The notes: generated by a model not told the origin, from the letters alone. 64,000 nt of DNA from Deltaproteobacteria bacterium (GCA_033763315.1 JANRKS010000027.1:49134-113133); one strand, 5' to 3'. Counted from the first letter of the stretch, positions 1 to 64,000 are shown. Made by a program: numbers and translations.

Positions 1-663
1 GCGCGCAGCCCCCGCTTTCGCGTGGAAGCTGAGATGTTGCGAGACATCTCGCTTGCCGTCAGTGGCCATCTTTCGATCAAGCGCGGGGGGCCGAGCGTGT
101 TTCCGCCCCAACCCGACGGTGTTTGGGAGATCCCCTACAACGACAATCCAGACGCGCCCCGCTGGGCAACCGCCGCGGGCCCCGATCGTTTCCGCCGAGG
201 CCTGTACACGTTCTTGAGGCGCTCGGCCACTTACCCCTTGTTGACGACTTTCGATGGCAGCAGCCGTCAAACGTGCACCGTGCGTCGCATCCGCACGAAC
301 ACGCCTCTGCAGGCATTGAACCTGCTTAACGACAAGGCCTTCCTTGAGCTGGCCCGGGGCTTGTCAGAACGCATGGCCGCCGAGGGTGGCCCGAGCCTTA
401 CACAGCGTTTGGCGCATGGGTTTCGACTCGCGACCGGCCACCACGCGCGACCGCGCGAGCTTCGAGAGCTTCTTCGCCTGTACCACGCAGAACGTGCTCG
501 CTTCGTCACGGTGGGAGGCGCCCAGGCGTTGCTGCTTGACACGCAAGCGGGATCGCATGGCCCCACCTCAGCGGCTGCGGTGGGGTCGATTGAAGATCAA
601 GCGGCCCTCCTATTGATCGCCAACGTTTTGCTTAACCTCGACGCCACCTTGAGCAAGGAGTGA
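1..663 (+). CDS. DUF1553 (PSD1/planctomycete cytochrome c family) protein, C-terminal part; starts upstream of window
   Basis: Open from base 1; motifs [45 protein letters not shown] typical of DUF1553. Confidence 0.85.
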
Positions 664-668
664 AGATC

Positions 669-2093
<1,425 letters not shown>

Positions 2094-2155
2094 GCCCTTG
2101 GTGACTTAAAGGATCGTGATACGTCGCCCGCATTCGATCTCGAAATGGCGCTCCA

Positions 2156-2184
2156 GGGCCCCCGGTCGATGTCGCCGGGGGCCC
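2156..2184. terminator. GC-rich hairpin between convergent genes, probable terminator
   Basis: GGGCCCCCGG ... CCGGGGGCCC perfect 10-bp stem. Confidence 0.55.
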
Positions 2185-2210
2185 CGAGCCCTTTGTGTGG
2201 CAATCCGCGC

Positions 2211-3473
2211 TCAGTCGAATACGCCCTGCGGCGCATCGCTGCTGATGTTGGACGTCACGAGGATGCGTCGCAAACCGGCGCCATCCTCACGGTAGCCGAA
2301 TTCGATCGAGTGGCTGCCTGCCGTCAATGGCAAGAGCACCGGCTGGCCCCCTGTGTCGGAGTTGTTGATGTCGTCCCAGTTGTACGGTTCCCGCGGTTGC
2401 ATGTTGTTCCACTTGAACCACGTTCCGTTGTCGATGCGCACCCACATTGAATCGTCTGCCGCGCTTGGTGCCACCACGATGGCCCAGAACCTATAGGTTG
2501 CGGTCGTTGGCACGGTGAAGTCGTAGCGGGCTCGCCCCGTCGCTGGCGGTGCGTTCAGGCTGTTGTTTCCAGGTTGAACCAGCAGGGTTTCGGTGTTGTC
2601 GTCGAAATATAGCGGTGCTGTGATCACGCCAGAATCCACGTTGATCACTTGGTACACAGGCTCGCCTGCTTGTGCACACGTTTCGTTCGATGTTCCACCT
2701 GCCACACCGTTGCGCAACGAGACCACTCGGTAGCAGTACACCTCGTACGCAGACGCGAAGTCGACGAAGGTGAAATCGGTTGCGGTCCCCAGCACATTGA
2801 ACGCACCGGAGAAGCCGAGGCGTCGCTCGATACGGTATGAAGTGGCGCCACGTGCGTAGGTCCAGAAGATTTGGTTTGCGTCCCACCTGGCATCAATGAA
2901 TCCCAGTGACTTGGGTGCTTCGGCAGGCGAGACCGCCGCCGTGGGAGAGAAGTTGGCGTCGTCGGTAAACACCATCAGGTCGAGTTTCGTGTTGCTTTCG
3001 CGCGACGAAACCTCGAATACGTGGGTGCCTTGGCTCAACGCGAACTGGACTGCTGGCTTGGCCCCATTGATGTTGTCGTGCACGAAGTCCCAGTGCCAAT
3101 CAGCGCCCAGCGCGATGTCCATCCACCGCACCCACGCACCACCGTCCATACGAACCCACAGCGAGTTGGAAGCGTTGTCAGGTGCCTTCACACGGCCAAA
3201 CACTCGGTAGTTGCCTGCTGTGTTCACATTGAACTCGTATGCCGCTGCAAATGGCAAAGGAGCCGCAAAGGCATTGGACTGCGCCACAATAAAGCTGTTG
3301 CCGGAAGCAGTTGCTTCGTCCAGCAGCTGAAATGTGCCGTATTCGCCCCCTGGGTTGTAAACCGGGCTTTCAACCTCTTTCCAAACAGTGTCGGCAAATG
3401 CTGGCGCTGCCGTGAAGAGCAGCGCAAGTGCGGCGCCATACTTTAGGACTTGTTTGTTTGAATGCTTTAACAC
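2211..3473 (-). CDS. Secreted protein: two CBM-like beta-sandwich repeats flanking an FN3-like domain
   Basis: Signal peptide ending APAFA; internal repeat (Y.F.V...YR...V.AP....S.WVR.D.G.W..W); central FN3-like segment; GGGAG before GTG 3473. Confidence 0.7.
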   Translation of the reverse strand: MLKHSNKQVLKYGAALALLFTAAPAFADTVWKEVESPVYNPGGEYGTFQLLDEATASGNSFIVAQSNAFAAPLPFAAAYEFNVNTAGNYRVFGRVKAPDNASNSLWVRMDGGAWVRWMDIALGADWHWDFVHDNINGAKPAVQFALSQGTHVFEVSSRESNTKLDLMVFTDDANFSPTAAVSPAEAPKSLGFIDARWDANQIFWTYARGATSYRIERRLGFSGAFNVLGTATDFTFVDFASAYEVYCYRVVSLRNGVAGGTSNETCAQAGEPVYQVINVDSGVITAPLYFDDNTETLLVQPGNNSLNAPPATGRARYDFTVPTTATYRFWAIVVAPSAADDSMWVRIDNGTWFKWNNMQPREPYNWDDINNSDTGGQPVLLPLTAGSHSIEFGYREDGAGLRRILVTSNISSDAPQGVFD

Positions 3474-3689
3474 GTTCTTGTTCTCCCTGGTTGGTAGTGG
3501 ATTGAGCACGCCACCGAAGGATCGAAATCGCATCCCTTGCGGCGGCCTTGATCACCGCCACCGTAATAGGGGTGTGAAGTGGTGAACGATAGTTGAGCAA
3601 CCTCAAGAATCTGGCCCAAAACAGAAGTGTTTCTGTGCGCGTTCCATTTGTGAACGACGCATGAGTTGCAGCGACCTTTCCTATGAAAC

Positions 3690-3714
3690 TTTGTCTGAAA
3701 ATTTTTGCGACAAA
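3690..3714. promoter_or_regulatory. AT-rich dyad operator candidate
   Basis: TTTGTC-TG-AAAA-T-TTTT-GC-GACAAA in divergent intergenic region. Confidence 0.4.
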
Positions 3715-3941
3715 ACCTTTCGGCATCGTCATTAAAAATCGTCGTGGGAGCGAAGAGCTAAACGTTTCCATGTCGGTTGCGGCGCGTGGAATTGGCGGGC
3801 GACCAGTCTGTCTGTACCGCCCTCGCCCCACGAGTGGTTTGGTCCCTTGCCTATTGACGGACCTCAACACAATCAGCGGGTCGTGATGGAATAGGCTTGT
3901 GGATGCGGTGCCTTTGCGCTGCGTTACACCAAGGGAGTACG

Positions 3942-5111
3942 ATGAGTGTCACACGCGTTTACAAAGCGGCTTTGGGATTGACGCTGGTCTTCGCCTGGGT
4001 CGGCTGTGCAGGTTCAACGAGCAACGACGACGAGGTTGAAAACTCTGGTGGCGCTGCGGGCGACGACAACCCGGGGGGCGGTGGTGCAAAGGGTGGCGTC
4101 GGGGGTGAAAAAGCTCCCAGCCCTTCACCCCAAGGTGGCAAGGGAGGCACGGCACAGCCCGGCACTGGTGGCGCCGCTGAACCAGCCGGCGGCAATGGTG
4201 GCGGGGGCGCCGCGGGCGGCATAGGAGGGGTCGTGGGCAGCGGGGGCAGCCCATCCGGCAATGCTGGCCAGGGCGGATCGCCCACCGGCAGCGGTGGCAC
4301 AGCAAGCCCAGGCGATGAACCGGGCCCAGCCCTGTCCTCCGAGCAGCAAGACGCCGCTATTGCATTTTGGAAGAGCAAACTCGATCGAGTCGCTGGCCGT
4401 CGCGAGAACGGTCAAATCGTTGAGCTGGCTTTGTGGGAGCCCATCGGCGCTGACGCACCGGCATCGCGCATGACCGACGAAGTCTTGGCGAAGCTGCTTG
4501 GTTTCAACAAACTTCGTCGCCTCGAGATCCACCACCCAAACATGACGAAGGAGGGCGCGCAGGTCATCCGGCGGCTTCCTAGCATTGAATTCCTCGGCTT
4601 CCAGTACACGGCCAACACCAACGAGACGCTCGATCCCGACTTCATGTTGGTTGCCACCGCCCACCGCGAACGGCTCAAGGTGTTGAGCTTGAAGCATCTG
4701 TTCTCTCAGAAGGGTACGTCCGTTCACAAGCTGGGGGTCTTTCCAAAGCTTGAGTATGCCGTGCTCGACAACATGACGGCTCAGTCCGAGGGCGTGCAGT
4801 TCCTCAAGCAAAACCCAACCATCGTGGGCCTCGAAATGCACCGAACCAGCATTTCGGGCGCCGAGCTTAAGGAGATCGCAAGCGCCCTACCGAAGCTTAA
4901 ATGCTTTCACCTGAAGAAAGCGGGTGGCAGCCTGTCGAGCGCAGACATCGCAAATGCATTCCGCAATCATCCCTCGCTTGAGGTCTTCTGGCCGCACGGG
5001 ATCAGCGCAAGTCTGCCGAACGTTCAGGTTGTCAGCAACGACAACAACGGTGTGTTCAGCAAGCCGTGCGGAAACCTGCGCCCGGTGGACAAGCCCGACA
5101 ACACTTTCTGA
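3942..5111 (+). CDS. Lipoprotein with Gly-rich linker and leucine-rich-repeat-like C-terminal domain
   Basis: Lipobox AWVG-C, Gly/Pro tether, repeats LRRLEI/LKVLSL/LEYAVL/LKCFHL; AAGGGAG before ATG 3942. Confidence 0.7.
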   Translation: MSVTRVYKAALGLTLVFAWVGCAGSTSNDDEVENSGGAAGDDNPGGGGAKGGVGGEKAPSPSPQGGKGGTAQPGTGGAAEPAGGNGGGGAAGGIGGVVGSGGSPSGNAGQGGSPTGSGGTASPGDEPGPALSSEQQDAAIAFWKSKLDRVAGRRENGQIVELALWEPIGADAPASRMTDEVLAKLLGFNKLRRLEIHHPNMTKEGAQVIRRLPSIEFLGFQYTANTNETLDPDFMLVATAHRERLKVLSLKHLFSQKGTSVHKLGVFPKLEYAVLDNMTAQSEGVQFLKQNPTIVGLEMHRTSISGAELKEIASALPKLKCFHLKKAGGSLSSADIANAFRNHPSLEVFWPHGISASLPNVQVVSNDNNGVFSKPCGNLRPVDKPDNTF

Positions 5112-5253
5112 TGTGTGAGTGACGTCAGAAGCGTCTGGCTTGGTACACTCGGCCATTGGGTCCCACAACCGCCCATCGGGCGCGACAGAATGCCTGGAAT
5201 TATCGGCAGGCGTTGATATGCGACCTGCGGCTCCCGTTGTGGATAGAAGGGGC

Positions 5254-6435
5254 CTAGGGCACGCAAGCACCAAACACGGCGTGATCTGGATTCGTAAGCT
5301 TTTGGCAGCTGCGGCCGGCTTGGCACGTGGTGGGCTGGTCGAGGCGGCAAATCGGTCGACACACGGGCACGCCAGTGTTTACGCAGATGAGACCGGGCCC
5401 GCAATCGCCCGTGGTTGTGCAAGCCCCACCGTCAACCCCCACGCGTTGAGGGGTCACACATTCGCAGTCAGTGACTTCGCCGGGCAGCACAAAGCAACGC
5501 AAGCCAGTGACACAGCCCTGTTGTGCAGCGCCCCGCGGATCGCACGGCTGCGAACACAGGCGAGCGCCCGCGGCAGGTTCGTTGGGGCATGACACAAAGT
5601 TTGAGCAAGTTCCTGCCATCGGGCATTGCGCGTCTTGCGTGCAGTAGCGTCTACACACGCTGATGCCACACCCACGGTTGTAACACTGCGAACCAGGCGC
5701 GCACTCTGCGTTGCCGGTGCACACTTCGCCCGGTTGCTTTTGGCCTGCGGGAACGCACATCGTTGCAGCGTTGCCTGATGCCAAACACGACAGCACACAC
5801 GCTTGCCCTGTTGTGCATCCCACCGCCGTTGCCGGTGTGCAGATGGTGGTAGGTGTGCCAGCGTCAAGCGCCCCCGCGTCTGCAGTGGGCACCGCAATCC
5901 CTTCGTCACCGGGCTCTTCAAGTGCAAGGCCCCACAGTCCGGATCCGCTGCTATCGCCTTCCCACTGTTCATAACCCTCCACGTTGGCGCTTGCCGCTTG
6001 AACAAGACGCGCGCGGCCCCGCACCAAAAATTTGTTTTCCCCATCGGGCACAACCACCACGCGATACACGCGGCCCACGGGTGGCGGTGGCACAAACTGC
6101 CGTGTGCGTACGGGCACGGCGAACGCCGTGTTCTGGGGTTCGATCAAAACTGCCGTATCGGTCAGGGGCGCACGCCCTCGCCGCGCCACGCCTGTGGCCA
6201 AGCCGACGCGCAACGGTCGAGGCGTCGCCAAAGCGTCTGCCGGTATGAACAACTCCACGCGCTGGCGCCCCTTGCCCAAGGTCACCATCGCATCAGTGCC
6301 GCCCGCTTGCACAGACTGCTGCTCTGCCAGCACGTTGAACAATTTGTCGGTGTCGCCAAAACAAGCGACCACCAGCGCCGCAGATACCGTCGCACCCAGC
6401 ACAACAAATTTCGCCGACCGCATGTAAGCCAACAT
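5254..6435 (-). CDS. Cys-rich repeat lipoprotein (myxobacterial type)
   Basis: Lipobox LVVA-C; ZU5-like IPADAL segment; C-terminal C...C..G..C repeats; start uncertain (6423-6453). Confidence 0.7.
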   Translation of the reverse strand: MLAYMRSAKFVVLGATVSAALVVACFGDTDKLFNVLAEQQSVQAGGTDAMVTLGKGRQRVELFIPADALATPRPLRVGLATGVARRGRAPLTDTAVLIEPQNTAFAVPVRTRQFVPPPPVGRVYRVVVVPDGENKFLVRGRARLVQAASANVEGYEQWEGDSSGSGLWGLALEEPGDEGIAVPTADAGALDAGTPTTICTPATAVGCTTGQACVLSCLASGNAATMCVPAGQKQPGEVCTGNAECAPGSQCYNRGCGISVCRRYCTQDAQCPMAGTCSNFVSCPNEPAAGARLCSQPCDPRGAAQQGCVTGLRCFVLPGEVTDCECVTPQRVGVDGGACTTTGDCGPGLICVNTGVPVCRPICRLDQPTTCQAGRSCQKLTNPDHAVFGACVP

Positions 6436-6495
6436 CGGCAGAAAGGCGGTCAAGCCTTAACAACGTCCCTGGCACCTCACGGCAAAGATGGCCCC

Positions 6496-7545
6496 TTAGT
6501 CACCAAAGCCACCGCCTGAGTCACCTCCGTCCCACCCGCCTCCGTCAGAGGACTCGAAGCCACCGCCCCCGTCGCCATCATACGCGGCGTCCCACACGCT
6601 GCCCCCCTCATCAACAGAGCTCATGTCATCACTATAATCATGCGCCGCCGTTTGTTCGGCGTAGGCGATGTTGTCGTCAGACGCCAACGAAGGTTCGGCC
6701 TGAACATCAGCCAAAGACGCAATGGGTGCACCGCCCGAACTGTAGAGCATCATCGGCGACGGCATCATCATGTGCATCATCGTTGAGAACATCATCATGT
6801 CCAACATCATGCCCATGGGGGATGGGTAGTAAGTGACGAATGGATCGTAGCCAGGTGCCATCGGTTGTGCTGGTCCCTGCTCAGGGCGCGCCAGGTCTTT
6901 GCTGCGCGGCTTCACCAAGCGTGATTCGGTCTTCTCAAGCACCACTTGGGCCTCAGGCAAAGCCGCCGCAAGCGCTGCCTGCAGTCTTTGCACAAACGAC
7001 TCGAACGCCAAGCGCGACGCTTCGAGCATGCCCGCCTGCTTCACCAAAGGTTCAACGCGCGCCTGGTATGCATCTGCCGTCTCGCCAGGAAAGGGCTCAA
7101 GGGTACGAATGCGTCCCCCCACCGAAACAATGGCCGCGGGCTCATCACGCAAGTGCTTCGTGCGGGCCCGCGTTTCGATAACCATGTGAACGCCCGCTTC
7201 CTCGTGTTCTGCTGCAAAACGCAGCTCTTTGAATCCGCGGCCAAACACAGACGCGTGTTCCGAAAGCGCTAAAATAAGATCGCCCAAATCGTCGGGGCGG
7301 CCTTGCGTGTCCGAGAAGATCGTCGTGTCATCAATGACGAGTGACAACGCGTTCGTCACGCCCAGTTTCGCCAACGAGCGTCGCGTGCTGTCGACCACAG
7401 CCGTCGCCTCAAGCTCATTCTCCACTTCGCCGGTCTCAAGATTGACCTTCGCACCCAAGCCCCCCTTCAAACGTTCCCACATCGTAGGATCCCGCCGAAC
7501 CATGTTGCCCCTCACCGTGATGTGAATCTGCCCGACAAGCCGCAT
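6496..7545 (-). CDS. Hypothetical protein with Met-rich segment and acidic Gly-rich tail
   Basis: 349-aa ORF filling the gap in a minus-strand gene run; no family recognised. Confidence 0.7.
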   Translation of the reverse strand: MRLVGQIHITVRGNMVRRDPTMWERLKGGLGAKVNLETGEVENELEATAVVDSTRRSLAKLGVTNALSLVIDDTTIFSDTQGRPDDLGDLILALSEHASVFGRGFKELRFAAEHEEAGVHMVIETRARTKHLRDEPAAIVSVGGRIRTLEPFPGETADAYQARVEPLVKQAGMLEASRLAFESFVQRLQAALAAALPEAQVVLEKTESRLVKPRSKDLARPEQGPAQPMAPGYDPFVTYYPSPMGMMLDMMMFSTMMHMMMPSPMMLYSSGGAPIASLADVQAEPSLASDDNIAYAEQTAAHDYSDDMSSVDEGGSVWDAAYDGDGGGGFESSDGGGWDGGDSGGGFGD

Positions 7546-7684
7546 GCTGTGCTTCTACTACCCTCGGGGCCCAGATGCCATTGGGGAACCCATCAACGGC
7601 AACACGGACGTCGCGTTCTGCACGCCCACTTTGCGGTAAGTGCTTCCGGTCAATCCCTATTCCGCCGCGCCAAGTGCCTTGCGA

Positions 7685-9115
7685 TCACGCCCGCAGCACG
7701 TCTTTGATCGTGCCCTCGCCTTTTCCAAATTTCGTCACGTCCGTAAGGTCCGCGGCCTGGGCCAGCGTGGCGTAGGCCGCCCCCATGTGCTGCGACCCCT
7801 TGAGCACGAAGTCTTTGTCGCCCTCGTCAGGCACCTCGCGCGTGAAGAAGTCGGGCCAATACGGCGCCTTCACCCGCGTGTTCTTGCCAGCCAACATAAA
7901 CAACAGTTGCGCGTCGAAACCGTTGTGGTGCCGCAAGCCGCTGTTGGTGAGCCAGATCATCACAGTGTTTTCGCCCATCGTGCCCGACCCCTCGGCGAAC
8001 TCATCCATACGCTTGCGCATCCACGCGATCTCACCCGCTACGTATTTGTGGATCTTCGCACACTCAGTCACAGCCGCGTCGGTGCGCGAATGAAAAAGGC
8101 CATTGTGCATCTCTCCATAGTTATTGAAGTCGGGACCCGCCAAGTTCTTCCACGGATCTTCGCTGAAATACGCAAACCCGTTTAGCGTCAAATGCGAGAC
8201 GTGGGTTAGCTCATAACCCTGCACAAGCACCGAAAGATCTGCCAAGGCCCGCACCACATCACGATTCATCGTCGTGTCATCCAACGTTGGCGCCGGTGGC
8301 TTCTCGCCTAAGCGCGAAGGCGTCTTCGTGAGGCCCGTGGCTTTGCGTTCGAATTCACGCAGCGATTCGATCGCTTGATCCAATTTCGCCCTATCGGCCC
8401 CCGCGGCCAGCTTCATGCGCGCCCGGTTGAGATCGTCCACCATGCCGTCAAACAGGGATTTCTTGTCCACCAACGTTTTCTCAACGGCCGGCGTGGAGAC
8501 GTTCATGACCGAGCCAAAGTAGGCGGCATACGCTTTGACGGGGCTTGTGTAGCAAGGCGCCAATTTTGCTGCATCATCATAGCTTGGGCACGCGGCGCTT
8601 TTGTACGTGCTGCAGAACGGTCCCATGTTTGTGGACTGGTGAACGTCGCCATAACGCTGCTGTAGGCGCTTGCCAAGGAACCTATCGATCGAAATGCCGC
8701 CCGCCGCGGGTTCGTCGAACGTTTGCCGAAAGTTCGCGGTCAAAAGCATGGAGTCCATGCCGTGGTTTGGAAAGAACGTCAGCGAATCGTTGTATCCGTA
8801 AAGGCCAAACCACAGGGCCACGTCGTTCTTGTAGGGCGCAAAGCTTTGGGCCCACGCGGGCAGATCGAAATCTGTGGGCGAGGCATAACGTGCAGAGAAA
8901 AGTTTGCTCTTCTTGCCGGTGTTCGTGGCAGCCGTAGAGCCAAGCAAATCCGCTGAGTGCGACCATGCGTTTCCCTGCGTGAGAAACAAAAAGCGGCGGC
9001 TCGGGCCCGAAGCCGCGCGCGCGTCCGAGATGATGCGACCCATGAGGCCGCCCAGCAGCGGCGACGCCGCACCCAACCCCAAACCTTTGATAAGCGCTCG
9101 ACGTTTGAACAGCAT
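7685..9115 (-). CDS. DUF1552 family protein (Tat leader)
   Basis: KRRALIKGLG leader, GISID, KKSLFD, ENT...W..NSG..H, FMLAG; follows DUF1592 gene as is usual. Confidence 0.8.
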   Translation of the reverse strand: MLFKRRALIKGLGLGAASPLLGGLMGRIISDARAASGPSRRFLFLTQGNAWSHSADLLGSTAATNTGKKSKLFSARYASPTDFDLPAWAQSFAPYKNDVALWFGLYGYNDSLTFFPNHGMDSMLLTANFRQTFDEPAAGGISIDRFLGKRLQQRYGDVHQSTNMGPFCSTYKSAACPSYDDAAKLAPCYTSPVKAYAAYFGSVMNVSTPAVEKTLVDKKSLFDGMVDDLNRARMKLAAGADRAKLDQAIESLREFERKATGLTKTPSRLGEKPPAPTLDDTTMNRDVVRALADLSVLVQGYELTHVSHLTLNGFAYFSEDPWKNLAGPDFNNYGEMHNGLFHSRTDAAVTECAKIHKYVAGEIAWMRKRMDEFAEGSGTMGENTVMIWLTNSGLRHHNGFDAQLLFMLAGKNTRVKAPYWPDFFTREVPDEGDKDFVLKGSQHMGAAYATLAQAADLTDVTKFGKGEGTIKDVLRA

Positions 9116-9151
9116 GCGAAGGTCGTCCTTTCTATATGAGGCGGGGGAAAG

Positions 9152-10798
9152 CTATTGATCGCGGGGCGCCGCGCGGAAGCGGAACGCCTCGCTGGCCACG
9201 GTCTCGGCAAACAAGCCAAGCACATCGCCGTCGACAGCGGCGCGCGTCGCCGCAAGAGCGGCTACGTGGCATTCATCGGTCTCGCTTTGCTTGCGGCCTT
9301 GCAGGTACTCAAACACTTGACCCGCAAAGCAGGATCGTACGGCTTGTGACTCCGCCAGCTTCAAACCAAGCGCACGCGCGTTTGCCACCTCACCCGAAAG
9401 CGTGGGCAGATCAACTGTGGCCGATGTGGCAAACGGCTTCGACGTTTCGGGATCTTTGTCGCGCCACACGCCCAAGCGATCGTAAGCCGCGAAGGGTTGG
9501 CCCAGCGGATCCAGTATCTTGTGGCAAAAGGCACAATCGGGGCGGTTCACGTGCTGGGCCCGCGCCTCTTCCGTGGTGACGGAGCGGCCCACCATGGCCT
9601 CCAATGCCTTCTTCGTGGCATCCAGATCGGCAGAGACGTTGTTGGGTGGATCGGGCACCGGCGTGCACAGCAAGCGCTCACTTACAAAGCGACCGCGCGC
9701 ACTTTGGTTCGTGTGCCGGCCCATCACCAAACCCAAACTCAAAAGGCCCGCCGTGTCGGCATCGGCCTTCGGCGTGTACTTCATCCACATGCCCTCGGGC
9801 ACGCTCACATTTGCGTTTGTCAACTTCGCAAGGGGCGCGTTCAAGAACGTGTAGTTGGCCGAAAGCAAAGTGGAAAGTTTTCCGCCGTCTTGCCACAACA
9901 CTTGGTCTAGGAAGCGTCTGGCCTGCTCGGCATAATCGGCGTTGGCGGCGGGTTTGCCTTGGTCTACGAAGTCCTCGAAGAAGGCCTGCACACCCTGTGC
10001 GAGCGTTGCGCTTTTGAGAATGCGTTGTGCGGCCTTACGAACGTCCTCTGCAGACGCCAATTTGTTGTTGGCCGCGGCCTGCAGAAGCTCCGCGTCCGGC
10101 GGCCCATCGGTGAGCCCGTAAGAGAGTGCGGATGCAATTTCATATGAGGACAGCGCAAACGTAGCGCCACGTTTTTGGCCAATCTCAAGACGAAACAAGA
10201 CGTCGGGTGCCATCAAAAGTCGTTGCACAACGAACGTCAGCGCTTGCTGCGGGTTGGCTGCCTTGCTTACTGAATCGAAGAAGCCAAGGTAGATGTCACG
10301 CTCTTCCTTTGTGAAAGGCCGGCGCCAGGCGCGCAGGCCAAACCCGTCCAGCATCTCGCCCACGCAGCTTCTATTGATGCCTTTGCTCATGCAGGCGGCC
10401 AGGCGCTCGGGGTTCGCGATCGCCGCCGCCGCCGCGGCTTCTACGGCTCCCATCAGCGATTCAGTGACGCCTAAGTTGTTCGAGAGCACCTGCTCACCAT
10501 TCGAGAACGGCTGGGTGCGCGGCAGGTTCGTCTGCAGGTCTTGAATCAACTTCTTGTCGGGGGCCGCTGGCCCCAGCAGCGCCGCAAATGTGTTCTGTAG
10601 CTGCACCGGCGTCAGACGGTATATGCGCTGTGGAAGCACAGCACACGCCTGGCCATTGGCACCACCTGCCGAAGGCTGCTCGGGCACGCCGCCATTCGCC
10701 GTGTCACCAGCGATGGTGCCCGAACAGCCGGCAAGGCTGACAACAAGTGACAACATGCCCGCGGGGCCAACTACCAAACTGCCCATAGAAAGCCGCAT
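9152..10798 (-). CDS. DUF1587/1595/1592/1588/1585 lipoprotein with CxxCH
   Basis: Lipobox SLAG-C, RLTPVQLQNT, RAWRRP, YEIASALSY.L..GPPD, RG.FV.ERLLC, CAFCH; start ATG 10798 (or 10804). Confidence 0.85.
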   Translation of the reverse strand: MRLSMGSLVVGPAGMLSLVVSLAGCSGTIAGDTANGGVPEQPSAGGANGQACAVLPQRIYRLTPVQLQNTFAALLGPAAPDKKLIQDLQTNLPRTQPFSNGEQVLSNNLGVTESLMGAVEAAAAAAIANPERLAACMSKGINRSCVGEMLDGFGLRAWRRPFTKEERDIYLGFFDSVSKAANPQQALTFVVQRLLMAPDVLFRLEIGQKRGATFALSSYEIASALSYGLTDGPPDAELLQAAANNKLASAEDVRKAAQRILKSATLAQGVQAFFEDFVDQGKPAANADYAEQARRFLDQVLWQDGGKLSTLLSANYTFLNAPLAKLTNANVSVPEGMWMKYTPKADADTAGLLSLGLVMGRHTNQSARGRFVSERLLCTPVPDPPNNVSADLDATKKALEAMVGRSVTTEEARAQHVNRPDCAFCHKILDPLGQPFAAYDRLGVWRDKDPETSKPFATSATVDLPTLSGEVANARALGLKLAESQAVRSCFAGQVFEYLQGRKQSETDECHVAALAATRAAVDGDVLGLFAETVASEAFRFRAAPRDQ

Positions 10799-10810
10799 GG
10801 CCATACCCTC

Positions 10811-10826
10811 AGCAAGGATGGTGCCG
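10811..10826 (-). promoter_or_regulatory. sigma54 -24/-12 promoter for DUF1592-DUF1552 operon
   Basis: Minus strand CGGCAC-CATCC-TTGCT matches YGGCAC-N5-TTGCW. Confidence 0.7.
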
Positions 10827-10878
10827 CATAACCAATGCATCCACGCTCAAGCCAGACGCACCTTTACGTCGATGCTAG

Positions 10879-10896
10879 CTGTGCAGATGTGCACAG
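10879..10896. promoter_or_regulatory. Palindromic enhancer (UAS) candidate
   Basis: CTGTGCA-GATG-TGCACAG; same core recurs at 15842-15859. Confidence 0.65.
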
Positions 10897-10990
10897 GTGC
10901 AACATTCGCGCACACCGCACAAAGCATTCGGCCACGAATCTCCTTACGTGCCCGATCCCAAAACACAATGAATGTCCTATGATCTCTGTT

Positions 10991-12079
10991 GTGCGCGCGC
11001 GACCCGCGATCCGCTTGATATTCACGCTCGTCTTCGGGCCTGTATCCGCTTGCACGCTGGTGGTGGATCCGGGGCACTATGGCGAAGGGGCGAACGAAGC
11101 GTCGCCCGCGCTTTTGCTCGGCGGCGAGCGTGCGTCCAGCCAACCCACGGCCACGGCCGATACGCTGCTCGCGAAAGCCACGGGCGAAGGGCTTCCGCTC
11201 GGTTGGTCGCCGCAATTGGCTTTGCCGCAAGCGGGGATTTGGCACGGACACGCGTCCGCCAAACAAGTGGTGGCGTTTTGGTATGATCGCATGGGTTCGG
11301 TTCTGGCCAACGCATCTTGGAACGGCAAAACGCTTGGCCCGTGGACAAAACAACCCGGCCCACTCGTGCCGGTCGAGCAGTTGGAAGCCGGCCTGGCTCT
11401 CACCGAGGGCGCCATCTTCTTGGTGGGCAGCACACAAGGGCCAGGTGACGACGACAAGAGCAAAGTCTCCATCGCTCGACGTAACAACGGCGCGTATGGC
11501 GAATTCGAGGCCGCGCCCGTAAGACTCATCAACGGCCGGTTCCGTCCCACGCTGCTCGTGTGCCAGGGCCATCTGCTGGTCTTGGGCGGCGAAGGCAACC
11601 ATCTTGGCGATCCTGTGCCGGTCGAACACTTCGATTTCGCGAAACTCACGAACCAAAACACTGGCGTCGCCCAATTTGCGGCGGGCCCAAGCTTCGCCAT
11701 GGATGGGCGTCCCCACCGCGTTTCAAACGCCGCTGCGGTCTGCGCGTTTGGGTCTGTGTATGTCCTTGGTGGTCTTTCCCCCACCGTGAACGAAACCACC
11801 GACGTGGTGTTATCGGCAGCGTTCACCGCCGAAGGGCGTGCAGGCCCGTGGAGGCCACAAACACGTTTGCCATCCCCTTTGCGGCAAGCTGCGGCGTTCG
11901 TTTCCGGGCGGCGTTTGGTGGTCGCGGGAGGCCGCTCGGGACCAAACGCCCCGGCCAACACCAAGGTGATCTCGAGCCAAATCGGCGCCGATGGGTCGCT
12001 GAGTCCATGGGTCACCGAAACCGCCGCCGCCTTACCCGATGGCTGGGTCAACGCGCGCGCGGTGCCGCTCTCCAACTAG
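10991..12079 (+). CDS. Kelch-like beta-propeller lipoprotein
   Basis: Lipobox PVSA-C; repeats LLVLGG, VYVLGG, LVVAGG each followed by ...PW; start GTG 10991 or ATG 10979. Confidence 0.7.
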   Translation: MRARPAIRLIFTLVFGPVSACTLVVDPGHYGEGANEASPALLLGGERASSQPTATADTLLAKATGEGLPLGWSPQLALPQAGIWHGHASAKQVVAFWYDRMGSVLANASWNGKTLGPWTKQPGPLVPVEQLEAGLALTEGAIFLVGSTQGPGDDDKSKVSIARRNNGAYGEFEAAPVRLINGRFRPTLLVCQGHLLVLGGEGNHLGDPVPVEHFDFAKLTNQNTGVAQFAAGPSFAMDGRPHRVSNAAAVCAFGSVYVLGGLSPTVNETTDVVLSAAFTAEGRAGPWRPQTRLPSPLRQAAAFVSGRRLVVAGGRSGPNAPANTKVISSQIGADGSLSPWVTETAAALPDGWVNARAVPLSN

Positions 12080-12132
12080 GCCGCCCCACACACATAAGCG
12101 CCACTCACGGTATGATAGATGTGTCCTTGCCC

Positions 12133-13521
12133 ATGAACGAGCTTCCCGAGACAGCCCTTGACGCTCTAGGCGCCGCGGAGCCCTCGCCTGCCATTTCGCG
12201 CGTGCTGCTCATCGTGGAACGCGCAAGCGCGGATGCCACAAGCGACGTGATCGAACTGGGTGAAGGCGCAGAGCTGCACATCGGACGCGTGGCTGGCACA
12301 CACACGCTGGCCATTGACGATCCGCGCGTGTCGCGGCAGCACGCCCGGGTGTGGTTGGAAGCGGGCGTGCTGTCGGTGGAAGATTTGGGCGGCCGCAATG
12401 GCACGCTCGTCAACGATCGCTTGCTGATGAAGGGTCGCTTGCGCGTCGAAGGTGGCGACTGCATCAAAATCGCCAACGTCACAATCACCGTGGGCGCGTT
12501 TCGCGCGCGTGAGGTGGCCGCCGATGTGACGTTTGAATCACAAGGCGAAGTCACGCCTGGCGCGGGCGTCATCGTGGCCGAGGCGTCTATGAAGCAAGTG
12601 TTTGCTTTGGCGCACCGCCTGGCGCACCTGCCCACCACGGTGCTTTTGCTGGGCGAATCCGGCGCGGGTAAGCAGATCGTGGCCGAAGCGATTGCGCGCG
12701 GAGGCCCCCGGCATGCCGCCCCGTTTATTCGCGTCAACTGCGCGGCGCTGCCTGAGCAGTTGGTGGAAAGCGCGCTCTTCGGTCATGAGAAAGGCGCGTT
12801 TACGGGCGCCGATCGGAGGCACATCGGGTTCTTTGAAGCGGCAGGCAGTGGCACGCTTTTCCTCGACGAAGTTGGCGAGTTGCCCCCACCCGCACAAGCC
12901 AAGCTGCTTACGGCGCTCGAAAGCCACGTGATCATCCGCGTGGGCGACACACGCGAGATCCCGGTGCTGGCGCGCGTGGTGGCCGCCACCAACCGCGATC
13001 TGTGGCAAGAGGTCAAAGCGGGGCGGTTCCGCGAAGATCTGTTCTTTCGGTTAAGTGCATTCACGCTTGAGGTTCCGCCGTTGCGAACGCGGCCCCAAGA
13101 AGTGCGCCTGTTGGCAGAAGTGTTCGTCAAACAGCTGGCCAAAGCGGCCGCCACGCCCGCCCCCGTGATCGCGCCCGACGCGCACGCGCTGTTGCGAAGC
13201 CATTTTTGGCCCGGCAATGTGCGCGAGCTTCGCAACGCCATGGAATACGCATTTGTTGTGGCGTCCGAAGGCGTGATTCACGCCCATCACCTGCCCACGA
13301 GCGTAAGCAGCAAAGCGCAAGGTGTGCCCAATCCATCTGCATCGGCAAGCGCGCTGCCCGATTCGATGGACGATCTTGAACGCCGCAGCGTCGAAGCCGC
13401 AATGACCACGGAGCGGGGCAACCAAACACGCGCCGCTTTGCGCTTGGGTATCTCGCGGCGCGCGCTGATTCACAAGCTTGATAAGCACGGCATCTCGCGC
13501 CGCCATGGGGCCCCGCCGTGA
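12133..13521 (+). CDS. FHA-domain sigma54-dependent enhancer-binding protein
   Basis: FHA (GR...SRQHA...NGT), Walker [27 protein letters not shown], Fis HTH; start 12112-12133. Confidence 0.92.
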
Positions 13522-14972
13522 ACGCGCGCGCAGCCAGATTGGCGGCCGCACCGCCACGGCAAGTGGGTCGGTGTTTGTTGTTTTCTCCGCTGGCCTCCGG
13601 TGGCATGGCAACCGTGTTCTTGGCGCGCATGCAAACGGCCGCGGGCCTGGTGCGCACCGTGGCCGTCAAAGAGATGCACCCGCAGTTTGCGAATAACCCT
13701 GACATCGTGGCGATGTTTTTGGATGAGGCCCGCTTGGCCACCCGCATCGCCCACCCCAACATCGTGCCCACGCTCGACGTGATGTTGGAAGCCGGTGGCC
13801 TTTACCTTGTGATGGATTACGTGGCCGGCGAGCCTTTGGGCAACGTGCTGCGCAGCTGCCGCAAAGCAAGCCTCAAACTCGATCCCGCGTTCGCTAGCGC
13901 TGTGATGCGGGACGCGTTGATGGGTTTGCACGCCGCCCACGAAGCCACAGATGAATTCGGCGAGCCCTTGTCTGTGGTGCACCGAGATGTGTCACCACAA
14001 AACATCATCGTGGGCCAAGACGGCCTTTCGCGCGTGCTTGATTTCGGGATTGCGAAGGCGCGTGGGCGCGTGCAGGAAACAACTGACATCGCCGTCAAAG
14101 GCAAGCTTCGCTATATGGCGCCCGAACAGCTCACGCGCCAACCGATCGATCAGCGAGTGGATGTGTTCACCGCTGGCATCGTGCTGTGGGAATCACTTAC
14201 GGGGCGTGCGTTGTTCGAGAGTGAAGACGTAGGCAGCGCGCTTGCGGCCATCTTGCACGCCCCCATCGCGCCGCCCAGCCACTTCGATTCGCGTTTGTCT
14301 GCAGCGTGTGACGCCGTGGTGCTGCGCGCGCTTGAGCGTGATCCACGCAAGCGCTTCGCGAGCGCGCAAGAGTTTGCGGATGCGCTAACCAAGGCCATCA
14401 CGCCCGCGACGCCGCAACAAGTGGCCGCGTTGTTGGCCAAAACGTGCGGCCCCAGCCTGGCTGCGCGCGCTGCCAAGATTGCCGATATAGAAGCGGAGAC
14501 TCTTGGCGATGAGTGGCCGCCCAAGCACCTGCTCACTCTGCGCACCGTGCCGGACGTCGCCACCAACCCCGCGGTCACCGCGCTCACAAAGAAGCGGCCA
14601 ACCACACTCTGGTTGTGGCTCGGCGGCGTGGCCGCGGTGGGCGCGGGTGCGATCTATCTTAAGGCAACGCCGCGTGAGCAGCCACGCCCCCAAGAGATGC
14701 GGGCTTTGCCCACGCCTTCCCCTACCGTGACGCAAATCGCAGCTCCACCCGCGCCGGTGATTGAGACGCCTGCGATCACAGAGCCCATCGTTGCAGCACC
14801 CGCGCCGCAAAGAAAAGCGAAGCCACGCCGCGCGCCCATCAAGAAGGCCGTGGCAAACAAGGCCGCAGCCAAGCCCCCCGCAACGCCCGTGCCCGGCAAG
14901 AAGGCGGACTGCGAGATCCCCTGGGTCATCGGCCCGAACGGCGTGCGAACGCCGAAGGCGGGCTGTTTCTAG
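13518..14972 (+). CDS. Membrane-anchored Hanks-type Ser/Thr protein kinase
   Basis: GGMATV, VAVK, HRDVSPQN, DFG, APE; TM LWLWLGGVAAVGAGAIYL; Pro-rich tail ending in C...C; GTGA overlap with EBP. Confidence 0.92.
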   Translation: MNARAARLAAAPPRQVGRCLLFSPLASGGMATVFLARMQTAAGLVRTVAVKEMHPQFANNPDIVAMFLDEARLATRIAHPNIVPTLDVMLEAGGLYLVMDYVAGEPLGNVLRSCRKASLKLDPAFASAVMRDALMGLHAAHEATDEFGEPLSVVHRDVSPQNIIVGQDGLSRVLDFGIAKARGRVQETTDIAVKGKLRYMAPEQLTRQPIDQRVDVFTAGIVLWESLTGRALFESEDVGSALAAILHAPIAPPSHFDSRLSAACDAVVLRALERDPRKRFASAQEFADALTKAITPATPQQVAALLAKTCGPSLAARAAKIADIEAETLGDEWPPKHLLTLRTVPDVATNPAVTALTKKRPTTLWLWLGGVAAVGAGAIYLKATPREQPRPQEMRALPTPSPTVTQIAAPPAPVIETPAITEPIVAAPAPQRKAKPRRAPIKKAVANKAAAKPPATPVPGKKADCEIPWVIGPNGVRTPKAGCF

Positions 14973-14973
14973 A

Positions 14974-15834
14974 ATGCGCTGCTCAACACCAAGCGTTGCG
15001 CCGCGCGTGTGTTTGGCCACCGCCCTCCTAGCGATCTGTTTGGCGTGCTCGTCGCGCGCACAAGCACAAGGGCCAGCCTGCATCAAAGCGTATGAAGAGG
15101 TGCAAGTGCGTCGACGCGAGAGCCAATTCATCGCGGCCCGCGACGCGGCCGTGACGTGCGCTTCGGGTTGTCCCGCCGTGCTCGCCAAAGACTGTGCCAC
15201 GTGGATCGGCGAACTGGAAGCCGCCATTCCGCGCGTGATGCTTGAAGCGCGCGATGGCAACGGCACGCCCCTGGTGGACGTGCAGGTCACCATTGACGGC
15301 AAGCCTCGCGTGCAACAACTGCAGGGACGCGCCATCGAAGTTGATCCCGGCCCGCGCACCTTTGTGTTCTCCACCAAAGGCGCCGGTGATGTGCGCGTGC
15401 AAACGGTGGTTGTGGAGTTCGAGAAAAACCAGCGTGTATCGGCGCAATTTATGGATCTTTATCCAACCGCGCGTCACACACCGATCCCCACGTCGACGTG
15501 GGTGTTCGCAGGCGTAAGCGCCATCGGGCTTGGAACGGCGGCGGTGTTCGGAACGATGGCCTGGTCGCTGCGGCAAGATCTCGAAGACAAAGCGTGCGCA
15601 CCCGATTGCCCCGGCACCGACGTGGCTCGCCTTGGTCGTCTCACCACGGTCACCGATGTATCGCTCGGCGTGGGCCTCACAGCCGCCGTGGGCGCTGTAG
15701 CCATTTGGTTGGCCACGCGCCCCGCGCCGCGCCCGCCGCGCCAAAATCTGAGCTTGCGTTCACCGTGGGCGCCCACGATGTTCGCGCACCCGGCAGCAGG
15801 TGGTGGCAAGGTCGGCGCGGCGTGGGTTTGGTAA
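14974..15834 (+). CDS. PEGA-like domain exported/membrane protein (kinase partner)
   Basis: Signal peptide, N-terminal Cys helical region, V.V.IDG...VDPG..T PEGA-like segment, two C-terminal hydrophobic segments. Confidence 0.75.
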   Translation: MRCSTPSVAPRVCLATALLAICLACSSRAQAQGPACIKAYEEVQVRRRESQFIAARDAAVTCASGCPAVLAKDCATWIGELEAAIPRVMLEARDGNGTPLVDVQVTIDGKPRVQQLQGRAIEVDPGPRTFVFSTKGAGDVRVQTVVVEFEKNQRVSAQFMDLYPTARHTPIPTSTWVFAGVSAIGLGTAAVFGTMAWSLRQDLEDKACAPDCPGTDVARLGRLTTVTDVSLGVGLTAAVGAVAIWLATRPAPRPPRQNLSLRSPWAPTMFAHPAAGGGKVGAAWVW

Positions 15835-15840
15835 GGGCGG

Positions 15841-15860
15841 CCTGTGCAAACTTGCACAGG
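15841..15860. promoter_or_regulatory. Palindromic enhancer (UAS) candidate
   Basis: CCTGTGCAA-AC-TTGCACAGG, perfect 9-bp arms. Confidence 0.65.
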
Positions 15861-15918
15861 TGAGCCTATCCGCACAGAGACCTGCGCCAAAAACGCTTGA
15901 AAATGGCGGGCGCGCGCC

Positions 15919-15934
15919 TGGCACAACCCTTGCG
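15919..15934 (+). promoter_or_regulatory. sigma54 -24/-12 promoter for cytochrome c gene
   Basis: TGGCAC-AACCC-TTGCG. Confidence 0.75.
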
Positions 15935-15946
15935 ATGTGCTCTGTT

Positions 15947-18013
15947 GTGAACAAAAACCACTTTGCAGTTTCATGGTTCTTGTTGGCCCTCGCGGCCTGC
16001 AGTGGCGACATCCAAGGCCCGGCCATTGACGACGACACACCCGCTCCCAGCTCACCTGACGACAACCCGAGCGGCGGCAGTGGCGGCGGTCAGAAACCCG
16101 GCCAGTCAAGCGCGCCTCCCGCGGTAGACGATGCGCCCATCACCACCCCCGGATCGGGCGGGGGCATCCTCGATTGCCCCACCGTGGATTATCCCGGCAC
16201 CACGTCGGCCACGGTGAAGCTGTCGGCCAACTTCGCGCGCAATTGCGGCACCTGTCATGGCGGCTCGGGCGAGGGCAAGGGCCCCTATCCCGCGCTGCCG
16301 GGCAAATTGAGCAAATCGGAATTCATTGACAAGGTGCGCGCCGGCGCCAACAACATGCCCAGCTTCACGCAAGCCCTCGTGGATGACCGAGCGCTTGAAC
16401 AGGACTACGACGCTTTGGTGGCGCGCACAAACGCCTCCAAGCCGCTGGTCCATCCCTCCTTGCAGTGGTCAGCCACCGAGGTGCAGGCCAAACGCGAAGC
16501 GGGCCTTGCCCTGTGGCGCAAGCCCGACAAAGAAGGCGCTGCCTGCGCGAGCTGCCACAGCCCCGACGCGATTGATCTTGCAGTCATCGGCTATGGCGAC
16601 GACGCCATCGTTCGCCGCGCCACACTTCACCACCCACCTGACATTGCGGTGCAACTTGTTGACTTCGTCCATGCACAACGCAGGCACTTCAAAATCACGC
16701 GGCCGTGCTCACCAAAGTGGCGCGTGTTATCGCCGGGTGGAGACGTGTTGCCTGGCGACACGGTGGAGCAACAAGACAAGGCCCTTTGGGACGAACTCGT
16801 TCGCCGCAACATATTCGTGGCCACAGGCACGGTGCAAACCATTGAAGACGCCGACAAAGCCTGGGATGAGCTGGCCAAGCTCAACATGCGCCGCTTGCCC
16901 TTGGGCATTCCGCTTGCCCGCTGGACCGAAGACAGCTTCAACGGCGACGAACACAAGACGATCAACGATTGGATTCCTGCTGTGCCACGCATGGCCACCA
17001 ACGACACCTGGTACGCCAAAACCGACGCGTACTTGGCCGATCCCACGGTGGATCGTTTGCGCGGTCTACTTGCAGATGTAGCGACCCTCACGCACGACGG
17101 AGGCTTTGCGAAGCAACCTTTCGGTGATGGCGATCCCTCGGCGGTGATGACGTCGAAGTTCCACGGTGTGCAGATAGCGGCACACTATTTCCGCATGGCT
17201 CTGCTGAACAAGCCCGGCTGGTTTGAATCTGCCGATTCGCCCCCCGAGGTTCCATCGACCCGCGGTGAGGGCACCAACAGCCCCTTCGCTGGCATTGGTT
17301 TCGCGTACCAAGAGAACCACTGTTACAACGTGGTCCAATGCCCGCCCGGGCAGTTCAAGGCTTTGCCGCCCATCGCGCAGATGGAGTTTGACGCCAGCAC
17401 GGCTTCGATGCCTTCGGGATCGGGCGGCCTGGGCTTCAACGCCATCATGCAGAAGGAACTCACTCACCCTTGGTGGACGTTGGGTGGGATCTGGGACGCC
17501 AGCTTCTCTGGCGGTCGCAGCTTGGTGATGCATTACTGGCTCGAAAACGCGCTGCCTACGGGTGGCAGCAATTTTCCTCACCGCACATACCACCGCCCGT
17601 TCATGATGGGTGTCGCCATGGTCAAGCGTGCTGTGAAGCTAGAACAGGCCAAGGTTGCGGCGGGCGTACCGGGCGAGCTCTACGGCAACATCATGATGGG
17701 CTACGAGAATACCATCGGCTCCACCATCGGCCGCACCCCGGAGAACACACGCCTCATCTCCAACATGATGCGCATGCTTCTCTTGCGACAAAAACGCGCG
17801 CTGTCGAAGGGCGCCTCCACGATGAACCCCAGCGCCTTGTTATCAGGCAACGGCCAAGGGCAGTGGGCCACAGGTCTTGAGATGGCCGCCAAAACCCCCG
17901 GCGCGAACGCGACGTTGCTGACAAGCACGGCCGCGCTCACCCGTGAAGTGCTTGGGCTTCTTGCCAAGGCGCCGGTCACGCCCGTGACCCAGGGCTACCA
18001 GATGCCCCAGTAA
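15947..18013 (+). CDS. Di-heme c-type cytochrome lipoprotein
   Basis: Lipobox LAA-C; CGTCH with downstream MP (class I-like), second CASCH; start GTG 15947 (alternative ATG 15935). Confidence 0.8.
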   Translation: MNKNHFAVSWFLLALAACSGDIQGPAIDDDTPAPSSPDDNPSGGSGGGQKPGQSSAPPAVDDAPITTPGSGGGILDCPTVDYPGTTSATVKLSANFARNCGTCHGGSGEGKGPYPALPGKLSKSEFIDKVRAGANNMPSFTQALVDDRALEQDYDALVARTNASKPLVHPSLQWSATEVQAKREAGLALWRKPDKEGAACASCHSPDAIDLAVIGYGDDAIVRRATLHHPPDIAVQLVDFVHAQRRHFKITRPCSPKWRVLSPGGDVLPGDTVEQQDKALWDELVRRNIFVATGTVQTIEDADKAWDELAKLNMRRLPLGIPLARWTEDSFNGDEHKTINDWIPAVPRMATNDTWYAKTDAYLADPTVDRLRGLLADVATLTHDGGFAKQPFGDGDPSAVMTSKFHGVQIAAHYFRMALLNKPGWFESADSPPEVPSTRGEGTNSPFAGIGFAYQENHCYNVVQCPPGQFKALPPIAQMEFDASTASMPSGSGGLGFNAIMQKELTHPWWTLGGIWDASFSGGRSLVMHYWLENALPTGGSNFPHRTYHRPFMMGVAMVKRAVKLEQAKVAAGVPGELYGNIMMGYENTIGSTIGRTPENTRLISNMMRMLLLRQKRALSKGASTMNPSALLSGNGQGQWATGLEMAAKTPGANATLLTSTAALTREVLGLLAKAPVTPVTQGYQMPQ

Positions 18014-18033
18014 GTGCTTCGCGACGGCGTCCT

Positions 18034-18486
18034 CTACCCCCGCCCTGTGTGCCCGAACCCGCCCGCGCCGCGCACGGTCTCGGAAAGCTCCGACACTTCT
18101 TCCACGTGCACCTGCACCACAGGCGCTATCACCAGTTGCGCCACGCGATCGCCCAAGGCAATCGTGTGAGGCGCATCGCCCAAATTCACAAGCAGCACCA
18201 TGATCTCGCCGCGGTAATCGCAGTCGATCGTCCCCGGTGCGTTCACAACAGTCACGCCGAACTTGCTGGCCAAGCCCGAACGCGGCCGCACTTGGCCTTC
18301 GTATCCGGGCGGCAACTCCATCGCCAGCCCCGTGGGCACCGCCAGTCGCTGGCCTGGGGCAATCACGATGGGTTCCACCGCGCTGCTGGCTAAATCCATA
18401 CCCGCCGCCCCCGGCGTCATGTACCGGGGCAGGCGTGCGTGCTCCGAAAGCCGTGTGAAACGTACCGTCGGAGCACTTGCCATCAC
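18034..18486 (-). CDS. dut: dUTP diphosphatase
   Basis: [30 protein letters not shown]. Confidence 0.97.
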
Positions 18487-18495
18487 AGGTCCTGC

Positions 18496-20616
18496 TCAGG
18501 CGTCCGCGTTGCGGCTTGCCAACACGTCGTCTGGGTTCTTGTCCATCGCCTCTTTGCGCGACAGACGAATCTTGCCGGTTTGGTGATCGATTGCGATCAC
18601 CTTCACGAGCATCTGATCGCCTTCCTTGCAGATGTCGTTCACGGCGCGCACGCGTTCTTTGTCGAGCTCGCTGATGTGCACCAGGCCATCCGTGCCCGGC
18701 AAGATTTCCACGAAGGCGCCGAAATCAACGATGCGCTTCACGGTGCCCATGTAGTACTCGCCCACGCTGGCTTCCGCCGTGAGGCCCTTGATGATGTCGA
18801 TCGCCTTCTTGGCGGCAATGGCGTCAGGTGATGCCACATGCACTGTGCCGTCGTCTTCCACATCGATGGCGACACCCGTCTCCGAGATGATGCCGCGAAT
18901 GGTTTTGCCACCCGGCCCGATGATGTCGCGCACCTGCTCAGGACGCACGCGCAACGTGGTGATGCGCGGGGCGTATTGATTCAGCTCAGGACGCGCCACA
19001 GACAACGATTCAGCCATGCGGCTCAAGATCCAGATGCGGCCGTCTTTCGCTTGTGAAAGCGCTCGCTCGAGAATGTCGCGTGACATGCCTTCGATCTTGA
19101 TGTCCATCTGGATGGCGGTGACGCCGTCCTTGGTGCCACAGACTTTGAAGTCCATGTCGCCCAAGTGATCTTCGTCGCCCAAGATGTCAGACAGAACCGC
19201 GGTGCGATCGCCCTCTTTGATGAGGCCCATCGCGATGCCCGCCACCGGCGTCTTCAAAGGCACGCCCGCGTCCATCAATGACAACGAACCGCCGCACACC
19301 GAGGCCATCGATGAGCTGCCGTTCGATTCAAGGATTTCCGAAACGATGCGGATGACGTAGGGGAAATCCTTCTCAGAAGGCAACACCTGGGCGATCGCAC
19401 GCTCGGCCAAGTGGCCGTGGCCGATTTCGCGGCGGCTGGCGCCACGCAACGGCTTCGTTTCACCCGTGGAGAACGGCGGGAAATTGTAGTGCAACATGAA
19501 GCGCTTCTCGATGTTGTCGACAAGCCCATCGATGAATTGCACGTCTTGCTTGGTGCCCAACGTGGTGGTTACCAAGGATTGCGTTTCACCGCGCGTGAAC
19601 AACGCCGAACCGTGCGTGCGTGGCAGCACGCCCGATTCACACGTCACCGTGCGGATGTCGGCAGGACCGCGGCCATCGATGCGACGGCCTGTGTCCAACA
19701 CCATGTTGCGCAGGTGCTTCTTCTTCGCCTTCTCAACCGCTTCTTTGACTTCGCCTTCGCGCTCGGGAAATTCTGCGCCCAAAGCCGCCAAGGTCTCCGT
19801 GGAAACGGCTTCCAAAGCGCCGTAGCGTTGTTGCTTCTCGCGAATCGCCATCGCGGCTTCAATCTTCGGGTTGGCAAACGCGGTCACGCGGGCCACCAAA
19901 GCTTCGTCGGCCTTCGGCGAGACGAAGTCGCGCTTGGGCTTGCCCACAGCGGCGCGCAGCTTGTCTTGCAGATCGATCAACGGCTGAGCCGCGCCGTGCG
20001 CGAACATCAACGCGTCAACCAGCAGCGTTTCCGAGATCTCGGCAGCGCCACCTTCCACCATCACGATGGCGTCGCGGCTCGCGGCCACCACGAAATCAAG
20101 TTCAGACTTTTCACGCTGAGCAAACGTGGGGTTCACGATGAACTTGCCGTCCACGCGGCCCACGCGCACACCGGCGTAAGGGCCGGCCCAAGGAATCGTG
20201 GAAAGGTGCAACGCCGTGGACGCACCCGTCATCGCCAACACGTCGGTGGGGTTTTCGCGATCGGTGGAAACCACCGTGGCGATCACCTGCGTGTCAAAGC
20301 GCCAGCCCTTGGGGAACAACGGGCGGCAGGGGCGGTCGATCAAACGCGAGGTCAAAATCTCGACCTCTGTTGAGCGGCCTTCGCGCTTGAAATAGCCGCC
20401 GGGGATCTTGCCCGCGGCCGACGTCTTCTCAAGGTAATCCACGGTCAACGGCATAAAGTCGATGCCGGGGCGCACGCCCTTCGACGCCACAGCCGTCACC
20501 AAAACCATCGAATCGCCGTAGCGAACCAAAACCGAACCATCGGCTTGTTTGGCCATGCGGCCGGTTTCAATCGATAGCTCTTTGCCGCCGAAATCTACAC
20601 CTTCACGAATAAACAT
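18496..20616 (-). CDS. pnp: Polyribonucleotide nucleotidyltransferase
   Basis: [32 protein letters not shown] and S1 domains; AAGGAG 8 nt before ATG 20616. Confidence 0.98.
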
Positions 20617-20774
20617 CTTTGTCACTCCTTGGCAGAATGACCCCGAAGGCGTTTTCCCTCATCTCGGCGTTCCCTCAACAAGCGCCACGCGCGCCTGCGA
20701 CGGACCGACGGGAAAAAGGTCGAACGCACCTCCCCGGGGCCGGTTGATTAAGAACGCGAACGCGCCAGATGGTT

Positions 20775-20853
20775 GGAACAAACGCAGAGCAAGGAAAGGC
20801 CCTTAACGCTTCCGAAGCGAAAAGAGCCCTCCTTGAGTCGCTGCGCTTGCCCC
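20775..20853 (-). promoter_or_regulatory. Long stem-loop in pnp leader (RNase III site candidate)
   Basis: GGGGCAAGCGCAG..CAAGGAGGGCTCTT pairs with AAGGGCCTTTCCTTG..CTGCGTTTGTTCC around a CGCTT/AAGCG apical hairpin. Confidence 0.55.
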
Positions 20854-20903
20854 AAAGGTCCCAAGAATTCTTGGAACCGTGCGAGCCCGCGTAAGCGAAA
20901 GCG

Positions 20904-21173
20904 TTATTTACGAATGCCGAGAGATTGAATCAGCGTCTTGTAGCGCTCGATGTCTTCCCCACGGAGGAAGTCCAGCAGGCGACGACGACGGCTGACCATC
21001 TTCAAGAGACCACGGCGAGAGTGGTGGTCTTTCTTGTGAACACGGAAGTGCTCGGTCAGGTGGGTGATGCGCTCTGTGAGCAGCGCAATCTGCACCTCGG
21101 GGGAGCCGGTGTCTTCTTCGGCTCGCTGAAACTTCTTCACTACTTCCGCTTTACGGACTGATGCCAACGCCAT
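20904..21173 (-). CDS. rpsO: 30S ribosomal protein S15
   Basis: [24 protein letters not shown]. Confidence 0.98.
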
Positions 21174-21247
21174 GAATCACGCTCTTATCTGTTCGGGTTC
21201 CGAAACTATTTTTTGGGGGTCAAATGTTCTATGAAAACCACGCGCCG

Positions 21248-22264
21248 TCAACCGTCGCGCGCAGGGCTGTGGACGTTTCCTGCGTCAATAGCACCAAAAC
21301 CTTCCGAATTCCGCCCGCTTGAGGATAAAGGTGCGTCGGTTTCGGGCAGGAACACCCGGCGAAGGGATGCCAGGCCCGCGTCGTTGCGTTCGGCCACGGC
21401 CAAGAGGGTGCCATCGGGGCGCAGAAGGCACAGCAGATCTTGGGGGTGGGCGCCCTCGGGATCGAGATCCGCCCATGGCAGCTTTTGGCCCATGCCCACG
21501 CGGTGCGCTTGGTGCGGCGTCAAAGTGACAGACGCCATATGCGCCAGGGACTCGGTGAGTCCCACGCCAGGCAGTGGGGCCCCCTGCTCGGCGCGGGCGG
21601 CCAGGTCGTCCAGCGTGATGGCTTGCGCCAGGCTGAACGGCCCTGAAGCCGTGCGGCGCAACGCGGATAGATGCCCCCCCGGCCCAAGCGCCAAGCCAAT
21701 GTCCGCGGCCAACACACGAATGTATGTTCCCTTCGAGCAGCGCGCGAACAAGCGCAGTTTGCCTCCTTCGTAGTCGATGAGACGCAACTCGAAAATTGTA
21801 AGCGCCCGCGCTTCCCGCTCCAGCTCCTGGCCTTGGCGTGCATATGCATAGAGCGGTTTGCCATCGCGCTTGAGCGCCGAATGCATGGGCGGCACCTGGG
21901 TGATGGCACCGCGAAAGCGCTGCAACACAGCTTCGATGTCGTCGAGCGAAAGCGGCGGCACGGGCGCCTCGGCCACCACCTGGCCTTCGGCATCCAGGGT
22001 GTCCGTCTGCACGCCCAGGGTCACGGTGCCCTCATAAGCCTTGTGCGCGTCCAACAGGAACGGTGCCAGCTTTGTGGATTCGCCAATACACACGGGCAAC
22101 ACGCCCGTGGCCATCGGATCCAAGGTGCCACCGTGGCCGACGCGCGAGGGATCCGGCATGCCCTGCCCGCCCGCCTTGCGGTAGGTGCGTACGTGGCGGG
22201 CCACGGCCTTGACCACCGCAAACGAAGTGAGCCCCTGGGGCTTATCAATCACCAAAACGGGCAT
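21248..22264 (-). CDS. truB: tRNA pseudouridine(55) synthase
   Basis: DKPQGLTS, GHGGTLDPMATG, CSKGTYIR. Confidence 0.96.
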   Translation of the reverse strand: MPVLVIDKPQGLTSFAVVKAVARHVRTYRKAGGQGMPDPSRVGHGGTLDPMATGVLPVCIGESTKLAPFLLDAHKAYEGTVTLGVQTDTLDAEGQVVAEAPVPPLSLDDIEAVLQRFRGAITQVPPMHSALKRDGKPLYAYARQGQELEREARALTIFELRLIDYEGGKLRLFARCSKGTYIRVLAADIGLALGPGGHLSALRRTASGPFSLAQAITLDDLAARAEQGAPLPGVGLTESLAHMASVTLTPHQAHRVGMGQKLPWADLDPEGAHPQDLLCLLRPDGTLLAVAERNDAGLASLRRVFLPETDAPLSSSGRNSEGFGAIDAGNVHSPARDG

Positions 22265-22343
22265 GCGTCCTAAAGCGGGGCGGCGGTATCACCAAACACA
22301 AGCCCCGGACAACCCCCGTTGCACCGTTGCCATCGCCTGCCGA

Positions 22344-22796
22344 TCATTCGTCCGACTTTGGCGCATCCGCGTTTTCGGCGTTTGCGCCTGATGCCAAAGC
22401 GGCTTGCGCTTCCGCCTCGGCCTTCGCCTGCGCTTTACGCTCGTCGGAAAGGTCCGCAAACACGCGTTCGACGCGCGCTTCACTCTCAAACACACGATCC
22501 ACCTCAAACGTCACCGTGGGCGTGAACTTCATACGCACGCGCTCGCCGATCTTGCGACGCCATAAGCCTGTGGCCTTGTTCAGCGCCTGCTTGATGCCCG
22601 ACATCGTCGCTTCACTCGCGCCGTGCACCATAAACAGCGCGCGCGCCGTGCGCAGATCGCCGGTGACCTTGACGTGCGTGATGGTGATGATGCCAGCGTC
22701 CCACATGCGCGGATCTTTGACCTCTTGGCGTATCAACGCGTCGGTGATAGCCAATTTCACTTCTTCAGCGATGCGCTCGGGGCGTGCCGTTGCCAT
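22344..22796 (-). CDS. rbfA: Ribosome-binding factor A
   Basis: KDPR, ITHVKVTGDL, MKFTP.V.F..D; position after infB. Confidence 0.93.
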   Translation of the reverse strand: MATARPERIAEEVKLAITDALIRQEVKDPRMWDAGIITITHVKVTGDLRTARALFMVHGASEATMSGIKQALNKATGLWRRKIGERVRMKFTPTVTFEVDRVFESEARVERVFADLSDERKAQAKAEAEAQAALASGANAENADAPKSDE

Positions 22797-22798
22797 GT

Positions 22799-23122
22799 CT
22801 ATTCGTACCTAAAGCCTAAATCGTTGTGGGCCAAGGGCTGCTCACGCACTTGAAGCTCGCGCTCCACGTTGGTGACTTCCGCTTCCGCGCGAATCAGTCG
22901 CACCACTTCATCCAAAGCTTGGCCGACGAAGCGGGATTCGTTCCCTACCACGGCCACGCCCAAGACGCCCTTTTGCCAGACGTCTTGATCTGAAACTTCG
23001 GCAATCGCGGCGTTAAAGCGCGCGCGCACCTTGTCTTTCACCCGCCGCACCACCATTCGCTTGTCTTTGAGCGAATGGCTGGCAGGGATGAAAAACGTCA
23101 GGCGCGCGATGCCAACCACCAT
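22799..23122 (-). CDS. DUF503 (YlxP) protein
   Basis: SHSLKDKR, FNAAIAEV..QD.WQ. Confidence 0.9.
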   Translation of the reverse strand: MVVGIARLTFFIPASHSLKDKRMVVRRVKDKVRARFNAAIAEVSDQDVWQKGVLGVAVVGNESRFVGQALDEVVRLIRAEAEVTNVERELQVREQPLAHNDLGFRYE

Positions 23123-23137
23123 GGTTCGAGCGGCAGA

Positions 23138-25987
23138 TTACTGCCGCGCTGTTTCGCTGATCGCGGCGTCCAAAATCGCGGCAATTTGCTCGATCTCGAA
23201 CGATTCGAGCACGTCGCCTTCGCGCAGATCGTTATAGCCATCAATGCTGATGCCACACTCATAGCCCTTGTCGACTTCGTTCACGTCGTCTTTGAAGCGA
23301 CGGAGCGAGCCCACGCGGCCCGTGTAGATGATCACGGAGTCGCGCACCAAGCGAACCTGGTTGCGACGCGCAATCTTGCCTTCGGTCACCATGCAGCCAC
23401 CGATGGAGCCAATCTTCGCGTTGGTGAAGACCTGGCGAACCTGCGCCTTGCCCACAACCTTCTCGCGTTCGACCGGAGCCAACATGCCCACCATCGCCTT
23501 CTTCACGTCGTCGATGGCGTCGTAGATGACCTGGTAAAGCTTGATGTCCACGCCTTCTTGTTCGGCCAAGCCCTGGCTCTTGCCTGCGGGACGAACGTTG
23601 AAGCCCATCACGATGGCCGAAGAAGCCTTGGCCAACGTAACGTCGGATTCGGTGATGCCACCCACGCCGCTTGAGATGACGTTCACGCCCACGGTGGGCG
23701 TAGACAACTTGCTCAGCGCTGCGGACAAAGCCTCTGCAGAGCCTTGCACGTCTGCCTTAAGAACAATCTTGACCTCTTTGACTTCGCCTTCGCGAATCTT
23801 GTCGAGGATGTTCTCAAGCGACACACCACGTGGGGCCGATGCCGCCGCCTCGCGGCTGCGACGGGCGTCACGGCGGTGTTCGACGATCTGTTTGGCCAAC
23901 TTGTCGTCGGTGACCACGTTGAACGTATCGCCAGCCTCAGGAACGCCGTCGATGCCCAAGATCTCCACGGGTGTGGACGGACCGGCTTGCCCCACGGGCT
24001 TACCATGATCGTCCATCATCGCGCGGACTTTGCCTGAGAAACCGCCGGCCACAACCAAGTCGCCGGTGCGCAAAGTGCCCGCTTCAACCAACACCGACGA
24101 GATCGGACCGCGGTTGCGGTCAAGGCGAGCTTCCACGATGTGTCCGCGCGCCGCCTTCTTCGGGTTGGCCTTGAGCTCAAGCAATTCCGTTTGCAACGCA
24201 AGCATCTCAAGCAGCTTGTCGATGCCTTGCTTCGTCTTCGCCGACACGTCGACGTAGATGGTTTCGCCACCGAACTCTTCGGGGACCAAACCGTATTCCA
24301 TCATCTTCGTGCGGATCTTTGCCGGATCGGCGCCAGGCTTATCGATCTTGTTCACCGCCACAACCAAAGGCACTTCTGCGGCTTTGGCGTGATTGATGGC
24401 TTCGATCGTTTGCGGCATGGGTCCGTCGTCGGCCGCCACAACCAACACAACGATGTCGGTCATCTTGGCGCCGCGGGCACGCATCGCCGTGAAGGCTTCG
24501 TGGCCGGGGGTGTCCAAGAACGTGACGTCGCCCTTGTCAGAGTGAACTTTGTAGGCGCCGATGTGCTGCGTGATGCCGCCCGCTTCGCCTTCAGCCACGT
24601 TGGCCTTGCGGATCGAGTCGAGCAGCGACGTTTTGCCGTGGTCGACGTGGCCCATGATCGTGACGACCGGTGCACGAGGCACCAAATCCTCAGGCGCGTC
24701 CACGTCTTCTGTGGCATCGAGCAGCTCTTGCTCGCGGAACGCCTTGGATTCAATCGCCCAACCAAACTCGTTCGCGATCAAGCTGGCTGTGTCTTGATCG
24801 ATGCTTTGGTTGATGTTGATGCCCATCATGCCCAAGCCCCACAGGCGCTTGACCACTTCGTTGCCCTTGATGCCCATTTCACGGGCCAAATCGGACACGG
24901 TGATGGATTCAGCCATACGCACCACGCGCTTGTGTTCAGCAGGCGTCGTGAGTTGTGTTTGCTTGACCTTCTTGCCAGCGGCCACCTGACGCTTGCGCGG
25001 CGGGGGCCCCATGTTGCGGCCGCCAGGTCCAGGGCTCGGAGCGCCCGGGCCACCGGGGGGACGTTGACCAAAGCGGTTTTGGCCGCCCGCGGGCAAGCGA
25101 CCAATCACACCACGGCCAAGACGGCGAAGTTCTTCGTCGCGATCGCGGATTTCAACACGCGGAATCGTGTTGTTCTCGCCACGACCGGGAAGCTGAATGA
25201 ATTGCCCAGTGGCAGCAGAGCCCGTCACCACAGGTTGTGGAATTTGACGGAAACGCGGCCGCACCTCGGTTTGGCCTTCGGGCGTCGCCGCCGGCGGAGG
25301 AGGCAAAGGAATGATCGGGCGAATCTCAACCACAGCGGGCGGCCCCGAAGGTTCGGGCGCTGCCACCACGGGCTCAGGTTCGGGTGCAGGTGCCTCAATC
25401 TTAGGTTCAGGCTTGGGTTCGGGAGCGGGGGCCTTGGCCACCACGGCGGGCGCTGGCGCTTCGGCTGGCTTTACAACCACAGGCGCAGACGCGACAGGCT
25501 TGGGTGCTTCGGGCGCCTTTTCAACCACGGGCGCGGGAGCCGGAGCGGGCGCCTCCTTGGCCACGATTTTTTCGGGAGCCGGAGCGGGCGCAGGTGCCGG
25601 TGGTGCTGCCACAACACGCGCGGGTTCACGCGGCGGCGCGGGCGGCTTTTCCACCTCGGGCCGCTCGGCGCGGACCTCCGGACGGCTCTGCACAGGTGCA
25701 GGCGCCGGCGGTGCCGCGGCTGGCGGTGCCGCGGCTGGCGGTGCCGCTGCCGGAGCAGGAGCCGGAGCGTTGCGCGAGCGGCGACGGATCACCGTGGAGT
25801 CCAACCGCACCTCTTCGAGCGTGTCCTGGCGAGCTTTCACCAGGTTTCGACGAATGCGATCAACGTCCAGCAATTCCAGCGCCGACATATGGTTGGCGAC
25901 AGAAATACCCATGCCTTGGATCTTGGCGACAAGATCCTTGTTGGCGATGCCCAATTCTTTGGCTAGTTCGTAGACCCTCATGCTCAC
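23138..25987 (-). CDS. infB: Translation initiation factor IF-2
   Basis: [31 protein letters not shown]. Confidence 0.98.
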
Positions 25988-26079
25988 TCAGGCTTGCTTG
26001 CGGCGGTGCTCCCAGTTTACCGATCGATTCACTCGGAGCTTTCGTGGTTGTTGTGTCTTTTAATACAGAGCCGGTGCGA

Positions 26080-26361
26080 TCAGAAAGCCGGTTCGATAGA
26101 GAGTAGTGAGAAAAGATGCGCTTCGCTTGGAGTGGTTACCTGCGTCTTGAACGCGCGGGCAAAGGCTTTGGTGCGAATCGCCTTTTGAACACAGGAAGCG
26201 GAGCGGCAAATCCAGGCGCCCCGTCCGGGCTGTCGAGGGCGCCCAGCCAAAACCACGGCGCCATCGACAAGAACCAAGCGGGTTAAGGCCTCGGGCGCGA
26301 GTTGCTTGCGACAACCCACGCATGTCCGGGTGTGGACAGAAACCGCGACCTCTACGTTCAA
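26080..26361 (-). CDS. ylxR: YlxR (DUF448/RnpM) protein
   Basis: RTCVGCR, GRGAWIC...C; between nusA and infB. Confidence 0.88.
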   Translation of the reverse strand: MNVEVAVSVHTRTCVGCRKQLAPEALTRLVLVDGAVVLAGRPRQPGRGAWICRSASCVQKAIRTKAFARAFKTQVTTPSEAHLFSLLSIEPAF

Positions 26362-26381
26362 GGGTGCCCCGCTTCAAGTGG

Positions 26382-27803
26382 TTACGCGTGACCTTCCGCC
26401 GTGTCCGGCTGTCCGTCCGCAGGTGCCGCCGGCAAGGCAGCCGCCTCGGCCGCACGTCGTGTGGCTTCTTCGGCGTCGCGTTTGCGTTCAACCTCGGCCG
26501 CCCGTCCGGCTTGCGCCTTCAAAGCAGCGATCTGGGCCGAATCATTCCCAATCACGTGAGCCAATTCAGCGGGAGGCGCGGCCGCAATCTCGGCGGCAGA
26601 ACGCCACCCATCGCGGAACAGCGCTTCGGCCACATCCGGACCCACGCCTTCGATGGCGCCCAAGGACGCGCGCGACTTGGCCTCGGATTCACGCACCTTC
26701 GATTCCGAGTGAATGTCGATGCGCCAGCCCGTCAGCTGGCTGGCCAAACGAACGTTTTGCCCCTTCTTGCCAATGGCAAGTGACAAGCGGTCGTCGGGAA
26801 CCACCAGCTCCATCGTGTGCGAGGCGGCGTCGATCAACACGCGAGACACTTCGGCCGGCGCGATGGCATTACAGACAAAGCGAGCGGGATCGGCGTCCCA
26901 AGGAACAATGTCGATCTTTTCGCCACGCAGCTCTTGAACCACGGCCTGCACACGTGAGCCTTTCATGCCCACGCAGGCGCCCACGGCGTCAACGTCGCGG
27001 TCGCGAGAAGAAACGGCAATCTTGGAGCGAGCGCCGGGCTCACGGGCCGAAGCCTCGATGCGCACGATCTGCTCGAAGATTTCAGGCACTTCCATCTCGA
27101 AGAGCTTCTCCAGCAAACCCTTGTGGCCGCGGGAAACGATGATTTGCGGGCCGCGGGCCTGCTTATCAATGTCGAGGACGTAGGTCACAACGCGATCACC
27201 CACGCGGTAAGATTCACGAGGAACCTGCTCGCGCACGGGCAACACGGCTTCCGCGCCGTTAAGATCGATAACGATGTTGCCGCGTTCAAAGCGGCGGACG
27301 ATGCCGGAGATGAGCTCGCCCTTTTTGTCGCGGTATTGGTTGAACACATTGTCGCGTTCAGCCTCACGCACACGCTGCAGAATCACCTGCTTGGCCGTTT
27401 GAGCGGCGATGCGGCCGAACGTTTTCCACGCCCGGTTCAGCTTTAGAAGCTCGCCGTACTTGGCGTCTTGATCTTCGGCGCGCTTTTGATCACGTTCGCT
27501 GTAGAAGATTTGAAACAGCAGCTCGTCGCCGAGCTCTGCATTGAGGTTGAAGCGCTCCGCTTCCTCGAGCGAGATTTCCTTGCCGGGTTGAGTGACAGGA
27601 TCCGCCACGACAATGATTTGGAACAGGTCGACCTGCCCCAATTCGTCATTGAACTTTGCTTCCAGCTCGCGCTCTTCCCCGAAGGCGCGCTTGCCCGACA
27701 TCAAGATGGCCTGTTCGAGCGCCTCGACCAGGATATGACGCTCGATATTCTTGTCCTTTGATACTTGATCAAGGACTAGGCCCAAACCTGAACCTTCACT
27801 CAT
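26382..27803 (-). CDS. nusA: Transcription factor NusA
   Basis: [42 protein letters not shown]. Confidence 0.97.
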
Positions 27804-28423
27804 GGGGCGCTCCTCTCTTTTTCCGTTGGCTTCGCGTTTACCGGTAATTTGTCGCCGGCTTCGCGTCGCTGTTGGCTTCGCGCTTCGGATTTGCGGAACT
27901 CTTCCGCCCAATCCGGCACCAGATGAGCCTTGGCGACAGCCGCCAACGGCACCCGGCACACGACGCCGTCACAATCAATAAGCACGGCGCCATCGCTGAC
28001 ACCCTGCAACGTCCCGCTGAAATTGCGCCGCCCGTCCACCATCTGATGGGTGCGGATTTTTGCCCGCTGCCCCGTAAATCTTTGGAAGTCGGCCTCGCGC
28101 CGAAGGGGACGTTCGATCCCGGGCGAGCTCACTTCCAACCGATAAGCATGAGTAATGAGTTGTGAAACATCTAAAGCAGCCGAGAGGTCGCGGCTGACGC
28201 GTTCACATTCTTCGTGGCCCACATAGCGGGGCTCGAACAAGTCGGATTCGGTGCCGGCGGGTGCGCCAGGCAACGTGGGCCCCGGGGACCATTTGTGGTC
28301 AATAAAGACGCGCAAAACGAAACCTTCAGGCTCCCGCCCAAACTCCAATTCGACAAGGTCCAGCCCAGCATCCCCCACGTAAGGTTCGATGAGGTTCCAT
28401 AGATCGGAGAAGCTGGCTTTCAT
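27800..28423 (-). CDS. rimP: Ribosome maturation factor RimP
   Basis: LRVFID, C..VSR..SA.LD, Y.LEVSSPG.ERPL; start ATG 28423. Confidence 0.95.
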
Positions 28424-28524
28424 GACGGCTTGTGGCGACGGCGGGTTTGGTGGATTGAAGGTTGATTTGGGGCTCCCGAAGGGATAAATGACGAACAAAC
28501 GGCCCGATTTGGCACACTCAGGAC

Positions 28525-28554
28525 AAAAAAAAGGCGGGCAATCGGCGCCCGCCC
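28525..28554 (-). promoter_or_regulatory. Terminator-like hairpin in rimP-nusA leader (attenuator candidate)
   Basis: GGCGGGC-GCCGATT-GCCCGCC followed by 8 T on minus strand, ~100 nt upstream of rimP. Confidence 0.6.
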
Positions 28555-28679
28555 TGGAATATTGAAGGGTGTGCCTGTTCAGGTAAGGCGGAGTTGTATC
28601 ACGCTGAGATCAGGAAGGCAACATTGCCGTTAACGCTGCGGTTTTGGCTTGCCGACGCTACGTGCTAGCGTAAACAGCG

Positions 28680-29549
28680 ATGGAAACGCCACCGCCTGCC
28701 CCCGACATCTCGAGCCGCGGTGCCAACCGCACGCCTCGTTTCGCTGCTGTGCAGACGTGTTCTACGGAAGACATCGCGGGTAACCTGTCACGATGCGCTG
28801 TGCTCGTTCAGCAGGCAGCAAGAGACGGCGCCAACTGGGTCGGCCTACCGGAAAATTTTGCCTACCTGGGTGGTGGACGCGACCACAAACTGTCGATCGC
28901 TGAACCCCTGGAGGGGGGGGCGCCCGGCCCCATCTTGGCGGCGATGCAGACGCTGGCCCGGGAAGCCGGCGTGTATCTATTATTGGGAGGCTTCCCCGAG
29001 CGCATCGCGGACGAACCAAACCGGATCGGGAATGCGAGCGTGTTGCTCGACCCTTTGGGGCAGGTCGTGACGCATTACCGCAAAGTCCATCTATTCGACG
29101 TGGAAGTGCCGGGGGGCCAGAAGTTCAAAGAGTCCAATGACATCGCTCCGGGTGGCGCGCCATGCACGGCGGAATTGCCCTGGGGCCTGCTTGGGCTCTC
29201 GATCTGTTACGACCTGCGTTTCCCGGAGCTTTACCGGGCGTACGCCGCGGCGGGGGCGCGTTTCATTTCGGTGCCGGCCGCTTTTACAAAGCAAACGGGT
29301 CCCGACCATTGGCACGTGCTGCTGCGAGCCCGCGCGATAGAGAACCAGGCGTTTGTCATCGCGCCCGCGCAATGGGGGCAACACAGCGAAAAGCGCGCGA
29401 GCTACGGCCACGCTTTGATCATCGACCCTTGGGGCACGGTCCTTGGGGACTGCAGCGACAAGGAAGGCTACGCCATCGCTTCATTGGACCTGGACTTTCA
29501 AGATAGCGTTCGCGCGCGGCTACCGTGTTTGTCCCACCGTCGCTTGTAA
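28680..29549 (+). CDS. Carbon-nitrogen hydrolase (Nit1/deaminated glutathione amidase family)
   Basis: LPENF, YRKVHLFD, ICYDLRFPE, HW.VLLRARAIENQ. Confidence 0.93.
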   Translation: METPPPAPDISSRGANRTPRFAAVQTCSTEDIAGNLSRCAVLVQQAARDGANWVGLPENFAYLGGGRDHKLSIAEPLEGGAPGPILAAMQTLAREAGVYLLLGGFPERIADEPNRIGNASVLLDPLGQVVTHYRKVHLFDVEVPGGQKFKESNDIAPGGAPCTAELPWGLLGLSICYDLRFPELYRAYAAAGARFISVPAAFTKQTGPDHWHVLLRARAIENQAFVIAPAQWGQHSEKRASYGHALIIDPWGTVLGDCSDKEGYAIASLDLDFQDSVRARLPCLSHRRL

Positions 29550-29601
29550 ACCTCGTCGCCACGGGTTGGGATTTTGGTGGCGCCGGCATTACGATGCGCC
29601 C

Positions 29602-30414
29602 ATGGACGCCCAATACGCTTCGTTCTCCTGCGCCCCCGCCCAGCTGCAACACCACTATGGAAGCGAGGTGCACATCCTCTCCGATCCTCTGGCATTGGGC
29701 ATGCTGGCGCGCGCCTGCCAAAAGGGCGTGGTGCAGCCGGAGATGAATCACTTGGTGCGCGAGCTTTACCGCCTGCTCGCGCATGTGGTGATCGCGACGG
29801 AATTTCCCCTCCTGGTCAAGCGCACAGAGACGCGCATGATCGAGCACACGCCCTTGGGTGCGTGGGAGGGTCCCACGGTTGATGTCAACACAAAGGCTGT
29901 GGTCGTCGCGTTGGCGCGCGCGGGTTTGCTGCCGTCGCAAGTGACCTTCGACTTTTTGAACCAAGTGTTGATGCCCGAAGGTGTGCGGCAAGATCATTTG
30001 TCGCTGGGGCGTGTGGTGGACGGCGCCGGGCAAGTGACCGGAGCGGCGCTGGCGGGCGTGAAGATCGGCGGGCCGGTGGCTGACGCCGTGATGTTGATTC
30101 CAGATCCGATGGGCGCCACGGGCTCTACCGTCACGCGGGTAATTGAGCACTACGCCGAAACCGTTGCGGGGCTGCCACGGAAAACCATTGCGATGCATTT
30201 GATCGTGACGCCGGAATACCTGCGGCACATTCGGCGCAAACACCCCGATCTCGTGGTCTACGCTTTGCGCCTTGATCGAGGCTTATCGCCCCCTGATGTG
30301 TTGGCCACAGTGCCCGGAGCACGCTGGGACGAAGAGCGTGGGCTCAACGATCACCATTACATTGTGCCGGGCGGCGGAGGCTTGGGCGAGGTCATCAACA
30401 ACGCCTATGTGTGA
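29602..30414 (+). CDS. upp: Uracil phosphoribosyltransferase-like protein
   Basis: LARAG, DPMGATGST, GLN...YIVPG.GGLGE. Confidence 0.85.
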   Translation: MDAQYASFSCAPAQLQHHYGSEVHILSDPLALGMLARACQKGVVQPEMNHLVRELYRLLAHVVIATEFPLLVKRTETRMIEHTPLGAWEGPTVDVNTKAVVVALARAGLLPSQVTFDFLNQVLMPEGVRQDHLSLGRVVDGAGQVTGAALAGVKIGGPVADAVMLIPDPMGATGSTVTRVIEHYAETVAGLPRKTIAMHLIVTPEYLRHIRRKHPDLVVYALRLDRGLSPPDVLATVPGARWDEERGLNDHHYIVPGGGGLGEVINNAYV

Positions 30415-30432
30415 GGGGCCCACGATCGCGGT

Positions 30433-31830
30433 ATGATCCAGCGTGTGTCAAGCGCTGCGCCAGCCAAGACCGCTCTTCTGCGTAAGCTCATGCACGCCCG
30501 CCGAAGGCAGCGTTTGCGTGTGGCCATCGAGGCGCTGATTGTGGTGACACCCATGCTGTGTGGAGCCAGCCATTGGATGGCGACGGGCGCCGTTGTGGGG
30601 GGGCTGTTGGTTTTAACCGTGGCCGCCTTGTGGGTGTGGTGGCCACGCGGAACTCTGCATCGTGTTGCTTTGAGGTTTGATCAAGTGATCGCTGACGGTG
30701 GCGCGCGTGACGATCGCGTGTTGTGTGCTTATGAATTTATCGATGCAAACACGCCTTTATCGACGCTCGCTTTGCAGCAAGGCCAGCAGGCGGCCGCGCG
30801 CGTGAAATTGCAAGCGGTGGCACCTTTGCAGCCGCGGTTTCCTGCGTTGGCGTTGGCAGGAAGTCTGGGTTTGGTTTCTCTGATGGCGTTGGTGCAGCCA
30901 CCGGCAAGGTCAGCGGTGGTTGCAAGCGGTGAACGTTTGGTCGCCAAGAACGTTCTTGCACAGAGACATCAACCCAGGCGTAAGCGTTTATCTGACGTGA
31001 TCGGCGAGGCGTTCAAAGCGGCTCCAGCTCTGGAACAGGTGGGTGAGGCCGTAGCGGCGCAGGACACAATGGCTTTGCAGGCGGCGACCGCTGCGCTGAA
31101 CAAAACGCTGCCAGTGCAAGCACCGCATGTGGCCGCGGGCTTGGCGATCGCAAGGTTTGAACTTGCGCAACAACGCCAAGCACCTCCCTTCGCACCTCAA
31201 GCCATGGCGGCAGAAGATGAATCCGACGAAACGCAAAACGGTGCGCAAGGCACGAACGACGACGAAGACGAACGCACACTTTCGCGTCTTGAGCGCGGCT
31301 TAAATGAAGCCGAAGACATTTGTGCCCGCGACCCGCAAGCATGTGCTGACGCTGTTGCCAACTTGAACCAACAACTGGAACGCCTGGCGGCCAAGCAAGC
31401 TGACGGCGAAGCCCAAGCGCAGGCACAAGCCGAGACGCAAGGATCGAAGATGGCGGCGCCAACCCAGGCAGAAAGCGCACAGCGTTCCATGCAGGGTGCA
31501 CCCCAAGCGCCACAGGCCTCCACCACGACTGGCTCGTCGCACCCGGATCCGCAAGCTCGTCGGCCCGCACCGGCCATAGCGGGGGTGGCCACACAGGACG
31601 TGGCTGTGAACCTGGGCGGCGCCGCGCCCGATCGCGCTGAGCTCGTGGCGGCCACGGGCAAAAGCGCCGAGCGGCAGAGGCCCGCACAAACCCGCTACAG
31701 TCTTTACAGACAACGGGCCGAAGCTGTGGTTGCCAACCAAGCGATCCCTGAAGATCGCCGCGCGGTCGTGCGCAGCTATTTTCAAAGTTTACGGCCACAA
31801 CAACTTGCGGGCGGAGCCACACGTGACTGA
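30433..31830 (+). CDS. Membrane protein with coiled-coil/low-complexity C-terminus (MoxR operon member)
   Basis: N-terminal TM segments; C-terminal IP...R.VVRSYF motif seen in MoxR-associated proteins; start 30433 or GTG 30445. Confidence 0.7.
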   Translation: MIQRVSSAAPAKTALLRKLMHARRRQRLRVAIEALIVVTPMLCGASHWMATGAVVGGLLVLTVAALWVWWPRGTLHRVALRFDQVIADGGARDDRVLCAYEFIDANTPLSTLALQQGQQAAARVKLQAVAPLQPRFPALALAGSLGLVSLMALVQPPARSAVVASGERLVAKNVLAQRHQPRRKRLSDVIGEAFKAAPALEQVGEAVAAQDTMALQAATAALNKTLPVQAPHVAAGLAIARFELAQQRQAPPFAPQAMAAEDESDETQNGAQGTNDDEDERTLSRLERGLNEAEDICARDPQACADAVANLNQQLERLAAKQADGEAQAQAQAETQGSKMAAPTQAESAQRSMQGAPQAPQASTTTGSSHPDPQARRPAPAIAGVATQDVAVNLGGAAPDRAELVAATGKSAERQRPAQTRYSLYRQRAEAVVANQAIPEDRRAVVRSYFQSLRPQQLAGGATRD

Positions 31831-32818
31831 GAGCCAAGCAGGCATAGAGCAAGAGGTGCAGCGCTTCGCAAGCGACGTGGAGCGCATAGCGGATCAAGTG
31901 GCCCAACGGGTGGTCGGCAACCGCGAGGTTGTGCGCTTGTGTTTAACGGCGCTGCTTGCGCGCGGCCATGTGCTGCTTGAAGGTGTGCCGGGTCTGGGCA
32001 AAACGCTGTTGGCCCGCACTGTGGCTGAGGCGTTGAACCTAAGCTTCGCTCGTGTGCAATTTACGCCTGATCTTATGCCGGCGGACATCACGGGCACCAC
32101 CATGCTGTTCGACGGCAACGCGGGGCGTGCGCTCACGTTTGTGCCCGGCCCTGTGTTCACAAACATTCTGTTGGCCGACGAGATCAACCGCGGCACGCCC
32201 AAAACCCAAAGCGCGTTGCTTGAAGCGATGCAAGAAGGCGCCGTGACGGTGGGGCGGGAACGACATGTGATCGAAGCACCGTTCATCGTCGTGGCAACGC
32301 AAAATCCCATCGAAATGCACGGCACATATCCGCTGCCCGAGGCGGAGTTAGATCGCTTCTTGTTCAAGGTGTCACTGCCCTCGCCCTCGGCCGACGAACT
32401 TCACCGCATCTTGGATCTCACGACGCAAACCGCGGCGACAGTGGCGTTGTCGGCGTTGCCGCGAGAACGTGTCCTGGCGATGCAAGAGCTCGTGTGGCAA
32501 GTGCCGTTGGCGCCTTCAGTGAAAGACTTTGCCGTGCGGCTGGTGCAGGCCACCCATCCCGAACGCAGCCACATGGCTGCCGTGAAGCAGCACGTGCGGT
32601 ATGGCGTTTCACCGCGGGGTGCACAGGCCTTGGTGTTGGGTGCGAAGGTAAAAGCCCTGTGTGAAGGACGAGCCACGCCGTCGTTCGTCGACGTGCGCGC
32701 GATGCTGAGGCCCGCCTTCGCCCATCGGTTGCTGCTTTCGTTTGCGGGTGAAGCCGAAGGCGCCACCGTTGAAGGGCTGCTAGCGCAGATTGAACAGCAA
32801 ACGCCCGAGAGGGTGTGA
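31823..32818 (+). CDS. MoxR family AAA+ ATPase
   Basis: GHVLLEGVPGLGKT, RVQFTPDLMPADI, DEINR, ATQNP, DRF. Confidence 0.95.
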   Translation: MTESQAGIEQEVQRFASDVERIADQVAQRVVGNREVVRLCLTALLARGHVLLEGVPGLGKTLLARTVAEALNLSFARVQFTPDLMPADITGTTMLFDGNAGRALTFVPGPVFTNILLADEINRGTPKTQSALLEAMQEGAVTVGRERHVIEAPFIVVATQNPIEMHGTYPLPEAELDRFLFKVSLPSPSADELHRILDLTTQTAATVALSALPRERVLAMQELVWQVPLAPSVKDFAVRLVQATHPERSHMAAVKQHVRYGVSPRGAQALVLGAKVKALCEGRATPSFVDVRAMLRPAFAHRLLLSFAGEAEGATVEGLLAQIEQQTPERV

Positions 32819-33729
32819 TGACAGCTCACGCTGCGGGAGATGATGTCTCGCGGGCGTTGCAGGCGCAGGTCATGCCATTTTTGCGCCGCCTGCTGGTCAA
32901 CGCGCCGGCGGGGCGATCGCGCGTGCAGAACGATGGCATAGGCGTGCATCTATCCCCAAGGATTGGCGGTACGGGTTCCGAGTTTGCCGATCACAGACCC
33001 TATCAAGCGGGCGATGATCTAAGGCAGGTGAACGCGCGTTTGTGGGCGCGCCTGGGCAGGCCCATGGTGCGTCAATACCAACAAGAGCGTGCCAGATCCT
33101 TTTTGGTCGTCGTTGACCGCAGCGCTTCGATGTCGCTCGGTGTGCCACGCAAGTGGGATCAAGCGTGGCCCTTGGCCAGCGCCGTGGTTTGCGCAGCGGC
33201 GGGTAACCACGACGCCTTTGCGGTGCTGGTAGCAAATGAAGACAGCGCAACGGTGATCAAGAACAATCCGTTGGCCACCGCGGAGACGTTGGCAACCACA
33301 GACATTGGCGGCCGCACAAACCTTGCCGCCACCGCGTCCGCGATCGTTGCGTCTCGGTTCGATGCGAACACAGAAGTGGTCTGGGTGTCAGATTTTCTAG
33401 ATCGCGCCGGGATTGAGCCCGCGCTTGCGCGTTTGCGACGCGTGCGGTGCACGCCTTTGCTTGTGTGCACGCCAGACGTGGCCGTGAGTGCGGGTGCAAA
33501 GCCACGCACGGCGGGCGAACTCGTGAGGTTGCGCGACGTGGAAACGGGCGAAATTGCCTTCGTTCCAATGACGTCCGAGCGCTTGCGGCATCACGCAGCC
33601 ACGTTGGCCGCGTACTACGGAACGCTTGCACGCTTTTGTGCGCACACGCGCGTGCCCTTCCTGCGGGCTGGTGCCAGGTTTGAAATCAACGCGCATCATT
33701 TGCTGCGCGCCGCGGGGCTCCGCGCATGA
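32815..33729 (+). CDS. DUF58 protein
   Basis: G.EFADHRPY..GDDLR, DRSASM, VSDFL. Confidence 0.88.
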   Translation: MMTAHAAGDDVSRALQAQVMPFLRRLLVNAPAGRSRVQNDGIGVHLSPRIGGTGSEFADHRPYQAGDDLRQVNARLWARLGRPMVRQYQQERARSFLVVVDRSASMSLGVPRKWDQAWPLASAVVCAAAGNHDAFAVLVANEDSATVIKNNPLATAETLATTDIGGRTNLAATASAIVASRFDANTEVVWVSDFLDRAGIEPALARLRRVRCTPLLVCTPDVAVSAGAKPRTAGELVRLRDVETGEIAFVPMTSERLRHHAATLAAYYGTLARFCAHTRVPFLRAGARFEINAHHLLRAAGLRA

Positions 33730-36700
33730 GCCATTGGGAATGGTTGGGCGTTCCCGGTTGGCTCGCGGGCGTCGTGGGTGCCATGGCGGTCGCATCTTTG
33801 TGGGCGTCTGCTTGGCGCAAGCGACGTGCGCGGCTGATCGAAGTTAGCTTCCTCGCGCTTTGGGTGAGCACCCGCGATGAGACGGCCACCCAACGCTTGC
33901 GACGAGGATCCTTGGCGCTGTGGCTCACCGCGATCGGGGTGATGTTGTCGCTGCTCGCGGCGCTCGTGCCGTGGCCGCGGCCCACACTCACGAGTGGCAA
34001 GCAAGTGTTGTTGCTCGTGGACGAGTGGGCGTTGCAAACGCCGGACTCTGCACACGCCGCGCGAACGGCCATCAGGAAGATGGTTGCCAACCTAAGCATT
34101 GCAGATCGCATCGCGTTGTGGTCGTTCGATGAGACCCCACGCCAATGGATGGGCTGGCAACGGGATCGAGCCGCACTTGAGTCGATCTTGGAGCAGCTGG
34201 CTCCGCGCACACACAGCGCCCGCACGAGCGTGGCCAACCTGCCACGGCGAAACGTGAAACGGGCCTTGGCTGAAGCCACGCCAGAGCTGCCTGCGGGTGG
34301 CTACGTCGTGCTTGTGGGACCGAAGGGCTACAGCGCACAGGCAAATCATGAGGGCCACGTGCGGTGGCTGGAGGCGGGCAGCAACGCAAGCAACGTAGCC
34401 GTTGAAAGCCTTTCGTTTCAACGCCGCGGGCCTTCAACGGAAGCAGCGTTGCACGTCCATAACCTGAACAACCACGTCTGCAAGGCAGCCATCGACGTGA
34501 CGGATGCTCGCGGCGAACGGCTGTGGCACACCGACCTTGAACTGGCTCCCAAAGCCCGCACGGGATTGGCCATGGCATTGCCTGTGACCAACACCAAACT
34601 GCTGCGAGCTCACATCAGCTCACCGTGTGACGAAGTGCCCGAAGACAACATCATTGCCTTGGCGGCGGCCGCTGCGCTGCCAAAGCGAGTGCGTCTCTTC
34701 GGCAAGCCCAGTGCGTTCATCGTGCAGGCTCTGCGTGCGCTACCCCACCCCGTCGTGATCGCGGATCACACGCATGAGCGGTTTCCGCCACGTGACGCTG
34801 ATTTGCAAGACAACGATCTTGTGATTTTTAACGACATGGCCGGGCCACCTTTGCCACCGCAAGGGCACTTCGTGTATTTCGCCACGACGGCGGCGGCATC
34901 GCCTTGGCCTGCCACAGCTGTTGCCGCCGCAAACAAACGAAGTGTGTTGCCTAACGGATCATCGCTGTGGCGAGATGTTTCGCTGACGGACGTCTCATGG
35001 CGGCGCTTGCTGAAGTTACAGCCGCCCGCTGACGCTGTAGCGTTGGCATCAACGAACGGGCGTGTTGTGGCGGCCGCCCGCTCATACCCAGGCTTTTCGC
35101 AGACTGCGTTCGGGTTTGGGCCACAAGCCAGCGACTTGCCCTGGCATGCGGGCTTTCCGCTGCTTCTCGACAATCTGCTGACCAGCGCCAGCGTTGCAAA
35201 TGCATCGGCTTTCGGCGCCCGCGATCTTGTGGAGCCAGGCGATGCGACGCCCGCCATGGCTTGGCATGCAGCGAGCGAAGGCATTCAGTTCGGTACGAAT
35301 GTAAGCCGCTGGGCGGCCGGCCTGGCATGGCTGTGTGCTGCGGTGTTGTTCCTTGGGCTGCAACAAGGCGTGGGAGCGCTCGCCGCGCATCGACGCTGGC
35401 GGTGGTGGTGGCGCAGCTTGGTGCTGGTGAGTTTGCTGCTCGCCGTTTGGGCACCGCACCAGCCGACGCCAAACGTGCAAAGCGTCCCCGCGCCAAAATC
35501 ACCGACTGATCCTGCACCCCCGTTGATGCTGAAAGCCCTCGTGGGACCAACGATGGTTGCGCCGAACGAGCGCTTCGAGGTACGAGTCCCTCTTGCAGCC
35601 ACCTCACCAGGTGTTGCCACGCTGCAGATCGAACAAGACGCTGCGGCCGCGGTCGAGGTGACGGGTGCGCTAGCGACCGCCGACGGCTGGCGTGTGCAGG
35701 TGCTGCCTGGCACCACATGGGTCACCGCCACGTTATCGGCACCGGCAAAGAAGGCGCAGACGCAGATCGTGGCGCGTTTGGTGCCAACCCAGCCAACCGC
35801 ATGGATGGCAGGCCCTCACAACGAAGCGAAGCTGATCATTCCCTACAAACCGGCCCCGCGCGTATTGCTGCTCTCAGAAGATCCACAGGCGGATGCTTTG
35901 GGGCGGGTGCTGCAAACGCAAGGCTTCGACGTCACCGCGGTGACGCCTGCACGCGCGCCCTCGCCGCAGGGGTGGGCAGCCATCGTCATTAACAATGCGC
36001 CATTGGCAACGTTACCCCGGGGTTGGACGGTGGCCGCTGCCAGCGCGATCAACGATGGTTGTGGGTTGCTCGTGGCCGCGGGCGGCAACCTAAGCTTCAA
36101 CGCCGCGTGGGAGCAAACCCCATTGCAAGCGTTGTTGCCCGCTTTGATCGAAGAGCAGGCGCAGCGGCCCGTCGCGGATCTGGCCACGGTCTTGGTGGTG
36201 GACCGCTCAGGCTCGATGAGCGGCACAAAGCTCGCGCTCACACTTGAGGCCATCAAGGCCACCACGAATGCCATGCGGCCGAGTGATCTCATCAGTGTGG
36301 TGGCATTCGATAGCCGCGTGGAAACACTGGTGCCGCTGCAGATCGCCGCCAACAAACCGCGCATCTGGGCCCAGATGGAAAAGTTGAGTGCAGGCGGCGG
36401 CACCAACCTGTGGCCCGCTATGCGAGAAGCGTATCAAACGCTGTTGGGTGCCCCAGCGTCGCGCAAACATATGGTGGTTCTCAGCGATGGCCACACGCCA
36501 TCGGCGGGCATGCAAGAGTTGATTGGCGATCTCAGCGGCGCCAACATCACGCTCTCGACGGTCGCGTTGGGTAGCGGCGCCGATGCGGGCTTTTTGCGTC
36601 GCTTGGCCGATCAAGGGGGCGGGCGCAGCCACATCACTGATGATCCAGCGCGCGTGCCCCGCATCTTCGCCAACGAGATCGCAGCTGTCAGCGCGATGCC

Positions 36701-37475
36701 GCAACCCAAGACGTTGCTGAAGGTGAAGAGCGTGCGCACCAGTGCCCGCACTTCCGGCATCAATTGGACGCAAGCGCCGGGTCTGCGCGACGTGGCGCAT
36801 CTGCGTTCACGGCCAGGCAGCCAGACCTTGCTGTCACTGCCTGGCGGCGAGCCGGTGCTGGTGGGAGCCCATGCGGGCGCGGGGCAAGTGTGGTTGTGGG
36901 CGGCCGACGCCTCGGGGCCGTGGGCGTCCGCGTGGCCCGCATGGCAAGGTTTCGCCCCGTTTTGGTCGCAGCTGGTTCGCTCCTTGAGCGATGCACGCAC
37001 GGGTGACATCCAGCCGATCATCGTCTCACAAAGCGGCGTCGCGAAAGTGGTCTTGAAAACGCCACCGGGCCCTAACGCCAGCAGCGCGATCGGCAAAACC
37101 GGGCGACTCGTGATACGTGGCGGCGAAAACAACACAAGCGTCGCGCTATGGGAGACGGCGCCTGGAACGTACGAAGCCCAGCTCCCGCTAAGGCCGCCAG
37201 GGCTCCAGCGTCACGAGCCAGCTGCGGCCGCCTTAGAAGCGCAATTTGATGAACTCCCGAACGCAGGCCTGGGTCATACGTCGTGGCCAGGCTTGCCGCT
37301 TGAGAAGCCCGTCGCCACCGCGTTGCCAGCCGAGGCAACGGCCCCACCCTACCGCTCTTGGGGACCCTGGTTTGCGGCCTTGGCGGCCCTGCTTTTTGTT
37401 GCGGAAATCCCAAGGCGTCGTGCTACATTTCGCGCCTCAAAAACTGAGACATCGGGGCGTGGCGCAGTCTGGTAG
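33726..37475 (+). CDS. Large membrane VWA-domain protein (BatA-like N-terminus, GATase-like segments)
   Basis: MIDAS DRSGSM, GGGT, LSDG; several TM segments; FWSQLVR. Confidence 0.85.
37421..37436 (+). promoter_or_regulatory. Putative tRNA promoter (extended -10 plus GC discriminator) inside VWA CDS
   Basis: TG-C-TACATT followed by TCGCGCC. Confidence 0.4.
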
Positions 37476-37526
37476 CGCGTTCGGTTCGGGACCGAAAGGC
37501 CGGAGGTTCGAATCCTCTCGCCCCGA
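37453..37526 (+). tRNA. tRNA-Pro(CGG), CCA not encoded
   Basis: Acceptor CGGGGCG/CGCCCCG-A, D arm GCGC/GCGC, anticodon stem TTCGG/CCGAA with loop TTCGGGA, T loop TTCGAAT; followed by CAA. Confidence 0.95.
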
Positions 37527-37537
37527 CAACACAAGCG

Positions 37538-37560
37538 GAAGCGGCGTGCATCGCCGCTTC
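37538..37560. terminator. Hairpin downstream of tRNA
   Basis: GAAGCGGCG-TGCAT-CGCCGCTTC 9-bp stem. Confidence 0.5.
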
Positions 37561-37588
37561 ACAGACGCCCAAGCTCACTCGCAAACGC

Positions 37589-38158
37589 TTAGATGGCCGG
37601 GGCGTCATTCGCTGCGTCACCCGCAGCATCAACGCCAGCCTCCGTCCCCCCGTCCTTCGCGCCGTCAACCGCGCCATCAGTGGCCCCACCATCCGCCGTG
37701 TTCCCATCCACGCCGCCCTCGAAGGCGCCGCCATCAATGTAAAGCACGCCGCCCTCGGAAGTGCCGCCATCCATGGTCGAGCCCGGGAACAGGTTGAACA
37801 CGAAGCCGATGCAACCCGCTGGGAACTCCTGCGATGCGAACCACGTGGCCACCGCCACATCCCCCCGCTTGGCCACAGCCGTGACCACCACACGCTTGCC
37901 AGCGGGGTAGCCCCCGGGCAGCGTGATGTCCGCCTCCACCTGCGCGGCCCCCGGTGAGACCGGCAGACGCTGCATGTGCACCAATTGCCCCGCAATTTCA
38001 AACGAAACATCGACGGCTGTCACCCCAGCCGCCACCTCGGCGGGAATGGTGGCCGCGACGCGCACGGTACCGCTAGTGCACTCCTCATCGGAGCAGCCCG
38101 CAGGCAACAGAGCCAAAGCCACAAACACCACAGGGAGCAAACGGCGCATCAGGTTCAT
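37589..38158 (-). CDS. Hypothetical lipoprotein with DG-rich tail
   Basis: Lipobox LPAG-C; DGG/DA repeat tail typical of myxobacterial lipoproteins. Confidence 0.7.
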   Translation of the reverse strand: MNLMRRLLPVVFVALALLPAGCSDEECTSGTVRVAATIPAEVAAGVTAVDVSFEIAGQLVHMQRLPVSPGAAQVEADITLPGGYPAGKRVVVTAVAKRGDVAVATWFASQEFPAGCIGFVFNLFPGSTMDGGTSEGGVLYIDGGAFEGGVDGNTADGGATDGAVDGAKDGGTEAGVDAAGDAANDAPAI

Positions 38159-38274
38159 GATTCCGCCGAACTTTACACCAAGCGCTTGCCGCAAGGCCAT
38201 GCACACGATCTTGTTGATCGACGAATCTTGGGTTTTGATATCAATGTGAGCCATGGCGCCTCGGCAGGTCTAAG

Positions 38275-39300
38275 ATGAAGCGGCCCTCGTTGCGCGTTTT
38301 GGTTTTGATGCATCAAGAGCGGGTGCCTCCGGTCTCGTTGGTTGGCAGCACCGAGAAGCAACAAGAAGAGTGGAAAACGGAGTACGCGGTGGTCACGGCC
38401 CTGCGCAAGCTCGGCCACGAAGTGATGCCGTTGGGTTTATGGGACGAGGTGCGGCCCATCCGGGACGCCATCACAGACTTTAAGCCTCACATCGCTTTTA
38501 ATTTGCTCGAGGAGTTTCAAGGCCAGCCGCTATTCGATCAGCACGTGGTGGCGTTCTTGGAGCTATCGAATCTTGCGTATACGGGGTGTAACCCGCGTGG
38601 GCTCACATTGGCGCGCGACAAGGCCCTGACCAAAAAGATCCTCACCTACCACCGCATCGACGTACCCGCGTTCATGGTGGCGCCCCGGCGGCAACGTTGG
38701 AAGCGGCCGAAGGTTTTGAAGTTTCCGTTGATCGTCAAAAGCCTCACCGAAGAAGCCTCGCTTGGCATCTCACAGGCAAGCGTTGTGGACACGGACGAGA
38801 AGCTGCAAGAGCGGGTGCGGTTCATACACGAAAGCATCGGCACCGACGCCATCATCGAACAATACATCGACGGCCGCGAAATCTATGTGGGCGCGCTGGG
38901 CAACAAACAAATCACCGTGCTTCCGCCTTGGGAATTGGTGCTTGATCATTTGCCTGCGGACGCCGTTCACATAGCCACGCGCAAAGTGAAGTGGGACAAG
39001 GCTTACCAGCAACGTCACAAGATCAAATCACAAGCCGCCCAATTGCCGGACGCGATGATTCGCAAGATCACGCACCTCGGCCGCCGCATCTACAAGAACC
39101 TCAGCCTCAGCGGCTACGCACGTATGGATTTTCGCGTGACCAGCGATGGCCGCGTGTTCCTGGTTGAAGCGAATCCCAACCCCGGTGTGGCGCCGCAAGA
39201 CGAGTTCGCCGAGTCCGCGCAGGCCTACAAGCTTGATTACGGCAAGCTCATCTCAAAGTTGCTCACGCTGGGCCGCAGCTACAAGCCGGGCACTTATTAG
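38275..39300 (+). CDS. ATP-grasp protein, D-Ala-D-Ala ligase-like
   Basis: AYTG, DKAL.KK, PLIVK...E.ASLGI, EQYIDGRE, ARMDFR, EANPNP. Confidence 0.88.
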   Translation: MKRPSLRVLVLMHQERVPPVSLVGSTEKQQEEWKTEYAVVTALRKLGHEVMPLGLWDEVRPIRDAITDFKPHIAFNLLEEFQGQPLFDQHVVAFLELSNLAYTGCNPRGLTLARDKALTKKILTYHRIDVPAFMVAPRRQRWKRPKVLKFPLIVKSLTEEASLGISQASVVDTDEKLQERVRFIHESIGTDAIIEQYIDGREIYVGALGNKQITVLPPWELVLDHLPADAVHIATRKVKWDKAYQQRHKIKSQAAQLPDAMIRKITHLGRRIYKNLSLSGYARMDFRVTSDGRVFLVEANPNPGVAPQDEFAESAQAYKLDYGKLISKLLTLGRSYKPGTY

Positions 39301-39965
39301 ATGCGAACGGCTTCGCCAGCTTTGCGAATGGACGCGATGGCCTCGGCATAATCGGGCCGCCCAAACACGGCCGCCCCCGCGATGAGTTCGCTGGCGCCCG
39401 CACCCACCACCATGGGAGCCGTCTTCGCATCGATGCCGCCATCCACGCCAATCACAACGTTCAAGTGTTGGCGATCCACCTCGTCACGCAGCTCTTTGAG
39501 CTTCTGGACGCTTTGCGGAATGAAGGCTTGGCCCCCAAAGCCCGGGTTCACGGTCATCACCAGCACCGCGTCCACATCGCGCAAGATCCAACGAATGGAT
39601 TCCACGGGTGTGTGAGGGTTCAGCGCCACGCCCACGCGTTTGTTCAATGCGCGAATCTGCTGCAAATTCCGATGCAAGTGCACGCACGCTTCGACATGCA
39701 CATAGATGGTGTCGGCCCCGGCCTCGGCAAACTGGGGCACATACTTTTCAGGCTCTTCGATCATCAAGTGCACGCCCAGCGGCAGCTTGGTGGATTTGCG
39801 GATCGCCTTGACCACCAAAGGGCCAATCGTAATGTTCGGCACGAACCGGCCGTCCATCACGTCCACGTGGACGCTATCAGCGCCCGCCGCTTCGACGGCC
39901 TTCGTTTCCTCAGCCAGGCGGCCAAAGTCGGCGGACAGCAGTGAAGGCGAAACCTTGACGAGCAT
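39297..39965 (-). CDS. rpe: Ribulose-phosphate 3-epimerase
   Basis: SPSLLSADF, HVDVMDG.FVPN, MTVNPGFGGQ, VDGGI. Confidence 0.97.
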   Translation of the reverse strand: MLVKVSPSLLSADFGRLAEETKAVEAAGADSVHVDVMDGRFVPNITIGPLVVKAIRKSTKLPLGVHLMIEEPEKYVPQFAEAGADTIYVHVEACVHLHRNLQQIRALNKRVGVALNPHTPVESIRWILRDVDAVLVMTVNPGFGGQAFIPQSVQKLKELRDEVDRQHLNVVIGVDGGIDAKTAPMVVGAGASELIAGAAVFGRPDYAEAIASIRKAGEAVRI

Positions 39966-40031
39966 GCCCTAATTTATGGCAGGTGCGGGCCGCCACGTCA
40001 CGCACAGGCGGCAACGCTCACCATCAGGCAG

Positions 40032-40961
40032 CTATGTGAACTGGGCCCCCACACCGATGCCGCGGCCCGCGATCACAGCATCCACAGGCAAACGTTTGCG
40101 GCCTGGCAACTGAAGCTCCGCGAACGCCACCGCGCCCTCGCCACACGCCACGTGAAGGCCACGTTTGTCAGCCACCACGACCGTGCCAGGCGTTCCCTGT
40201 CCTTCCATAACCCTGGGCCGGAACAACTTGACGGGTTGGCCGTCCAGCAACGCGAAGGCGCCTGGCCACGGATCCACACCGCGCGCCAGCGCCGACACGA
40301 GGCGCGCGGGCTTGCTGAAATCCAGATGCCCCGTGTCTTTCTTCAGCATCGGCGCCAACGTCGCTTGCGCGTCATCTTGAGGCACGAACCGCGCGCGGCC
40401 CTCGGCGATGTCTTGCAGCGTCTTCACGAGCAATTCCGCGCCAAGCGTGGCCAAGCGCTCAAACAACTGCCCCGCCGTTTCGTCAACGCCAATGGGCGTC
40501 CGCTCCACCGAAACCATCGGGCCAGTATCAAGCCCCGCCTCCATGCGCATGATCGTCACACCTGTTTCGGCGTCACCATTGATGATCGCCCATTGGATCG
40601 GAGCGGCACCACGGTACTTCGGCAGCAAGGACCCGTGCACGTTGAACGGCCCCAGGCGCGGCACATCCAGCAACGCTTGCGGAAGGATCTTGCCGTACGC
40701 CGCCACAACGAACACATCTGGCTGCAAGGCTCGCAACTGTGCAATGAAAGCCTCTCCCTCCTCGCCCTTGAGGCGCGTGGGTTGCGCCACGGCCAAACCG
40801 TGTTCTTGCGCCCACACTTTCACGGCCGGCGCTTGCAAGGTTTGCCCCCGGCCCGCGGGCTTGTCGGGTTGAGCCACAACCAAAGGCACACTCCAACGCG
40901 CAGCCACAGCCGCCAGCGTTGGCACAGCAAAATCGGGCGAGCCGAAGAACACGATCTTCAC
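40032..40961 (-). CDS. fmt: Methionyl-tRNA formyltransferase
   Basis: FFGSPDFA, QPDKPAGRG, NVHGSLLPKYRGAAPI, GLDTG. Confidence 0.96.
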   Translation of the reverse strand: MKIVFFGSPDFAVPTLAAVAARWSVPLVVAQPDKPAGRGQTLQAPAVKVWAQEHGLAVAQPTRLKGEEGEAFIAQLRALQPDVFVVAAYGKILPQALLDVPRLGPFNVHGSLLPKYRGAAPIQWAIINGDAETGVTIMRMEAGLDTGPMVSVERTPIGVDETAGQLFERLATLGAELLVKTLQDIAEGRARFVPQDDAQATLAPMLKKDTGHLDFSKPARLVSALARGVDPWPGAFALLDGQPVKLFRPRVMEGQGTPGTVVVADKRGLHVACGEGAVAFAELQLPGRKRLPVDAVIAGRGIGVGAQFT

Positions 40962-43324
40962 GTGCCACTCCCATCACCGGCGTTTCGCGCTTGCCACAAG
41001 ATGCCCAACACCCCAACGCTGACGTCGGCTTTCTTCGGCCGCACCTCAACGCGTTCCAGCGCCAGCTTCTGCACATCGGTTTTCGCTTCCACGTCGCGCA
41101 TCTTTTCGGTGAGCTCCTCGTTCAACATCGCCAAAGCCGCTTGCGCCGCTTCCCGTTCGCCTGCCGCCGCCTCCACGTCTTGGCGCTCGCGCGCGCGTTT
41201 GCTGGCACTGCGCACCACGCGCCCCGGCGACACACGACGCCCCATCAATGCCCCCAACACTTCGGCCCCCATGGAAAACGCAGCGTCGAATCCCTGTTGG
41301 TCCGCTTGCATCTCTTCGCGCGCCACGCGATCTTCGGCACGTCGCACACGATCTTGGGCGCGCGCGAATTTGTCGGCGTATTTGCCATGCAGTTCCGAAA
41401 GCATTTCGTCGCGCCACTGGCGCGCCGCCAGGGCCATGCGGGCCCGGAAGGCGGCTTCATCTTCACCCGCGTTCGAATTGGTTTTGAGCGCAGCACATCG
41501 ATAGACAACCAGCGGCCGCTCGTGCACCAAATGATCGATGAATTCCTTTTGCCACGTCTTGTGCGTGGCAGCGCGCAAAGCCGCACCAGGCAGTGGCAAG
41601 AACGCGCAGCCGTCCGCGGGCTGCTTTTGCAGCGATTGCGTTTCGGCGTCGAAAGGCAATGCCTCACGCCAAGGCAAAGCATCGGCTGTCAGCGGCACGG
41701 TCAACGCGAACGATTGCAGCTCGCTGATGCCGAGCTTCGCGCTCGCGTAGCGCACGCGGCCCGAGGCAAACACATGCGGTTCATAAACAACACGTGATGC
41801 GGTGCTGGCGACAAAAAACTCCGGCACGCCGGTAGGCAACACCGGACGCGGCGCCAAGGTTTGCGGTGGCGCCATTGCAGGCTTGGCGGGCGCAGGCGCG
41901 GGCGGCGTCGCCACAGGGGGCGACAAGCGCTGCAGTTGCTCGCGCGACATCGGACCACGCAGATACGAAAGCGCCCAGCGCGTTTGAAACAAGGTGGGTC
42001 CGTCGTCATGCACGTTGTTCATCAGAAACACGCGGTTGCCCAAGCCCGACAGCAGCCGATCCAAGTGTGCGCGATCGAAAGCTTGCCCCGAAGACGCCAC
42101 GGCGCTTTCCAATCCGTCGAGCAGCCGCAACTTGTCGCGCTCTGTCTGCAAGCGCCCCACGAACCATGTGCCTGTGTTCGACAAACCCTTGTAGTCGAGA
42201 TCCACCGGGTTTTGCGTGGACAACACCACGCCCAAGCCAAAGGCACGCGCCTGTTTGAGCAACGTCAACATCGGGCGTTTCGATGGCGGCGCGGCGTTCG
42301 GCGGAAAGAACCCGAAGATCTCATCCATGTACAGCAGGCCACGCAGGCTGCTTGTGCCAGCTTGCGCGCGCATCCACGCCACAACCTCACCCAGCAGCGT
42401 CGTGACAAAAAACATGCGCTCGGCATCGCTTAAGTGAGACAGGCTCATCACCGAAAGGCGTGGCTTGCCGGACGGCGACTGCAACAGCGAGCCCACATCC
42501 AGGGGATCACCTTCGGTCCAGGCAGAAAACCCTGGCGAGGCCACAAGGTTGTTCAACAGCATCGCCAGTTCTAGTCTGTCTTTCGCGGGAAACACCGTTT
42601 CCACGTCGAACACACCCAGCTGCGCGAAAGGCGGCGTCTGCACCGCACGGATCAGATCGGCCAGTTGCACGTCACGCCCCTGGGTCCAGGCGTGCTCAAG
42701 GATGCTGGCCAACAAAATGTGCTCGCGGCTTCGCAACGGATCGGCGGCGATGCCCGCCAGCGCCAACAGGCCGCTCACCGCGCCGCCGATACGCTCGCGC
42801 ATAACATCGGGTTGGGCCACAACGGCGGCCGGCGGCGCCGCGAACGATTTGAGCACCGAGAGCCCGCGTCCAAATCGGGCGCCGGGCGTATAGATCACCA
42901 CCTCTGCGGCGGCCTGCAGGCGCGCCACGCGTGCTGCATCTTGGCCCCACGCGGACAGGCCCTCGCGCCATGTGGTCGACACTGACTGCGCCCAGGCGTG
43001 CGCTGTTGTGCCGCGCCGCCGCGCCTCATCTTCATCCAACCAGGGCTCAAAATCTTCGGCACGCAACGCCGGGAACGTCAACGCCAGGTTCCCCATATCG
43101 CCCTTCGGATCGATGATGATGGCACCGATGCCGTCGATCGCCGCCTCTTCCAGCAAAGCGATGCCAAGGCCGGTTTTCCCGCTGCCCGTCATGCCCACAA
43201 TCACCGCATGCGTGCACAAATCCCGGTCCTTATAGAGAACCGGCTTTGTATTGGCTTGGCCGGCGGCGAGATCAAAGTGCCGCCCTAGATAAAAAACACC
43301 TAGCTTCTCAAAATCGTCGTTCAA
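40958..43324 (-). CDS. HerA/FtsK-superfamily (DUF87-like) P-loop ATPase
   Basis: THAVIVGMTGSGKT, IDPKGD, LLYMDE, KQARAFG, STQNPVDLDYK; C-terminal coiled coil; TTG start. Confidence 0.85.
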   Translation of the reverse strand: MNDDFEKLGVFYLGRHFDLAAGQANTKPVLYKDRDLCTHAVIVGMTGSGKTGLGIALLEEAAIDGIGAIIIDPKGDMGNLALTFPALRAEDFEPWLDEDEARRRGTTAHAWAQSVSTTWREGLSAWGQDAARVARLQAAAEVVIYTPGARFGRGLSVLKSFAAPPAAVVAQPDVMRERIGGAVSGLLALAGIAADPLRSREHILLASILEHAWTQGRDVQLADLIRAVQTPPFAQLGVFDVETVFPAKDRLELAMLLNNLVASPGFSAWTEGDPLDVGSLLQSPSGKPRLSVMSLSHLSDAERMFFVTTLLGEVVAWMRAQAGTSSLRGLLYMDEIFGFFPPNAAPPSKRPMLTLLKQARAFGLGVVLSTQNPVDLDYKGLSNTGTWFVGRLQTERDKLRLLDGLESAVASSGQAFDRAHLDRLLSGLGNRVFLMNNVHDDGPTLFQTRWALSYLRGPMSREQLQRLSPPVATPPAPAPAKPAMAPPQTLAPRPVLPTGVPEFFVASTASRVVYEPHVFASGRVRYASAKLGISELQSFALTVPLTADALPWREALPFDAETQSLQKQPADGCAFLPLPGAALRAATHKTWQKEFIDHLVHERPLVVYRCAALKTNSNAGEDEAAFRARMALAARQWRDEMLSELHGKYADKFARAQDRVRRAEDRVAREEMQADQQGFDAAFSMGAEVLGALMGRRVSPGRVVRSASKRARERQDVEAAAGEREAAQAALAMLNEELTEKMRDVEAKTDVQKLALERVEVRPKKADVSVGVLGILWQARNAGDGSGT

Positions 43325-43336
43325 GTGTTCGCACCA

Positions 43337-45217
43337 TCAGGAAGAGCGGGCTGCGGCGGTGACCGCGCCTGCGATGTGTCGCGTGTACGCCGCGCGCAGC
43401 GGCTCTTTTGTTAGCACCGTGAAAGCTTCGTTCAGCGCGGAACGAATCTCACCCAAGGCCAACGCCATCTCAACCGCCAGTGCAGGGCCCACCGTGCTGT
43501 CAGACAGCTCGCGCATGATGCGGTCATAGGCCGAGCGAATTTCACCTGGCGTCGCCGACGTTGAAACGCCCAGCACTTGAAAGTAGTCGCCTTCTTGCAC
43601 CAACGCCAAACGCGCGGTGATCCGTTCGCGATCAATTTCACGATCGCGCGTTGAAGCTGAATCCGCGGCCGCCGGCAACGCTTCGCCACTGTGTGCGGTG
43701 GTGAGCAAGCCGAACGCGCGCAAAACCACGGCCACCTGCCATACGTTTTGCTTCGGCTGCGCGCTCGCACGCACCACCTCAACCAATGACCTCACGCCGT
43801 CAAACAACACCGGCACCCGTGAAAGAGCTGGGTCGCCACCGCTGACCTCAAGGAGAATGTCGGGGGCGCTCAGCGTGCTTTCCAAGCGCCACGTCGCCGC
43901 TTCGTTGCCAAGCGCACGCAGCAAACGATTTTCATCGTAAGCACGCGCGACGCCTTCCAAAGCCAGGGCGGCCGGATGACGCAACAAACGAACGCGCCGC
44001 GGGTCCGCCGTGGTGCCCGTTTCAAAGCGGAAGCTGCCTTCGGTCCACTCGAACAACGAGAAGATGATCTCTTCGTAGTGCTGGCGCACGGCGGGCAACA
44101 GCTCGGTGCTTTTCAGAAAGCCCAAATCCACCAGGACCGCGCCCATGCGGCGCCCGGATTCCGTCGCAACGTCGATCGCGGTGCGGGCTTGTTCGTGGCT
44201 AAGCCCGCCTTGGCGCACAAGCATTTGCACCATGCGATCCGCAACCGCGCTCGACACAGCGAGAACAGGTCGCCCGGCCTCGAAGAACACTGACTTTTCC
44301 GTGTCACCGTGGCGCACACGCAAACGCCCCGTCACGCCTTCTTGCAACGCCAAGCCCAGCAAGGTTGGCAGCGACGTACCGGAAAGCTCACCCGCGGCTG
44401 GGAAACCAGCGCGTCGACCGCCGCGTCCCGAGCGCGCAGCGTCGCTGAACAAAGAGGCGGTGCCCAGCACGTGGCGCGCGTCCGCCAAGATCGTGTTCAC
44501 AAAATCCTGCGGCACTTCGCGCGTCTGTTCATCCATGCGTTCGCCGCGCAGCTTGGGCGCGGGTCCCACTTGGCTCAGCGTACGCTCCATCTCGGCGTCG
44601 AGCAGTTGATCAATCGAATCGGAGATCCGTCGCAACAGCGGCGCAGGCAACGCCTTCGTTTCGGGCGGCGCGCTGGCCGAACGACGCCGTTCCACTTGCA
44701 AAGGAGCCAAGCTGGGCAAAGCGCCATCAGGCGACAACGATCGCAACCGCGGCTCCGAAGGCGCTTTGCGCGTGAGGCTTGAATCGCGCTTCTCGAATTC
44801 AGCGTTGGGAGCCGGCGACGACCCCACGGCGGGCACTTCGGCGGTGGGCGGTGGCGGCACTTGCGAGGCCCGTCGACGGGTCACCAAGCCGCGCGCGGCT
44901 TCCACCACGGCTTGTGGCGCCACAGGACGCACGAACGCAACATCGGCCACCGCTTCAGCTTCAGCTTGCTCGGCCGCATCACACAACATGACAATGGGCA
45001 CGTTGCCACCCGGCAAACGCCGCAGCGCCAAGATCGTTTCGGGCACCTTGGCTTTGACGGCGCGGCTCGTGACCACGATGGCGTCGGGGCGAGCCGCCGC
45101 GACCCATCCAGAAAGCGAATCGCCCGCTTCGATGGCCAAAGCCTCGCAGTCGGCCGCGAGTGCCGCGCGACGAACGAGGTCCGCCTCATAGGGTCCGGCA
45201 ATGATCAGAAACTTCAC
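43337..45217 (-). CDS. Pseudo-receiver + DUF4388 + J-like domain protein
   Basis: Receiver-like N-terminus (RPDAIVV), TGRL...K.VFFEAGRP, W.EG.F.F, DYFQVLGV...EIR.AY. Confidence 0.8.
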   Translation of the reverse strand: MKFLIIAGPYEADLVRRAALAADCEALAIEAGDSLSGWVAAARPDAIVVTSRAVKAKVPETILALRRLPGGNVPIVMLCDAAEQAEAEAVADVAFVRPVAPQAVVEAARGLVTRRRASQVPPPPTAEVPAVGSSPAPNAEFEKRDSSLTRKAPSEPRLRSLSPDGALPSLAPLQVERRRSASAPPETKALPAPLLRRISDSIDQLLDAEMERTLSQVGPAPKLRGERMDEQTREVPQDFVNTILADARHVLGTASLFSDAARSGRGGRRAGFPAAGELSGTSLPTLLGLALQEGVTGRLRVRHGDTEKSVFFEAGRPVLAVSSAVADRMVQMLVRQGGLSHEQARTAIDVATESGRRMGAVLVDLGFLKSTELLPAVRQHYEEIIFSLFEWTEGSFRFETGTTADPRRVRLLRHPAALALEGVARAYDENRLLRALGNEAATWRLESTLSAPDILLEVSGGDPALSRVPVLFDGVRSLVEVVRASAQPKQNVWQVAVVLRAFGLLTTAHSGEALPAAADSASTRDREIDRERITARLALVQEGDYFQVLGVSTSATPGEIRSAYDRIMRELSDSTVGPALAVEMALALGEIRSALNEAFTVLTKEPLRAAYTRHIAGAVTAAARSS

Positions 45218-45227
45218 GCGATCGACA

Positions 45228-47755
<2,528 letters not shown>

Positions 47756-47759
<4 letters not shown>

Positions 47760-48493
47760 GGGTTCGCCGGGTTGCCGGGTTCGCGTTTCTTTAGCAACAC
47801 CTGCGATAAACGCTGGCGTTCGCGCCGCAAAGCCGGATCTCCAAACGTCCGCCTCGCTTCTTCATCCACTTCAGTGCGGCTCATGCGTAAGGCCTGCCGC
47901 CAACGCCACCGTTGCCACAAAAGATCGACCCCGGCGAGCAGACAAAGCGCCCCGCACACACTCAGCAGCAGATGCGCTGTGAGGCCGCCGGCTTGTCCAA
48001 GAAATGTGGCTGAGCCGGGCCGTGCCATGCGCATGAGTGCACCTCGCTGCGCCCACACAACAACGGCGCCTATGGCCAACGTGGCCACCATGACAATCAC
48101 CGGGGCTGCACGGCCCGCCTTGTGACGGGGTTCACGCACGCCCGGCAACTGCAACCGCCCTCGTGACTGCAACAACGCCAGCAAAGACGGCAACGCCCAC
48201 GCGGCCAGGACCACGGGGCCCAACAGCATCAGCAAGAGCGGCAAACTTTCGCGCAAAACCGACGAAACGCGCAGGTCGAAAGCGCCCACTGCGAACACGT
48301 GCCGCAAAGTCGAGCGCATCAGACCCACGAGCTTCACCACGGCCCAGCCGGCGCCGGCCATGCAAAGAAGCAGGCTTCCGCTTAACCCCACCACCGCACT
48401 CAACACGTGACTCGTCGGCACGTGCCCCGCGCGTATCGCGTCTGCCAAGCGGCGCGGCGACGCTGGTGTCGTTTTGTCAGCGGCCTCGCTCAT
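47756..48493 (-). CDS. flhB: FlhB/SctU-like export protein, C-terminally truncated (no NPTH/cytoplasmic domain)
   Basis: KT..ASPRRL..A...G.VP.S N-terminus, four hydrophobic segments, D..WQR....LRMS..EV..E....GDP, then stop. Confidence 0.8.
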
Positions 48494-49299
48494 GCGCCGC
48501 TGGCCCACAAAGACAGCGTGTGCAGCACCATGGAGGGAACGCGCGCCAAAGCACCTTCGAGCGCTGCCCGCACAAGGCCCAAGCTCAACAACACAGCCCC
48601 AAGACCAAGCAACGGCGATGATGCCCGCACAAGGTTGCTAAGGTCCACCCCGCCAGAGCCGGCCACCCGCGACGCCAACGCCACCACCACTTCACTTAGC
48701 CACACAGCAAGCAAAACAGGCGCGGCCATCGCGACGGCTGCCTCCAGCATGCCGCCCACGGCTTGCGCCACCACCGCCCACACAACCGGTTGGTTGGTGC
48801 CCTTTAAGCTTTGCTGCAGTGGCAACACCTCATACGTGCGCGCCAACGCTGAGATAAAGTGTGCTGGGCCCCCAAGAGCGCAAAACAGAACCACGGCCAA
48901 CAAGCCAAACAACACCGACAAAGGCGTGAGACCTTCGTTGGATGCGTCCAGGGGGTCCACAAGCGTGGGGCCATCCGCTCGGCGCCCCAGGTCCGCCACG
49001 TGCCCTGCCACCTCTGCGGCCTTGAACACAAGTGAAGCGAGCCAAGCCAGCACAAACCCGATCGCCACTTCTCGCACCAACAGCCACGGCCAATGCCCAT
49101 CGGTTCCACCCCAAAAGGCCGAAACCGGCAGCACGGCGCACAGCCAAGCGGCGAGCCCCCCGCCCATGCCCAATCGCAGAATCAACGGCAGCGAGGCGCC
49201 CCCAAAAAACGGCAACAGCACGACGGCCGGGGTCACGCGTGCGGCAATCAATACGAACACGCGGAAAGCTTCATCGAGCGATGTCGCAGCCAGCGTCAC
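48490..49299 (-). CDS. fliR: FliR/SctT export gate protein
   Basis: ARV....LPFFGG, REVAIG, AG...D, AL..TY..LP, AAPV; position after fliQ. Confidence 0.85.
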   Translation of the reverse strand: MTLAATSLDEAFRVFVLIAARVTPAVVLLPFFGGASLPLILRLGMGGGLAAWLCAVLPVSAFWGGTDGHWPWLLVREVAIGFVLAWLASLVFKAAEVAGHVADLGRRADGPTLVDPLDASNEGLTPLSVLFGLLAVVLFCALGGPAHFISALARTYEVLPLQQSLKGTNQPVVWAVVAQAVGGMLEAAVAMAAPVLLAVWLSEVVVALASRVAGSGGVDLSNLVRASSPLLGLGAVLLSLGLVRAALEGALARVPSMVLHTLSLWASGA

Positions 49300-49574
49300 C
49301 GCACACCCGCCATTAGCGAAAAAACAGACGTGGCAAAGCGCACCATCTGTGCGCCCAAATAGGGCCCCATGAGAACCAAACCGAGCAACAGGACCACCAA
49401 GCGAGGCACAAACCCCACCGCGTGATCATGGATCTGCGTGAGCGCTGAGAACGCACCCGACACCAAGCCCACCACGAACGTGGCCAGCAGCAAGGGCGCT
49501 GAGACCAACACCGCCAACAGCAGGCCTTCGCGCAACACCCGCAACACCAGATCAATGGACGAGGCGTTAAACAT
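49296..49574 (-). CDS. fliQ: FliQ/SctS export gate protein
   Basis: SAPLL....VGLV..F.ALTQI.D....FVPR. Confidence 0.88.
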   Translation of the reverse strand: MFNASSIDLVLRVLREGLLLAVLVSAPLLLATFVVGLVSGAFSALTQIHDHAVGFVPRLVVLLLGLVLMGPYLGAQMVRFATSVFSLMAGVR

Positions 49575-50283
49575 AGGACGACACCAAGCCACGCAAGATC
49601 AGGTTCCAACCATCCGCCAACACGAACAACAAGATCTTGAGCGGCAGCGCAATGACAGTGGGCGAAAGCGTTTGAAGGCCGAGCGCTGCCAGCAGGTTTG
49701 CGATCACGAGATCCAAAACCAGAAACGGGATGAAGATCAGAAACCCCATCTCGAAGGCACGCCGCAGTTCAGACACGACAAAGGCCGGCGCTAACACCAA
49801 CACATCATCCGCATGAACGGTGCCCTGCGGGTCACCTGACCGCAATCGCTTTGCCAGCGCAAAAAACGTGTCGCGGTCGCGGCCCTGCGCGAATTTGGCG
49901 AGAAATGCTCGCACCGGTGGCTTGCCCGCGGCCACGGCGTCTGAGATGACGCTAAGGCCAGCCGGCGTCGTCAACTCAGCCTGTGAACCTTGCCGCCACA
50001 CAGGCTCAACGGCGTTCATCACTGCCTCGGCCGTGGGCGCCATAATGAACACCGTCAACAATAACGCCAGGCCACTGATGACCTGCCCCGGCGGTACCTG
50101 GCCCGCGCCAAGCGCGCTTCGCAGGATCGCCATCACAACGGATACCTTTACGAAGCTTGTCAGCATCAGCGCAATGAAGGGCACCAGCGACAGCGCGGCC
50201 AGCACCATCACCACAGCCAAGGGCCGGCTGCCCGTTTCGCTCACCGCCGCGCCAAGGCCTGCCAAAACCGCGGGTGCCATCAC
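49567..50283 (-). CDS. fliP: FliP/SctR export gate protein
   Basis: TSFVKV.VV..ILR.ALG..QVPP, LT.FIMAP, PAF..SEL..AF..GF, LPLK.LLFVL.DGW. Confidence 0.92.
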   Translation of the reverse strand: MMAPAVLAGLGAAVSETGSRPLAVVMVLAALSLVPFIALMLTSFVKVSVVMAILRSALGAGQVPPGQVISGLALLLTVFIMAPTAEAVMNAVEPVWRQGSQAELTTPAGLSVISDAVAAGKPPVRAFLAKFAQGRDRDTFFALAKRLRSGDPQGTVHADDVLVLAPAFVVSELRRAFEMGFLIFIPFLVLDLVIANLLAALGLQTLSPTVIALPLKILLFVLADGWNLILRGLVSSYV

Positions 50284-50630
50284 TTAACCTTCCCCACAAG
50301 CCGTTGCCACAACGGCCCCGCGACCGCCGGCGCCGCTTCCGCCGCGACCTTGGCCATTGTGTCTGCGTCCACCTCAGCGATGAGCGCCACGCCCGCTTCA
50401 GACGAGGCCAGCAGAAACCCCCGCCCCGCCACGTCAACCACCAGCAAACTGCGCCGCGGCTCAAGTGGCGTGCGCGCCACAACCCGCAACGCGCCCCTGG
50501 CTGCCCCAGCGGTCCGCGCGCTAATCAATCGAAGGGCTACATAAGCCACAACGCACACCACCCCCAAGGAGAGAAATGAAACCGCCAACGAGCCTCCCGT
50601 GGTCCCTAGGTCTGCCGCCGCATCCGTCAT
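50280..50630 (-). CDS. fliO: FliO-like protein
   Basis: One N-terminal TM, then LRVVARTPL.PRRSL.VV.V.GR..LL..S..GV.LI. Confidence 0.8.
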   Translation of the reverse strand: MTDAAADLGTTGGSLAVSFLSLGVVCVVAYVALRLISARTAGAARGALRVVARTPLEPRRSLLVVDVAGRGFLLASSEAGVALIAEVDADTMAKVAAEAAPAVAGPLWQRLVGKVK

Positions 50631-50708
50631 GCCGCGATTATTCGCGCGGCCCCACAAACGAAGTCAACGGGCAGCGTGCGCCGTGTGGCGATTCCCCTCC
50701 CCAGACGC

Positions 50709-50737
50709 AAAAAAGGCCCGAAGTTGCCTTCGAGCCT
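50709..50737 (-). terminator. Intrinsic terminator of alpha operon
   Basis: GGCTCGAAG-GCAA-CTTCGGGCC-TTTTTT. Confidence 0.85.
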
Positions 50738-50763
50738 CATCGCTGGTTCGCTTGGGAAGCGTG

Positions 50764-51261
50764 TTATTCCGCAGAAGCGGCCGTCTCGGCCTTCTTCTTA
50801 GAAGCCTTCGGCGCCTTGCCTTCGGCTTTTGGTTCCTTGGCGGCTGGAGCGTCGTCTGGCATCAGCTGCAGAATCGACATCGGGGCTGCATCACCTGGGC
50901 GCTGACCCACCTTCACAACGCGGGTGTAACCACCGCGGCGGGCTGCGTAGCGCGGGCCGATTTCATCGAACAACTTTTGCACAGCTTCGCGGCTCTTCAC
51001 AACCTTGCGAGCTTCGCGCATGGCATTGACCACGCGGGCTTGCTCTTCCGTTGTGCGCTTTTCCACCGATTTGCTGAGCACGTCGCTCAAACGACGAGCC
51101 AACGAGATGGTGCGTTCGGCAATTTGGGCCGTGGCGCGCGCCTTCACGTGCGTAGTCTTGATTTCCTCATTCGCAAACAAGGCCGCAACCAAGTTTGAGA
51201 ACAACGCCTTGCGGTGGGCTGGCGTGCGGGAAAGATGTACCCCTGCTTTACGATGTCGCAT
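50764..51261 (-). CDS. rplQ: 50S ribosomal protein L17
   Basis: MRHRK, R.GGYTR, R.GDAA.M. Confidence 0.97.
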   Translation of the reverse strand: MRHRKAGVHLSRTPAHRKALFSNLVAALFANEEIKTTHVKARATAQIAERTISLARRLSDVLSKSVEKRTTEEQARVVNAMREARKVVKSREAVQKLFDEIGPRYAARRGGYTRVVKVGQRPGDAAPMSILQLMPDDAPAAKEPKAEGKAPKASKKKAETAASAE

Positions 51262-51350
51262 TGTCGAACCTAATTTTTCTCAGAATCGGTAAATCAAAAC
51301 CGAGCAGCGGCACATTGCCGCGGCTCAGCGTATTGCTCGTCAGACCCGCT

Positions 51351-52394
<1,044 letters not shown>

Positions 52395-52510
52395 TCAGTT
52401 CTCCTCTTTCGAGTCTCTCGAGTCTTCGAGTTTCTTCAAATCCGTCAAATGTTGCGAGCCCCGCAGGGCCCGCGAACTCTGGGCTAAATCTGTTACCGAC
52501 CGTGTCCGAA

Positions 52511-53140
52511 CTACTTCGAGTAAAGCTCGATGATGAGCTGCTCGCGGATCGGCATCGTCAAATCTTGACGAGATGGAAGGTCAACGAGTTTGCCCGTGAA
52601 ACCGTCCTTGTCCAATTCAAGCCACCGAGGCACACCCCGGCGATCCACTGTGCCAACGCTTTCCAAGATACGCGTCACCTTGCGGGACTTGTCGCGCACC
52701 ACGATGGTGTCAGACGACTTGCACAAGAAGGAAGGAATGTTGACGCGCTGACCATTCACCGTGAAGTGACCGTGACGAACCAACTGGCGCGCCTCTGCGT
52801 GGTCAGAAGCAAAACCCAATCGGTAGATCACGTTGTCGAGGCGGCGTTCAAGCAGCTGCAACAAGTTTTCACCGGTGACGCCCTTCATGCGGGCGGCCTT
52901 GAAGTAGTAACCGCGGAACTGGCGTTCTGCGATCCCGTACATACGTTTCACTTTTTGCTTCTCGCGAAGCTGCGCGCCGTAGTTTGAAACCTTGCGGCGG
53001 CGTGATTGCCCGTGCTGACCAGGAGCGTAAGCGCGACGTTCATAACCGCACTTATCGGTGTAGCAACGATCGCCCTTCAAGAAGAGCTTCGTCTCTTCGC
53101 GACGGCACAAGCGGCAAACTGGACCAATGTATCTCGCCAT
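52511..53140 (-). CDS. rpsD: 30S ribosomal protein S4
   Basis: [31 protein letters not shown]. Confidence 0.98.
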
Positions 53141-53192
53141 ATTTCGTCTCGTTCGGTCTGGAGAAAAATCTAAGGAGTCTAAAGAGCCCGCG

Positions 53193-53576
53193 TCACACGC
53201 GGCGGCGCTTCGGAGGACGGCAACCGTTGTGTGGAATCGGCGTCAAGTCGCGAATGAAGTTCACCTTCAAGCCGCTGGCGCCAATGCCGCGCAGCGCGGA
53301 TTCGCGTCCCGATCCTGGACCCTTGATAAAGATGTTCACGTTGCGAAGACCATGGTCCATCGCCTTGCGGGCGGCGTCTTCAGCAGCCAACTGGGCGGCG
53401 AACGGCGTCGACTTGCGCGAGCCCTTAAAGCCGCGCACGCCAGCGGACGACCACGACAACACGTTGCCGGACACGTCCGTGATCGTGACCATCGTGTTGT
53501 TGAACGTCGCGGTAATGTGAACATTGCCGCTTTGAACGTTCTTCTTAACTTTCTTCTTCTGCTTATCCGTAGCCAT
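53193..53576 (-). CDS. rpsK: 30S ribosomal protein S11
   Basis: [30 protein letters not shown]. Confidence 0.98.
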
Positions 53577-53578
53577 GT

Positions 53579-53956
53579 TTAGGCGACCTTCTTCTTCGCG
53601 ATTTGACCCTTACGTGGCCCCTTGCGGGTACGTGAATTCGTGTGCGTACGTTGACCGCGCACTGGCAAACCACGACGGTGGCGCAAACCACGGTAGCAGC
53701 CCAAGTCCATCAAACGCTTGATGTTGAGGCCGATCTCACGACGAAGGTCACCTTCGATCTTGATATCGAGTTTCTCAATAATCTCGCGGATTCGGCGACT
53801 TTCATTGTCGTCCAAATCATCACTGCGTTTATCCAAGGAAATCTCAGCCGCATCTAAAACGATGCGCGATTGGTGAATACCAATTCCGTAGATATAGGTG
53901 AGCGCAATTTCCATGCGCTTATTACGGGGAAGATCGACGCCTGCAACACGAGCCAT
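53579..53956 (-). CDS. rpsM: 30S ribosomal protein S13
   Basis: [27 protein letters not shown]. Confidence 0.98.
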
Positions 53957-53961
53957 TCCGG

Positions 53962-54075
53962 TTACCCCTGCCGCTGGTTGTGACGGCGGTTATCGCAAAT
54001 CACCCGAACGACGCCACGTCGACGGATAACTTTGCATTTTTCACAAATCTTTTTAACGGATGCGCGAACTTTCAT
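53962..54075 (-). CDS. rpmJ: 50S ribosomal protein L36 (not in ORF track)
   Basis: Translated by hand: [37 protein letters not shown]. Confidence 0.95.
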
Positions 54076-54168
54076 GAATGATTTCCAGAGCAATTCAAAG
54101 ATTGGACAGATGCGCCGCTCGTATCGTCGGCATCAGGCTTGCAGCCTACAGGACCGAAATGGGGCGGA

Positions 54169-54197
54169 AAGCTACCACCAAAGGTGCAAGCCGTCCA
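54169..54197 (-). promoter_or_regulatory. Putative sigma70 promoter for rpmJ-alpha operon
   Basis: TGGACG-N17-TAGCTT with TG extension. Confidence 0.4.
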
Positions 54198-54253
54198 GCC
54201 AACAATTTTTCTAGATGTGCGTTTTCTTTCGACAAAGCTGAAAGAAAAGTTGT

Positions 54254-55600
54254 CTAGGCCTCCACCGGGGTGGTTGCCGTGACTGCGCGGCCACGGATGC
54301 GCGGTCCCTTGGGACCCGTAAAACCTTCATAACTCCGCGAGATCAAGTGCGACTCGATCTGCTGAACCGTATCCAGAGCCACACCCACCACGATCATCAG
54401 GCCCGTGCCACCGAATTGAAAAGGCACGCCCATCTTGGTGGACAGAATCGAAGGCAACACGCAAATCGCCGAGATGTAGAGGGCACCGCCAAAGGTGATC
54501 TTCGTCAGAACGCTATCGATGTACTCGGCGGTCGCTTTGCCGGGGCGAATGCCCGGAACGAAGCCACCGGCCTTGCGGAGGTTGTCGGCCACGTCAACGG
54601 GATTGAACGTGACGGCCGTGTAGAAGTAACAGAAGAACACGATCATGCCGACGTACACCACGTTGTAGCGCCAGTCGCCGGGCCGCAAAGCCTCAGCCAC
54701 CGCACGCGACCAGGGGTGGTCGATGTAGGAAGCCACCTGCGAGGGGAACATCAGGATCGATGAAGCAAAGATCGGAGGGATGACGCCTGCGGTGTTGACC
54801 TTCAACGGCAAGTGCGTTGACTGGCCGCCATAGACGTTGCGGCCCACCTGACGCTTAGCGTACTGCACCGGAATCCGGCGCTGCCCACGCTCGAAGAAGA
54901 TGATCAGCCCGACGACGGCCACCACGATGCTGGCCACAATCAGCAGCGTAAACAGCGTGATTTCGCCGGCCTGCGCCTTTTGAAACAGCTTCACTGTGGC
55001 GTCGGGCAAGTCGGTGACAATGCCCGCGAAAATGATCAACGAAATGCCGTTGCCAATGCCGCGCTCGGTGATCTGCTCACCCAGCCACATGATGAAAGCC
55101 GTACCCGTGGTCAGCGAAATCATCGTGACCAGGTAGAAGTGCCAACCTGGATCGGGAACCACGGGGCCAAGCTGCGCATAGGCCACGTTGTTCGACACCA
55201 GCCAGCGGGCAATGAAGAACGACTGCACCATCGACAGCAAGACGCTGCCGTAACGGGTGTATTGGTTCAAACGTCGACGGCCGAGCTCCCCTTCCTTTTG
55301 GATTTGGTCCAACTTGGGAACCACCACCGTCAGGAGCTGCAAGATGATCGACGCCGAAATGTACGGCATGATGCCGAGCGCGAAGATCGACATCTGCTCA
55401 AGGGCGCCGCCCGAGAACATGTTGAACATGCCCAAGAACGTGCCCGAAGCTTGGTTGACGATCTTATCCATGACCGAGCGATCGACGCCCGGCGTGGTTA
55501 CGAAGACGCCGACCCGGTAAACCGCCAGCAGTGCCAGGGTAAATAGAATCCGTCGACGAAGCTCTGGGATCTTCCCGATTCCTTGAAAGCTCGACGCCAT
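54254..55600 (-). CDS. secY: Preprotein translocase SecY
   Basis: [37 protein letters not shown]. Confidence 0.98.
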
Positions 55601-55637
55601 GTTCGTCTCCTAAGCCCTTGCCTCTGGCAGTTTCAAA

Positions 55638-56093
55638 TTAGGCGCCCGCAACTTCAGCGGCGCCGCCAGCCTTTTCCAGCTTCTCTTTTGCAGAGCCAGA
55701 AAATGCATCAGCCTTGATCACGAACTTCTTCGTGACTTCGCCCGTTCCCAAGATCTTCACCTTGTCGGCGTTGCGTGGCACAAGGCCCGCTGCCTTCAAA
55801 GCAACGACATCAAGCGAACCAGCCTGGCAAGCCTCTTCGATGTCGCCCACATTGACCGCGAAGTATTCGACGCGGAAGGCATTCTTGAAGCCGCGCTTTG
55901 GCAAGCGACGCTGCATTGGAATCTGACCGCCTTCGAAGCCGAAGCGCGCGCCGTGGTGGCCTGTGCGGGCCTTTTGACCCTTAACGCCCTTACCAGACGT
56001 CTTACCGTGACCCGAACCTGGACCGCGACCAATGCGCTTGCGCTTCTTGGTGGCGCCGTCGGCCGGCTTGAGGGTGTGGAGTGTCGTACCCAT
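55638..56093 (-). CDS. rplO: 50S ribosomal protein L15
   Basis: [24 protein letters not shown]. Confidence 0.97.
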
Positions 56094-56121
56094 GTTCTTG
56101 TCCTATTTCTAAGGAGTCCAG

Positions 56122-56307
56122 CTATTCAGCCGGCTCCACCTTCACGAGATGGGAAACCGAACGAATCATGCCGCGAACGGCCTCGTTGTCCGGAACCACG
56201 TTGCTGGCATGAACCTTACGAAGGCCAAGGCGAACGATCGTCGCCTTTTGCCTCTCTTGCCGGTTGATGCCGCTTCGCACCAGTGTCACTTTGAGATTCT
56301 TTGCCAT
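56122..56307 (-). CDS. rpmD: 50S ribosomal protein L30
   Basis: LKVTLVRS.I, LGLRK, RGMI..VSHLV. Confidence 0.95.
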   Translation of the reverse strand: MAKNLKVTLVRSGINRQERQKATIVRLGLRKVHASNVVPDNEAVRGMIRSVSHLVKVEPAE

Positions 56308-56367
56308 GACTAGATGACTTTCTCGACGTAGCGCTTGTCCGTCCGTGCTTGCCCGAAGGGACAAGGA

Positions 56368-56868
<501 letters not shown>

Positions 56869-56926
56869 TTGAAATCCTGTCCTAATCTCGAGTGAGCGAA
56901 AATGGGTCTAACAACTAGGCGTGGGC

Positions 56927-57301
56927 CTAGAAGTCGAGGCCGCCCTCCCGAGCGCCATCGGCAACCTTAGAAACACGTCCGTGGTAAAGGTAACCAGCGC
57001 GGTCGAACACCACCTGCTTGATACCCTTCTCAAGGCAACGTGCCGCAACAACTTTGCCAACTTCTTTGGCGCGTGTGCTCTTGTCGCCTTCGATGGCCGC
57101 ACCAGGCTTGCCATCTTTTTTAACCACCAAGTCAGAGGCAGAAGCCAACACCTGGTTCGCCGTGTCGTCGATGACTTGGCAGTAGATGTGGCTCGAGCTT
57201 CGGAACACAACCAAGCGCGGACGCTCGGTCGTGCCCGTGATCCGCTTGCGGATTGAACGGTGGCGACGTTTGCGTGGGTCCGTAATCTTCTTAATCGGCA
57301 T
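56927..57301 (-). CDS. rplR: 50S ribosomal protein L18
   Basis: GTTERPRL, VVFDR.GYLYHGRV, AREGGL.F. Confidence 0.97.
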   Translation of the reverse strand: MPIKKITDPRKRRHRSIRKRITGTTERPRLVVFRSSSHIYCQVIDDTANQVLASASDLVVKKDGKPGAAIEGDKSTRAKEVGKVVAARCLEKGIKQVVFDRAGYLYHGRVSKVADGAREGGLDF

Positions 57302-57319
57302 ATTCGACTCCGGTGGGGA

Positions 57320-57856
57320 CTAGCTTGCCCCGGACTTACCGGCCTTGCGCCGGATAACCTCTTCAACATACTTCACACCCTTGCCCTTGTAGGGTTCGGG
57401 GAGCCGCATCTTGCGCAGCTCGGAAGCCGTTTGACCCAACACCTCTTTGTCGGCGCCCGACAAAATGATGCGGTTCTTATCAACCTTGGCCGCCACACCC
57501 TTGGGCAGCTTGTAGTCGATGGGGTGCGAGTAGCCGAGGACCATGTTCAAGCTCTCGCCCTTGACCTCAGCGCGGTAACCCACGCCGTTGATCTCGAGTT
57601 CGCGGACCCAGCCTTCGCTGACGCCCTTGACCATGTTCGCCAAGTGGGAGCGAGCCATGCCGTGGTTGGTCCGCTCTTCGCGGGACTCACCGGCACGGGT
57701 CAGCACCAACTTGTCCCCTTCCGTCGTCATCTTGACGTTGGAAGGAAACGGACGCTTGAGTTCGCCCTTCGGGCCCTTAACGGCCAACTGGCCGTCTTTC
57801 ACGTTGACCGTAACCCCTTTGGGGACGGTGACTGGTTTTTTGCCAATGCGAGACAT
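57320..57856 (-). CDS. rplF: 50S ribosomal protein L6
   Basis: MSRIGK, GVGYRA, PEPYKGKG. Confidence 0.98.
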   Translation of the reverse strand: MSRIGKKPVTVPKGVTVNVKDGQLAVKGPKGELKRPFPSNVKMTTEGDKLVLTRAGESREERTNHGMARSHLANMVKGVSEGWVRELEINGVGYRAEVKGESLNMVLGYSHPIDYKLPKGVAAKVDKNRIILSGADKEVLGQTASELRKMRLPEPYKGKGVKYVEEVIRRKAGKSGAS

Positions 57857-57881
57857 GGTTGTCTTCCTATTACTTTCGCGC

Positions 57882-58280
57882 TTACCAGACCTCGAACATC
57901 AGTTCGCCGCCAACGCCAGCTTTGCGAGCGGCGCGGTCTGTCATCAAGCCCTGCGATGTTGAAAGAACGCCCACACCGAGGCCCGAGCGGACCTTGGGAA
58001 TCCCAGTGGACTTCACGTAGACCCGCTGACCGGGGCGTGAACGCCGGCGCAGACCCGTGATGGCGTTGGTGCGCCCTTCGGCCCACTTCAACTTAACGAC
58101 GATTTCTCCGGTAACTTCGCCTTCGCGAACCTGGAAACCCTCGATGTACCCCTCGTTCTGGAGGAGCTCAGCAATGACCTTCTTGGTCTTTGAAATCGGA
58201 GATACTGCCTCTTGGTGGCGCGCCAGGATGGCGTTCCGGATCCGCGTGAGGAAGTCGGCAATTGGATCTGTCATCGACAT
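57882..58280 (-). CDS. rpsH: 30S ribosomal protein S8
   Basis: MTDPIADFLTRIRN, SRPG.RVY, STSQG, GGE. Confidence 0.98.
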   Translation of the reverse strand: MSMTDPIADFLTRIRNAILARHQEAVSPISKTKKVIAELLQNEGYIEGFQVREGEVTGEIVVKLKWAEGRTNAITGLRRRSRPGQRVYVKSTGIPKVRSGLGVGVLSTSQGLMTDRAARKAGVGGELMFEVW

Positions 58281-58302
58281 GATGCTTGTCCTACCCTAAC
58301 AA

Positions 58303-58965
58303 TCAGTTTCTGAAGGGCATCCCGAGATGCCTCAACAAAGCCCGGGCCTGCTCGTCAGTGCGGGCCGTGGTAACAATCGAGATATTCATACCCCGCGCCC
58401 GGTCCATTCCCTCGAAGCTCGCTTCGGGGAAAATGATGCCTTCGCGCACACCCATGGTGAAGTTTCCGCGTCCGTCGAAGCCTTTGGGCGAGATGCCCTT
58501 GAAGTCGCGAACCCGTGGAAGAGAGAAGGAGATCAAGCGATCCAGGAATTCATACATTTGATCCTGTCGCAAGGTCACCATCGCGCCGATCTTCTGGCCT
58601 TCGCGCAACTTGTAGGTTGCGATGGCCTTCTTGGCGCGGGTCACCACCGGCATTTGCCCGGCAATGAGAGCCAACTCCTCAACAGCGTTTTCCAAGATCT
58701 TCTGGTTCGCCGTCGCGTCGCCGAGGCCCATGTTCAAGGTGATCTTCACCAGCTTGGGCACTTCCATGACGTTCTTGAGACCGAGCTCAGCTTGCAGCTT
58801 GGAGCGCAGTTCATTGGCGTAGATAGTGCGCAAACGCGCCGGGGCTTTACGTTGAAGCTTAACTTCAGCTTTCTCGGTAATGCGGCTGACAGCGCCAGCC
58901 TTGCCCTTTTTGCCCTTGCCCTGTGTCTTGGGCTTGGCTTCTGTTTTGGTTTCCTCAGTTGCCAT
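58303..58965 (-). CDS. rplE: 50S ribosomal protein L5 with N-terminal extension
   Basis: [29 protein letters not shown]. Confidence 0.97.
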
Positions 58966-59334
58966 TTAGAGGACCTCCGGCGCAAGCGATACAATCTTCA
59001 TGAACTTCTTAGCGCGCAGCTCTCTGGCGACTGGGCCAAAGATGCGCGTGCCGATCGGCTCGTTGTCTTTATCCACCAAAACGGCCGAATTGGCGTCAAA
59101 GCGAATGTAGGATCCATCAGCGCGCGAAACCTCTTTGCGGGTGCGGACGATAACGGCTCTGGCCACATCGCCCTTCTTCACCTTGGCATTGGGGATCGCT
59201 TCTTTGATGGAGACGACGATCACGTCACCAATTGAAGCGTACTTTCGGCGTGTGCCGCCCAAGACGCGAATACACATAATCTTCTTCGCGCCTGAGTTGT
59301 CGGCAACGTCCAGCGTTGTCGTAGTTTGAATCAT
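58966..59334 (-). CDS. rplN: 50S ribosomal protein L14
   Basis: [26 protein letters not shown]. Confidence 0.98.
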
Positions 59335-59345
59335 TGGTGGTCCCC

Positions 59346-59642
59346 TTAAACCTCAGCGGGCCGCTCGATGAGCCTTGCCAAACGCCAACGCTTGTCGCGC
59401 GACATAGGACGGCATTCGACGATCTCCACGCGGTCGCCAGCTTTTGTTTCGTTCTTCTCGTCGTGCACCTTGTAAGTGCTGCGATGACTGACGAACTTGC
59501 CGTATTTGCTGTGGGCCGTGCGGCGTTCCACAACAACAACGCGGGTCTTGTCCATCTTGTCGCTCTTCACCACGCCAATCAGGCTGCGGCGACGACCAGT
59601 GCTTTTTTCGGCGATTGCTTCGCCCTGTGTCGACTCGGTCAC
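59346..59642 (-). CDS. rpsQ: 30S ribosomal protein S17
   Basis: SDKMDKT, HDE.N, GD.V.I.ECRP.S..KRW. Confidence 0.97.
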
Positions 59643-59647
59643 GGGAC

Positions 59648-59872
59648 CTACTCCTTCTGCCCAGCAGTGGCTTGGCCACGCTTTTCGTTAAGAACGGTTT
59701 TCACGCGGGCGATGTCCCGGCGTGATTTCCGAATCAACATTGTGTTTTCAAGTTGATTCGTCGTTTTCTTAAAGTTGTACTGGAAGTTTTCCTGCTGCAA
59801 CTTCGTCAGCGTTTGGCCAAGCTCTTCCACGCTGTTGGCGCGAAGGTCCTTGATCGTCAATTCAGTGCTCAT
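59648..59872 (-). CDS. rpmC: 50S ribosomal protein L29
   Basis: DLR...[16 protein letters not shown]. Confidence 0.95.
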
Positions 59873-60285
59873 ATCACCTGCTCCCGGGAAACGAAGCGAG
59901 ACCGGATGGCCAACTTATGTTGTGCCAACAGGAAGGCCTCACGGGCCAACTCTTCCGGAACGCCTTCCAATTCGTACATAACTCGTCCCGGGCGGATGAC
60001 GGCGACCCATTCCTCGGGGTTACCTTTACCTTTACCCATGCGGGTTTCGGCAGGCTTCTTCGAGATGGGCTTGTCCGGGAACACGCGGATGTAGAGTTTT
60101 CCACCGCGCTTTACCTTACGGCTAATGGCGATACGTGCCGCTTCGATTTGGCGAGACGTGATCCAACCGCATGTCGTGGCTTGAAGACCGAAGTCACCGA
60201 AGGATACCTCGGCGCCTCCCTTGGCTTCGCCAGTCATGCGACCCTTAAACCGCTTGCGGAACTTAAGTTTCTTTGGTGCGAGCAT
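59869..60285 (-). CDS. rplP: 50S ribosomal protein L16
   Basis: RQIEAAR, FPDKP, RMGKGKG. Confidence 0.98.
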
Positions 60286-60311
60286 GTTCTAATCTCCTGC
60301 CAGATCTGACG

Positions 60312-60959
60312 TTATGTCAGGCGTTGGTTCCGCGTTGGCAGAACTTCACCCTTGAAGATCCAGCATTTGACGCCGAGGGCGCCGTAGGTCGTGTGAGCTT
60401 CGGCCGTGCCGTATTCGATGTCGGCGCGGAGCGTGTGCAATGGCACGCGGCCTTCGCGGTACCACTCGTAGCGCGCCATTTCAGCGCCACCCAAGCGACC
60501 CGAACATGCCAAACGAATGCCTTTTGCACCAAACTTCATGGCCGTCTGCACAGCTTTTTTCATGGCGCGGCGGAAAGCCACGCGGCGCTCAAGCTGCGTT
60601 GCCACGTTCTCGGCCACCAACTGCGCGTTGGTTTCGGCCTTACGCACTTCTTGAATGTTCAAGAAGACTTCGTTTTCCGTGAGCGCTTGAACTTCAGCCT
60701 TCAGCGTTTCCACGCCGGCGCCGCGCTTGCCGATAACAATGCCAGGGCGAGCCGTGAAGATGTTGAGCTTGATCTTGTTTGCGGCGCGTTCAACTTCAAC
60801 AGAGGCCACACCAGCGTGGTGTAGCTTCTTCTTAACGAAGCCCTTGAGTTTGACGTCCTCGTGAAGCCACTTTGCGAAGTCTTTGTCGGCGTACCACTTC
60901 GAGGTCCAGCCGCGGATGACGCCGAGGCGAAAGCCAATTGGATGTGTTTTCTGACCCAT
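60312..60959 (-). CDS. rpsC: 30S ribosomal protein S3
   Basis: [31 protein letters not shown]. Confidence 0.98.
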
Positions 60960-60970
60960 AGACGCGTCCT

Positions 60971-61306
60971 TTATTCCTCGGGCAAATCAACTTCAACGGT
61001 GATGTGGGCGGTGCGGCGGTTCAGGCGGTTCGCCCGGCCCATCGCGCGCGGCAGCCAGCGGCGCTGAACGGCGCCACCATCAACACACACCTTCGTAATG
61101 AACAGCTTGTCGGCATCCGCCTTTTCATTCTCGGTGGCGTTGGCCACTGCAGAATTGAGGACCTTCGTGAGGACCGTGGCGGCTTTGCGCTGCTGCAACT
61201 TCAAAATGGTCAGGGCGTCAGCGACGCTTTTGCCCCGGATCATTCCGGCAACGACCCGCAAGCGCCGTGGCGACTCGCGAAACTGCCTAAGAATTGCCTG
61301 TGCCAT
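60971..61306 (-). CDS. rplV: 50S ribosomal protein L22
   Basis: SPRR.R.V...IRGK, SAVANA, PRAMGRA. Confidence 0.97.
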
Positions 61307-61341
61307 CTTCGTAATTCCTTGTTTCCTAAGACCAAGAAGGG

Positions 61342-61617
61342 TTACTTCTTGTCTTTCTTGTCACCAGAGTGACCGTGGAAAGTGCGCGTAGGTGCGAACT
61401 CGCCCAACTTGTGGCCAACCATGTTTTCTGAAACGAACACCGGCAGGAACTTCTTGCCGTTGTGAACGTTAAAGGTAAGGCCAACCATCTCGGGGAGAAT
61501 GGTTGAGCGGCGCGACCAAGTCTTGATCGCCTTCTTCACCTTCTGCTGCTGAAGATCGACCACCTTATCCATGAGGTGGGCATCAACGTACGGACCCTTT
61601 TTAATTGAACGTGGCAT
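61342..61617 (-). CDS. rpsS: 30S ribosomal protein S19
   Basis: [23 protein letters not shown]. Confidence 0.98.
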
Positions 61618-61637
61618 GGTGCTTCTCAGTTCGTCAG

Positions 61638-62471
61638 CTAGTTCTTTTGGCCGCGACGGCGGACAATCATGGCGTCAGTACGCTTGTTGGACCTGGTCTT
61701 GAGACCCTTGGCCTGTTGGCCCCAGGGAGAACAGGGGTGACGACCACCGGAGGAGCGACCTTCACCACCACCCATGGGGTGGTCGACTGGGTTCATCACA
61801 ACGCCGCGGTTGTGGGGACGGCGGCCGAGCCAGCGCTTACGACCGGCTTTGCCGACCGACCAAGCGTTGTGCTCAACGTTGCCCACTTGACCGATGGTGG
61901 CGCGGCAATCGAGGTGTACGCGGCGAACTTCGCCGGAGGGCAAGCGGAGCTGCCCCCAGTCGCCCTCTTTCGCTAACACCTGAGCGCCAACACCTGCGGA
62001 GCGCACCAATTGGCCGCCACCGTGGATCTTGATCTCAATGTTGTGAACCATCGTGCCGAGCGGAATCGCACGCAAAGGCAGGCTGTTGCCTGGCTTGATG
62101 TCCGCGAGGCGAGATGAGGTGACCTGGTCGCCCACGTTCAAGCCGATCGGCGCCAAGATGTAGCGCTTCTCGCCGTCGGCGTAGTGCAAAAGAGCGATGC
62201 GGGCGCTGCGGTTCGGATCGTATTCGACCGTCGCAACACGAGCAGGAATGCCCACCTTGTCGCGCTTGAAGTCGATGATGCGGTAGCGACGCTTGTGACC
62301 ACCACCGCGGAAGCGTGAGGTGATGCGGCCGTAGTTGTTACGGCCACCCGCGCCAGACTTCCCTTCCACGAGGCTGCGCTCGGGGCGGTTGCCGACGGTC
62401 AGGTCAGCAAAGTCTGGGGCCGTACGACCACGTACGCCCGGGGAGGTTGGATTGAGTTTGCGAATACCCAT
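61638..62471 (-). CDS. rplB: 50S ribosomal protein L2
   Basis: [29 protein letters not shown]. Confidence 0.98.
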
Positions 62472-62494
62472 CGTTTGAGCCTCTTAAAACCTAA

Positions 62495-62821
62495 TTAAAC
62501 GCCCTCGAAGAACTCAATCGCTTGACCAGGCGCGAGCGTCACAATGGCTTTTTTCCAAGGTGAGCGGCGTCCGACGAAGCGCCCTACCCGCTTTTCGCGG
62601 CTAGGCATGATCTGCGTGTGAACGCTGACCACTTGAACGTTCCACATCTTTTCAACGGCGTGGCGGATTTCGATCTTGTTGGCGTCCTTGGCAACCTCAA
62701 AGAGGACCTTAGACTTGATCTCTTCCTGTGGAAGGCCTTCGGCCGACCCGCCGGTCTCTTTCAACTGGCTACCCTTCTCCGTGAGGAGGGGGCGCTTGAT
62801 AATTAGTTCTGCACCGCGCAT
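62495..62821 (-). CDS. rplW: 50S ribosomal protein L23 with insertion
   Basis: [21 protein letters not shown]. Confidence 0.95.
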
Positions 62822-62838
62822 GTTCCGATTCCTTTTCC

Positions 62839-63489
62839 TCAGGCGGCTTCAGAAGCGTCCTGCGCCTCGGCAGCAACCACACGGCCCTCGACCGCGCTCA
62901 GGACATCTTTCGATATCAACAGCGTCTCGTGGTTGAGGATGTCGTAAACGTTCAAGCCCTCTGGTGGCAGGTACTTGGAAGACTTCAGGTTCCGCATCGA
63001 CTTGACTGTGTTCACGGCTTCTTTGCCCGTGACCACTACCGCCGACGAAGCGCCGATCGCCTTCAAAACCGCCGCCATTTCCTTCGTCTTGGGGGCGTCG
63101 AAATTAAGACCATCCATAATGACGATCTTCTTCTCTTGTGCCCGCAAGGAAAGTGCTGAAGCCAAAGCGGCCTTCTTCACCTTCTTAGGAACTGTGTATT
63201 CGTAGCTGCGTGGGTGGGGACCGAACACCACGCCACCGCCAACGAATTGCGGGGAGCGTGTGGAACCCTGACGAGCGCCGCCCGTGCCCTTTTGACGGTA
63301 TGGCTTTTTGCCACCACCGCGCACGTTTGCGCGGGTTTTCGTGGAGTGCGTGCCAGCCCGGCGCGCGGCGCGCTGGGCTTTGACGATCTCCCACAGCAGG
63401 TGCTCTTTGACCTCTTGGCCAAACACCGCGTCGGCCACGTCAACTTGGCCAACCTTCACACCTTTAATATCGACGACGTCGAGTTGCAT
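62839..63489 (-). CDS. rplD: 50S ribosomal protein L4
   Basis: [34 protein letters not shown]. Confidence 0.97.
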
Positions 63490-63511
63490 CGCAGGGTCCT
63501 TCACAAATTCT

Positions 63512-63817
63512 TCAGGTCTTGATCTCGACGTCCACACCGGCGGACAGATCGAGCTTCATGAGGGCATCAAGCGTTTGCTGGGTCGGCTCGAGGATGTCCA
63601 TAAGACGCTTGTGCGTCCGGATCTCGAACTGTTCACGCGACTTCTTGTCGACGTGAGGACCGCGCAAAACGGTAAACTTGTTGATTTTGGTGGGCAAGGG
63701 AATGGGTCCCGCCACCTTCGCACCAGTGCGCTTAGCCGTGTCCACAATCTCGCTGGCCGATTGGTCCAACAAGCGGTGGTCGTATGCTTTCAAACGGATT
63801 CGGATCTTCGGAGTCAA
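63512..63817 (-). CDS. rpsJ: 30S ribosomal protein S10
   Basis: [27 protein letters not shown]; TTG start. Confidence 0.98.
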
Positions 63818-63857
63818 GGTAAAAGCCCCCTTACTTTGCTTAAGGCTTGCTCAAAAA

Positions 63858-64000
63858 TCACTCAAGGATTTTGGCAACAACGCCGGCGCCGACGGTGCGG
63901 CCACCTTCACGAATCGCGAAGCGAAGACCTTCTTCACATGCGATCGGCGTCAGCAATTCAACCTGGATGCTGATGTTGTCACCAGGCATCACCATCTCCA
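63858..64000 (-). CDS. tuf: Elongation factor Tu, 3' end (partial)
   Basis: Hand translation [46 protein letters not shown]. Confidence 0.96.

Follow-up and report, generated by a model that had tools for sequence, protein, structure and literature searches.

A scattered, probably needle-less type III secretion system with a naturally shortened SctU in a flagellated Polyangia-like bacterium

Five overlapping genes lodged between rplQ and priA very probably encode the membrane gate of a non-flagellar type III secretion machine (T3SS), a second machine beside the complete and separate flagellar gene set of the same genome. The gate is not an orphan: SctV, SctJ, SctN with SctL, and SctQ are each encoded alone among housekeeping genes on other contigs, and the SctU of this genus (SctU') has been cut down naturally to its membrane core. 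The best overall explanation, which we hold with somewhat better than even confidence, is a needle-less, scattered non-flagellar T3SS in which the genus-specific SctU' would make a single-mode, switch-less exporter.

The gene block, fliO-sctR-sctS-sctT-sctU', occupies positions 47756–50657 of the minus strand of the window (the whole 64,000-nucleotide stretch analyzed, C27:49134-113133; Table 1), with stop and start codons overlapping throughout. Five overlapping ORFs were indeed what the initial annotation had described here, although it ended them at 50630, which is an in-frame ATG; a TTG start lies at 50657. Read from the sequence, the junctions are GTGA at fliO/sctR and at sctS/sctT, ATGA at sctT/sctU', and GTGA at sctU'/priA—the last confirming the coupling into priA that had been claimed—while sctR and sctS overlap by 8 or 26 nt, depending on the start chosen. 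ORFs were called by codon usage as learned from long ORFs (a GC3 filter failed to part real from spurious ORFs at 61% GC), and the names used were checked by Pfam or NCBIfam. All five ORFs score above their own Pfam cut-offs, and the export-gate families FliP/SctR, FliQ/SctS, and FliR/SctT are encoded contiguously and in overlap. The fliO-like gene matches PF04347 at 40.2 bits (E 3.6e-10, above the Pfam cut-off) and TIGR03500 at 55.0 bits (cut-off 55.25), and an orthologue lies 5' of sctR in 12 of 20 relatives' loci. Type-specific models favor the non-flagellar forms of SctR (NF009438 SctR 235.5 bits vs. TIGR01103 fliP 179.7) and SctT (TIGR01401 SctT 98 bits vs. fliR 81.9); SctS, which keeps the conserved cytoplasmic loop, scores 71.7 bits with the fliQ model and 46 with the SctS model.

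Table 1. Positions of the gate genes and their neighbors (numbered within the window) and of the partner genes (contig:position).
Feature	Position	Strand	Remarks
fliO-like	50280-50657	-	125 aa from TTG 50657, 116 aa from ATG 50630; single-pass membrane protein, FliO domain
sctR (FliP family)	49567-50283	-	PF00813 206.9 bits; pore-forming export-gate subunit
sctS (FliQ family)	49296-49592	-	PF01313 66.6 bits
sctT (FliR family)	48490-49299	-	PF01311 105.7 bits
sctU' (FlhB family)	47756-48493 (ATG) or 47756-48508 (GTG)	-	PF01312 103.4 bits
priA (replication-restart helicase)	45228-47759	-	TIGR00595 605.5 bits; GTG start overlaps sctU' stop
Terminator-like hairpin	50713-50738	-	Between rplQ and fliO; 11-pair stem then TTTTGCGTCT (T-run); consensus match only
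rplQ (ribosomal protein L17)	50764-51261	-	PF01196 100.5 bits; upstream neighbor, last gene of rpsD-rpoA-rplQ block
SctV	C33:36576-38651		hrcV 666 bits vs. FlhA 583
SctJ (short lipoprotein)	C34:97652-98377		127.5 bits vs. fliF 29.8
SctN	C36:28419-29759		597 bits vs. FliI 581
SctL	C36:29756-30334		
SctQ	C17:70683-71828		94 bits vs. fliN 42

Upstream of rplQ, rpoA and rpsD were confirmed. The terminator said to insulate the gate from rplQ stands as a hairpin (50738-50713; 11 pairs plus a T-run), though not as a demonstrated insulator, being a consensus match only; the 7.6 kb scanned contain 19 terminator-like sites, and shuffled sequence gave 11.0 +/- 3.4. Downstream, priA follows sctU by about 100 nt or less, or overlaps it, in 8 of 14 relatives' loci. 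Read-through of sctU' into priA was considered and rejected: the PriA 3'BD domain begins at residue 20, and three genomes and three database proteins share the same SctU' end.

The initial annotation had seen no partner gene in the 64 kb, and whole-genome searches agree for FHIPEP, YscJ_FliF, fliI_yscN, and FliMN_C across the window. Over the genome as a whole, core SctN, J, Q, R, S, T, U, and V were all found, spread over five contigs (C27, C33, C34, C36, and C17), with sctV next to an M16 peptidase gene and hisD/rplU/rpmA/obg, and sctJ next to holB and a PSP1-domain gene. We assign these partners to the gate by phylogeny and by co-occurrence in relatives. The descriptions “orphan” and “stand-alone minimal gate/pore” find no support, given this second SctV, SctJ, SctN plus SctL, and SctQ, while the other suggestion, a displaced piece of a split T3SS, holds; a simple split, with one complementary cluster lacking just these genes, was not seen, and the complement is instead scattered singly, an arrangement that had not been foreseen. 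A 294-aa gene also lies upstream of sctL, and its best language-model look-alikes sit in clusters commonest in Chlamydiota and Planctomycetota, which is a lead only.

Because the genome is 90.85% complete, the parts missing from this inventory are given as “not found,” and needle, rod, or tip proteins that evolve fast could have escaped the family searches. For the type III secretin SctC (TIGR02516) the best whole-genome match reached 134.4 bits against a cut-off of 238.45, in a 1409-aa open frame far from the Sct genes. The needle subunit SctF gave no PF09392 match at E <= 0.1, a search that such small, fast-evolving proteins can escape; SctD gave only generic matches to the first 60–135 profile positions, all below cut-off; and the gatekeeper SctW was not detected in the genome. 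The sole, weak match for a second ruler (FliK/SctP-like; 20.6 bits) lies inside the flagellar cluster.

Phylogenies place the system on the non-flagellar side, in one lineage with the needle-less “Myxo” T3SS (T3SS*) of Myxococcaceae. The SctV tree (42 rows) separates 18 flagellar rows from 24 others (split support 100*), gathers five injectisomes in a clade of their own (99*), and joins 11 of the 12 set-B rows as sister to six Myxococcaceae/Archangium clusters (91), the set-B row G036 falling outside. In the SctR tree (99 rows), all 18 rows with the rplQ–priA context fall in a 19-row clade (91) nested in a non-flagellar Myxococcota group of 34 rows (90), and the 51 flagellar rows stand separately (98*). 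Support for sisterhood with the Myxo clusters is moderate (SH-aLRT 90–91, unstarred) and comes from quick searches. An earlier guess that the DNA is from Myxococcota fits the nearest named relatives.

The rplQ–gate–priA order is conserved within the family and outside it, and so is the scattering. The synteny check proposed at the outset found the full rpoA-rplQ-fliO-sctRSTU-priA order in 10 of 20 relatives' loci, with three more partly consistent; among 80 named loci, five have it (from Polyangia, Myxococcota, Haliangiales, and “Myxococcales” MAGs). Where relatives' contigs are large, sctV and sctJ lie far from the gate, e.g., sctJ 1.09 Mb from it on the same contig in G011 and 1.3 Mb from sctV in G024, and the context of sctV is kept in 6 of 14 loci. 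At the thresholds used, SctU' was matched in 37 of 41 genomes, SctV in 39, and SctJ in 40, one genome (G028) lacking all three.

What sets this genus apart is its SctU. The protein comprises the N-terminal motif, four membrane helices, a shortened inter-hairpin loop, and a linker helix, without the autocleaving C-terminal domain. We regard the truncation as real because the FlhB-family match (PF01312) covers profile positions 2–243 of 335 only; residue 239 aligns with residue 252 of a 383-residue FlhB, 11 residues remain after it, and the protein stops just short of the NPxH site, so that no NPTH-type autocleavage domain is encoded. The loop between helices 2 and 3 (FlhB_L) is 11–17 residues shorter than in full-length orthologues and has no conserved KLNP..G.K..FS-type motif. 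The FlhB membrane fold of four helices in two hairpins is nonetheless kept in the predicted model (pLDDT 76, with residues 116–125 below 50), whose long helices span 29–66, 75–109, 129–155, and 161–201. Superposed on FlhB (6s3l_K), the model gave Z 10.3 and an rmsd of 3.2 A over 174 of 193 residues, the next match having Z 6.5; in Foldseek searches of the PDB all E-values exceeded 0.001, 6s3l_K itself having E 3.1 (not significant) and TM 0.54/0.66.

Neither a detached C-domain nor a remnant of one came to light: whole-genome tblastn with the C-domains of 11 relatives matched only the flagellar flhB, and the 1-kb sctU'–priA gap of genus member G001 holds no C-domain remnant but another ORF, which by eye resembles a sugar-nucleotidyltransferase. 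The short form, tail conserved, recurs in G001 and G002 and in the database proteins P0002 (61% identical), P0003 (54%), and P0005. A 245-aa gene call for SctU' is itself present in the database, and three further proteins there have the same 244–245-aa length, two of which share a conserved tail; therefore, the short form itself is maintained. SctS shows only modest genus-specific changes to set against the lost SctU loop.

Laboratory flhB alleles give the truncation a functional reference, and the natural end of SctU' falls at about the same place. In the accessible text of PMC13344023, a Salmonella flhB stop at residue 258 or a deletion of 270–383 stopped early-substrate export, truncation combined with loss of Flk gave constitutive late secretion, and FlhB without its C-domain assembled poorly and needed overexpression. 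By this likeness, SctU' would lack the early-substrate docking site and the switch. The alleles described there are engineered or selected and flagellar, and they need Flk loss for late secretion (PMC13344023), whereas SctU' is natural, is kept in several lineages, belongs to a needle-less system, and has its gating loop shortened as well.

We propose a mechanism along these lines. FliO would aid assembly of an SctR5-SctS4-SctT1 complex in the inner membrane, to the outside of whose helix bundle the four helices of SctU' would be added, and SctV, the SctJ ring, and an SctQ/L/N platform would complete a basal body without needle or secretin. Lacking these, the machine would move proteins only across the inner membrane or pass them to another envelope machine. 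The autocleaving domain lost from SctU would have been the early-substrate docking site and specificity switch, lost together with part of the gating loop; a machine that builds neither needle nor rod would have no early substrates and nothing to switch, hence a single-mode, switch-less exporter. The machine is predicted to be expressed, probably constitutively, with priA, downstream of the ribosomal-protein/rpoA block. That such a switch-less machine is active we put slightly short of an even chance. The full proposition, i.e., that SctU was pared to a bare structural subunit of a housekeeping-wired needle-less T3SS in flagellated Polyangia-like myxobacteria and is still exporting, is more tentative and on balance rather unlikely.

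The most serious alternative, also unlikely and a shade less probable than that full proposition, is a relic in slow decay: the scattered T3SS would be functional in the family generally and would have lost its function in this genus, the genes persisting through weak residual constraint, polarity on priA, or a non-secretory membrane role. By canonical rules, an SctU' with a shortened loop and no C-domain could be export-dead, part of what it lacks being a loop described as essential in the accessible text of PMC7064499. The genus also sits on long branches in the SctV and SctR trees (SctV stem 0.52), SctU' is only 35–39% identical within the genus, and its dN/dS is the highest of the five genes at 0.39–0.72 (0.72 in one pair), all of which fits relaxed constraint; elsewhere in the family there are signs of decay in a degenerate NPxH site (DGDR in G017, DPGR in G008), an in-frame TGA in sctU of G006, and an sctV split over several frames in G011. 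Yet all five ORFs are intact, with overlapping junctions here and despite saturated synonymous divergence in G001 and G002; none of the three genus members has a broken SctV or SctJ; SctS retains its loop; and the short SctU is shared with the equal-length database proteins. The gate genes have dN/dS of 0.14–0.72 (SctR 0.14–0.16, SctS 0.21–0.36, SctT 0.26–0.40) against 0.08–0.13 for priA, ratios that are rough because dS is saturated (0.7–2.3), and SctR and SctS are well constrained. Since these values are below 1, the gate is not a decaying remnant in the sense first raised—dN/dS near 1 and no synteny—a description that the conserved gene order contradicts as well.

Far less probable is a stand-alone gate or pore, with FliO-SctRST-SctU' as a conduit that works without SctV, ATPase, or rings. 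Such a reading would suit the lack of any partner gene within 64 kb and an operon that forms its own hairpin-bounded unit coupled to priA, but SctV, SctJ, SctN/L, and SctQ of the same phylogenetic type exist and co-occur with the gate in relatives, and we know of no stand-alone SctRST function. The flagellar set of this genome comprises flhA, flhB, fliP, fliM/N/L, a FliO-domain ORF, fliF/G/I/E, flgB/C/D/E, motA/B, and two flagellins. That the gate is a flagellar paralogue serving as a spare or alternative for the flagellar basal body is scarcely credible, for although it carries FliO, has an SctS closer to the fliQ model, and lies on the same contig as the flagellar cluster about 69 kb away (C27:19653-25719), that cluster has its own fliO/P/Q/R-flhB-flhA with a full-length flhB, SctR and SctV fall outside the flagellar clades, the gate's neighbors are rplQ and priA, and FliO accompanies non-flagellar Myxococcota T3SS too, as the accessible text of PMC12403147 reports.

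Our preferred reading, a scattered needle-less T3SS, can be set beside known systems. Measured against the definition of a non-flagellar T3SS in the accessible text of Abby and Rocha (2012; PMC3459982)—the core genes plus a secretin, and no flagellum-specific genes—the core eight and the non-flagellar tree placement are present, whereas secretin SctC and needle SctF were not detected. The nearest lineage in both trees is the “Myxo” T3SS* of Myxococcus xanthus and other Cystobacterineae (PMC3459982; Herrou et al., 2025, PMC12075869), which shares the phylum Myxococcota, core SctR/S/T/U/V, SctN, SctJ, and SctQ, and the lack of a detected secretin or needle, and which Abby and Rocha, in the same text, put at the base of all injectisomes; association of FliO with such non-flagellar systems in this phylum is already published (PMC12403147, accessible text). 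The differences are several: the Myxococcus T3SS* occupies single “short” or “long” loci (mxan_2434-2464), whereas here the modules lie at separate housekeeping sites; SctU of Myxococcaceae and Archangium is full length with NPEH or NPDH, the site that SctU' lacks; and flagella, for which the present genome carries a gene set, are not reported for T3SS* hosts. Only in M. xanthus has participation in prey lysis been demonstrated, and the most recent work couples the myxobacterial needle-less T3SS to a Tad-like Kil pilus in predation.

Chlamydial T3SS inject into eukaryotic cells and are equipped with both secretin and needle. They share with the system described here the distribution of core genes over several loci, but here the scattering goes further, most genes standing singly, and the trees, which contained no chlamydial sequence, give a Myxo-type lineage. 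Abby and Rocha, in the accessible text of PMC3459982, report the non-flagellar T3SS of Chlamydiales (and of Hamiltonella) as scattered and link scattering to constitutive expression. The flagellar gate FliO/FliPQR-FlhB (PDB 6s3l; Kuhlen et al., 2020, PMC7064499, accessible text) has the same five families in the same gene order. By contrast, the present gate is phylogenetically non-flagellar, has no adjacent flagellar genes, misses FlhB_C, and has a shortened FlhB_L. The “CORE” nanotube platform of Bacillus, compared by description only, shares the idea of export-apparatus proteins in a non-motility role; it reportedly uses the flagellar proteins themselves, FlhA included, whereas the set described here is a second, dedicated one of non-flagellar type. 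In the literature consulted, no scattered Polyangia T3SS, rplQ–gate–priA synteny, or natural SctU without a C-domain is described, though loci of these kinds may be included in Dataset S2 of PMC12403147 or in the supplementary figures of PMC3459982.

These data extend the needle-less T3SS lineage to Polyangia-like bacteria that have retained a flagellum as well, and they present a machine split into single genes at conserved housekeeping sites (rplQ–gate–priA, hisD–sctV, and holB–sctJ), an embedding that suggests constitutive, housekeeping-like use. The loss of C-domain and loop peculiar to the SctU of this genus amounts to a natural experiment on the specificity switch, a mechanism genetically dissected only in 2026. 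If inactive, the system would document the order in which a T3SS is dismantled; if active, it would define a minimal SctU for translocation. A true switch-less exporter would be nature's counterpart to the laboratory flhB C-domain deletions, and would mean that the FlhB/SctU switch and much of the loop have no task beyond ordering the assembly of needle or hook, translocation itself being possible without them.

Five gate ORFs lie head to tail on the minus strand of the window, as the initial annotation had it; each scores above its Pfam cut-off, and the GTGA coupling of sctU' (a short FlhB-family gene) to priA is read at the junction in the sequence. The remaining junctions are, in order, GTGA (fliO/sctR), an 8/26-nt overlap (sctR/sctS), GTGA (sctS/sctT) and ATGA (sctT/sctU'). 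Upstream lie rplQ (followed directly by a terminator-type hairpin, a consensus match only), rpoA and rpsD; priA lies downstream. Plus-strand AT skew reaches 0.385 at window 48001-50000, far over the rest of the window, where four minus-strand membrane-protein genes sit; their T-rich hydrophobic codons probably account for it.

The gate had been thought an orphan, a view overturned by whole-genome family searches, in which the type III parts fell into two sets. Set A, which looks complete, is truly flagellar; the genome carrying it is myxobacterium-like (Polyangia-like). The set lies outside the window: its block on the window's own contig (C27) stops roughly 69 kb short of the gate, with roughly 21 kb separating it from the start of the window. 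Its flhF, flhG and fliA (C27 block) and fliH (C22 block) were named by eye only. A flagellar-type copy of FlhA or FliF is likewise present in most of the relatives searched; cultured myxobacteria are regarded as non-flagellated. Set B, the non-flagellar partners on other contigs, is Sct-type as judged by NCBIfam score. Exactly two loci exist for each of the FliP, FlhA and FlhB families, so the window gate is the sole partner available to the second SctV.

Type III genes of the genome (gate positions are those of the window, others contig:position) and within-genus Nei-Gojobori dN/dS (dS 0.7-2.3, saturated; values rough)
Feature	Position	Strand	Content or match	dN/dS
fliO-like	50280-50657	-	PF04347; TIGR03500 55.0 bits, just under cut-off 55.25	0.24-0.46
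sctR	49567-50283	-	PF00813 206.9 bits; SctR model 235.5 vs fliP model 179.7	0.14-0.16
sctS	49296-49592	-	PF01313 66.6 bits	0.21-0.36
sctT	48490-49299	-	PF01311 105.7 bits	0.26-0.40
sctU'	47756-48493/48508	-	PF01312, positions 2-243 of 335 only	0.39-0.72
priA				0.08-0.13
rpoA				0.03-0.05
Set A, block 1	C27:16908-27665		fliL, fliM, fliN, 390-aa FliO-domain ORF, fliP, fliQ, fliR, full-length flhB, flhA	
Set A, block 2	C22:94996-109524		motB, motA, flgE, flgD, weak FliK-like ORF, fliI, fliG, fliF, fliE, flgC, flgB	
Set A, two flagellin genes	C23:95916-97305			
Set B, SctV	C33:36576-38651		best Sct model 666 vs best flagellar model 583 bits	
Set B, SctJ (241-aa lipoprotein type)	C34:97652-98377		Sct 127.5 vs flagellar 29.8 bits	
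Set B, SctN	C36:28419-29759		Sct 597 vs flagellar 581 bits	
Set B, SctL/FliH	C36:29756-30334		SctL-family model 73.9 vs FliH 97.9 bits (flagellar model higher)	
Set B, SctQ	C17:70683-71828		Sct 94 vs flagellar 42 bits	
294-aa gene	C36:30405-31289		locus L069:4406-5290, minus strand; no match to Pfam or NCBIfam	

Housekeeping genes surround every set-B piece, e.g., an M16 peptidase gene on one side of sctV and hisD-…-rplU-rpmA-obg on the other, or holB and a PSP1-domain gene adjoining sctJ. The 294-aa gene directly upstream of sctL-sctN occupies the fliG/sctK position and may encode a sorting-platform adaptor; its best language-model look-alikes (0.91-0.94) are uncharacterised clusters that occur most often in Chlamydiota and Planctomycetota, with weaker resemblance (0.80-0.85) to FliG-like and SctK-like clusters.

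Both the gate context and the scattering are conserved. Among loci fetched around the best SctU' match from 20 relatives, 10 keep the full rpoA-rplQ-fliO-sctR-sctS-sctT-sctU-priA order (nine from the window's family, one from another family of the class), confirming the synteny; one (G032) is complete save for a detectable SctU match, one (G019) has fliO-…-priA without rplQ, one (G008) is broken by a contig end, and seven hold other arrangements or flagellar copies. The context also recurs, whole or partial, in five of 80 named loci (two Polyangia, and Myxococcota, Haliangiales and 'Myxococcales'). The priA start overlaps the sctU stop or lies within about 100 nt of it in 8/14 loci. The same-genus locus L048 (G001:C3) has a roughly 1-kb sctU'-priA gap (about 9300-10270) with another ORF, resembling a sugar-nucleotidyltransferase by eye only; the tight coupling is thus not universal in the genus. 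SctV-B and SctJ-B lie on other contigs or >1 Mb off in the large-contig relatives (G001, G011, G017, G024, G027), and in 6/14 loci sctV has as its neighbour the rplU/rpmA/obg/hisD block, the M16 peptidase gene, or the two together. At the search thresholds, and counting either set, SctU', SctV and SctJ have matches in 37, 39 and 40 of 41 genomes, respectively. Individual loci depart from this picture: in another family of the class, a 551-aa open frame next to priA (L053, G029:C501) ends in an SctU linker and C-domain, with no separate sctR/S/T matches in 8.8 kb upstream, and may represent fused or rearranged gate genes, while an in-frame TGA in one sctU (L051, G006:C160) and a set-B sctV broken over several reading frames (L169, G011:C2) could be pseudogenes or assembly indels.

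The gate system is the Polyangia-side relative of the needle-less Myxo T3SS, judging by the SctV and SctR trees and by the nearest named records, which are Polyangia and Myxococcota MAGs. Specifically, the SctV/FlhA tree (42 rows; like the SctR/FliP tree, a quick, unrooted search) splits 18 flagellar rows from the other 24 (SH-aLRT 100), places 11 of 12 set-B rows sister to six Myxococcaceae/Archangium clusters (91), and gives five canonical injectisome SctVs (Ysc, Desulfovibrio-type, Rhc, Mxi, Hrc1) their own clade (99); the set-B row of G036 and one MAG row sit unresolved on long branches. In the SctR/FliP tree (99 rows), all 18 rplQ-priA-context rows fall within one 19-row clade (91), nested in a 34-row Myxococcota group (90) with Myxococcaceae/Archangium clusters, Labilithrix/Polyangiaceae and one Bradymonadales row. 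The 51 flagellar rows, the genome's own FliP among them, form a separate clade (98), which bears out a non-flagellar gate SctR. Abby & Rocha place the Myxo system at the base of non-flagellar systems (PMC3459982), and it is the T3SS* of M. xanthus (PMC12075869, PMC10849154). Four Acidobacteriota MAG loci (L081, L087, L088, L090; own SctR clade, 98*) likewise carry a FliO-like gene directly upstream of a non-flagellar-type sctR, and a Bradymonadales locus (L089) groups with the Myxococcota; Myxo-like systems with FliO may reach beyond Myxococcota.

Full-length sctU (346-386 aa in cleanly called ORFs), with its C-terminal domain, adjoins priA in most relatives, its cleavage motif varying among NPTH, NPEH and NPDH; two full-length orthologues have degenerate motifs instead of NPxH (DGDR in L052, G017; DPGR in L054, G008). 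SctU' ends, in all three genus genomes, just past the linker helix (…RRERQRL…) and before the cleavage site, residue 239 aligning with residue 252 of a 383-residue FlhB (phmmer). Pfam searches, and tblastn with 11 relatives' C-domains, found no further copy of the domain in the genome beyond the flagellar flhB. Only five other relatives were found at E <= 1e-5 in a 5.8-billion-protein database; three are 244-245 aa, namely P0002 (61% identical) and P0003 (54%), which have the tail …EVLLKK… in common, plus P0005, a more distant one. In this short-form group the helix 2-3 loop is 11-17 residues shorter and lacks the motif that full-length orthologues, Myxo clusters, YscU, Spa40 and the genome's own FlhB all keep. 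SctU' still has its N-terminal motif, its four long helices and the linker helices, and its AlphaFold model (pLDDT 76.1; loop residues 116-125 <50) superposes on Vibrio FlhB from the FliPQR-FlhB complex (174 of 193 residues, rmsd 3.2 A, Z 10.3; next-best match Z 6.5). In SctS the conserved cytoplasmic loop is intact, and the changes specific to the genus are modest.

The five gate protein families and the needle-less Myxo-type T3SS are already known, as are FliO in non-flagellar Myxococcota T3SS (PMC12403147) and scattered T3SS in Chlamydiales (PMC3459982). A literature search, supplements outside its scope, found no description of a Myxo-type system dispersed singly into conserved housekeeping neighbourhoods, of Polyangia-like genomes that combine such a system with flagellar genes, or of a naturally maintained SctU without C-domain and with shortened loop.

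It is established (PMC7064499, PMC5542435, PMC12403147) that FliO helps FliP/SctR assemble, SctR5S4T1 forms a helical gate, and FlhB/SctU wraps four helices around it with a loop touching each SctS, its C-domain docking early substrates and requiring removal for late export. In Salmonella, ending flhB at residue 258 or deleting residues 270-383 prevents early (hook) export and, combined with loss of Flk, gives constitutive late secretion, although the truncated FlhB assembles less well (PMC13344023). Profile searches of this genome (90.85% complete) found no type III secretin or SctD above cut-off, no SctF or SctW, and no FliK/SctP-like match outside the flagellar cluster; as profiles can miss small fast-evolving proteins, these parts count as not found rather than absent. 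Since the genus evolves fast, a non-exporting relic is a serious, if rather unlikely, rival. A decaying remnant had been expected to show dN/dS near 1 and no synteny; gate genes give 0.14-0.72 (rough, dS being saturated), and synteny is kept in relatives. We favor an exporter: a needle-, rod- and ruler-less machine would have neither early substrates nor anything to measure, and the SctU switch would thus be dispensable. The family seems to be losing that switch stepwise—through motif variants, then degenerate motifs, with complete loss in the window's genus—and the outcome, we infer, would be an exporter with a single mode, working across the inner membrane.
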